Source: Entomortierella parvispora E1425 (taxonomy: Eukaryota; Fungi; Mortierellomycota). Taken from it: a DNA stretch of 64,000 nucleotides. Positions 1-64,000 of the stretch are shown here, piece by piece (the stretch's first letter is position 1; every line of letters begins with the position of its first letter). The notes beneath the pieces were generated by a model that was not told where the DNA came from, searched no databases, and worked only from the letters and a program-made list of their open reading frames with translations. The stretch is taken from the NCBI GenBank assembly GCA_020891255.1, contig BQFW01000005.1, forward strand, positions 1,612,001 through 1,676,000. Reading direction: 5' to 3'. A program made the position numbers and the translations under genes.

Positions 1-623
1 CTTGGGCCAGAGCAATCGCAAGTCTGGAACATCCGGGATACCCGCTTGTAAAAGGCTTGTGAATCAATAGTCCCCTGGAACACATGTCCATTACTGTATT
101 TGTATTGAGTCACAGATGCTGCGAAGCTGGGGACAACACGACTCATCCCATCGTGAATTTGACTCAGTGCTTGCGTGCTCTGCTTAGTTCCATCGACAGT
201 TCCAACTTCTTGCTGGCCTGATTTCATGGTTTCCTCGACGGTTTCCTTGCGCTGCCAACACCTTGTCCTGGCGCATGCATATGCACAAATTGCCAAACCA
301 CACATTGCAACCACTCCGAGCGCGCACCAAATCGACGCCACACAGACGGGACTGGCTGTGAATATGGGGCCCGCACAAGCCGTTATCGCGGCGGCTGCAT
401 CTCCGGCTGGATTCTGAACGGACGATGGAATTTCGGACCATCCCAACGGAGGAAGCATTTGAGCGTCATCCCAGGTGCCATAGCAGGTGAGTCCGGGAGC
501 GGCCATTGAGGTGTTTCAGTCCGACGTTTCAAAGTCATCCAGCGCTCTCGGCAGAGCAGCGGTGATGTTGAACAGGGTTGATGCAGGTAAGATTACCTTG
601 ATAATCAGAACTAATAACTTCAT
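1..623 (-). pseudogene. Putative secreted/membrane protein, interrupted by an in-frame TGA at 518-516; runs off the left edge
   Basis: Manual translation from ATG 623 gives MKLLVLIIKVILPASTLFNITAALPRALDDFETSD*. The same frame then stays open to base 1: NTSMAAPGLTCYGTWDDAQ...AAAAITACAGPIFTASPVCVASIWCALGVVAMCGLAICAYACA... It has a hydrophobic N-terminus, a long Cys-rich hydrophobic segment and TATATA at about 651-656. The ORF track omits it because there is no stop in the window. Confidence 0.45.
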
Positions 624-1448
624 AGATGTGTGCTTTGAAAGTGGGAGTGATATATAATACTGTAAGTATCCACCGAGGAAGAGGGGACACCTGCGAATCG
701 CAAGGAATGATTGTCTGGAGAGGTTTTTGGTTACCTTGTTGGATGAAGAGAAAGTTGATAGGGATTTTTTTTATTTTTTATTTTTTTTTTGGGAAGCGAT
801 TTCCTTCCCTATTTATGCAGTATTTGTATCCGAGAGGTTTTCGTCAATGAAATTCGAGCTCCAATACGATTGAATCCATATCATTTTCCGATGGCTAACA
901 AAGAGGCACGATCTCATGCGACGACTTTTCCATGTATCACAGGAAGGGCGCAATTCTTTCCGTCCAGAAAATCCAAGTCGTCTCTTGAAATTAGACAACC
1001 TATTCACCTCAACGCTTTGAACTACGCTAGAAATGATGGCTGTTAGAGACTGTATCGTATCGCCTGTCAACGTTACATATCCACTTCCCGGTAAACTCTC
1101 ATGAATTGCGCCCTACTCGCAAGTAGCGAAAATCAAAACAGAGACGCATTTAGTTGTGACCAAAAATGGAAGTCGCCTTGAGCATGCTGGAAGGATTTGA
1201 AGACCGTTGGGACTCATGACTGAACCAGTTGCGGTGTGGCATCAAGCATTTTCCTACCTTTTGCATATCCAGTCCATTAACCTATTATACTCCCACGCAC
1301 CGCGCCCAAGCATGGTCGCAAAATGTACACGCACAAACAAAAACGCATTCAGTTGTGACCAAAAATGTCAAGTCGTCTCTCCGATGAGCATGTTGGGGGG
1401 ATTTGAAGACCGCTGAGACCCATGACTGAACTAATAGTGGTGTGGTAT

Positions 1449-1928
1449 TGTCACGGTCGGACGGCAGAAACAGGATGATGGATGTGGAAAGGAATAAACT
1501 TTAATGTATACTGTGAGTTGGAGACTGGGGGACTATGACGTCGCGTGTATGGGTTTTATACTGGCAGGCGGGCGATTCCCTCATCGGTTATGAATGGTCC
1601 AGAGGAGAACGAGATAGAAGATAGAAGGCAGAGGTCGTTCTGGTCAAGGTAACCGAGTAAGAAACCATTGCGCGAGGATTGGAGGAAGATGTGTACATGG
1701 GCAGGGCTACATCCGAGGGCAGAGGCGGCAGGGGCATTGAGGTGACGAGAGAGATCATAGATGCAGCCAAGGTCAACTAGGCGTAGGCGAACAGGGATTG
1801 GTGTATGGGGATATTGGTCGGGGGTTTGAGGTGTTGGTCCAATGAGCCCTAGGCAGGGCACACTGGGAAAGGCGCGTTTTTTTTTTTTTTTTTTTTTTTT
1901 TACCGGGGAACAGTCTAGGTTCGCGACA
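1449..1928 (-). mobile_element. Solo LTR (Ty3/Gypsy-type), 480 bp
   Basis: TG...CA ends (tgtcacgg...tcgcgaca) with a perfect 5-bp target duplication GGTAT (1444-1448, 1929-1933). It interrupts a satellite monomer. Its end resembles the LTR end next to the chromodomain-integrase relic at 58594. Confidence 0.9.
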
Positions 1929-2362
1929 GGTATCGGCATTTTCCTACATGTTGCATACCTGTCCATTGAACCAAGCATACTCCCACGCACCGCGCCCGCT
2001 AAAAGCAATCGATTTTAATTCGACAAGCATGGTCGCACGCATAAACAAAAGCGCATTCAGTTGTGACCGAAAATGTCAAGTCGTCTCTCCGATGAGCATG
2101 TTGGAGGGATTTGAAGCCGGCTGAGACCCATGACTGAACTAGTTGCGGTGTGGCATCAACGTTTTCCTACCTTTTGCATATCCAGTCCATTGAACCAATT
2201 ATACTCCCACGCACCGCGCCCAAGCATGGTCGCAAAATATACACGCACAAACAAAGGCGCATGCAGTTGTGATCAAAAATGTCAAGTCGTCTCTCCGATG
2301 AGCATGTTGGAGGGATTTGAAGACGGCTGAGAGCCATGACTGAACTAATAGTGGTGTGATAT

Positions 2363-2843
2363 TGTCACGGTCGGACGGCAGAAACAGGATAATGGATGTG
2401 GAAAGGAATAAACTTTAATGTATACTGTGAGTTGGAGACTGGGGGACTATGACGTCGCGTGTATGGGTTTTATACTGGCAGGCGGGCGATTCCCTCATCG
2501 GTTATGAATGGTCCAGAGGAGAACGAGATAGAAGATAGAAGGCAGAGGTCGTTCTGGTCAAGGTAACCGAGTAAGAAACCATTGCGCGAGGATTGGAGGA
2601 AGATGTGTACATGGGCAGGGCTACATCCGAGGGCAGAGGCGGCAGGGGCATTGAGGTGACGAGAGAGATCATAGATGCAGCCAAGATCAACTAGGCGTAG
2701 GCGAACAGGGATTGGTGTATGGGGATATTGGTCGGGGGTTTGAGGTGTTGGTCCAATGAGCCCTAGGCAGGGCACACTGGGAAAGGCGCGTTTTTTTTTT
2801 TTTTTTTTTTTTTTTTACCGGGGAACAGTCTAGGTTCGCGACA
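2363..2843 (-). mobile_element. Solo LTR, second copy made by tandem duplication
   Basis: Near-identical to 1449-1928 and inserted at the same monomer position. Flanks are GATAT/GGTAT (one mismatch). Confidence 0.9.
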
Positions 2844-3380
2844 GGTATCGGCATTTTCCTACATGTTGCATACCTGTCCATTGAACCAAGCATACTCCCA
2901 CGCACCGCGCCCGCTAAAAGCAATCGATTTTAATTCGACAAGCATGGTCGCACGCATAAACAAAAGCGCATTCAGTTGTGACCGAAAATGTCAAGTCGTC
3001 TCTCCGATGAGCATGTTGGAGGGATTTGAAGCCGGCTGAGACCCATGACTGAACTAGTTGCGGTGTGGCATCAACGTTTTCCTACCTTTTGCATATCCTG
3101 TCCATTGAACCAATTATACTCCCACGCACCGCGCCCAAGCATGATCGCAAAATATACACGCACAAACAAAGGCGCATGCAGTTGTGATCAAAAATGTCAA
3201 GTCGTCTCTCCGATGAGCATGTTGGAGGGATTTGAAGACGGCTGAGAGCCATGACTAAACTAGTTGCGGTGTGGTATCAGCATTTTCCTACCTTTTGCAT
3301 ATCCAGTCCATTGAACCAATTATACTCCATCCTCCGTCCGGATTTAAAAGAATCAATACCCGAATGTGTTCATTGGAACT

Positions 3381-3388
3381 TATATAAA
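3381..3388 (+). promoter_or_regulatory. TATA box candidate
   Basis: TATATAAA about 65 bp upstream of ATG 3453. Confidence 0.5.
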
Positions 3389-3452
3389 GGGCGCTCCATC
3401 AGACATAATCCACCAATTAAACTACCGTGCCAGTCTGTCGTTGTCCATCCAA

Positions 3453-3725
3453 ATGAGAATATCTGTCCTCTTACTCGCAGTGGTCTTGCATCTCCAGGCT
3501 GCCTGTCATGCCGCCTACCCTCTATGTGAAGCCTTGTCGTTTTGCTTATGCGAGTTCACCGAGCATCGGCTGAGAGTGTCTCTATACGAATGTGATTACC
3601 AGCTGGACAAAATGAACCTATCGTGGGTCGATGAATTCAACTCTTACGTTACCGACCTGAATGGATTTCGAAATTGTCTTATGTGGAGTCCACTCCCACC
3701 AGAGAACAGCTGGTGTTCTGGCTAG
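3453..3725 (+). CDS. Small secreted Cys-rich protein (90 aa)
   Basis: MRISVLLLAVVLHLQAACHA is signal-peptide-like. The mature part has 6 Cys (LCEALSFCLC...YEC...FRNC...SWC). Intronless, with an upstream TATA. Confidence 0.7.
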   Translation: MRISVLLLAVVLHLQAACHAAYPLCEALSFCLCEFTEHRLRVSLYECDYQLDKMNLSWVDEFNSYVTDLNGFRNCLMWSPLPPENSWCSG

Positions 3726-4220
3726 TTGACACTTTAAAAATAGCTCCTAGCCATAACTTTTCCGCCCACCAACAATTTTTCATTTTACGCACAGGCCTCA
3801 CGGCATTAACCCGCCCTGTCATAAAAATAAAAATAAAATATGCTCAGACGGGAACATGGATGTTTTGCGTTTCCTTCTGTCTCTGCGTTCTTTTCTTAAT
3901 TGCGCACAGGAAGCGTGTGCGTTTGCTGGCTCAGGATTTTCAAGGATTTTGCAGTGGGAGTGCCGGGGGTGGAGTGGAGACAAGAGCTGAAGGGCCCGCT
4001 TGCTCAGTTGCTTTGCTTTATTGATTCTGGAATCTCGTTCAGTGCAACATCCGCCCATTTGTTGTTGCTGAGCATGCCAATCGTCCGCTAATTATGTTGA
4101 TTTTGCTCCATTTCGGAACAGCCCTTCTTGCAAGTATCTGATTGCACGTTGTGCTGGAACCTGTTCCTGTAGATGTGCAACCTGCTCTTGTCAAAATTGC
4201 TCCAGCCTTAAGAGGTTATC

Positions 4221-4411
4221 CTACTACTGCAACTACATTGCATCAGTAGGGTAAAACTAACCTGTCTCGCGACGGTCTAACCCAACTCACGTTCCCTGAG
4301 GATGAGCCATCTATCGCTTAGTGAATTCTGCTTCAATATGATAGAAAAAGCCGACATCGAAGGATCAAAAAGCAGCGTCGCTATGAACGCCTGGCTGCCG
4401 CAAGCCAGTTA
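4221..4411 (-). rRNA. Degenerate 28S (LSU) rRNA fragment, domain V region
   Basis: Reverse complement of conserved LSU sequence: catcagtagggtaaaactaacctgtctc-cgacggtcta...gccgacatcgaaggatcaaaaagc-gcgtcgctatgaacgc-tggctgcc-caagccagtta, with many substitutions. Confidence 0.9.
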
Positions 4412-4594
4412 ACCATCTGTGTTAGTCTTTTGTGCAACCTGTGGTTTTGCTCCTTAATTTTATTAACCTGCCCTTTTTTTAGACAGCCGTTCCTTTCTGC
4501 CCTGAATTTCATATTTTCTTCTAGCGTCCACTGCTTTTTGCCTTTCCCTTTTGTTCATCATCCTTCCCCTCTGTTTTTTTCCTGAGTCCACTGT

Positions 4595-4646
4595 TGTCTC
4601 CAGTAATGTCTCCAGTAATGTCTCCAGGATTGTCTCCAGTGTTGTC
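4595..4646. repeat. 12-bp minisatellite (tgtctccagtaa), about 4.3 copies
   Basis: Directly visible tandem units at 4595, 4607, 4619 and 4631. Confidence 0.85.
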
Positions 4647-4765
4647 CCTTGGTACTGTACTGTCTCTTCCTCTCCCCCTGCTTTCGATTCTCCACTCGTG
4701 CTGGTGTTGTCGTTGCAATGCGCAGGTGGGGATGCATTTTTTTTTGTAACAGTGACCTCGCTCCC

Positions 4766-4773
4766 TATATAAA
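4766..4773 (+). promoter_or_regulatory. TATA box candidate for the hydrophobin
   Basis: cTATATAAAgagg about 190 bp upstream of ATG 4963, the same motif as at 3381. Confidence 0.45.
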
Positions 4774-4962
4774 GAGGTTGTGCCAACCGAATTCTACTCG
4801 TACCAAGACACACCTAATCCTCTCCTCAAGACTTAATATTCACACAATACTCTCGGCCCCTCAAAGCAACTCCACGGAATTTCATATCCATTGTGACAAC
4901 ATAAAATCCCGAATCAAGAAGGATCCTCCTTTAGAGTCAGCCTCAAGATTAACTACCTAAAA

Positions 4963-5244
4963 ATGGCCTTCAAGATGATGATCATTTCCTTTGTCCTGTC
5001 AACCTTTCTGATTAACACCGTTGCCAGTCAAATGTGTCCACCGGGACTTTTGAACAGCAATCCTCAATGCTGCGCTACTGATGCGTCAGGACTTGCGGAC
5101 CTTGACTGCAACGAACCATCTAGAAGTCCCTCAGATGCTAAAGATTTTGCTAGCATATGTCACGAGGCAAATAGAGTAGCAATGTGCTGTGGGATCCCAT
5201 TAGCAGGACAGGCAGTAGTGTGTTCACCCGCTATCGGCGTGTAG
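4963..5244 (+). CDS. Class II hydrophobin (cerato-ulmin/HFB family), 93 aa, intronless
   Basis: Signal peptide plus 8 Cys spaced C-X10-CC-X11-C-X16-C-X8-CC-X10-C, the class II pattern. Motifs CPPGL..SNPQCCAT, GL.DLDC and AGQA..C match Trichoderma HFBI-type proteins as I recall them. Confidence 0.95.
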   Translation: MAFKMMIISFVLSTFLINTVASQMCPPGLLNSNPQCCATDASGLADLDCNEPSRSPSDAKDFASICHEANRVAMCCGIPLAGQAVVCSPAIGV

Positions 5245-5567
5245 CAGCTCCCACCCTCTGATAGAACACGGTTGACCATAGTGACATTATATCAGTAAAA
5301 TCAACTCTTCCTGCTTACCCCTGACCCTGTACCTGACCCTGGCCCTTGTTTGTAATTCAGAACTCATCTAGGCAATACCCGTGAGTATTGACACCATGTG
5401 TGCTGCTTGCATTTCTCAACGTTAAACATCATCACTTACTTCCTCTTTGACCCACACATGACAGGGTCATGAACGGGAGAGGCAGAGAAGGCAGAGTGGT
5501 AAAAGGGACTAGAGAGAAGACAGCTGTAAGGAGGTTTATATTATAATGACGACTAAAACTATGAAGT

Positions 5568-6241
5568 TCACGGAGCAGTCTGAACAGAAGCCACTGGGAT
5601 GCCACGGTACACGTTGAGATATGTGGTAGTTGAGTCTGGAGCTATGATGCCAACCGTAAAGCTATGAAAGGCCAATGTTGTCAGATGCAAGCAGTTTAAA
5701 ATCCTCTCTTCTCCCACTTTCCAGTCGCTCACAATTTACCTATCCGGCACGGTAGCGGAAGGAGAGGAGACGCTAACTGGTCTCAAGCGTGAGTCTTGCT
5801 CTAACGACAGGGCCTTGAAAGTTGCTTCCATCTTGGACATGGTCCATGGCTCTGAGACTTTGCACGGCATGATCAAGTAGATGTTCCCCTAGTGTGTGAT
5901 TGACTGTGAGTTAACGCGCCAGTCTAGAAGGTCCGCGCGTTTTTTTTTTTTTTTACATTGTCGGGATGTCTGCCGCGGATAAGACATCTGCCTAGAGATA
6001 AAGCTGGCAGAACTTCTAGATCTTCAAAATCTTTAGCTTCCGAAAGATCGAGATACACCTGAAAGAGCTGCTCGGCGTGCTCAGGGAACTGACGACATTG
6101 CTCGGCTACACATTGAAACTGGTGTAAATCATGACAATTGACAGAGAACAATAAAAAAGTCAATGGGATGTTCCTCATTCCTATATTCGTAGCAAGAACA
6201 GTGGGATGGAAACAAAGATGCACCTTGGGATGCTGCTCCAT
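5568..6241 (-). CDS. SEN15: tRNA-splicing endonuclease subunit Sen15 (4 exons)
   Basis: Spliced reading MEQHPK|FQCVAEQCRQFPEHAEQLFQVYLDLSEAKDFEDLEV...GRHPDN|GNIYLIMPCKVSEPWTMSKMEATF...PDS|FTVGIIAPDSTTTYLNVYRGIP* with GT-AG introns. The VYLDL and terminal DST motifs are typical of Sen15. Confidence 0.75.
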
Positions 6242-6440
6242 GAGCAAAGAAGAGTGGGTTTTTTGCATGCAAGCATTGCATGGCATGTTCTTTTTTTTTG
6301 CCACCGAAAATCCAAAAAACCCAGTGGTCACATGACCTTTTTTTGGTGGCTGAAAATGTTCAACGTGGGCCTTCCTCGACCGTGAGTCGCGACTTCATCT
6401 CTGCCCTCTCCACCGTTCAACGACGATACATCGACCTACC

Positions 6441-7085
6441 ATGACTCGCGCTACCGAGGCCGCTACATTCTTTGGCATCACTGCCACCTTATACCTCGCC
6501 CTGCTCTTCCAGTGGCTGCCCATCACTCTGCCCAAGACCGTCCAAGAATTCACTTTGCCTGTCGTAAGGAACATCTATTTTTTTTTTTTTTTTTTTTTTT
6601 TGGCTACTGGACGCAAGAACCATGGAGCTCTGGACAAACTCTGGGACATCATTGCGAGGACATTGCTGAGAACAACACCACCACCACTTTTACAAAGGAT
6701 ACCCATTTGGATGGAATGAAAGATGGACGGATGGATGGACGTTGATGTCCGCTCAGAAGATTCGCATGGGGAGTTAATAATCTAACACCATACAACATGT
6801 ACATACAACACAACTCTCTAGCTTCCTTGGTGGGCCTTGGTGACTTTTGGCGCTTACAGTCTTGGCAACATTGGCTACCATGTGTTGACCTTCCGCGATT
6901 GCCCTGAGGCCTACGATGAGCTCCAAGTGGTAAAACACTGTTGTGCAGAACCAACATGTATGAAATGTTTTGTTATTTGGACAGAGTGTAACTGACCGTC
7001 TATCCCTTTTCATCCCTTCATTCTCTTTTAGCAAATCTCGCAAGCACAGAACGATTTGAGGAGTAAGGGAGTGTCGATCAAGTAA
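6441..7085 (+). CDS. DPM3: Dolichol-phosphate mannosyltransferase subunit 3 (3 exons)
   Basis: MTRATEAATFFGITATLYLALLFQWLPITLPKTVQEFTLPV|LPWWALVTFGAYSLGNIGYHVLTFRDCPEAYDELQV|QISQAQNDLRSKGVSIK*. Canonical introns and the DPM3 motif LP...L..FG.YSL...G..V.TF.DC..A..EL..QI..A..DL..KG. Confidence 0.92.
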
Positions 7086-7398
7086 AGCGGGATCATCAAC
7101 AAGTAATGGCAGAAGTCCTCACTAGAATCAAAAGGACGGATATTGACCGGGCAATAGTCCCAATTGAATAAAAAAGCATATTATACCATACTATGGACAT
7201 TTTAACAGAATACCGCAGAGTGGCAGCCATAGTTGTTTTGCGCTGTATTTTCTGCAGCAACAGAGCCTCAGTGATCCAACTTTTCAGGTAGTATGTAGAA
7301 ATTTATAGAGGGACGCTTGAATAGGGGTTGAGTTGGTATGGGGTTTCATTTTTGCAGAGAATGTCATGCGCTTTTGGATCAAACTTCCCTTCCATCGT

Positions 7399-8019
7399 TT
7401 AGGCTGCCTTCTTCTCGACCTTTTTCTTGCTCTTGATCATGATCATGGACAAGAATGTAAGGATGACGGTCAAACCAAAGACCAAAAGGACGCAAGGGAT
7501 CCGGATGGCGTATTCGCGTGGGGGAAAGTAGGCGTGCAAGAAATATGTCTCGTCCACGAAGGGCTATAATCCAGCGAATAACATGACATGGAAGAAAGGG
7601 AACAGAGAGGTCTTTAGGATCATATATCTACATAGCACGAACATGCGAATCGTGTTTGATCCATTCGGACTTGCAACAGGTATTCCTTACCATGACGATA
7701 GCCCAAAGGGTATAGTATACAAAAACGATCGTGCTGAACGTCAGGAGGGACGCACCCACAACTTTATCCTGTCCGCTGGCCTAATAACGTTACGGAGATG
7801 TCAATGACGCGGTCAGCATCAACAGGTTCATGAGTTCCTCGCTAAGGATGGTTTGTCCTGTTTGGCTGCGATCGTCTTCCTGAATGCAGTGTTAATCATC
7901 TGCACCCGATGACTCGGGTGAATGTCCTCTGTCCACAGAATAACAGATGCCCTTGTCTCCTGTTCAGTGTTGTATCCAAGCATCGGTCCCTCGAGTCCAG
8001 CATCTCGACTCCATACCAT
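7399..8019 (-). CDS. DPM2: Dolichol-phosphate-mannose biosynthesis regulatory subunit (3 exons; exon 1 is the ATG only)
   Basis: ATG|gtatgg, then ASGQDKVVGASLLTFSTIVFVYYTLWAIVM|PFVDETYFLHAYFPPREYAIRIPCVLLVFGLTVILTFLSMIMIKSKKK*. Matches the DPM2 signature YYT.W....PFVD....LH.YF.PREYAI.IP. Confidence 0.92.
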
Positions 8020-8360
8020 TGTGATTGAGTTTTTGAAAGTGATGAACAAAGGTGAAGCGCCACGATGTCACTTTTGAGAGGAGCCTGCACAATTTCACGT
8101 GACCCTTTCTTAGTCACATGATGCATAACTTTTTTTTTTTTTTTTTTTTTTTTTTTCGCGTATCCTCCATTATTATGGTGGCATCTTTCTGGGCTGTAGG
8201 TCATTATTTATATGTTTTCGAAAGAGTTGGTACTGTTTCTTAGAGTTGGCGTCTCTTGTTCAATGGTTGTTAAGGCTAGGAGTTTACAGAAATGCTTGTT
8301 GAGGTCAGGGGTTTACAGAAAGGTGGGAAGCACGCAATGCAAAAAAAAAAAAAAAAAAGA

Positions 8361-8542
8361 AATCATGCTGAAAGAACGCATTCAGTCCAATTCGGGTTTA
8401 TTATTCTTATTTTCGGCTCTTTCGGCTGTCTCAGAGCCAAACAGAATGCAGATAAATAATTTTCGAGTCCGATTTCGCACATGACACCAATACTGTGCTC
8501 ACGCAAAAAATCATGCTGAAAGAGAACGCATTCTGTCCAATT
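8361..8542. repeat. Short direct duplication (~32 bp) in intergenic DNA
   Basis: aatcatgctgaaagaacgcattcagtccaatt at 8361-8392 and aatcatgctgaaagagaacgcattctgtccaatt at 8509-8542. Confidence 0.7.
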
Positions 8543-9106
8543 GGTTCCTTTGTTCCATTTTTGTTGGAGTCTGTGCTCGGAAGTTCTCTTTTACATTAGG
8601 GCAAGAAGCAATTGGCTACAAGCCCTGCGACGCCAAAAGCGAGGACAAAAGCCATGTTTACCGTGTGTTGATTCGGCCTCTTCCGCCTGCTCTCAACAAA
8701 GTGGACTTTATTGAACGCAGATCAGAAAAGATGAGGCGCAATCATTATTTCATTATTATTCCTTCAGGCCCTGGAGCGGATAAGAAAGATTAGATTAGTC
8801 ATTTTCACTGAACAGCGGCAAACAATCACGGACCGTCGCCGCCACTCTCTCTCTCATAAATAACCTTAACCCACCATCAATAAACAGCCTTCATTGCTCC
8901 TCTTTCACCGCTCCCACCTTGTTCACACTCTCCAGCCTTGACGTATTACATTGACCTTTGAAAAGTTCCACGGTATAGACCTGTGACAGAATGAGGAAGG
9001 GAATTGGTATTGGCCAATTACAAATACCAACAACTTACTCTCTTTAGTTCACTCAGCTTATTAGATATTCATATTTTAATATCACCACCTTCTCATATTT
9101 TCAACT

Positions 9107-10028
9107 ATGGGCGAGGAAATCCCCGAAGAAAAAAGAAAAGCTCTAAACAGCGTCTACACCGAGATCTTCCTCAAACCCTTCGCTGAAAAATACGAAGAAA
9201 CCTGGGAGGAAGAACCCTTTTGGGAAGCCGTTGAAGTCTTCAAAGTCAAAACGAAGGAGATTGGACTCGAGAATCCTTTCGATATTCTTGGTAAACACAA
9301 TATTTGCTCATACGAGACGATCCGTGATAGATTAAAGGCCGGTCCTCAAAAGTGCACCAGGAAAAATTGGACCAGCCCAATCGTTGGTGAGAAGATTGAT
9401 GTCTTGAGGCTCCTTGAGAAGTTACATCACATCTCTGGAAACAAATATAAAGGCAAGGAGGACATCGTTGTTCTTGAGTTTTGGGCAACATGGTAATTCA
9501 ACAGCCTGCAGATTCTATTTCAAGATGGTTTATTCGACTGAATTTTAACACATGTTCTGCAACCTTTTAGGTGTGGGCCATGTATTGAACATGCAGCTGA
9601 GCTTTCCGAGCTTTCAGATAGGCATATGGGTCGCGTTGCTGTCATTGGCATTAACAATGATAAGCTCACGGTTGACATTGACAAACACGGACCCGGCAAG
9701 CATGATGTCGAAAGGGTTAGAGCTTTTGTTGAAGAACGCAAGAACATTTTCCGCTATATGTCATACATCGATAACGACGAGAACCTTGCTAGACTTTGTA
9801 AGCTTTCGCGGATGAGAGATTAGTTATTGTACAATTGATTAACACCAACACAGAAGCAGGTAGTAACGTCAAAATGCTAATTCATTCGTTATTCTTGGAA
9901 AAATAGCAATGATGAGAAAATCCGAGTACACTTTTTATCCTTGCGTCGTTCTGGTGGTGGGCGGCACTATCATTTATGCCGGACACAGATCTTGGTTAAA
10001 CGTTCACTTGGAAGAGGCTTTGAAGTAG
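9107..10028 (+). CDS. Thioredoxin-like (TlpA/redoxin) protein with an N-terminal helical extension (3 exons)
   Basis: An intron splits IVVLEFWATW|CGPC, restoring a WCGPC active site. It continues VAVIGINND and ends ...YPCVVLVVGGTIIYAG...EEALK*. Confidence 0.85.
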
Positions 10029-10311
10029 CACCTGTGGCCAAGACATTTTTTCATCTCGGTTGGCCCTTGGATCAGGCCTCTGATCTTAATATTTTTAGTG
10101 GATGAAGATATATCAGCGCCTCCAGCTCTCTCTCAATAAAACCCCTGCCCCGCACAGCCCTGGCCGTGGGTCTAGATTGGTGTACACACCATTTTTAGGC
10201 CGTCAAATGGATCGTATCAGTTGTATTGACTGGTGGACTTGGTGAAGCGTTGCGCTGCCCCACTCGGATAACAAACATATTCGCTATTTGTGTGGACGGA
10301 TGTGCAGTGGT

Positions 10312-10600
10312 TCATTTTGATTTTTGCGGCAAAGCAAGACCTGCGTACATGCCTAGATGGCGCACCTGCATTAGTGGGAGCGTTGGGAGCATCCCATGAA
10401 TTTTTTTGATGTGTTGCGTACGTTGGGCAGCATCCCTTCGGCGGAAGATAGTATGGACAGGTCGTTCGTCATGGAAATACGCGCACGTAGAGGCAACTTC
10501 ATCGATGATCATTCGCTGAGTATGCTTCGGGACCCCGTCTTCAGTGAGCTATACTAGAAGGGAGCGGACGGCTATGGTGGGTTTCATGAGCTTGTAGGTT
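10312..10600 (-). pseudogene. Degenerate coding fragment, homologous to 32110-32330 (Zn-finger-like C/H pattern)
   Basis: Nucleotide blocks tttccat, gtccatact, ccgaaggga-gct, cacatcaaaaa and catgggatgc are shared with the 32.1-32.3 kb segment. Peptide CAYFHDERPVHTIFRRRDAAQRTQHIKKIH. Confidence 0.4.
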
Positions 10601-10771
10601 ACTTCACCAATATAAACGCTCCTTTTGGTTTTTTCTTTGCTCGTATGAGAGCCATGTAAAAATTACGTGTCACAACGCCGTTCAAAATAACGCGTACGAG
10701 CCATGCACAATTACGCGTCAGAGCCATAGCGAAGACAACTTTATTTATCGCAGAGGCATCTCGTCTTCTCG

Positions 10772-13642
10772 TCATTGCAACCTCCTCTTTGTTGTTTGGG
10801 TGGGCGAGATATCCGCGGTAGACACCCTTTTGGGATTCTTCAGAAAGTCTTGCATTGTCAAAGCAGTCATTTGAGCCACATTGGTCACCCCGTCAGCATC
10901 CCCTCGCTGTTCGCTCGGGCGTTGGGATGCTAGGTCGTTTGGCCGAGGCGATTCAGCCATCTCTGTGCTATAGATCAATGTTAATGCCCGCTCCGAAGTT
11001 CGAAGAACAGCGTACATGTGTTTACAAACTGCATGCTGTTGAGCCGAAACAACGCAGCTACACTTTGTGATTTCCTTTCCGACGACAGATACTTGATACT
11101 GGACATTCACTGTCTTGAACGACTTGACAGTGTAGCCATCCTCGGACTGTGAAATCACACCATTCATTTGCCCGCCATCCACCATAGATTCGACCTCTAC
11201 TTCTATCGCCCGTTGTCGACGCTCTTGTGTGTCCACTCGGTCCATTCCGAGATGTTGAACAGCTGTTGTATGCTGAAAATGTGAGTTCACTTGCTGGCAG
11301 AGAAGGGTGATAAGCTGCTCTGGGCTACTGCGATGTCTCCCTTCGAGAAACCTGCGCTTTAGAGCATTGTGCCAATTTTCCACAAAATTGTCCGTGCTCA
11401 TCGTTCCATAGTCTTGTCCTTCCCGGTAGGCCATCAGCCATTTTTTCTGCCTGTCCTTCACGAGCCATCTGTCCTTGAAAAGCCTCCAAAACGGTGGCTG
11501 TTGTTCTTCCCAGGTCTCCCCTAGCTTCTTCAAACTGGCTTCTGCTGTGGTGATATCTTTGATGTACATGATGTCTTCGACCTCTTTCACGATCCTGTTG
11601 ACGGCTCTACTCTCTGGAGTCGAATTGGCAGCATCGTTGTCTGGGCCAGTCTTCTTCTTCAGGGAGGAATGCATCTGTCTTCGCGTTTGTCCGTGGAGGA
11701 TAGACAACACCTGTTTCTCCTCGTCTTCGTCGCCATCGTTGTTATCGTTGTTATCGTTGTCAACGTCGTCCGGGAATGCCACTGCTATACCACGTGCCTG
11801 ACGTCTACATGCCTTCAATATATGCCAACCACAGAGGAATGTGTTGGTAGTATTAAATGGACCGTCTCCTTCAAAAGCGTTGAGATCATTGGTAAAGTCG
11901 TCCATGACGATATGTTTGGGAGAGAGCTTCAGTTCCTCCTTCAGAGCCGACATCCACTCCCATAGTGGCCTAGCAGTCTTGTCGTTCGTGATCATAAAGC
12001 CGGCAGGGATCCCATGTCCCTGTTGATGCCGGACAATGATGGTGTACATTTGGAAGTTGTATCTTTTTTTAAAACAAAAAAAAAAAAAAAAAAAAAATCA
12101 GTTCTCATGTAAAATAATGTAAAAAGCCGGACGATGATCAAAAGGATATAAACATATAAACATACCGAGTAGCGTGGTGCGCACAATCCAGTCCGATAGA
12201 GTCACCATACGTCTTGAGAAGATACTGTTGCCATGGGTGTATAAATCCAAAAGCAAACAAAGGTGGCCCACAATAGTCTTCTGCCGTCTCTGTCTCCGTC
12301 GTCTCTGCTGGTATATTTGCTGTACTTGTCTGTGTCTCTGCTGCTCCCGATGCACTATTCTCCGAATCAGCATTGGCAGCAACATGGGCCCGACCTTTGC
12401 CTTTGCCTCTGCCCTTGGCTTTTGGTGGTGGAGGCGGGTACTTTTTGTTGAAGACCAGATACCCTTCGTCCTGCATTGTTCTGGCCACCTTTTCGATCGA
12501 GTCGAAGTCGCTTGTCTGGAGCTGCGGCCTATTGACCATACGTTGGTACAAAAGATTGCACATGTCCGCCTTCGTGACAAAATCGTCTCGATGAACCCCA
12601 ATCCTTTTGTGCGCCCGATCGATCACGCTGCTCGAATCGATAGAGTACTTTTGAAGAATCTGCTCTGGATCCATGCCTTTGTCCATCAGCTCCCTCAAGT
12701 TCCGAATAAACTTTCTGGATTTGCGTTGAGATTTCAGTCCCTCGATCGTCCTTGGAGTATGTCCTGTATGCTCATCAAAGTAAACGGCGTGCGCCTTGTC
12801 TGGCTGGACCTTGAGTCGTCTGATTTTCAAAGTCGAGGTGCAGCCCACTTTCATGGAGGGTTGACGAGTGCGTTGAGGCACAAAGGGTATCTCGTTTCCC
12901 TGCTCATCCTTTTTGGGTCGGCGAGCATTGTGGCTGGATCGAGTGCACATGTATTCCTCCACCATGGAGTAGTTGCTGTATCCTTCCTTTGAGTTCTGAT
13001 AAGTGCCATTTTTGAAAAACTTGATGATCTCCTTCCTCTCCAGTTGCTCCCGCCATTGATCGCGTGTTTCCCAGTCAATCGTAGACAGGACGAAGCTAAA
13101 GAGAAAGACGCACCACAATGAGAAGAATGTCGTTAGCTTGAGTTGTACAAAGTAAAAGATGGTCCAAGAACGGCCTTCGTATGCAACGGCTGCGGCCAAA
13201 ATACGCACTGCTTCCTTTTCCGCTCCTGTATCGTCAACAGCAATTTGATTTCTGCCCTCTTGACGGCCAACTGTTGTGGACTAAGGGGCAGGTCTGGATC
13301 CGAATCAGTAGCGTCGGGATCGTCCATGGGTTCATGAGACGCCCCACGAGGCAATGCACCTTTGCCTGCTTCCCGCTCTTGACCTGGGGTGCCCGCCGAG
13401 TTTGCGCCTTCAGAATCCCTGTCCGAGTGCGAGTCCTCCGAGTCTGAGTTCATGGCCGATTCTGAGGAAGATTCCTGATGCTGGTCGTTGGGTGAAAGGG
13501 TAGCATTCGGATCGCCAAGACTGGAATGTGAAGAAGCGGTTGCTGCGGTTCTTGGTTTGACGCCGAGCTCGAGAAGGAGTTTCTGCAGGTCCCTGAATGC
13601 CGTGTCGGAGAGATTGGCCTGCTTGGGAATGGGGTTAGCCAT
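10772..13642 (-). mobile_element. MULE (Mutator-like) transposase gene, 3 exons, apparently intact; no TIRs found
   Basis: N-terminal Zn-chelating domain (YMCTR...KVGC...EHTGH), DDE core (IGLDCAH, IVMDD, FLCGWH, TDNFVENWHNALK) and a C-terminal SWIM finger (CSC...CKH). Introns at about 13207-13096 and 12168-12063 join open frames. Confidence 0.9.
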
Positions 13643-13959
13643 TGACCACCGAATGAAGAAGAGTCGAAGAGTCGACTGAAATGGAGAGGTGAGTGGATTG
13701 AGATTGTGTGGGTGAGTAGGTGGGTGGGTGGATGGAACGAATCGCCCGACTGTGAAGACGAAGGAGAATGAAAGCGAAAAAGGGGTGAATGGGAAGTGAA
13801 GAAGTGAAGAAGTGAAGGGAAGTGAGTGAAAGAACAAAGAAAAAGAACAAAAGGAAAGGACAAAAGGAAAGAACAAAAGGAAACAAAGGGAAACGGAAAA
13901 GGCGCGTGCGTTCGTTCCTATTGTTGTTTTTGATTCACTTTAATTCTTTTCTCTTTGCT

Positions 13960-16900
13960 CTAACAGCCGCCCGCCAATGGCTTTTGCCCCATGGCGGCAA
14001 CCACAGACATCCGGAAGCGGTCCCGAAGTGTGTCCATGTCAGCCCGCGTAATGAACCCATAGTCCGTGAAAGCAACCTTGAGCAGCCGATCAAACAACTG
14101 TCGTGGCCCTGCTCCTGCTCCCTGTCCTGGAACATTTCTTGACGCGTCCACAGGAGCCGGGCTCTTCTTCACCTCTTCCGTCGACGATCGCTCCTCTGAC
14201 GTAGAGAGGTCCTCCTGGACCACAGACACAGGTGCAGTCTTGTCCTTGAACTGATCCAAGAACGAATGAAGACTTAGAACCACCCCTTCCTCATTCTGAC
14301 ATTCCAACAGCGCCTTCTCGCATCCCTTCAAAATCGCCAACCCTAGGCTCAGCAGGAACGCGGCTCCTTTCAAAAAGACCCCGTCCAAAACACGGACCGC
14401 CGCTTTGGGAGGCAAAGCTGACTGGTATAGGCACAAGAACCATGGAGTCGTGATGGTCGCCAAGTCCAAATCCAAGTCCAGAAAGTGTTGGGCCAGAGCA
14501 GGAAGCGAGATCCCAACAAGGTGCAAAAAGACACGCTGGTCAATCTGTACGCCCACCAGCGTCCGCGAGTAATAATCGGGCAAAATCTCCTCGCATACTG
14601 CGGCCAGCAGCCAAAAGGTATCCTCTTCCTTCAGATGCAGAAGCATCACTGCTGCCACAATGTTCATCGATTGTGCATAGCCAATCGCCGGGTTCCTCCA
14701 AGAATAACTGACCAGGACTCGCCTCAACGCCCCAAGACCGATAGGAGACTGGTAGGCGGGATGGTCGGGCATGCTTCGTTTGATATCCTTTTCGATTTCG
14801 CCCAGAATCGGCGAGCTCTTGCTGTTGTTGTGCAAAAGATTAAGAGCATAGGTTTCGTCGTTGGATCGGAGATAAAGCCCTCCAGAAAGAACCATCCAGA
14901 GCTGGGGTCGAAAAGAGTCTGGGATTCCCCTCATGACCAAAGACTGGAGCATGGTTGTTTTGATCATACACACGTCTCGACCGTACATGGCAAAGTAGTC
15001 GACCCAATCGCACTCCTGATCCATTTCATCTGGGGCCAGCTCTGTGCCTGCTCCATACTTGAGCGCCGCTTTTGTATGTTCGTCCACCTGTCTTGAAAAG
15101 ATGTGTTGAAGACTGAACGGCAGCGGTACCATGGACTCTTGCTCTCCAATTGCACTATCCTTGTCATCCATGTCAGACACAGGTGTTCCGCTGCCACTGT
15201 CTGTAGACTCGCCCCTGGTACTTCCAGCGCTACTGCGCTGTGAATCCACTGTAGAACCGCGATGGATGACACTCTGACTGGTCTGGATCTCTAGACTCTT
15301 CAAAAGAGTCGTTGAAGCGTCTGAAGTACGCCACCGTTTGTCAACCATCTCAAAAAGGTCCTGACTGAGTCCCTGCTGCGTCGTGAACCAAAACTTGAAC
15401 CGCGATTTGACAGAAATGGCCACAGATCCATGAGGTCGCGCTGTCATGAACGACATTAATCCAGATATGGCTTGACTGGATGCGATAGATGCAGCGCCCA
15501 TGGTCGCAAGTCCACCAAATGTCCCCGAACTAGGTCGCGAGGTGTTGGCAGCCGAGGGACTCGATTCTTGCTTAATCTCGAGAATATCCGAAAAGGGGAT
15601 CACTAGGGTCAAGGTTGGATTCCATGGTCTGTTTTCGTCACTTCCTTTCAAACTGTCAGTGCCAGACATGTAGCACAAGTAATGCTGCGAGACAAAAAGG
15701 GTGCCCTCTCTAGCGTCTGCAATTGACTTTGTCTCCATCATGGTCACAATGTCGTCTTCCGGTCGTTCAGTCATCGGCAGACGGAAGGTGCTCCTGAACA
15801 TCCGGTTTCGTCGGTATTTCTCAAGATCTACCATGGACTGGATCGTGAACGGATCTAATCCCGAGTTTCGCGAGGCTTGTTGCATATCCGGATCTTCCTC
15901 CTGTTCACTATCGATCTGTTTTGTCATCTGACCGTCGGAGATCTTGAAGACGAGCTCCTTCATATGGGCGTTGCAAAAGTGAGAGAGCATGTCCATTACT
16001 TCGCGCTGATGGAATAATGGAAGAAGTACCAGCTATTCATTCATAATAAAAGGACGTCAGCCAAGGCTCCAAAAGTAAAGATGCCACTCTAAACAAAGCA
16101 AAGACGTACCTTGGCCGTCAAGGTTTGAACCACGATATGTCCCTTGCTTCCGTTGTATTCCTCATCTAGCTCCGTGACATCCTTGAACGCCACACTGGTA
16201 TGAATAGCTTTGTCCGTCGCACTTCGATAGCCTGCTGTCACGGTGAAACTATCTTCTGTCATGGGCGAATTGTGCCAACACAAAAAGTTCTTTGTGAGAG
16301 CGACATAGCCCTGAAGAGTCGATCCATCTTCCTGGCTCACAAGTCCAGATCTGTAAACTATTGCACACAACCAACGTAAGAATGGTCAGTTTCCGAGCCT
16401 CTAAATGACCCCCAATCGCGCAGGTCAGCCGCACCCTTGACAACCTGTTCTTACAACAGAGCAACTCCTCGTCCTTGAACTTGAACAACCGGGAAAGCTC
16501 TGCTGCCATGATGACTTTGTCTTGGTCTGGATCCATGGACACTAAAAAAAAAAAAAAATAGGGGGGAGAGAGTGAGTGAACAGTGCTCACACGGAAATAC
16601 TTCACGTGGACATCTAACGTTCCCCTACATGCTTCGCTGAGTCGGTCAATCTCATAGATCCAGACTCTATCCGACTCGAGCTCCGAGTTGCGTCCCAAAG
16701 CGCCATCCAACTCCAGTTCCGTGACCTATCATGCGCGCAAGATAACAAGATGCCAGCGGCGGTTAATATAGATGTTTGGTTGTTCTCCTGTTCTCATCTT
16801 TTTCTTTTCGTTCTGACCTTTGGGAAGACAGTCTTGTGAATGCAAGCCCAATCCGCCCGGATCGTGGTTTCGTCCACTGCCATGGCAACCACATATTTCT

Positions 16901-17597
16901 CCTGAGAGCACTGCAACACGATCCGGAACATGGCGTCCTCCATCGACGTGACACGCTGTGTGGCCTGTACAGCATCGTCCAGCATCTTGCCCAATGCATT
17001 CGATTTCGCAGCAAGGGTCTCTGGCAAGGTCGTCAAGGCCGACAGAGACGAGCTCATGTTCACATTCATGTTCATGTTCATGTTCATGGAAGGAAACTGT
17101 TGTCGCAAGGTGCGCTGCGTCGAACTGGTGCCCTTTTGGACATTCTCGACCAAACTCTCCAGGATATCGCTTGCAGACGAACTCAAACTCAGCCCTGGTC
17201 TGTGCCCTGAAGAGGACAGAGATCGACGGTTCCTGGGCGGTACTTCTGGAGAAGAAGAAGAAGAAGAAGTCGACACTGAAGCCGAGTGTTGTCTGCGTGG
17301 TGGTAAAGGTGGCGGTGAGGCTGCAGGGTCAGCACTGGGCTTAGAAGATAAAGTCTCGTCCACGGTGGGTAACAGGGTGGACGGTTGAACAGTTGGACTG
17401 GATCGAGATCGGGCAGGTTCACTGCTGCCAATGCCGCTGACAAAACTCAAGGACAGCCGCCGCAACTTCTTCATGTGATGCGCTGACAGTAAGGAAACAG
17501 ATCGGGCCTGCAGCAAAAACCGGTGGTTAGCCTCTTCGTCCTGCCAGACAGCAGCAGTGGGACCATCGTCGGTGAGCGGAAGGGGTTTTATAATCAT
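13960..17597 (-). CDS. GRAM + TBC domain Rab GTPase-activating protein (TBC1D8/9, yeast Mdr1/Gyp2-like), multi-exon
   Basis: GRAM-like GTLFVSQHYLCY and TBC motifs GIPDSFRPQLWMVLSG, IEKDIKRS, YAQSMN and EEDTFW. The N-terminus MIIKP...W....N..F.LQ resembles TBC1D8/9. Confidence 0.9.
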
Positions 17598-17930
17598 TAC
17601 GGCAGTGAATAAGAAAAGAAAGAAGAGAAAGACACGGACCAGTGACGAGAGCAAGAAAGAAAAAAGAGTAAGTCATTGCGTCCATTCACTTTTGCATCCA
17701 TCCATCACATCCATCGGTCCATCCCTAGCAAATGCGCCGTGGTCAGGCGCGCACGGGGCTCCCTTTTTTTTTCTTTTTTTTTCTCCTTATGACAAGCACG
17801 CGCGTGGGGACGGGGCATGGGCAGTTGAATAAAAATATTACAGGTACAATATTATTGGGACATGGATACAACAGAAAAAAAGATGCTACGGAAGAAATGA
17901 TACTAACAGATAGGGGCTGTCCTCTCTCTC

Positions 17931-20900
17931 TCAGTCCTGCACCAGGAGCAACAGCCGCGAAAGACGCTCCACGAGAACCAGGTGGTTCGGTAGGCAGTTT
18001 GTCTGCACTGGCGCCATGGACAGATGAGAAAGCGCATGGAATTGCTTCAAGATCTCTCGCGTTGCGTTGGCCGCCAGTGTGGGTTTCACCCCTACAACCC
18101 CTGGAATGACCATAGATGGAGCCACAGAGGTCGCACCTGCAGAGCCAGACACCGAGACCCCCAGGCCAAGAGACGACTGAATTCCGCCGCTCCCAGAGCC
18201 GACAGAAGTGGACGACGCATGTCGCTGATGATGATGGTTCGGAAGGAAAGGAGATGACGGTGACGAGGATGACATGGACGGCGAAGACGCCGAGATAGAG
18301 GCAAGATGCTGAGCGCTAGTCATGGTTCGACCACCTAACAACGGTGATTGAGGAGTGTGCCTTTGCAAGTGATAGGCAGTCGAGTGTTGAGGCGGACCTT
18401 GGGCGCTTGCCTGGAGTAGTTGAAAAGTTGAGCTCGTAGGCGATCCAGAAAGCAGTGACAATGTTGAGGGCGCACCGCCAAGTCCCGATCCCGATCCTGA
18501 CCCGGTGCTAGAGGTTGCAGGTTGCGCTGCGCGTTGATAATGCAACAGATGGACTTCAACACCGAGTGACTCTAGGCTATGCTTGTCACGCATGACAGAG
18601 TTGGACTGAATCGGCACCTGGATCAAATAGCCACTCGTGAGCGGAAGAATGACATCGTTTCCAGATCTGATTGTTTTTGGCGGTGCCACCGGGGTCGAAA
18701 CCGAAGATCCTGGATTGTTTTCAACCTTGATGCTGGTGCTCAGCTCGCCCTCCTCTTTTTTGACCGAGTTCTCTGCAGAGGCGTAAGCACTTTCAACCAT
18801 GTCTTGATCCTTCTCTGCACTTGGTGAGAAGAGTGCACCCTCCTCCATGTCAGAATCCTCGTCCGCTCCTGGATATGATACTGTCTTTTGCGGCTTTTGT
18901 GGCTGAGGTTTTTGAGGCTGAGTGCTTGTGGAGGATGCGGATTGACTGCCTGTCTGCTTTTGAACCCGTTGATCCACAGGTTCTCCAAGAATGACCCCAG
19001 CAACCCCTGCATCCTCTCTTGACACAACAAGCGGAACGCGATGGCTCAGAATCATGGCGTACACCTGGCCTGCGCTGTTCTCCAGCGTCTCGTCTCCAGT
19101 CATGCCACCAATGCCGCCCATACCTCCTGCTCCTCCGGCGACTGGGGATCCTGCCGGCTGGGTCCGGCCAGCACCTCCTGATCCAGCTGTGGAGGACCCT
19201 GGCAGACCAATTCCAAGTCCAAGACCGGTCCCTCCGACCCCTCCATTAATCCCACTGCTGAGAGGAGTAGATGGAGCTGTCACATTCACATCTGGTGTTG
19301 ACACAGCAGTAGACGAGGAAGAGATGCCAGACATATGCGCAGGAAGCATCGATTGTGAAAGCGGTGAAGCTAGGGAGGAGCTACCCTGGATGGGTGTACC
19401 TGGACCACCTGCTGCCGCAGACGAGGATGCCCCCACGACAACAGAGTTTGGAGTCCGGTTCCCACTCGGCGTCATTCCCGCGACAAGATAGTCTGCTCCA
19501 CGATTATGAGGGTACATCCTCAAAGGCGAATCAATATTGACAGACACAATGGCCACATTGGCCTGCCCCTCTGCCAAGCGTGCCCATTCCTGAAGCTCCA
19601 GTTGACTCATCGCTCCCAGCTTGCAGACCACGGTTTTCCACATGAACTGCCCTCGCTTTTGGTATACCTTGGACTTCATCCAGATTTCGTGAAGACAGCT
19701 CAAGAGAGTTCGCCGCCCTCCTTGTACTGACAGTGGCTGTTGTGATTGTGAATTATGTCTGGCAGCGTTCCCTCCTTTCATGTCCATTGCCACGTGCTCC
19801 AGCATCTCACCTCGATGATCGGTCCAGACGCAGATCAGCCAACGACCATCCAAACTGAACCCATATCCGATATGCAACGTCGCTGTTGGCTTTGGGACTG
19901 AATTGGGAGTTTGATGTAGATCAAAGTTGACGGTCTGCGGTGCTGTCTTGGCCAATGCAAAGGAAGGAGCGAATGTGTTGAGTTGTGACATGATTGAACT
20001 AGAGTACGTTGGTCGTTCCATAAAGATCTTGCATTTTGTATAGACAGCAAAGGCAATATCTCGCAATCCAAATCGGAGGTAACCTCCAAACGTAGACGGG
20101 TAGATAACGTGCTGAATCGGGACTAGCTGCATCACCAATCGCTCCCGTTGCTGCTCCAGGGGTGTAAGCAATGATCCCAAAGCTGCCGTCTTGAACTGAG
20201 TCTTCATGATTGCAAAGCATCGGCAGAGATCATAGTATCCTGATCCATGCGAGAATGGGTTCACCATGTAGACGACAGTGTGCACATCCTTCCTCTGAGA
20301 ACTTCCTCCCAAAATCAACCCCAGTCGTTGACAGCCATCAACATAACTTCTGACTTGACGAGCCTCCATCGATTCTCCTACAAGGGCAGGCAATAATGAA
20401 ATAGGTACCAAGCCTGGTTTGTAGTCCTGTACATTGCCGGGCTGATGCGATCCAAGAAGTGAAGTCTCAAAGATAACGCTAAGCTCTCGCCAAAACTTGG
20501 TGACGCTGCTCTCCATGTCTTCGCCTTCAGGATAGACGACAAAGTAGGCAATGTTCTTCTTCCTCGAATATGGCTCAAGACTGAGCTTTTCCCAAAAGCG
20601 TAGAATCGTCGGCGAAGCTTCCAGCCATTCCTCGTTATGACCCACAACGATATCCGGAGCTGGAAGTTGTAGAATGGAAGGCTCGGCTGGCTTTTTCTTC
20701 TTTACTTGATACTTTCCGTATTTGGATGGCATTTGCTGAGCTTCAGTCAGTGTATGGAACTGCAAGAGCGTCAGTGGACCCTTCATGACGACTGGTGGTG
20801 TGATGTTGCTTTGACTGGAATGGTGATGGTGTCCGAGACTCATTGCCATATCCTGGGATGCATCCGATGGAATTGGAAGGACCATCGAATTGTCGCCTTG

Positions 20901-23449
20901 ATTGCCACGCAGGTGCTCAAAGAGGTCGAAAATAATAGATTTCATCTCCATCATATTCCTGAACGACTCATCGCCCAAGGCTGGGACTGTAGCAACACCT
21001 AAGTCGAAAATATGAATGTCAGATATTATAAACACCATAACCATGTCATGTTGAAATCCTCGACATGAAAATATCTTACCTTTGGTCATTTGTTGCAATA
21101 ACGTTTTTCGTCGCGCCAGTACCAAATGGAAACTTTCCCCTTCAGAAATTTCTCCGCTTGTCCCTGTGACCTCATTTGAACCTGCAAATGGATATTCGCC
21201 CAGAGTGCCTTGTTCACAGAGTGTCCTTACGGTCTCGAGGAAATATTCTGCCGCGAGTGATTCCTGAACAGTCGCCGGCTCATGCACCAATGCTGGCGGA
21301 GCCGCGGAGAGAACCACTGGCATAAAAGGTGTGTCAAACTCAACGGTGGCGTGGTAAATGTCAGCGTCGAGCCATGGTGTTGGCGTTGGATGGGTCCGGG
21401 CCAGGTCCGACTTCTCATCAGACATTCTAGCTGCATACTGTGTTTTCGGGCTCACTCCAAGAAGTCTGCCACCAATACTTGTCTCCAAAGACTGTGTTAG
21501 CACTGTCGCCGCAAACTTGGCCGAGTTGATCCCTTGAGCTGTCCAAGAGTTGGGGACCTTGGAAATCGTAGTTAATTTGCCAAACTTTGGTCTGGGAGTA
21601 GAAGGGCTGGAACTGTTGTCATCGCTGTCACTCGTCGAAGAACTCGAAGATGATCCACTGTCGCTGTCACTGCTAGCACTCCCATCTGAGCTTTTCTTTC
21701 GGTGGGATTGCAGTGATAAGGCTGAAATACCCCATGCGGTCGTGGACACAACGGTCCCTAGTCCTTGATCGCTTTTAGCAGCTGAGTACGCCAACGGCGA
21801 GCCTGATAATTTGGCCCTTTTCGATCTGTGACCTTTATCCCGGCGGTGAGGAACGATCCACTCTTGGTCTTTGCCTGGCTGATAATAAGGGAGATGTCTA
21901 GATTCGTGACGCAGCTGAATTGTCGACCGATGTGGGTTCCTCCTTCTCTTGTAAAGACGCTTGTACATGAACCGACCTCCAGCTTGATATTTGGATTCGT
22001 CCACGCAATATTCGCTGACTACCTTCAGGGGCGAGAAAGACGAGGGTATATAGCTCTGAATGGGCGAATGGACATTCTCCACCAAAAGTGAAGGCCGCCT
22101 CCGTGTCACTGTCAGATCACTCAGGACTGGTGTATCCTCCTGGGCGGGCGATTGCATTGACAGAGGTAATAGCCCATCAGAAGCTTGAGGGGCTGGTGTG
22201 AGCATTCCAATGTTGTGTGTTTGTTGGTGCAAGGAGATATGGTCGGTCGGCAGTGGTGATTCACTAAAGTCTCCATTGGGTAATATCACGGGTTTGTCCG
22301 TGTTAGCCATAGACACTAGGTTACTCGCAGGAGGTGTTGGTTGTGCGAATGCTGATATGTCTAGATCCATATTCGAAAATAGATTGTCGTCGTCAAGCGG
22401 GTCGGTCGAGGACTGATTAACAAAAGGATTTGACATTTCTGAGAATGCGGACATTAGACCATTTGTTGACTCGATGGCCGAGCTGTTGTTCGAGATTTCT
22501 GGTAGGGCTGAGGAAGACAAGGGTATACTGCTTTGCAACGAGCTCTCAAAGCCTGAAGCTATAGCAACAGGCTGCATTCGTGATGGAGCCGTACTTCTAG
22601 GTTGCTGTAAAAATAAATATGAAATAAAAAAAATAAAATTAGTATTTGAAAGGAACATGCGATCCAAATGAATTGTTGAATACTGTACCTTGTCGAAAAA
22701 ACTGAAATCTTCATTCGTGACTTCACCCCAGTCGCCCAAGTCGTCCGAATTTCCAGCACCGTAGAGCCCCATCATTGAGTCCATATCAATTAATCCCGAC
22801 ATCACATCATTGTCATCCGCAGGCAAATCAATAGGAAGCTGGTACGACGAACTAGTGCTTGCACTTTGAACCTCCACGGGCGCAGCATCAACCTTAGCTC
22901 CACTTTCATACTGAGATGTATCACTACACATATTTATGAAACATATGTTTGAAAGAAAAGTTAGGATGATCCAGTCGGGGAAAGGGCAGAACAAAAATAA
23001 ATGAACCTTTTCGTGAAGAACTCACCCAGAATTCGTTTGATCCGCTCCCGTGTTGCTGCTGGCGCCCCATGTTCCAGTGTCGGTAACTGGTACATCTGCC
23101 GATTGATAGCTATGGGGCGTGACTGCAGACATGATGCTCCTCTTGGGTCGCATCCGAATCCAGCCATCTTCTTCCTTCTTTATCGACAGAGTTGATTTCA
23201 CGTGAGATGTATTGGAAGATGTTGTTGGTCCAGATAGAGGGGTCTGACTGTCGCCGGCTGAAGGTGACTCGATAGTTTTGGGCTCGGCGTTGGCGCAAGA
23301 GTTCAGAACAATCGAGGTTAAATATGCGTAGGGATCCATGTACGACCAGTAGTCTATCCGATTAATGTCATAATGCTTCGCATTGGCTGTCCGACGAAAG
23401 TAGGCCTCCTGCTGCTGCTGTAAAAAAAATGATTGCTGCTGTTGCTGAA

Positions 23450-23483
<34 letters not shown>

Positions 23484-25282
23484 TTGAAGTTGGAGCTGCT
23501 GTTGCTGCCAAGCTGAGGAGCCAGCCTTCAGTCTGTTTCTCGGCTCTGCAAGAACAGGTGTATTCTCAGAGATGGGTTGAATCAGCTTGGGTACTGCTGG
23601 AGAAGCTATTGCATTCCTGGTACGCTCCTGCCAAGACCACAATGCGAACTTTGCACCAAGGTCTTCAACAAATCCAAGGTTCCGAGATCCCATGCCATTC
23701 AACTCGCCAACGTCGCTTGGTGACTCTTTGCTTGAAACTGGCACAAAGACACGCTCCGTAGGGTACTGCACCAAAATCTCACCCTGTCCTGCCATAATGC
23801 TGACGGTGACAAGTCGGGGTAGGGCGTCCGGTTGATTCAAGGTTTCCTCTGTCCCGGATCCAAAGAGATACGCCCAGCCTTCTATGCACTTCTCTGTCTG
23901 CTCTTCAGTAGAATCTGTCATCTCCCTAGGTCGGAGGACAGCACGTGTTCCATGTGGGCTTAAAAGAACTAGGAATGCAAAAAAATGTTAAGATACGACG
24001 TAGTAAAAACAATGGTAAAGCAACGTCATATCCCCTCTTTACCTTCAAAATCCTTCCCAGTTGCAAGCCGGATATCCAGATCCATAGCAGTAAGAGTACG
24101 CAGCCGATGATATTGGAAAGTTGGCTGGAAGATCAGGTTGGAGGATGACAGATACATGCTGATGGAGCACGAAAGCATTGCTCTATCCATTTGCAGACCC
24201 AATGTTAATTCCCGTGGATTTGTCAGATGCGTACGCTCCTTTGGTCAATTGTTAAAAGAAACACATACAATGAAGAAATCTTTGGAAAAGAAGGTAAAAC
24301 CGAACCATCCAGTCGAGGCTGCAGCGATGAAGGAAACACGTATGACTCTCCGAGTCGATATCCGCCTCTGGCCACCATTCCACTAAATCAAGAGGATTTC
24401 CATGTCAGCAAGAAATAAATCTTGGGTTACAGCATTTTGCATCGTTAAAACGACACACTCCAGGATGTATTTCACGCGTTTCTTACCGATCAAGGACGTT
24501 TCGAAGTCCGCAGATGAAGATCTCGTACTCTCGACTCGCGCTCACCATGTCGTTTGCAGATGCAGACATGGCTGTAGGTCGAGGAGTTTGAGGCGATCCG
24601 CTTGTAACGGGCGCACTGTACTGAGAGACGGTATCCCATGACAGGTTTCCCGATTGACACTCTATTGCAAGGATAAATTGCCAGTCAGCTTTAGTCTCAA
24701 TCTCTTTGACTAGTCAAAGATTTGATCGCCGCAGTTCGATCGCCCATACCTGTTAGTTTCTCCAGTCCATGGTCCTTGAGCTGCGACTTGTCTGTCAACC
24801 AAAAGACCCAAAGCTCTCTCTCCAATGAGCTCCGTCCTGATTTTGAGTCTGTAGGGGTTGTGCCCTGAGTTGTGTTATGTTCAGAGTAGCGCCACTCGCA
24901 AGGTATCCGAGCTTTCAATAAACTGACATAGCTGTTAAGGATCGGGTCTGTTTCCTCGGACGCGCCTCGCCCATCTCGCGACGTAGGGTCTGGGTGTGGT
25001 AGACTGGAACTGGAAGTAGCTCGTGGAGCTGCCTTTGGTCGATGGTCTGCGTTGAGTGACCGAGAAAACTCGCGTCGGGTACAGCTATAAGAATATCGCG
25101 TGAATTCAAACGTCGGTAGCTCAGACTAGACGGAAACAAGAATAGATGGAAAGAGTGAGAACCAAAGAACGATCAAAGCATGGCCTTCAGGACAGGCATG
25201 GCATAACAGCACTCTTTGAGCGCGCAGAGAACAAGAGCCGTACGATCGAGAAGATGTTTGTGGGTAGGTTGTCATGGAGCAT
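17931..25282 (-). CDS. MED13: Mediator of RNA polymerase II transcription subunit 13, multi-exon
   Basis: Exon 1 MLHDNLPTNIFSI|. N-terminal ELWVFW motif; LRFWEKLSLEPYS and C-terminal LHIGYGFSLDGRWLICVWTD...GE motifs. Poly-Q tract at about 23430-23510. Confidence 0.93.
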
Positions 25283-26847
25283 GGTTGGGATGGATGTCGG
25301 CTATTGGCCGTCGCCTAGTGGGAAGGATGAGAGCCAGCTGTAGAATAAAGAGTAGAAAGGAAAAAGATGTAGGAGACAAGGAAAAGAGGGATGCGACGAA
25401 AGGCCATCAAGCATGCGAGAGGAGAGGAATGAACCGGTGCGATGGCATTTCTAGAGCTGGATCATGCGCTTTGTCCAGAGAAGAAATGATCCCGGATGCA
25501 GCGGCAAGGGGTCGAGCAGGCGGGTGAAGGAAGATGGTGGTGGGATAGAGAGTGAAAGGGAAGGAAGGGAAGGAAGGGAAGAAGCAATGACAAGACAGGA
25601 ACAGACATGGCAATGCATGCATGCATCATCTGCTTCATCGCGCCGTCCCTGCCCCGCGTGCTAGAGCCGTGTGATCTGCGTGCGAGTCTGCAGGATACCG
25701 TGACATCATAACGCCGCCAAAATTAATCTCTGTTTAAATATTTTGTACTGCTAATAAATAATATCGCTCAAAACCGCGTTAACTTTAATGACTGTCAATG
25801 TCAAGATGAGACGAGCCCACCTCAATTGTGCCACTTCCACATCACCCTTTATCATTTTATCATTGCCTTCACAAAGCACCGCTCAACTCATAATCTTGTC
25901 ATTGGCCGCAGCTCTACGGCACTTCCTTTCTGTTCGTTTACTTCCTTCGAGACTACATCAGCCGGGCACTCGCAGCAGGTAACTGATATCGCTTGGTTCT
26001 CTTCCTCCCCCTCATTCCTGCCTGCCCTCCCTTGTCTTCAGGCTTCCTTTGGTTTACAACCAGACGAAGGGCCTCAGATCTGCATTGTTTGGGTTAGTTT
26101 TCGCGGTCTTTGCCGGCCCTGTGGAATGCTCTTCATCAGAGCCTCCTGCTTGGCAGCCACTGACTGCGACTGGCCAAGAGAGAACTCAACACATATCTAT
26201 GCGTTGTTTTAAATAGTCTGGGCGCTTTGAGGATGCATAGTAATTTGCCTAAAACACCCTTTTGACTGTGTTTCCTAGATCTGAGCCGAAATGCCTACCT
26301 CAGGAAGCTGGCACGATGGCATTAATGATCGGCGGAAGGGAGCAGGCTACTTTCTCAAGTCTCTGGTGGCAATCCCGTTACCTATGTCAAGTGAATATGT
26401 TGAATCCGAAGGCAGTGTGTTTGACAGGAGGATGGCAGAAGTGTCGTAGCTCTATACTTGGTTTGATTTTGCAAATGAGTTGCCATCAGATCTTTGCAAA
26501 CGTTGCAAACGTGAAGGCTTTGGATACCTCACATGGCCGTTCATTCGTGGAGCATCAGCCCTTGTCAAAATTTAATCCCAATCCTTCGAGGTTCCAGTCG
26601 ACGGGACAAAGGTTGGAAACACCATGGACGGAATCTTTTGGAGGAGATTGAGGTACGGACCTGTATGGCAGATGAAGTAGTAATCTCCGAAGGCCGACAA
26701 CTATATTTAGTAGAGGCCGCACTTGTTTACAATCCAAAGGTCGACAAGGAACCATAGGATAAATACAAGATGGGAGGATGTTGAAGAGACTCGTGGAACG
26801 TAACAGGAACAGAAGGAACGGATGACTACGAGCAGGGATGTAGTGGT

Positions 26848-27120
26848 ATGCCAGAATCGGTGCGCGTCAGCGAGTACATGTCGTGGCTCATGGATGAGGA
26901 GTCGACGGAGAGTGTTTCTTGCGCGCTGCTTGTGGAGAAGCTGAAGCTTGGCTTTGTGGATTTAAAGGATGCAAAGACAGCGTATCAAACACTGATCGCC
27001 TCTTCTCGTATCCGAGGGGATCGTAGACAGGGTATGCAAGCGACATACTAGGTGTTTTTGCGGAACAAGTTACGATTATTTTGGTCAAATGATTTGCTCG
27101 AAATGAAAAGGAGACCAAAA
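26848..27120 (+). pseudogene. Coding-like fragment of an unidentified expanded family, in-frame stop
   Basis: MPESVRVSEYMSWLMDEE...AKTAYQTLIASSRIRGDRRQGMQATY*VFLRNKLRLFWSND reads through a single stop. Confidence 0.3.
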
Positions 27121-27189
27121 CAAACCTGGGGATAGCTATCAGAGAGGGTGGTACAAACTGCAAGCGTGAGGGAGATTGAGTCGGCATAC

Positions 27190-28036
27190 TCTCCCAAACC
27201 TACACGCGAGTTCATTTGAAATGAGTTGGACTGTGCTGTGTTGTCAGCCTGTCCTAACGCACTGCTCCTTCACGATGTTGACACTGGCACCAAATCCTCA
27301 GCGCACACCACAGACCTGGCGTCATCTCTGGACTTTCGCCCTCTGTACTCGACACATGAATCCGTAGCTGGCAGGCTATGCTCATTTCTGAAAGAGGATT
27401 TTTTTTCCTCTTTCTCGACCTCCTCTCCCACTCTGATGCCACCCGTACGTTGCAATGGTTTTACTCCTCACTGGGCATCAATATGATATGCTCTTGTTGT
27501 TTCTGCTCCTGGCAATCACTGCCTCCCTTATCCTGCCACACCCTTTCTTCACTGATGACTGAGACCAGTCTGTGTTTCCAACCGAGGTTTGGTGTGTTTG
27601 GCCAAAACAACGCGTGTGGATCTCCTGGTTTGTGCGTGTCTTTGTCCACGAATGTCGTGGCGAGTACATTGATGTCACCACGAGACTTGCAGATGAGACA
27701 AGTGCTTACCACCAACGCCACACAGGTGCAAGTGCACATATTTGATGTGGCTATTGTGGGCTTTGTACGTGTGATGACTACCAGATCTGCAAGTACCCCA
27801 AATGCTTATATGATATAGTACGTATTGTGTTTTGTGTTTCTCATTGTTTTACTTTTTGTCAATTATACCCTTGTGTGCGAGATAAGACTATGTCGCCAGG
27901 CTCTTGAACCGCGTGATTTGTGGATTACGATCCTGCACGACTTGTACACCCAGCCCATACACATGGAGGAGGCGCTTTTTCGAATACAGCGAACAATATT
28001 TCGAGAGAGGAGAAAAAGAACTGTGTGGATGCTATG
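27190..28036 (+). pseudogene. Decayed paralog of the F-box/Cys-rich gene at 30832
   Basis: Nucleotide blocks gcgtgtctttgtccacgaatg, tgtggattacg-tcctgcacgacttgtac and tttttcga-tac-gcg-acaat-tttcga-agagg are shared with 31454-31870. Several Cys codons are lost, and stops and frameshifts are present. Confidence 0.8.
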
Positions 28037-28491
28037 AAATGGGCGAAATACTTTCAACAACAATTCTTTTTTGTCGCTTTCCAAGGATTTCGACTTCCGC
28101 GGTCTCTAGTGAGACTTCGTGCCAAAATAATAATAGCTGAATCTGTATTATCGATGGGTTCGCGATGTTCTCGCGATGTGCTCGCTTGCGCGGGCGAGGC
28201 GCCACGCTAGCGCGAAAAAGCCTATGAGTCAAGAAAAAAAAAGGGAAAAAAGTGAAGAACAAGATACGAAACGCTGAAAGAAATGGGTTATGAAAAGATC
28301 AGTGGAGGGCTGGGTGAGAAAATAGGCGTAGAAGATTTGTAGATAGTCTCTGTTCGTTGTACCATGTTCTCAATGTCTCCCGTTATGGGCACCCAAAAAA
28401 CATTTTCCTTTCTTCTTTTTTTTTTTTTTTAGTGGTCTTTCTTTAATGAAAAAGAGTGAAGGGGGGAAAGGAAGAGAGTGTATCCAATCTA

Positions 28492-30301
28492 TCAACCCAT
28501 GAAGGGACGCTTGGTCGGGCAAGTCAACTTCTTGTTGAAGGAACTCTTCCAGAGAGCCTCATCCGTATGCCAATCCACAGCGCTCTTCTCACCCTTCTTG
28601 GGAGCAACGAGACCCTTCTTGGAATAGCTGAAGCACTTTTGGAACAATGGCTTGTTGAAGTCCCAGAAGTTGTCCTTCTTGTCGACACCCCAAGGTCCCA
28701 ACTTTCCAGTCACACCATAGCCCAAAGCCAACTGACCGTGCAATCCAACACACGAGTTGGCAGACAAAGAGTTGCTACCGCTGATGCTCAACTCTGCATT
28801 GGCGTTCAAGCCAATGGAGGGCATGACGGCGACCTTGGCATCGACGAGCTGCAAGACTTGAATACCAAGACCGAATTCGGGAACCATCGCCACGGACAAT
28901 GTGGCGGCCACATCAATGTTTTCACTAATGTTAAAGCTTCCAATTTCGGTTCCTCGGATAGCGTTGGGCTTGGAACCATCGCCCACCGAAATGTCGACAC
29001 TGGGCAAGTGGACCGTGGTCGAGACTTCGAGATGACCATCGACCGAGATGGCACCGCTCAATTTAAGATCAGCCTTGACATAGGGACCAACGGTCACAAT
29101 ACCCATCACAGAAAAGCCGGGAAGACCCGTCATTTTCAAAACAGAGACCACCTCTCCCTCGAAGTGATACTTGGCAAGACCAGACAGGGCCAAGGAGGCC
29201 GAGATGGATCCCTCGGATTGGAAATAGGCACGATGCTCCTTGATGGTCCAAAGAGTACCGCTCAAGTAGTAGCCATAAGCCATCTTTCCCTTCAACTCGC
29301 CTGCGGCCATGGCCTTGAGCGAGAGATCAAAGGTCTCGCACTTGGCCTCGAGACCAGCCAATTGCAACTTGAAGGCCTTGTTGATCGAGACAGACTCGTC
29401 ATGACCGAGATCCCAGCGTTTAGCAAGCTGACGCTTACCATTGCTCTTCTTGCTCACTTTACCAGAGGCGGACTTCTTGGGATCAAAGCCAAAAGTCTTC
29501 ACATCAATCGTGAGACCAATATCGGGGCGACCAGCCGTTTTGGGAATGGCCTTGAAGTTGTAATCAAACTTCATAATAAAGACAGACACATCCTTGGCGC
29601 GACTCACGCGGATCCTTTCGGCTTCGGGCAACTTGCTGACAGTAGTGGGCTCAAACTTGACGATCCTTCCAAAGGGAGCACCGCAGGACTTTGGCAAAGT
29701 CACGAGCGTGTTGTCAGCACCGCCGACAAAGAGACCAGCGCAATCCTTCTTGGGGTTCTTGCTAGTGCAATAAGCCATGACGGTTTGACCTTTGGTCAAC
29801 GTGGGAGAGTCCTTGCAGCCGACAATGGTCCAAGGGGATTTGGTCTTGCGACCCAAATCATAAACGCGGGAAGCAGGACCGTGGAAGGAGATACCACCCT
29901 CAAAGGCCGGGCGGGAAGGCTGCTTGGGAGGGTTACGGCCATTGGTGGGGCCAGTCGAGATGTCGTCGTCACCAATGACGTAGGAAATCTCGGTGGAGCT
30001 ATCATCACGCTTGTAGAGTTGATGGGACAACCAATCGGCCGAAGCAAAATGCTCTGTTTTTGTAGGGTAGATCGAGAGGGAATAGTCAGCGTTGTATGGA
30101 CATGATTGCAATTTGTTGAAGTGGGCGGGTGAGAAAGAACGTCAAGGGAATGAATACATGTGATGGGGGCGAGGGTTAAGTAAGGTTGATCTGTTCAGAG
30201 CTTTTGGAAAGAGATCACGTACCTGGTTCTTGAGCAATGACAATACTTTCACCCATTTGGGCGAGAACGAGGCACGAAGCCAAGAGGAGGGAAATCTTCA
30301 T
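28492..30301 (-). CDS. Secreted beta-rich protein resembling the C-terminal region found on some fungal GH18 chitinases (DUF7223-like)
   Basis: Signal exon MKISLLLASCLVLAQMGESIVIAQEP|gtacgt. Motif WTIVGC...YC...C..LF.GGADNTLVTLPKSCGAPFGRIV...FDYNF..IP. Possible Kex2 sites LYKR and LAKR. The family label is from recall. Confidence 0.7.
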
Positions 30302-30831
30302 CTTGAAAATCAGAAAGACGCGGCTTGGAACGTGAAGGGAGAAGAGAGACTACAGTAAAAGTAGTAGGGAGTGCGGAGGAGGAGAATGAGTGCTTGAGAA
30401 AGCGTGGAAGGGCGGGAAGGGGGGAGGGGGCAAAGAGGAGGGTTTAGCAACGATCCAAAAAACAAAAAAGAAAAAAAAGAGAGAGGGATCCCATCGCTTA
30501 TAAAGGGCTTCTTCACTTCTCAACCTAGAATCGGATCAGCCATGTTGCCAGAAAAGGTACAAGTACATGTCGATAGGTAAACCCACGAGTTTTTCGAAAG
30601 GGCAGAACCGTGTGGGAAGATACATACTGTTGCTTCATACCTGCATGGATGCTGCCACAGACGAGGGTACATTTCTGCAGGTCAAACCTGCGTTAACTTT
30701 ATTTTTGGCCATAAAAAGAGTTGGCTGTCAAGAGTTGTGAGCACAGCGCTCTCTCTTTTTCTCTTTCTTTCTCAGTTTTTCTCTCTTTCTCTTTCTTTCT
30801 CCCTTACTCTCCCTTCCCCGCCTCCACTCTG

Positions 30832-31883
30832 ATGCAATCCGTAAGGTGAATTGGCTTTGTTCCCCACTGAACGTCGGCATCCCTCTTAGTATGTTTCTGT
30901 TCTAAGTTTCGCCGCTTTTCTATCCCTCTATCCTACCACGCCGCTCCTTTGCCGCCCCTGACTGAAACTCAAAGTCTGTACTACCCACTGAGGTTTGGTG
31001 GAGTGTGTTCGACCACCTCAACGCGTGTGATCTCCTAATTCTCTCCAGGGTCTCACATTCCTTCAGGAATGCTGTCTTTGGGTACAAGCCAGGCAGGCCT
31101 CTAGACCTGTCCATTCTGCCCCCAAAAAAGCGACAGTCATTCAACACCGCTACCGCATTAACAGGCGCTCTAAAATTGCTCATTGCCAACCATGCCGGCT
31201 TGGATGTATCTGGAACCCTCATTACCGCTTCAGACTTGGACGCGCTACTTCGATTGAACCCCGCTTGGATCAGTATCGACCGCTGTATAGCCTTTTCTAA
31301 AAAATACAAGCTAATGGGGCGTGTAGCGGTGAATACCTTTATCGACACGGTGAAAAAAAAACCATGGATCACCACCGATATGTACATGTTGGACGGGGGA
31401 TTACCCCAGCGATTAGGTTCCACAAAGTATCTGGAGGAATGCCACGATAGAGCGCGTGTCTTTGTCCACGAATGCGGTGGCGGTTACATTGATGTGACCC
31501 GAGCAGTGGAGAAACAGGCTGACGAGACGATACCCTGTCACCAATGCGGATCATCTACGAGCGAGGATAGTCGTTGCAGCTCCTGCCAGCTTTGGACGTG
31601 TGATGACTGCCAGACCAGCAAGTGCACCAAATGCCCACCTGACATGCATGGCATGTATTGTACTTCGTGTATCAATTCCCACGTTTGTACCCTTTGTCAA
31701 TCCTACCCTTGTGAGTGGAATGCGACTGAAGTCGCCAAGCTCTTGGACTGTGTGGTATGTGGATTACGGTCCTGCACGACTTGTACCCCCAGCTTGTTCA
31801 CATGCAAGAAGTGCTTTTTCGAGTACTGCGGACAATGTTTCGAAAGAGGTGAAAACGAATTCTGTGGATGGAAGTGCTCATAA
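30832..31883 (+). CDS. F-box protein with an LRR-like segment and a long CxxC-rich C-terminus (2 exons)
   Basis: ATG CAA TCC|gtaagg...aaag|SVLPTEVWWSVFDHLNACDLLILSRVSHSFRNAV is an F-box. The C-terminus has about 10 CxxC pairs. Confidence 0.85.
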
Positions 31884-32109
31884 GAGGGCTAAATCTTTGC
31901 AAATAAAAAACGACCTTTTCGCCCATTTTTTTCTTGGAGTTCTATTTCTGATTCTGAGGGCCTGCAAGGAACTGAGTGTCAATAATCGAGCTAATTGATT
32001 TTTTTTTTTTGCCCTCTTCTTTAAGAGGTTCGTGTTTTTCGCTCATTCGTATTACCGGGGATGGGGCGTACAGATTGAAACAAGAATACGAAGGAATGTA
32101 CTTGTCTGG

Positions 32110-32330
32110 GTGTCACGCCTGCTGCATGCCAGTGAGCGTCAGAGGCATCCCATGCAGCCTTTTTGATGTGAGCGTCGAGAAGCGTCCCTTCGGTTGCTGA
32201 AGAAAGTATGGACTGGTTGTTTGTCGCGAATGATGGAAAGAGCAAACCACTCCACATCGTTTCAAGTCACCAATTGATCGCTCGACACGCTTCTGTGCTG
32301 TCCAAGTGTGGATATTAACGAACAATAGTC
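32110..32330 (-). pseudogene. Degenerate fragment homologous to 10312-10600
   Basis: Shared nucleotide blocks (see the 10312 entry); frameshifted relative to that copy. Confidence 0.4.
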
Positions 32331-32711
32331 TCTTGTTTGAGAAGCTGCCGCAAGTCTGACTCCGTCGTTGGACGTCGTAGCAAATCAGTAAGAGGATGGG
32401 ATTGAGGCCACAACGAGTGTGATATGGGTGCCGTCATTCTAGAAGCAGCGATGACTTGGTTGGTTTTCTCTGTCGCCATGGTATTGCAGAGCTGGATCAA
32501 CATTGGATGGATCCCAAGTCGTCTCAGGCTGCGTTCAAAGGGTCTGTCTCGGGCTGCGGTTTACATAGTCAAAACGGCGGCGGATGTCCTACATACAAAC
32601 ATTCTGATTGGTCACCTGATGATTGTGACTATTTTATTGTCGCGTCCAGCCGGGGCAGCCCAAAAGTTCACCACGCATGGTTCCTGCATGCTTCAGCGTT
32701 CCAAAATTCAT

Positions 32712-32844
32712 TAGCCTGCCTCCTTTCTTCGAGGCCAAGAGAATCACTTTCTTGATTCTTTGAGTTGATTGGCCCTTCTTTTCGTTTTGTGTAACTTGGT
32801 TCTCGCTGGAAAGCAGATTTCCAGAGAAGAAAGGAGGGCGGCTA
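32712..32844. mobile_element. MITE with terminal inverted repeats and TA flanks
   Basis: TA|gcctgcctcctttctt ... aagaaaggagggcggc|TA; a second copy lies at 50924-51055. Confidence 0.75.
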
Positions 32845-33420
32845 TTGTGCCTGGTGGAAGGACAGCTTTGGTGACCTCTGTGCCCACCAGAGAGCCGTGG
32901 CGAGAAATGTTTTCGTCGTGTCACTGATGGCAGAGGACAAGACTATTTTGTTGACCACTCGCATGTCTCCATGTACTTTTTCTGATAGCTGATAGGAAAG
33001 AATAGCCATCTCGCCACGGCGAGGATCGATTGCCATGAAAGAGAGTCGTCCCGTCCAGTGCCTAGGAAAAGATAATAAACCACTTTGCGTCACAATCCCT
33101 TCGATCACAGCAATGCTATCCAGAATGACCACAGAGAAAAGCTATCCAGTTCTGTGTTCCTGCAAAAACGACTCCTCGCTGAAAAAAGACGACATAACGG
33201 TTGCAGACCTGTCACCCTTCCCACGCCCAACTTCTTGCGGTGTTTTGAATGCTCTTTTGTGTGTTACTCGGACCCCATGTTGGTGCAAGACCCATGTTGA
33301 ACACAGCAGGCAGTCCTGGACACCAAAGACCACAAAACTCCCCCCCGCCCACATTGTACAACTCTGCAAACCGGGCAGCATCAACCAGTTGGGATCACGC
33401 CGAGAGGTTTTTTTCTCGGT
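32842..33420 (-). pseudogene. Long frame with one in-frame stop (33144-33142), unidentified
   Basis: Track ORFs 33142..33546 and 32842..33132 are in the same frame, separated by a single stop. Confidence 0.3.
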
Positions 33421-33590
33421 ATAAAACATGAAAAGAATGCCCTGCAAAGTAAAAACATCTTTGCCCCTCCCTCCAACATCACTGTCTCTTTCAATTGGTA
33501 ACCCCCCCTTGCATTTACCCCAAACCCTCTGCTTCTGTCGCCCCACACTGACAAATAGATTCTACATACCCTCTCGCACAGATAGCAACC

Positions 33591-34229
33591 ATGAAGTTGT
33601 TCTCGACCATCGCTCTTGCCTCTTTGGCGACCACCTTGTACTTGGCTCCATCGGTCACCGGTGCCCCGGCCAAGCCATCGGTCACTGCTGTCCCCTCCAA
33701 TCAGCCGCCTTTCAATAGCAGCCAAGCGTCATGGCCTCCAGCCAACGCGCGCAATGGCGCCGCCAAGCTTCAAGGGGATTTTGTCCCTTACAGGTTCCAC
33801 GACTTTGTGAGATACGCGGGATGCCACAACGCGCAGTATCATAGCCCGCAGTGTAAAGACGATTGTCCCCGGTGGACCTTCATAATCACTCTTCCGGCCA
33901 AGACAGAGTTTTGCCTGTACCACACCGGGGACTTGGACACGACCAGTTGTGTCATCTTCAGCGAGAGTGCGGCTCCACAAGATGCCAACTATCTTATCCA
34001 ACAGATCTTTAAGAAAAACTTGTTCAACTTCAAAAGCTCCCAAGGTATCAGCAACTGGGCTTGGGCTCAAGGTTGGATTGAGGATATTATAGGTGGTCGC
34101 TTTCTCCAGTTTGGGGTGTCTATCCAAAAGGGCCGCCACGACACGCTTGGGACCTCTCTGGGTCGTGCTTCCAATAACCCTTACGATAATACATCCATCA
34201 TTAAGAAACCAGACACTGACGAATGCTAG
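33591..34229 (+). CDS. Secreted orphan protein (212 aa), intronless
   Basis: Strong signal peptide MKLFSTIALASLATTLYLAPSVTGA, a Pro/Ser linker, then a compact Cys/Trp-containing domain. Confidence 0.75.
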   Translation: MKLFSTIALASLATTLYLAPSVTGAPAKPSVTAVPSNQPPFNSSQASWPPANARNGAAKLQGDFVPYRFHDFVRYAGCHNAQYHSPQCKDDCPRWTFIITLPAKTEFCLYHTGDLDTTSCVIFSESAAPQDANYLIQQIFKKNLFNFKSSQGISNWAWAQGWIEDIIGGRFLQFGVSIQKGRHDTLGTSLGRASNNPYDNTSIIKKPDTDEC

Positions 34230-45412: not shown

Positions 45413-47956
45413 CTAATTTATCCAATCGGCACCAATGGAAGAGGCAATGAACGCGAACTTGTCGGTCGTTTCCTCGATCCTTTTAGCAATCGGCTTTCCA
45501 GACCCATGTCCAGCGTTGGTTTCGATACGTATTACAAGAGGGTTTTTGGTGAGGGGACCGGCCGTGTACTGAAGTTCTGCAATGTACTTGAACGAGTGCA
45601 GAGGAACAACACGGTCATCGTGGTCCGAAGTGAACAAAGCAAAAGCAGGGTATGGCATGCTCTTGTGTACATTGTGCAGTGGCGAGTACTTGTGGTTGTT
45701 GTGGAAATCCTCGGCGTTGTCATCAGGATAACCATAATCGGATTGCCAAGCATGCCCAATTGTGAATTTGTGGAATCGCAACATATCCAAGACACCGACT
45801 GAGGCGACCGCTGCACCGAAAAGCTCAGGAGCCTGGTTCACGCATGCAGCCACAAGAAGACCGCCGTTTGATCCTCCAGTGATAGCCAACTTTGCAGGCT
45901 GTGTATACTTCTCATGGATGAGATATTTAGCTGCGTACTGGAAGTCATCGAAAACATTCTGCTTGTTCAACTTGGTCCCTGCCTTGTGCCAATCCTGACC
46001 ATACTCTCCACCTCCACGAAGGTTGGCAACAGCCACAACACCTCCAAAGTGTTGCATGAAGATAATGTAGCTGGGTGAGTACGCAGCCTTCCGAGAAATA
46101 CCAAAACCGCCGTAACCACTTAGTAGGGTTGGGTTGTTGCCATCAAAGACAAGATCCTTTCGATGAGTCACGAACATGGGGATCTTGGTGCCGTCCTTGC
46201 TCTCGTAGAATACCTGCTTTGTTTCGAACAGAGTATTATCAAAGTTCTTGACGATAGCCTTGCGGAAGATCGATAATCGCTTCTCCTGATCCTCAATACC
46301 GAAGTCGTAACGGTAAATGGAACTTGGAGTGAGATACGACGAAAAAGAAATAAAAAATTCTTTGGTCTCCCGAAGCCCAACAATGTCTCCAAGAGTACCG
46401 ACAGGAAGAGGAATCTGGTAGAGAAACTGCCCTGAGCTCAAATCATGGACGACGGCGATGTCCTTGACATCGCGCATGTAAGAGAGTACCAACTTGTTGC
46501 TGTCAACGACAACAGCATCGACCAAAACGTCTTCAGTCTGAGGGACGAGATCGATAAAGCCCTTAAAGTTATTAAAAGGAGGTGCAAAACGTAGTCAGCT
46601 TCTGATCAAACAAAACCAGGTTAAATGTACTTTTACCAGGCTCGATGGTTATTACTTTCTCAGGATGTGCTAAGTCATACTTGACGATCTTATTGCGAGG
46701 GGCATCGCTGTTGGTCCAAAAATAAAAAAGAGTATCGTCGTTGGCCAAGCTATGATTTGAAGAATAGGCATGAAGTCAGAGCTAGAGCAAAAATCACAAG
46801 ATAGACTGTATTAGAATTCCATAATCGAAATGCAGAATGGTAACCTACTAGTCATATAGCGCCTCAAAGTCGTCGACAACCTTGTTCCATTCGTATTCCT
46901 GCGTGATGATGGCATTTCCAGCTGCCTCAAGATCGCCAAAATACAGCTTCCTGGCGGGGTAACTGTCCTTCCTGATGCTCAAGAGAATATATCTTCCGTC
47001 GTCAGTGATTTTGGCAGCGGGTTTGTACAGGGGGTTCTCAGGATCGAAAAAAACAAGAATATCTTCCGACTGGAGAGTGCCGATTCTGTGGTAGAACAGT
47101 CTCTGGTGAATGTTGGAGGCGGTCTCGGTTCCTAGTTTGACAGCGTCGACATCGGGTTTTTCGAAGCTCTTTTGAGGCGCAGACAAAAGTGGACGAACAG
47201 GATCAAAATGAAAATGACGAAAATTTAGCCACAGCAAGAAAAAAAATTGTCACACGGTCACTAGGATCGCTTGAGATCGCATTTAAACTCACAGAGTAGT
47301 AAAACCCCTTGTCGTCATGGGTAAAGACTATTTGGGTGAACTTCACCCACTCGATGATATCATTTAACTTGTTGCCATTACAGTCTTGGACGTAAATAGT
47401 GCACCAGTCAGATCCTGACTTGGAGATGGTGTACGCGTACAATTCTCCAGAGTGCGAGAATTTATGAGTTCTCATTGAGGCCGTTCCATCCGCCTCCAAA
47501 GTGTTGGGATCCAAGAATACACGAGGCTCGGACTCGAGAGTGTCCTGTTGGTACAAGACTCTCTGAGACTGGAGCCCAGAGTTATGGAAGTAGTAGTAGT
47601 GACTGCCACGCTTGAATGGAGTACCGAAACGCTCATAGTTGAACAATTCTGTCAAACTGAGAGAAATAAAAAAAGGGATGGGACTATTAATATCGGTCTA
47701 CCGTTTCCCTCCAGCAACTAATACTCTCATACCGCTCGTTGAAGCTTTGCTTGTCTTCAAACTTGTCCATAAACTGTGAGGCGATCTTGTTTTGGGCACT
47801 GATAAAAGCCTTAGTTTCTTCAGAGTGAGGATCTTCGAGCCAGCTGTAAGGGTCGGCAACAGTAACGCCGTGCTGAGTATAGGTGACCGCGGTTCGGCGG
47901 ACGTAGGGATAGACGATACCGCCGTCCAGAGAGCTAATGGGCGACGTGTTGACCAT
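45413..47956 (-). CDS. Prolyl oligopeptidase (S9A), copy 1, frames intact, multi-exon
   Basis: VADPYSWLED N-terminus, propeller exons and the catalytic triad GGSNGG / DHDDRV / AGHG. Confidence 0.93.
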
Positions 47957-48303
47957 ACTAGTTCAATCCAAAGAGTGGGGAGGGCGAGGAGGAAGAGGAA
48001 GTATAAATGCAAAGAGAAGATGCGAAAAAGAAAAAAGGAAGTGCAGTGATCTCTTCAGATCAATTTGAATCCTGCGAGCTCTCATTTTTTCGCCTTGTGG
48101 TTGTGCTCTCGCACCATCTTCTTCGCTCTCGCCCTCGCCCTCGCCCTCGCCCTCGCTTTTTCCTCTTGCCATGCCCGTCCGACAATTCTTATTCGCTGGC
48201 CGATAGCTCTTGTTTGTCGACTGCTCCTTCCCTGGAGGCGTTTATTTGTCGGCTGGACAAAAAGCTCCTTATTTGCGGTCCTAATGTGCTCGAGCTCTCA
48301 CAA

Positions 48304-48792
48304 TTAGAGGCATATTGAATCGCGTGCAGGCGTTCGCTTTGCCCTGCCCTGCCCTGAGTTCGAACATCGCCGTACCTTTAGTCTCTGTATGTCGTTCGCT
48401 TGCACTCCCTTTTCTGAGCGAGTCTCAGTGACACGAGAACATCGAATGCATCGGCGGATTAGAAGATCTCGATCAGTGGTTTCGTGAAACTTGCCAGAGA
48501 CACAAAAGGCGTTCCAAGGAATGCTCCCAACGATCAAACTTAGTCGATCATCGATTTATCGAATCGCACAAAGCCTGGTCAATGGGTCGAGAGAGCACGT
48601 CATTTGATCAGTTTCACCGAATGAATACAAAAGCACACGGCGAAAACCCAGGAGTGTTACCAAGTTGAGTGGACTTTGTTTGCTGATGCCATATGGGGCA
48701 TCTAAACAAAGCCCATTGAACGTGTTCAGGAGCTTGCCAGAATAAACGAGCACCGCGGCTGAGAGAAATGTAATGGAGGATGAGAGATGCAT
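48304..48792 (-). pseudogene. Secreted ricin-B-lectin-like remnant with an in-frame stop
   Basis: MHLSSSITFLSAAVLVYSG signal, then KLLNTFNGLCLDAPYG (N..GLCLD ricin-type motif). TAA at 48558-48556, after which the same frame continues (LKVRRCSNSGQ). Confidence 0.45.
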
Positions 48793-49169
48793 ATTTGAGG
48801 AAAGGGAATTTTGCAGAGCTTGTGGGAGAGAACTGAGGTTCTCTAACGGCAATCGTTCACGTTTTTTATCTACTGTATTGCTGGTGCGCCCAAAAGATGT
48901 TCTCACCGATTGGGGGTTGAGAAGTGGGGCTTGAAATGCAAATGCCTTTGCAGCTCTTGATCGAAAAAGGAGACCATGGTGATGGATGCATGGCGAAGCA
49001 AAGAGGCAAAAAAAAAAAAAGGCGCGAGGCAAGGAAAGCGAAGCGAATACATGTATACCCCTTTTCATGAAATGATTGTGCGAGTGAGCCTGAGGCGCAA
49101 TGGGGAGCCGAACTAAAACGAAAAAATATGACCTTCATTTGCTGGAAGAAACTCTACAAACGCTTCCAT

Positions 49170-49740
49170 TCAACTCCGTATTGTTTGGCCTCCAAAGAAA
49201 ACCAATTGTGTCGCCTTCAGACGGTCAGGCATGACGATACCAACGGAAGAGAGGAATGGTTCCAGTGACGGGCGTGGGAAAGAGGTAGCCTTCCACCCCT
49301 TCGAACAGGTATCCAGCAGCTGGTGCAATATCTCCTTTTGGGTCAGCACAATAGAAGTGATCATGCGGACCCGGATGCCACCAGCGAAGCAATGGGACGG
49401 TCCCATTTTCAGGATTCTTGTAAATATAGCCGACGATACGTCTATATTCATAACCAACCGTTGCAGGAGGTCCACCTGGTCCTGGTCACAGTAAAAGCTG
49501 TCCTGAACCATTCACGGTGGTATTGGCGATACAAACAGGATACAGATATCCGACTATCCCTTCAAAGGTGTATGAATTGGCAGTAAAGTCATTCCGATCC
49601 GTTGTATAGTAATGATCAGCTCTTGTGTGCGTGTGGTCCGGTTCGGTTCTTTGCATGGTATCAAGCGACCTACCTACTGTATTGTGATATTTTAGGATGG
49701 TGGAAATATCGCCGTTACAAGAGGAAGAGACGGGCGAATG
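49170..49740 (-). pseudogene. DUF5648-like repeat remnant
   Basis: ADHYYTTDRNDFTANSYTFEGIVGYLYP matches the DH.YTT...Y..EG..GY.Y repeat as I recall it. A frameshift follows. Confidence 0.5.
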
Positions 49741-49903
49741 TGATGGAGATAATAAAAAAAAAAAAAAAAAAAAAAAAATGAGAGTCATGGAGCAAGTCAA
49801 CGCGTTTTTTGTCTCGAGCGGATCGCGACGGGAGATGAAAAAGGCCTGATCCATTTGGACACCCAAACACAGCCCATGCGATGACATGTACTTTTTTCTA
49901 CGT

Positions 49904-49958
49904 GCAATCGCAAATGCTGCAAGCAATCGCAAATGCTGCACCCAATCGCAAATGCTGC
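49904..49958. repeat. Three copies of caatcgcaaatgctgc at about 19-bp spacing
   Basis: Directly visible at 49905, 49924 and 49943. Confidence 0.9.
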
Positions 49959-50059
49959 GTCAAACGTCTTTGTTAATCTTCGTGTTTTTTACGTCGCATT
50001 CTGTCGCACCACCTTCGTCCTCATTGCTACAATACCTGTCGTCGTTTCTAACGCTCAGG

Positions 50060-50421
50060 CTGAAAACACTCTTGTCATTATGCGACGAGGCTCTTGTCCG
50101 TTGTGCAAGGTGCCGTCCAGCACCAGTCCAAGAGTTGGACGAGTGTGGCTCTACTGGCACCGGTCATGGAAGTGCTCATTAGCGCCATGGGATAGCCTTT
50201 AGAATGGATGCCTGCTTTTTCTTTTTTGGCCTGAAAACACTCTTGTCATTATGCGACGAGGCTCTTGTCCGTGGTGCAAGGTGCCGTCCAGCACCAGTCC
50301 AAGAGTCGACTGGCACCGGTCATGGAAGTGCTCGTTAGTGCCATGGGGTAGCCTTTAGGATGGATGCCTGGTTTTTTTTTTTTTGGCCTGAAAACACTCT
50401 TGTCATTATGCGACGAGGCTC
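50060..50421. repeat. Tandem repeat of ~157-171 bp, 2.2 copies
   Basis: ctgaaaacactcttgtcattatgcgacgaggctc at 50060, 50231 and 50388. Confidence 0.92.
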
Positions 50422-50795
50422 AAGTAGTTTGTCGGAGAACTGGTGGCTAAAGTCCGCATGGGGCGTGTGCACCAACCTGGCGAAAGGTGTACCTGGATGT
50501 TTTATTATGCCGGGGGAAGTACTAGTCATGATTCTTCTGCAAGAAGGAACTACGATAGGGAGTCTACCTGTGGAAACGATTGGGAGTCCGCGCCGATTTG
50601 GTATGGAGAACGATTACATCGCCGGAGACAGACTGGGCGATCGCAGAGGCTGCTAAGGTCTGGTGCCCCCAGAGTAACAAATATATCTCGGAAAGCAAGT
50701 TCAAGTTACCACGTCAACTCCATGACATATTGGTTGGCCGAGCAATGGATGTTGGGGGCGCAAGTGAACTGCGTGATTACTGGTATCAGGCTTGA
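50422..50795 (+). pseudogene. PD-(D/E)xK restriction-endonuclease-like domain remnant
   Basis: GVRADLVWRT...DWAIAEAAK...KYISESKFKLPRQLHDIL shows D...ExK-like spacing. Frameshifted upstream. Confidence 0.4.
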
Positions 50796-50923
50796 TCATT
50801 GGAGGTACAGGTCTTCCCGTGTTTTATTCTTCTACTTTGATATTTTAAGCACGAACCAATAACCACCATTTAATGTGTTCTAGGGCCATGCATCCAACGG
50901 GTTTGGGGAGCAGCTGGCGACAA

Positions 50924-51055
50924 TAGCCTGCCTCCTTTCTTCGAGGCCAATTCTTTTCGTTTTGTGTAACTTGATTCACGCTGGAAAGCAGAAAAAAGCA
51001 GATTTCCAGGATCGAAAAGTGATTCTCTTGGGCACACAAGAAAGGATGGCGGCTA
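50924..51055. mobile_element. MITE, second copy
   Basis: TA|gcctgcctcctttcttcgaggccaa...aagaaaggatggcggc|TA. It shares the internal cttttcgttttgtgtaacttg-ttc-cgctggaaagcag with the 32712 copy. Confidence 0.75.
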
Positions 51056-51929
51056 ATATCTCCAGGCTAATCAAAATGGACGCGACTAGACTGGAAGCTA
51101 GGGTCAGTCGCCTGTCGTCATCTTTACAGGCCATTCACGAGCCGCTTTGTTTCAGGGTACGTTTGTGGTGCAAATATCCATTCACATGATTTCCGATGTA
51201 ATTTGAGTGTTTTTGTTCTAATCATCCTATGCAAACATAGATGCCAACGATTCATTTGATATCGCAGTATGAGCTGGCCGCCAAACGCCATTCCAAGCAG
51301 TGGAAGCAAGACCGTCACAGAAACTAAACTACTGCTTTGTTGGAGCCAAGAATCTCAAGACCGAACCTTCTTCAATCTTCCCCGTAATGCAATACCTCTG
51401 TAATTTGCCATCCCCTTCCTGGATGGCACATCGCTCCAAATCAAATATGGAAATAAAGCACAGCTGCAGCCGGAAAACATCGAGACTCTGTAATTCTCAA
51501 ATCTGAATTGCAAATGGTGTGGAGTGCTCCAAAAGAGTTGTGTCAACTGTTAAGAACCATGTTAGTTGCTTCAGGCGGGATAAATCCCAGGTGGATCCAA
51601 GTAGGTAGCTGCAAACGAATAGATCTCGTGCAACAGTCAGATCAGACTGACGGTGCGGCGTCTTCACTCACAGCAAAGCCACAAACAAATGGTCAACTAC
51701 AACCAGTGCCACCATTGCACCATTGCCACCACCACAAACAACACTTCACAACCATTAGTATAAATACCCCAGACTTCATATCAATAAACATCATTCAATC
51801 TTCGTACTCTTCCCTTGGCCTTTACTATCGCAATAGCACTAGATAGATATCCCAAAGAGAAAAAAAGAGCAGTAGAAGTGAACAAAGCACTACAACGCAC
51901 TATGACGAATTTGATGCAGGGAGGAGAGA

Positions 51930-51962
51930 AAGAGCCGAGATCGAAGGATCAAAAAGCAACGT
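51930..51962 (-). rRNA. 33-bp 28S rRNA snippet
   Basis: aagagccgagatcgaaggatcaaaaagcaacgt has one mismatch to the conserved LSU antisense sequence as I recall it. It is the same region as within 4221-4411. Confidence 0.7.
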
Positions 51963-52670
51963 ATATCGACGGAGAACCCAGAAAGACTCTTCGTATCTGA
52001 TCCTACTTCTGTCCCAAATACATTCGGCGAAATGTACGGACGGTGTTGAGGGCATTGTTCTTGTGCGGTTTCACAGGTACTCTCCAATCCAGAGCTACGT
52101 GGTAATATTGGGAGCCAAGTTGAAGGGAACTAGACAGATAGACAAACATTCATTATCGTCTGTGGACTAGCAGTGATGGTTCCCAAGCTCATCACCAATG
52201 TTGTGCTTTCAAATAATGTTCCCAACATGTTTCCTGTCTTGTCCTGTCCTTCTCATTGTCTCTCTTCTCACTCTCAATTTTTTGTTTTGTTCTTTTTTCA
52301 CCTATCATAGCCAGGTTTGTGAACAATGTAATCAATCCCCTTCTTAGTTTTTTTTTTTTTCAAGCCTCTGTGGACAAACACCTGGTTTTTAGACCCATCT
52401 CACGACGACTATCCTGGCCTCGAATCTTTTTTATGTTCTTCTCTCTACGCGTGCTTCGCTCGCTCCAGGGCAGCCGAAGGCTGAGATAACCTGTGTGAAT
52501 AAAAGAGTAAAACAATACCTCTTTGAACTTCACAAAACCCCATTCCACTTATCTTCCCCTCCCCCAATCCACCACAGGGTCACGCCTACAAAGTTCAAAC
52601 AGTCGCCATGTCCAGCTACAAAGGTCGATTTTTTCAAGCCTGCATTCTTTTTTTTTGCCTTTTTTGCAGT

Positions 52671-52881
52671 TCCGAACCGCGGCGAGAACGCAGTGAGCGC
52701 CGCTCCAGTTGGAACTACTAATGGAGAGGTGGTGGGAACGACTGGCCCAACCCAAGCGGGTGTTGCCGATGCCGCTGGAGTAGATGCAGGTGCAACTGTG
52801 GGTGCCAACACTGCCTCCGCTGGCACTGATAAGAGTACAGAAATTGTGGGTGGCATTGACAGGACCCTTCTTGGCTACTAA
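52671..52881 (+). other. Possible terminal exon of a Gly/Ala/Thr-rich protein; 5' exons not found
   Basis: Polypyrimidine tract plus gcag acceptor, then an open low-complexity frame to TAA. Confidence 0.25.
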
Positions 52882-53260
52882 GAGACAGATGAACCTCGTT
52901 GTCCACCATCTAGTTCCCGCTGCTTTCCACCAAGGCTGTTGTAGCCAGCACCGCTGTTCTTGAAACAAAACAATAAAACGCGAGCTCCGCGCGCTCTAAA
53001 CCATCTCTGCAGTGAAGGGGCGACCGAGCAAGGAGGGGTTGGTAAATCAGACAAAGGCACACGCACTTTAAAGTCGATTTGACAAGCGGGTCGGCTGTCT
53101 TTCATCTCTAGGCTTGCAGCAGCAAAAGGCACGCCAGCATTTTTGGCCCGTCTTCTTTCAAAAAGCCGAGTTAGGGCCGATGGCCCCTTGCAAGAAAGAA
53201 AACGCGTCGATATCGAAAGGGTATATTATAAGCATGAAAAAGGGACAGACTATCAATCAA

Positions 53261-54846
53261 CTAGCTGTATTGGACCTGGTCTACAATAGCCCAGTAATGG
53301 GAGTTGTAGAAATCCCTTGTGGAAATGGACATTTCAAATTCTGATTTCAACGTCTCATCCACCTCCTTGTAGAAGGCTCTAGCAGGGTAAAAGATCAACC
53401 CCAATCCCGTCAGGCAGCACAGAGCCTTTGTCCATCCATTCCTCATGAACTCTGCGAGGGGAGCGGACGAAAATGCCTTGACAACATTATTGGAGCATGG
53501 ATATGAAATGTCGATTGAGTATCGGTAGTTGGTGCATCGGATAGCATGGGTGATGGCCCCAGTGAGTTCAGCATAGTCCCACACAACAGTCTATGGTTGA
53601 GAGATCAGAAGTCAGATTAGTAATTAGGTGCGGACAAGGGGCCTTTTTTTTTGTTTTTCATGATGAATTATTTTCAGTAACTCGTTTACCTTGTGCATGT
53701 GAATCTCCTTGAACGGGTTTTCATTATCCGCATACTGCTCCATGACTTCTCGCAAGCTCGGCGCGACTCCTGTCTTTGGATCTGGGGTCGTGTAGAGTGT
53801 TCCTCGAGCTTGGATATAGGGCGTAAGATCTATCGTGATGTTGAAGTCGTCCACTCGCACATTTTTGGTGACACACTTTGAATGACCATCCGAGTCCTTG
53901 ACGGTTTCCTGTCGTCTCTCAATGTGGTATCCTTTCGAATATAGATAAAAAGAAAAGGATGGGATGAATATCAATGTCCGGTAAACATTCAAGATGAAGC
54001 GCGTCATAGAACAACAGAAAAAGAACGCGACTCCATACCATTGATAACGACATTCATGGATGGTCGGTCATTACGCGCCACAAAGAATCGGTAGAGTTGG
54101 TAAGGATCGGCCAAAACTCTGTCATACGATTCGACGCCTTTCTTTGTCCTCTTAAAGTCCGCGATGGAGATGTCCTGTGGATTGATCAAACCAGGCGCAT
54201 CTGGGACTCCTGCGAATGGGACAGCTGGCGCTTGATATGATACGGGCAACGTTGGTGCCGATCCGGAAGAAGATCCGTTAGATGGTGGAGGATGGTCAGG
54301 TGGACTGTACATAGGCTTATCGGCCGTATATCCAGAAGTTTGAGATTCCTGCAATGGTGGTGGGGGTCCTGGTGGAGGCAAATATGTTCTTTGGGCAGTT
54401 GAAGCGTCTGCACCCATTGGCGGTGCAGATGGGAGCGACTGTCCGGTTTGATGATGGGGAGTGGCAGACCGGGCCATCACGTTGCATGGTCCCGTTCCTG
54501 GACCATCACGGCGAACCGGTGCCTTTGAACGAACCGGGTCTGGCTGAATATAGGTGTACTGTGCCCGCGCATCAGGAATCTTGCCCATCTTGAGCGGCCG
54601 TGAGGCCTCATATTCCCGCTCGTCCTCCTCAAAGTCTTGAATACCCTGGTCGTCATCGTGAGGAAAGTCATGGGGTGCGACGGTGGCGACTCTGGAAAAA
54701 GGGTTGGGCGAGGATCCAGTCAGAGGATCGTTCAAGGACCGAACAATGGCCTCCTCGTAAGGAGGGGGACTGACGCGCGGGAGGAGGGGAGCCAGACTCT
54801 CGTGAGCCACAGCCGAGTTGGCGGTAATAAGGGTTTCAGGGTCCAT
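53261..54846 (-). CDS. Conserved fungal hypothetical protein with an N-terminal PPPY motif (3 exons)
   Basis: MDPETL...SPPPYEE, a Pro-rich linker, then a globular domain spliced across GT-AG introns (LYRFFV...NDRP; VDDFNITIDLTPYI; WDYAEL..AI...I....Y). Confidence 0.8.
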
Positions 54847-55926
54847 TTGGTATTGAGAAAGAATGAAGAAGGAATGAAGAAGGAATGAAATGAAGGAAGA
54901 AGGAATGAAGAGAAGAAAAAAGAAAAACGAACAAGGCAGTAAAAGTAAAAGGACGGCGGACATCCAAAAAAGAAAGATGTGGCGCCAAAGTCGACGGACA
55001 ACGCCAAGACCGAAAGGGGGAATACTCCAATTTGTCACGTGGGTGCTCAGCCACACCCCTTGTCGCCGTGCACTTGACTTGGCCTCTCCCTTTCTTACAT
55101 GAGCTCGCTGGTGCTTTTTTGTTAGTTTCTGCTCCAATTGGAGCCGTTGGAACCACGACCAAAGTGAAAAAGAAAACTGCCATCGACATGAGCCTTTCTC
55201 TAGACATGAAGCAACAGATATTATCTACTAAATAACTTATTTACTATTTACACAACAGATCTAACAGAGAATGTTGATGACTACGATGGTCTGCATCGAT
55301 GTTCTTCAATTGGCGACAGTTTTCTTTGAATACTTATCTATACAGACAGGTAAGTAAGATCTACGCTCCACGGTTTAAAAATCTGTCAACTGGCCTACAA
55401 CTTGCTACGCTGCTGCTGCTGCTGCTGCTGCTGGAATAGTCGCATGTTCATCTCGCTCAATCCTTGAACCCCTTGGATAGAAGTGCTCGACAACACGAGG
55501 TTATTAGGGCCGGATCACCAGTGCAGGGACACCCCAATCTCATTTTCGTCCTCCGCAACCCTCCACCTACTTACCGACTTGTCTTTACAGCCAATCACGA
55601 AATCGGCATCATTCAGCCAAGCGATAGAGCAGACAGAACAGGGCAGCAGGAAACCTCACTTTGGCAATTTTTCTGCACGAGGCCATTGAAGACCTTTACT
55701 TTTTCCCAGCAGAATATGGACAGAGAGCACATTCTTTTTCCTTTTTGAGTTTATCCACCTCGCCCTCGCCCTCACCTTTTGTGAGCTGTGTTCAACATCG
55801 CATTCTAGGCGGCCATTGGTCAAATTGTATTTTTTGAGAGCATTCAGCTGTGTGCCATGCATCATAAATATCGAATGGGCGAAGAAATCTCCCTCGTCAT
55901 CCTCATTCCCTCATTGCTGCATTGCC

Positions 55927-58435
55927 ATGGTCAGCACCGAAACCTCCTCCGTCACCTCTCTAGACGGCAAGATTGTCTATCCTCAAGTCCATCCGATGTC
56001 ACCTACACTCAGCATGGCGTGACTGTTGCTGATCCTTACCGTTGGTTGGAAAATCTCAACTCGGAGGAGACAAAGGCTTTTGTCGAGGCTCAGAACAAGA
56101 CTGCCGCCAAGTTTATGAACAAGTTTGAGGACAAGCAAAAGTTCAAGGATCGGTAAGGATGGTGTGGGTGTGCTTCCTGACCATCATCCCATTCAACAAA
56201 AATAACGAGACCTATTGCTAATCTGTCTCTGCATCAGCTTAACTGAGCTCTTCAACTTTGAGCGATTTGGCGTTCCTCGCAAGCGCGGTGACTATTACTA
56301 CTATTTCCGCAACTCTGGTTTACAGTCTCAGCATGTACTTTACCAGCTGGATACCCCCAAGTCCGAGCCGCGTGTTTTCTTGGACCCTGGAGCGCTGGAG
56401 GCTGATGGAACGGCTTCCCTGAAAACCCACAGCTTCTCGCACTCAGGAAAGTTAATGGCCTATGTCATCTCCAGATCTGGGTCTGACTGGTGCACGATTT
56501 ACCTCATGGACTGTCATGGCAACAAGTTGGACGATGTTATTGAGTGGGTAAAGTTTACCCAGACTGCCTTTACCCATGATGATAAAGGTTTCTATTACGT
56601 TGTAAGTTTCACTTCTTTGTTTTCTCTTCTTTTTTTTTTCTTTTCCTCGCGCTATCGGCGATACCCATTAATCCCTTTGATTGTACTTTTTAAAGACCTA
56701 TGAAGGGCTTAATGTCGATGCTGTCAAGGCAGGAACTGAGACTGGCGCTGATCTCAACCAACGATTGCTCTACCATAAGATCGGCACGCCTCAGTCAGAG
56801 GATGTCCTTGTCCATCTCGACCGCGATAACCCTTCGTACAGATTCATTCCTAAGATCTCTGATGACGGAAAATACATCCTCATGACCATCAAAAAGGACA
56901 CTGCTCCCGCCTCCATGTTATATATCGGTGATCTCGAAACCGCCAACAATATCATTACATTGGGCCACAACTGGAACAAAATTGTCGATTGTTTCAAGTT
57001 CAGATATTATTAGTAATGTATAAGGATTCTTGAAACGGACATAATGTGTCTAGATCCTCTCCTGACTTAACTTGCCCTTACTTGACTGAAAATGCTGCAC
57101 CATAGCTTGACCAGCGATGGCACTGTCTTCTACTTCGATACAAATAAGGACGCTCCCCGCAGTAAGATTGTCAAGTACGATTTGTCCAAGCCAGAGGAGG
57201 TAAAAACTTTTAATAATTCTTTGATGTATCCAACTTGAACATTTGTCTATCTCCATGACACTCACAATAATTTCAATAATTCCGGCAATTACAGGGGTTC
57301 ATCGATCTTGTACCTCAGTCTGAGGACGTTTTGGTCAATTCTTCTGTCGTGGACGGCAACAAGTTGGTGCTAACCTATATGCGCGATGTGAAGGACATCA
57401 TTGTTGTTGACCTCTGGGCAGCTCCTCCATCAGATCCCTCTTCCCGTCGGCACACTTGGCGATATTGTCGGAGACCGTGAGAGCCGGGAATTCTTTATCT
57501 TTTTCACGTCCTTCCTCACTCCTGGTACGCTATATAGTTATGACTTTGGCGTTGAGGACCAGGAGAAGCGTCTATCGATTTTCCGAGAGATAAGCGTCAA
57601 GAACTTTGATAGCACTTTGTTTGAGACTAAGCAAGTTTTCTATGAGAGCAAGGATGGTACCAAGATCCCTATTTTTGTTACTCATAGGAAAGACCTTGTC
57701 TTCGATGGCAACAATCCAACTTTTTTGTTTGGATATGGTGGTTTCTCGTCCTCGCTCAAGGCTGGTTTCACGTTTGCGCACATTGTCTTCATGCAGCACT
57801 TTGGAGGTGTTGTCGCCGTTGCCAACCTTCGTGGTGGCGGAGAGTACGGTCAGAACTGGCATAGCGCTGGGACCTTGTTGAACAAGCAAAACGTTTTCGA
57901 CGACTTCCAGTATGCCGCCAAATATCTCATCAACGAAAAGTACACCCAGGCCTCCAGGTTGGCCATCAATGGACAATCGAACGGTGGTCTTCTTGTTGCT
58001 GCTTGTGTTAACCAGGCACCCGAACTCTTCGGCGCCGCCGTTGCCGAAGTGTCAGGCTTGGATATGTTGCGGTTTCACAAGTTTACTATTGGTCACAGTT
58101 GGCAATCCGAATATGGCTATCCAGATGACACGGTCGAGGACTTTCACAACCTTCTCAAGTACAGTCCCCTCCACAATGTTCACAAGAACAAGCCGTATCC
58201 CGCCTTTGCCTTGTTCACTGCTGACCACGATGACCGTGTTGTTCCCCTGCACTCGTACAAGCACATTGCCGAGCTGCAGCACACTGCTGGGCCTTTGACC
58301 AGAAATCCCCTTGTTCTGCGAACCGCAACCAAGACTGGACATGGAGAAGGAAAACCTCTTGCTAAGCGTATAGAGGAGACCACAGACAAGTTCGCGTTTA
58401 TTGCAGCCGCCATTGGTGCGACTTGGAGAGACTAG
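55927..58435 (+). pseudogene. Prolyl oligopeptidase copy 2 with two frameshifts
   Basis: Colinear with copy 1, same intron positions, triad GQSNGG/DHDDRV/TGHG retained. A net 4-nt deletion at about 55993 and a net 8-nt deletion at about 57408 break the frame. Confidence 0.85.
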
Positions 58436-58593
58436 ATCCCATAGATTCTATTAAAGACAATACCTCACAGCCCAGTCACCTCCATCCAGTAGGTCTACAC
58501 CAACCCCTGCATACACTGAATCAAAATTAGAAGTCGATCTCCACGGACTTCGCTATTTTCCCGCACACAGTTCGAAGTTACAGATATGATTTC

Positions 58594-59200
58594 TGTCACG
58601 GTTAGATAAGGCAGGAACAAGAAGGAAAGGGAAAGGTATCGTTTATTGTGAATTGCAGACTGAGGATCACGGCTATAGATCAAGGGGGTTTATATACTAG
58701 AAAGGTGGTGCGGGCCTGGACTTAGTCTGCGTTGAGTCAGGGAGGACACTGGAAGAGTACTGTACTGCACATGTTTTTGTTTAATGGCCATGGCTATGTC
58801 AGCACAATTCTCCAGTTGCTCAGTGGGGCTCATTCGTCGGCTTCTCTGCCGTGGCCTTTCCATGAAACCAAAAATTAATGTTGCCTGCGGTGGCACCCCT
58901 CTTCGCCATCAAGTGCTATCTTTCGAGATCTGGAGGTAGAAAATAAGGTTGAAAAGAGTCGATGTGGAAGACGCTGTCGCGCTTGTAGAAACATTCAACG
59001 CGAATGGTCACTGGTGAGTTTTGCTTCAACAGTGTGAAGGGTCCAAGGTTCTGCGGTCGCAATTTATCGGCTCGTTTGGTGCCGTCGGCTGGCTGTGATT
59101 TTTGTGGCATCTGCTGTCACAGAGACGATCATCGCCTCTTCATATCCAAGAAGGAATTGAGAAGAATGCAGAAGAGACAAAAGAGGAGAGTAAATAGACA
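58594..59200 (-). mobile_element. Chromovirus (Ty3/Gypsy) relic: integrase C-terminus, chromodomain and partial 3' LTR
   Basis: DKLRPQNLGPFTLL...VFHIDSFQPY (GPF/Y module), followed by FLVSWKGHG...LENC (chromodomain, with stops). The LTR end at 58594 (tgtcacggt on +) resembles the solo LTR ends. Confidence 0.8.
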
Positions 59201-59808
59201 AAAGACGGGAAACGCGAAAGTTTTTACTGCCACGTGAGATTTGAGCAGCCGCGTGCGCGTATTGCTTCACCTTTGGGTTGTTTCACTCTCTTCCTCCTCT
59301 CTTTTCTCTTTTCTTGTTTGGCGTTCTTTCTCAGCCTCTTTCTCAGGCATTTCTCTTTACTCTTAGTCCACTTAGACCACTGCTCTTGTCGCCTTTGTCC
59401 TTACGTGGTCATTATGATAACTCGTACCTCGATATCTAGTCCCCTATTTTACTTTGTGTCGTCATCATGCATAGCATTCATGGGGCCATTGCTTAAAGTG
59501 ACCGACACTTTTACTCCTTCTATTCTGATCTCCACGTACTTTTTCACAAATCAAAATATAAGGTCATGGAATTGTTCGAAACCAGTCTTGCAGAGCCAGC
59601 ATCATTGCCAGTACCAACCACATACCAATAGCCCTCCAGTACGGCGGAGGAGCTGCTGAATTGGCAGTTTTCATTTTTCGTCTCAAGCTACGCCTCTCTT
59701 GTAATCTACCAATGGTAAATCTATCCCAGCTGTTACGATCCGCTTGTACCTTTACTTTTGTGTGCAAAATTGAATGTTTGGGGTTTTCTGTGTTTTTCTG
59801 TGTTTTTC

Positions 59809-59846
<38 letters not shown>

Positions 59847-61865
59847 AAAGGACTCGTTGAGCACATCTGCCCCATTTCCTAGTGTTTACTGTTACAGCAA
59901 CAGTATTACAGTACCAAAGAAGACAGGGATACATTAAAGCTTTTGGCTTTTGATATCAGGGAGTACAGGTCCACCGACGACATGTACTGTACAGCACAAA
60001 AATGAGCGCGTTCACCAGAAGTACTGACCCATCGGAGTGTAGGTTTCAGTATAAATGACAATAAACGAAGGTACCTAGGAATGAGTGACAGAACCGAGTT
60101 AGTTCAGTAAACAAGTCCCTATGTACCAGTGATGAAAGAAGGATTGCCTGTCAGTAGATCATGTCCTGTTACAGGCCATTTAGGAGATACTTTGATTGTT
60201 ATGAGTTGTGTGGCAGGAATTTGTTGTTGCCAAATATTAAGAAATCAAGTGATAGATGAAGAGGGGAGAAAAGATAGTGATGAAGGAAAGGTGGAAGGAA
60301 GGCGGAAGGAGGAGAGGAGAGTAAGATGTGGATGGAAAAAAGAGAACGCGAAACAAAAGAATGCGAGATTTGAGCAAACTAGATTCTTTGCCAATGGAGA
60401 TGAAAGAGCGTGGAGAAGCGGTATGAAGAGCATGGGTGATGCATGCACATAGAAGTGCAGGCATCGAGAGGCTAGAGAAGCACCCTTACTAGGACACCTG
60501 TAGTCTCCCTATCCAGAAAACACGACGCCACCAACCTCTATTCCAAAAGGGCTCTACGCCGCCCGCATGCAAACTTTGGGCAGCACACGATCTATCCCAC
60601 TCGCTCACCATTGATCTCCACTTTGTTTATTTGCACCCATTTTGTTTGTTTGTTTGTTTGTTTGTTGTGTGATCATGTTTTCTTCATTTGCGCATGTCCT
60701 TCTTTGGATTGTTCCTGGCCGCTTGTGCAAAGGAGCCTTCGACAGGGAAGCGGAGAGCGGATCTGCCGCTTACTGATGGTTATTATTGTTGTTACACTGT
60801 ACTGCACTGTACATACTTTCGGCCATTGCAGCCCGCAAATTGGTACTGTGTGTAGATAAGTGTGCCTTAGCCTGTTGCCCCAGATCCACCCCAGGTGCCA
60901 TTCACAGGGACAGAAGCGACTAGTGATGCAGCACTGCCACGATCGTGTGCGCCTTGCACTCGGCTAATATCACAGTGGTGTCTTGCAATGAAGACTCCCA
61001 CGATTTCAGCATCCCAATCATTTGACATAAGGCCAAAGAACCTCACCCCGTCCTCTGTCTCCTCTTCCAGCCAGTACACACGCGGCGCAAGGTTGAATGA
61101 ACGACAGGGAAGAGAGGAGTTTTTGGTGTTTTGTCCAGAGAAACAAACGGTTGCTCGAGCACTTAACAGAGGACCGGCGATTGAATCATCATCTTTCTCC
61201 GTCCAGAGTGGTCTGCTCCCCGTCTCTTTCAAACCTTCACCTCTTTTCTCTTTGGTTTCCCTCTTTGTTCACGTCCCCTTCGCCATCTCTCTTTGTCTGC
61301 CCTCATTCGTCTCCATCCTCTCATTCAATCGCTCCATCCTCTCCCTTTCCATTCTGTCCCTCTTCCGCTCCACATTCTGTCCAACGGTTCAATATTTTTT
61401 TTTGTAACACGCACACAAACACACACACACACATCAAATTGTCGTCTGCATTACCTTTGTCAGCCACTGTTGTCCCTCGCCCTCCGTTCGCCCAGCCCTT
61501 GTACACCCTTCCTTCACCTTCCCTCACCTTCCCTCACTCTCTTCAACGGCAAGAACCACCCCCAAAAAAACAGGGGACCTACAATCCACCACACCCCTAA
61601 TTCGTGCCGACCTGGCTGTAATAATCTGTTGGGTCTGACTCAGTTCCCCTGACTTCAGTTCCACCGCACCCTCACCCTTTATTTTTACCCTTGTCGCCAA
61701 CAAAGCACTGGCAAGGAGAGAAAGAGAGAGAGGATCGACTATCAGGAGGAACGCTCTTCTATCCCGTTCAGGCACACAGCGCCAGCCATCCATCAAACCG
61801 AGCAAACAAAAAACGGCGCTAGTCTCCAGGGGTACATCCAGCGAGACCGTTTCCAACTGCCAGTG

Positions 61866-64000
61866 ATGGCCTCTGCACTACCCTCACCGTCCTCATCAAG
61901 GACGAGGACCAGTATTGGACGACTCGGCCCCGCACCACAATCCTTTTGTCAATTCGTTCTCCTCTTACTCGTCGCTCTCAGTTTCCTCTTCAACAACAAT
62001 ATACCCGCGGCCGAGGCCGCACTGGCAGTCCGCTCCAGCAACGCCAGCACAGTCGACTACCGCTCCTGGGACCCTTTCCAGGGAGTGTCTCCTCATTACA
62101 CACTCTCCGGTATCTTGGTCTTGGGCCAGGTGCAAGTCGACTGCAACGTGAACGTCGTGAACGCATCAAGTGCTGCAAAGGCTGGTCAGGCTATCCTAAC
62201 AGCCGTTGACCCATTAAATCCTATTGAGGATACCATTTTGATCCTTCGATACGACTGGTTGGACAACTGCGCGACCTTTGACGATGTAAGTACTTTCTCC
62301 TTTTCCTTCCTCATCTCCCTCCTGCGACTCCATCTGCATTCTCTTTCTCCCATCCGGCTCTCTATCCCTCATGACCTTGAATCTCGTATGAAAATTCCCT
62401 CACGCGCCACGCGGTGAGAGTGCCTGCATCATGTTCGGCTCCTCTGTGTCACCCAAAAGGCAACATGCTTGCTCCTTTTCTATTCAGTTCAACAAAGGCC
62501 CTGAGAGTGCCTGCAGTAGTACGACAGATCTTCCTGCAAGGCGCAAGCCAGCCATGCGTGGGCATTAACCAAGACGGAGTTGAAGCACCACTAGAGCATT
62601 GAGCACCCCACTGCGCTGGGTCTAGACCCACTTTTTTTTTTCTATGGGTCTTCTTCAGAGAGCCCTCTTTCCAGGTGTCTTTTTATCCCGGGTCGGCAAT
62701 TCCACTCTTCCTGCTTCCTCCTTCCTCATTGATGAGGGATGCTCACATTTTTCATATTGTGTTTTTTTCGGCATGGTTATGGTTTTTTTGTGGTTTACAT
62801 TTTCATTCTCCACTTTTCTGCTTTCCGTCTGGCGGCAAAAAAAGAAGTGATGTGATCATGCGAGAGCCTGGCTCGAAACTGGGTGAGGAGGGGAATAAAG
62901 TGGGGCTGATGTGCTACGGAGGAGGTCGCGTCGTGGTGATAATGATGATGATGATATTGCATTGCATGCTGATACCCGGGGGCACTGACATTCAATTTTT
63001 TCTAACGCCACCCCCATTCATCTCACCTTTTCCCCCCCTCACCCCTGCTTTCCTCTCTCTGGCGGCGATTTTTTTTTATAGATCTTTGCTAAGCTCGATA
63101 GCCTCGACACCCAGCTCCTGTCCCTGTCCCTGCCCAAGGTCGGGGCAGTCGTCATGGATGGCAATGCTCTCAGCGATGAGGATTTCGGGTCGCCGTTTAT
63201 CCAACTGGCCGATGCCAAACACTGGAACACGGACGAGCGCCTCAACATCTCGTTCGTTGGATCTGATACTGTCCTTGCCTTGGCCGAATTGCTCTTTGAG
63301 GCCGATGCCGCCGCTTTGGCAACGGTCGTGCAAGAGAACGGACCTTGGAATGTCCTTTGGAAGTCGATCTGGTTCAATGTGGTGATCCGAGGTCTGGATG
63401 TCTTGACGGGTCTTATCTTTGTCTATGGACTCTGGGTGTTGGCGTTCATTGCAAGGGCCAAAAAGGACACGCAGCACTACAAGCGTTATCTGATCCTGAT
63501 CCCTGGATGCTTTTACTTGCCCCTCTCGATCGCCTTTGCGCCTTACAAGGTCACTGTGCCCTGGAGGAACGCAGTGTACTACCTGTGCCTGCTCTTCCCC
63601 TTCATCTCGTTGGGTCTTCAAATCACCATGTGGTCCAAGTTGATCTACCGCATCAAGCGCAAAAAGGCCAACAAGATCTTTTCATACTACAGCTATATCA
63701 CGATCTTGGTCCCGGTCTTGTCCTCGTTCCTGGACGGCATTGGCTGGCTCATCCCCTCGGCACCCGTGATCCGTATGATTGGTGAAAGGGGCTTCTCCTA
63801 TGTGACGCCAGCCGTCATCCTGATCCAGGCCGGATTGATTTTCTATTACGCCATCACCTTCTTCAGGTCCCTCCAAGGCGTCGCCGTTTCTCAGACCACA
63901 AGGACTGCCCTGGTCAAGATCACAGTCCTGAACCTGGCCATGATCTCCTTCTTCATCCTCATGCTGCTGTCTCGTATTGTATCGGTCCTGGGCCTGAACA
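61866..64000 (+). CDS. Signal peptide + PA-like ectodomain + at least 6 TM segments (receptor-like); 3' end outside the window
   Basis: Exon 1 61866-62285, intron 62286-63081, exon 2 open to the window end. ILILRYDWLDNCATFDD|IFAKL...KVGAVVMD resembles a PA domain and is followed by six hydrophobic helices. Confidence 0.8.

What the first reader, a model, noticed from the sequence alone, without database searches (positions are those of the whole stretch)
4963..5244. Canonical class II hydrophobin in an apparently non-Dikarya (Mortierellaceae-like) genome: candidate horizontal transfer
Seen: exact class II Cys spacing, HFBI-like motifs, an intact frame with signal peptide and a TATA, 323 bp from the SEN15 stop. 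Established: class II hydrophobins are described from filamentous Ascomycota, and hydrophobins are generally reported as absent from early-diverging fungi. The ascomycete genes I know carry introns and this one has none. Inference: horizontal acquisition, possibly through an mRNA intermediate, giving the host a surface-active protein. The host taxon is itself my inference.
Basis: partly seen in the sequence, partly recalled or inferred. Interest (0 to 1): 0.85.

Follow-up and report, generated by a model that had tools for sequence, protein, structure and literature searches.

The report
Unannotated class II hydrophobin in Entomortierella
This is a real, intact gene for a small secreted water-repellent coat protein (class II hydrophobin) in the soil fungus Entomortierella parvispora; the protein type is otherwise typical of ascomycetes and probably reached the Mortierella family by old gene transfer, but such a gene was already reported in a Mortierella relative in 2018.

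Summary
Window 4963-5244 (+) is an intact 93-codon ORF. It scores 78 bits on Pfam Hydrophobin_2 (cut-off 24), has the exact class II cysteine spacing and a signal peptide, and its model matches HFBI, NC2 and HFBII.

The host guess was right. The window is Entomortierella parvispora E1425, contig BQFW01000005.1 (Mortierellomycota). The gene lies between host genes, 323 bp from SEN15, and no gene is called there in the public record.

- **Not the first case.** One class II hydrophobin was reported in Mortierella elongata in 2018. Intronless relatives with a homologous 5'UTR and signal peptide occur in Linnemannia elongata and in contigs labelled Podila and E. lignicola.
- **Ascomycete origin is supported for the family.** That second group is 78-82% identical to a Dactylellina (Orbiliomycetes) protein and nests inside ascomycete sequences.
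- **Closest relatives of this gene.** Its mature domain is closest to Hypocreales proteins (61%).
- **Introns.** Ascomycete relatives carry a conserved phase-1 intron that every Mortierellaceae copy lacks.
- **The transfer is old.** The ORF's composition matches the host, and synonymous sites against the ascomycete relative are saturated.

One versus two transfers stays unresolved. Read support and expression could not be checked.

The scan noted two more hydrophobin-like genes on other pieces of this genome.

The parts
4963..5244 (+). Class II hydrophobin gene, single exon, 93 codons plus stop; no gene is called here in the public record
   Evidence: PF06766, 78.4 bits; fold matches HFBI, NC2, HFBII; no gene with this product is on record; no gene is called at this place in BQFW01000005.1.
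4963..5028 (+). Signal peptide (residues 1-22, predicted cut after VAS). It is of the type shared by Mortierellaceae hydrophobins (M-x-F-K-M-I...FL-x-x-TV).
   Evidence: 11 of 24 positions identical to the metagenome member P0214, against 4-6 for ascomycete relatives. The cut site is inferred by inspection.
5035..5223 (+). Eight-cysteine hydrophobin core (C25 to C87). Disulfides expected by homology to HFBII: C25-C75, C36-C66, C37-C49, C76-C87.
   Evidence: The disulfide pairing is inferred from the solved class II structures and was not tested.
4880..4962 (+). Proximal 5' untranslated region with a block (ATCAAGAAGGATCCTCC ... CAAGATT) homologous to the same region of other Mortierellaceae hydrophobin genes
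   Evidence: blastn, window 4913-5022 vs L014, 71% over 111 bp, E 2e-6; alignment of six loci.
4766..4773 (+). TATATAAA, candidate TATA box 197 bp upstream of the ATG
   Evidence: Its function is inferred.
4594..4646 (+). 12-nt tandem repeat (TTGTCTCCAGTA, 4.4 copies) in the upstream region
   Evidence: Significance unknown.
4251..4430 (-). Decayed 28S rRNA fragment (Rfam LSU model about 2825-3005), antisense, 0.55 kb upstream of the gene. A fragment of the same 28S segment lies upstream of the hydrophobin in L. elongata and in the 'Podila' contig.
   Evidence: Whether it belongs to the gene unit is unresolved.
5568..6331 (-). SEN15 (tRNA-splicing endonuclease subunit), the host neighbour, tail to tail, with its stop 323 bp from the hydrophobin stop
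   Evidence: two exons, each with a weak Sen15 hit to complementary parts of the profile. (called 140-aa gene with PF09631 in the public record).

Best explanation
Window 4963-5244 encodes a functional secreted class II hydrophobin of Entomortierella parvispora. After signal-peptide removal, the roughly 71-residue protein is locked by four disulfides. It exposes a flat aliphatic patch, gathers at air-water and wall-air interfaces, lowers surface tension, and makes aerial hyphae, sporangiophores or spores water-repellent. That function is inferred from family membership; nothing here tests it.

The gene is resident host DNA. It belongs to a small Mortierellaceae family of intronless class II hydrophobin genes that share a homologous 5'UTR and signal peptide. 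The family descends from ascomycete genes by old inter-phylum transfer, in one event or more. This copy is a divergent member whose mature domain stays close to the common, Hypocreales-like class II type. The public annotation missed it.
For: Identity as a class II hydrophobin:
- Pfam Hydrophobin_2, 78.4 bits against a 24-bit cut-off.
- Exact class II cysteine spacing.
- HFBI matched at E 2.7e-18.
- AlphaFold model with mean pLDDT 74. Foldseek hits above the noise are only HFBI, NC2, HFBII and the chimeric hydrophobin NChi2, at probability 1.00 and target-normalised TM 0.53-0.79.

Resident in the host:
- The TBC gene in the window is 100% identical to the NCBI E. parvispora protein.
- The window maps to BQFW01000005.1, with SEN15, DPM3 and DPM2 called next to the gene.
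- The assembly is Nanopore at 409x from a bacterium-cured culture, in 19 contigs (PMC8759367).
- ORF GC is 48% and GC3 is 45%, within the host range.

Family in Mortierellaceae:
- L. elongata AG-77 'hydrophobin 5', contigs labelled Podila and E. lignicola, and a soil-metagenome contig.
- All are continuous ORFs without introns.
- The signal peptide and a 5'UTR block are homologous to the window gene.

Ascomycete origin:
- 267 hits among 1.84 billion representatives. Of 30 looked up, 26 are Ascomycota, 1 is Mortierellaceae and 3 are unnamed.
- The second Mortierellaceae group is 78-82% identical to Dactylellina cionopaga P0216. With Penicillium solitum it forms a clade supported at 98/95 inside ascomycete sequences.
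- The Dactylellina, Aphanocladium and Pochonia genes all have a phase-1 intron two residues after Cys4. Nine further ascomycete-type metagenome loci (L004-L012) are split at the same profile position. Every Mortierellaceae copy lacks the intron.

Age:
- Synonymous sites between Dactylellina and the Mortierellaceae group are saturated.
Against: - No read-level check of the junctions was possible.
- No RNA run was listed, so transcription is unshown. An RNA-guided AUGUSTUS annotation did not call the gene.
- Two of the 12 positions that form the HFBII hydrophobic patch are not aliphatic here: S42 and G77. The patch list is from memory of the HFBII structure paper.
- The tree rests on 68 columns. 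The placement with Hypocreales is 85/93, not starred, and a long-branch Aspergillus sequence attaches to the query when it is included.
- A single clade of all Mortierellaceae copies plus Dactylellina is not rejected (AU p 0.13), so the number and direction of transfers are open.
- Two of the Mortierellaceae records are contigs of 1.7 and 2.2 kb whose taxon labels are doubtful.
Confidence: 0.75

Rival explanations
1. Separate, later acquisition. The mature domain of this particular gene came from a Hypocreales-like ascomycete, independently of the Dactylellina-like group in other Mortierellaceae. It was joined by recombination or gene conversion to the 5' module (5'UTR and signal peptide, perhaps the promoter) of a resident hydrophobin gene.
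For: - The mature domain is 61% identical to Aphanocladium album and 57% to Verticillium, but about 40% to the other Mortierellaceae group.
- It lacks the two one-residue loop deletions shared by that group, Dactylellina and Penicillium.
- It groups with Aphanocladium and Pochonia at 85/93.
- All five Mortierellaceae rows as one clade with Dactylellina outside gives AU p 0.0496.
- The signal peptide versus mature domain contrast gives Fisher p 0.049.
Against: - Both tests are borderline.
- One clade that includes Dactylellina is not rejected (p 0.13).
- The query is close to the family consensus, which inflates its identity to the many Hypocreales sequences in the databases.
- Both lineages would have had to lose the same intron, or both arrive as cDNA.
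- No recombination breakpoint was mapped.
Confidence: 0.4
2. Vertical inheritance. Class II hydrophobins date back to the common ancestor of Mortierellomycota and Dikarya and were lost in nearly all other lineages.
For: - Several Mortierellaceae carry the family.
- The gene has host-like composition and a host-type 5' module.
- A 2022 survey argues that hydrophobins are not confined to Dikarya.
Against: - The Mortierellaceae group nests inside ascomycete sequences at 98/95 and is 78-82% identical to one orbiliomycete protein. Its next-best matches are 58-61%.
- The query sits with Hypocreales rather than outside all ascomycetes.
- This reading needs losses in Basidiomycota, Mucorales and most other phyla. 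In the 2022 survey four of five Mucoromycota proteomes, three of them Mucorales, yielded no canonical hydrophobin.
Confidence: 0.08
3. Assembly artefact. An ascomycete contaminant read was stitched into the contig.
For: Junction reads could not be examined. The gene is absent from the public annotation.
Against: - The contig is 1.91 Mb, from a 409x Nanopore assembly of a bacterium-cured culture.
- Host genes lie within 0.4 kb on one side.
- The 5'UTR and signal peptide are of the Mortierellaceae type, not the ascomycete type.
- The gene has no intron, unlike its ascomycete relatives.
- Composition is host-like.
- Logan contigs of a DNA run hold 100% of the sampled words of 4000-6500, though that run may be the source data.
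Confidence: 0.02

Closest known systems
HFBI and HFBII of Trichoderma reesei (PDB 2FZ6, 1R2M) and NC2 of Neurospora crassa (4AOG)
   Same: Same Pfam family and the same eight-cysteine spacing. Sequence identity in the Foldseek alignments is 46-49% to HFBI, 41% to NC2 and 35-38% to HFBII. The predicted fold is the same (target-normalised TM 0.70-0.79). The second hydrophobic loop, CC-G-I-P-L-A-G-Q-A-V-V-C, is conserved.
   Different: The host is Mortierellomycota rather than Ascomycota. The gene is intronless. The first hydrophobic loop reads D-A-S-G-L-A-D-L where HFBI has Q-V-L-G-L-I-G-L, so the patch is somewhat less aliphatic. No biochemical data exist.
Linnemannia (Mortierella) elongata AG-77 'hydrophobin 5', the putative group 2 hydrophobin reported by Ahrendt et al. 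2018 (PMC6784888)
   Same: A Mortierellaceae host, an intronless single exon, the same type of signal peptide, a homologous 5'UTR block, and a 28S fragment upstream.
   Different: Identity is only about 40% in the mature domain. Two loops are one residue shorter in the L. elongata type. That type is 82% identical to a Dactylellina protein, whereas the window gene is nearest to Hypocreales proteins. No flanking gene synteny was seen.
Aphanocladium album PWT90_06258 and Pochonia chlamydosporia hydrophobin (Hypocreales)
   Same: These are the nearest mature domains, at 61% (Aphanocladium) and 52-54% (Pochonia). Aphanocladium also shares the motifs GLLNSNPQCC, PSRxPS and AMCCGxPxAGQAxVC. In the tree all three group together at 85/93.
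   Different: Their genes carry a phase-1 intron of 80-81 nt two residues after Cys4. Their signal peptides are unrelated.
Multi-domain class II hydrophobins of Hypocreales (for example Akanthomyces lecanii 'Trihydrophobin'; also Beauveria, Epichloe and Claviceps)
   Same: These are the highest-scoring database hits, and their individual domains are 49-55% identical to the query.
   Different: They are chains of two to four domains, 264-718 aa long. The window gene has a single domain.

Membership tests
Class II hydrophobin (Pfam PF06766, cerato-ulmin family) | Eight cysteines spaced C-X9-10-CC-X11-C-X16-C-X6-9-CC-X10-C | tested here: met
   The pattern is C25-X10-CC-X11-C-X16-C-X8-CC-X10-C87.
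Class II hydrophobin (Pfam PF06766, cerato-ulmin family) | Profile match above the curated threshold | tested here: met
   78.4 bits against a gathering score of 24, E 4e-22, profile positions 1-63 of 65.
Class II hydrophobin (Pfam PF06766, cerato-ulmin family) | Small secreted protein with an N-terminal signal peptide | tested here: met
   93 aa. The N-terminus MAFK plus a 13-residue hydrophobic core plus VAS|Q was judged by inspection; no signal-peptide predictor was available.
Class II hydrophobin (Pfam PF06766, cerato-ulmin family) | Four-stranded beta core with one helix, as in HFBI and HFBII | tested here: met
   The model has strands at 33-39, 45-50, 72-76 and 87-89 and a helix at 59-68, with mean pLDDT 74. 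Foldseek gives HFBI, NC2 and HFBII at probability 1.00 and target-normalised TM 0.70-0.79.
Class II hydrophobin (Pfam PF06766, cerato-ulmin family) | Exposed aliphatic patch built from the two beta-hairpin loops | tested here: inconclusive
   By alignment to HFBI and to the HFBII patch list recalled from memory, 10 of 12 positions are aliphatic or Ala. S42 and G77 are not. Surface exposure was not computed.
Class II hydrophobin (Pfam PF06766, cerato-ulmin family) | Surface activity, with interfacial films that dissolve in aqueous ethanol or SDS | not testable with these tools
   Needs purified protein.
Class II hydrophobin (Pfam PF06766, cerato-ulmin family) | Typical ascomycete gene structure: a phase-1 intron two residues after Cys4 (typical, not defining) | tested here: not met
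   The intron is present in the Dactylellina, Aphanocladium and Pochonia genes, and nine ascomycete-type metagenome loci (L004-L012) are split at the same profile position. It is absent here and in all other Mortierellaceae copies.
Horizontally acquired gene (Ascomycota to Mortierellaceae) | Recipient sequences nest inside donor-phylum diversity | tested here: met
   The second Mortierellaceae group plus Dactylellina plus Penicillium is supported at 98/95 inside ascomycete rows. The query with two Hypocreales rows is supported at 85/93 only. The alignment has 68 columns, so deep nodes are unresolved.
Horizontally acquired gene (Ascomycota to Mortierellaceae) | Patchy distribution: absent from the recipient's wider relatives | tested here: inconclusive
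   Of 30 hits looked up, 26 are Ascomycota, 1 is Mortierellaceae and 3 are unnamed. In a 2022 survey four of five Mucoromycota proteomes, three of them Mucorales, yielded no canonical hydrophobin.
Horizontally acquired gene (Ascomycota to Mortierellaceae) | Physically embedded in recipient chromosome | tested here: met
   The gene lies on the 1.91 Mb contig BQFW01000005.1, and SEN15, DPM3, DPM2 and TBC are called alongside. Read-level support was not obtained.
Horizontally acquired gene (Ascomycota to Mortierellaceae) | Foreign composition, expected only if the transfer were recent | tested here: not met
   GC is 48%, GC3 is 45% and the CAI-like index is 0.76, against 0.80-0.85 for host ORFs. 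The gene is not an outlier, which is consistent with an old event.

The most novel reading that the evidence does not exclude
Mortierellaceae took up ascomycete class II hydrophobin domains at least twice: a Dactylellina-like type and a Hypocreales-like type. Each time the incoming mature domain ended up behind the same host 5' module (5'UTR and signal peptide, perhaps the promoter, possibly with an upstream 28S-derived fragment). On this reading a resident gene serves as a landing pad that makes foreign coding sequence expressible and secretable. The very low synonymous divergence of the Dactylellina-like type between contigs labelled as different genera would then hint that this roughly 1-2 kb unit still moves among Mortierellaceae.
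Probability: 0.3. Interest if true: 0.7.

Novelty: new member of a known kind. Interest (0 to 1): 0.45.

Why it matters
[quoted passage not shown] The single 2018 sentence on Mortierella elongata has not been followed up in the literature I could search.

This gene shows that the family in Mortierellaceae is larger than annotation suggests, because the copy is not called in the public record. It also shows at least two sequence types, and the ascomycete origin can be argued from intron structure as well as from trees.

If the proteins are surface-active, they would explain how aerial sporangiophores and water-repellent mycelium are built in a phylum thought to lack hydrophobins. Mortierellaceae are abundant soil fungi, so this may also bear on soil water repellency.

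The finding extends a known exception. It does not overturn a rule.

Tried and rejected
- **Word-index protein search with the ORF alone:** no candidate.
- **Exact look-up of the product:** not on record.
- **Read laying over 2500-8400:** No junction or depth evidence was obtained.
- **RNA run search for 4800-5400:** none listed.
- **First trees:** the query paired with Aspergillus tubingensis P0128, with a zero-length query branch and a 1.8-1.9 long partner. I treated this as long-branch attachment and rebuilt without that row.
- **Synteny between the window and the L. elongata scaffold:** nothing beyond the 28S fragment and the 5' end of the gene.
- **The upstream 28S fragment as proof of locus homology:** weakened. 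The alignment shows two subfamilies of such fragments. The L. elongata upstream copy is closer to window 51877-51962 than to the copy next to the window gene.
- **Repeats or terminal repeats around the gene that would mark a mobile element:** none found in the window.
- **Further hydrophobin copies or relics in the window:** none.
- **Metagenome scan:** nine of the ten loci were ordinary intron-bearing ascomycete genes. Only L003 is of the Mortierellaceae type, and it is truncated.
- **Protein Atlas searches:** these only restated the family.

Full report
**1. The observation**

Window 4963-5244 (+) is an intact 93-codon ORF from ATG to TAG. Its product has eight cysteines spaced C-X10-CC-X11-C-X16-C-X8-CC-X10-C. 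Pfam Hydrophobin_2 (PF06766) scores 78.4 bits, E 4e-22, against a curated cut-off of 24, over nearly the whole profile.

Among solved structures, the protein matches Trichoderma HFBI at E 2.7e-18, and then NC2 and HFBII. An AlphaFold2 model built on a 58-sequence alignment has mean pLDDT 74. It shows four strands and one helix. In the PDB it finds only class II hydrophobins above the noise, at probability 1.00; for HFBI, NC2 and HFBII the target-normalised TM is 0.70-0.79.

The first 22 residues read as a signal peptide. This is by inspection, because no predictor was available. TATATAAA lies at 4766-4773. The distance from the hydrophobin stop to the SEN15 stop is exactly 323 bp, with SEN15 on the opposite strand.

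**2. The host**

The 678-codon TBC/GRAM ORF at 13960-15996 (-) is 100% identical to an NCBI protein of Entomortierella parvispora. The next best hits are Gryganskiella, Dissophora, Mortierella and other Mortierellaceae.

Fetching that protein's contig shows that the window is part of BQFW01000005.1 (1.91 Mb, assembly GCA_020891255.1). SEN15 (140 aa, Pfam Sen15), DPM3, DPM2 and a thioredoxin-peroxiredoxin gene are called next to the hydrophobin position. No gene is called at the hydrophobin itself. An exact look-up of the product also finds nothing on record.

The species belongs to Mortierellomycota. The genome paper describes a 409x Nanopore plus Illumina assembly in 19 contigs, made from an endobacterium-cured culture and annotated with AUGUSTUS using RNA-seq (PMC8759367). 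The ORF's GC (48%), GC3 (45%) and codon index are within the range of host ORFs.

A contaminant chimera is therefore very unlikely.

**3. Relatives**

A full HMMER pass over 1.84 billion representative proteins gave 267 hits at E 0.001 or better. I looked up the source of 30 of them. Twenty-six are Ascomycota, one is Podila minutissima (Mortierellaceae) and three are unnamed.

The top scores belong to multi-domain hydrophobins of Hypocreales (Akanthomyces, Beauveria, Epichloe, Cordyceps, Claviceps). Their individual domains are 49-55% identical to the query.

A profile search seeded with the query and the Podila protein brought out a Mortierellaceae group:
- Linnemannia elongata AG-77 'hydrophobin 5'
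- a Podila minutissima protein
- an Entomortierella lignicola protein
- a soil-metagenome protein

The same search also returned Dactylellina cionopaga 'Cryparin' and an Aphanocladium album protein.

**4. Prior knowledge**

Ahrendt et al. [quoted passage not shown] With the Caulochytrium proteins, they call these the first hydrophobins outside Dikarya. A 2022 preprint repeats this.

[quoted passage not shown] I found no paper in the searchable library that analyses the origin of the Mortierellaceae genes.

So the phenomenon is known at the level of one sentence. It is not characterised.

**5. Evidence for an ascomycete origin**

The mature domains of the Mortierellaceae group are 81-87% identical to each other and 78-82% identical to Dactylellina P0216 (Orbiliomycetes). 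Their next-best matches are 58-61%.

In a 65-row maximum-likelihood tree, the group, Dactylellina and Penicillium solitum form a clade supported at 98/95 inside ascomycete rows. Dactylellina as sister to the Mortierellaceae group, rather than inside it, is not rejected (AU p 0.46).

Gene structure gives the direction of transfer:
- The Dactylellina gene has two introns, phase 1 after S-C-S-T and phase 0 after C-C-T-L-D-L.
- The Aphanocladium and Pochonia genes have the same phase-1 intron two residues after Cys4.
- Nine ascomycete-type loci from metagenomes (L004-L012) are split at the same profile position.
- All five Mortierellaceae genes are uninterrupted.

Ascomycete genes therefore carry the ancestral structure, and the Mortierellaceae genes are the derived, intron-free form. 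This fits transfer from an ascomycete, perhaps as processed RNA or followed by intron loss. Nothing distinguishes these two routes, and no poly(A) relic is visible downstream of the window gene.

Synonymous sites between Dactylellina and the Mortierellaceae group are saturated: third positions are about 40% identical. The event is old.

**6. Where the window gene sits in this family**

Its signal peptide, MAFKMMIISFVLSTFLINTV, matches the Mortierellaceae type, for example MPFKMITLSLVLAAFLVSTV. Eleven of 24 positions are identical, against 4-6 for ascomycete relatives.

The similarity continues into the 5'UTR. blastn gives 71% over 111 bp, half of it upstream of the ATG, with a shared ATCAAGAA[G/C]GAT[C/T]CTC block. 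A truncated metagenome copy (L003) has the same 5' module.

The mature domain behaves differently:
- It is only about 40% identical to the other group, but 61% to Aphanocladium album and 57% to Verticillium.
- It lacks the two one-residue loop deletions that the group shares with Dactylellina and Penicillium.
- It groups with Aphanocladium and Pochonia, both Hypocreales, at 85/93.

The tests are borderline:
- All Mortierellaceae rows as one clade without Dactylellina: AU p 0.0496.
- The same clade with Dactylellina: p 0.13.
- Signal peptide versus mature domain contrast: Fisher p 0.049.

I conclude that the gene belongs to the Mortierellaceae family through its 5' part. Whether its mature domain shares the same transfer or came from a second one is open. 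I lean slightly towards at least two events or a domain replacement.

**7. Caveats on the relatives**

The 'Podila' and 'E. lignicola' records are contigs of 2.2 and 1.7 kb. They are 80-91% identical to the L. elongata locus through coding and non-coding DNA, with dS 0.04-0.28. Yet the TBC orthologues of those genera are 45-48% identical as proteins, and only 74-81% within Linnemannia.

Vertical descent between genera does not explain this. Either the short contigs came from a Linnemannia-like source during multiplexed low-coverage sequencing, or a small unit has spread recently.

The firm Mortierellaceae cases are therefore E. parvispora (this window) and L. elongata AG-77 (a 21 kb scaffold), together with soil contigs.

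**8. The 28S fragment**

A decayed piece of 28S rRNA lies antisense 0.55 kb upstream of the window gene. Pieces of the same 28S segment lie about 1 kb upstream of the hydrophobin in L. elongata and in the 'Podila' contig.

Such fragments are also dispersed elsewhere in both genomes and fall into two subfamilies. I treat the linkage as suggestive only.

**9. Function and mechanism**

By homology, the signal peptide is removed. The mature protein of about 71 residues forms four disulfides: C25-C75, C36-C66, C37-C49 and C76-C87. It then presents an aliphatic patch from the two hairpin loops.

The second loop, G-I-P-L-A-G-Q-A-V-V, is well conserved. The first, D-A-S-G-L-A-D-L, is less aliphatic than in HFBI.

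The expected activity is adsorption at air-water and hydrophobic surfaces, lowering of surface tension, and coating of aerial structures. All of this is inferred. No expression data could be obtained, and the RNA-guided annotation did not call the gene.

**10. Verdict**

This is a real, correctly read gene in a correctly inferred host. It is a new, unannotated and divergent member of a known protein family, in a fungal family where one such gene was already reported.

Horizontal origin from Ascomycota is well supported for the Mortierellaceae hydrophobins as a whole and moderately supported for this gene. The event is old and is not specific to this genome.

The open questions are the shared 5' module behind two types of mature domain, and the oddly similar loci across genera. 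The scan had already noted two further hydrophobin-like genes elsewhere in this genome. I could not read them.

Noticed in passing
window 4251-4430 (-), 43445-43553 (+), 43677-43976 (+), 51877-51962; L001 1781-1954 and 12852-12939; L015 1-128: Decayed fragments of 28S rRNA are scattered through ordinary chromosomal DNA. The same 28S segment (Rfam LSU model about 2830-2990) recurs in both E. parvispora and L. elongata, in at least two sequence subfamilies, like a dispersed repeat. In three loci a copy lies antisense 0.55-1 kb upstream of a hydrophobin gene.
   Followed up: partly
L001 2554-3735, L014, L015, L002: Hydrophobin loci labelled Linnemannia, Podila and E. lignicola are 80-91% identical in DNA, non-coding flanks included, with dS 0.04-0.28. 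The TBC orthologues of those genera are only 45-48% identical as proteins. This suggests sample carry-over in low-coverage assemblies or a recently spreading unit.
   Followed up: partly
L003 2050-2295 (metagenome contig Ga0302182_10003112): A Mortierellaceae-type hydrophobin relic. ATT stands where the relatives have the start ATG. Only the first half of the domain is present, and it ends near the place where ascomycete genes carry their intron.
   Followed up: partly
P0050, P0051, P0054, P0057 (Orbilia, Epichloe, Lecanicillium, Claviceps): Multi-domain class II hydrophobins are named 'beta ketoadipyl CoA thiolase, th1' in NCBI records. This looks like a propagated misannotation.
   Followed up: no
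L013 4001-4417 (Dactylellina cionopaga LDUC01000171.1): This orbiliomycete 'Cryparin' is 78-82% identical in its mature domain to the Mortierellaceae hydrophobins, although synonymous sites are saturated. It is far closer to them than to any other ascomycete sequence in the set (58% at most).
   Followed up: yes
window 45413-46525 (-) and 57401-58435 (+): Two prolyl-oligopeptidase (S9) ORFs lie about 11 kb apart on opposite strands, and each carries the end of the N-terminal propeller domain. They are probably exons of two paralogous genes.
   Followed up: no
window 40082-43249 (+): An uninterrupted 1055-aa ankyrin-repeat ORF lies directly upstream of the 28S fragments at 43445-43976, in the most GC-rich part of the window (56%).
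   Followed up: no
window 4594-4646: A 12-nt tandem repeat (TTGTCTCCAGTA, 4.4 copies) lies in the hydrophobin upstream region, between the 28S fragment and the TATA box.
   Followed up: no
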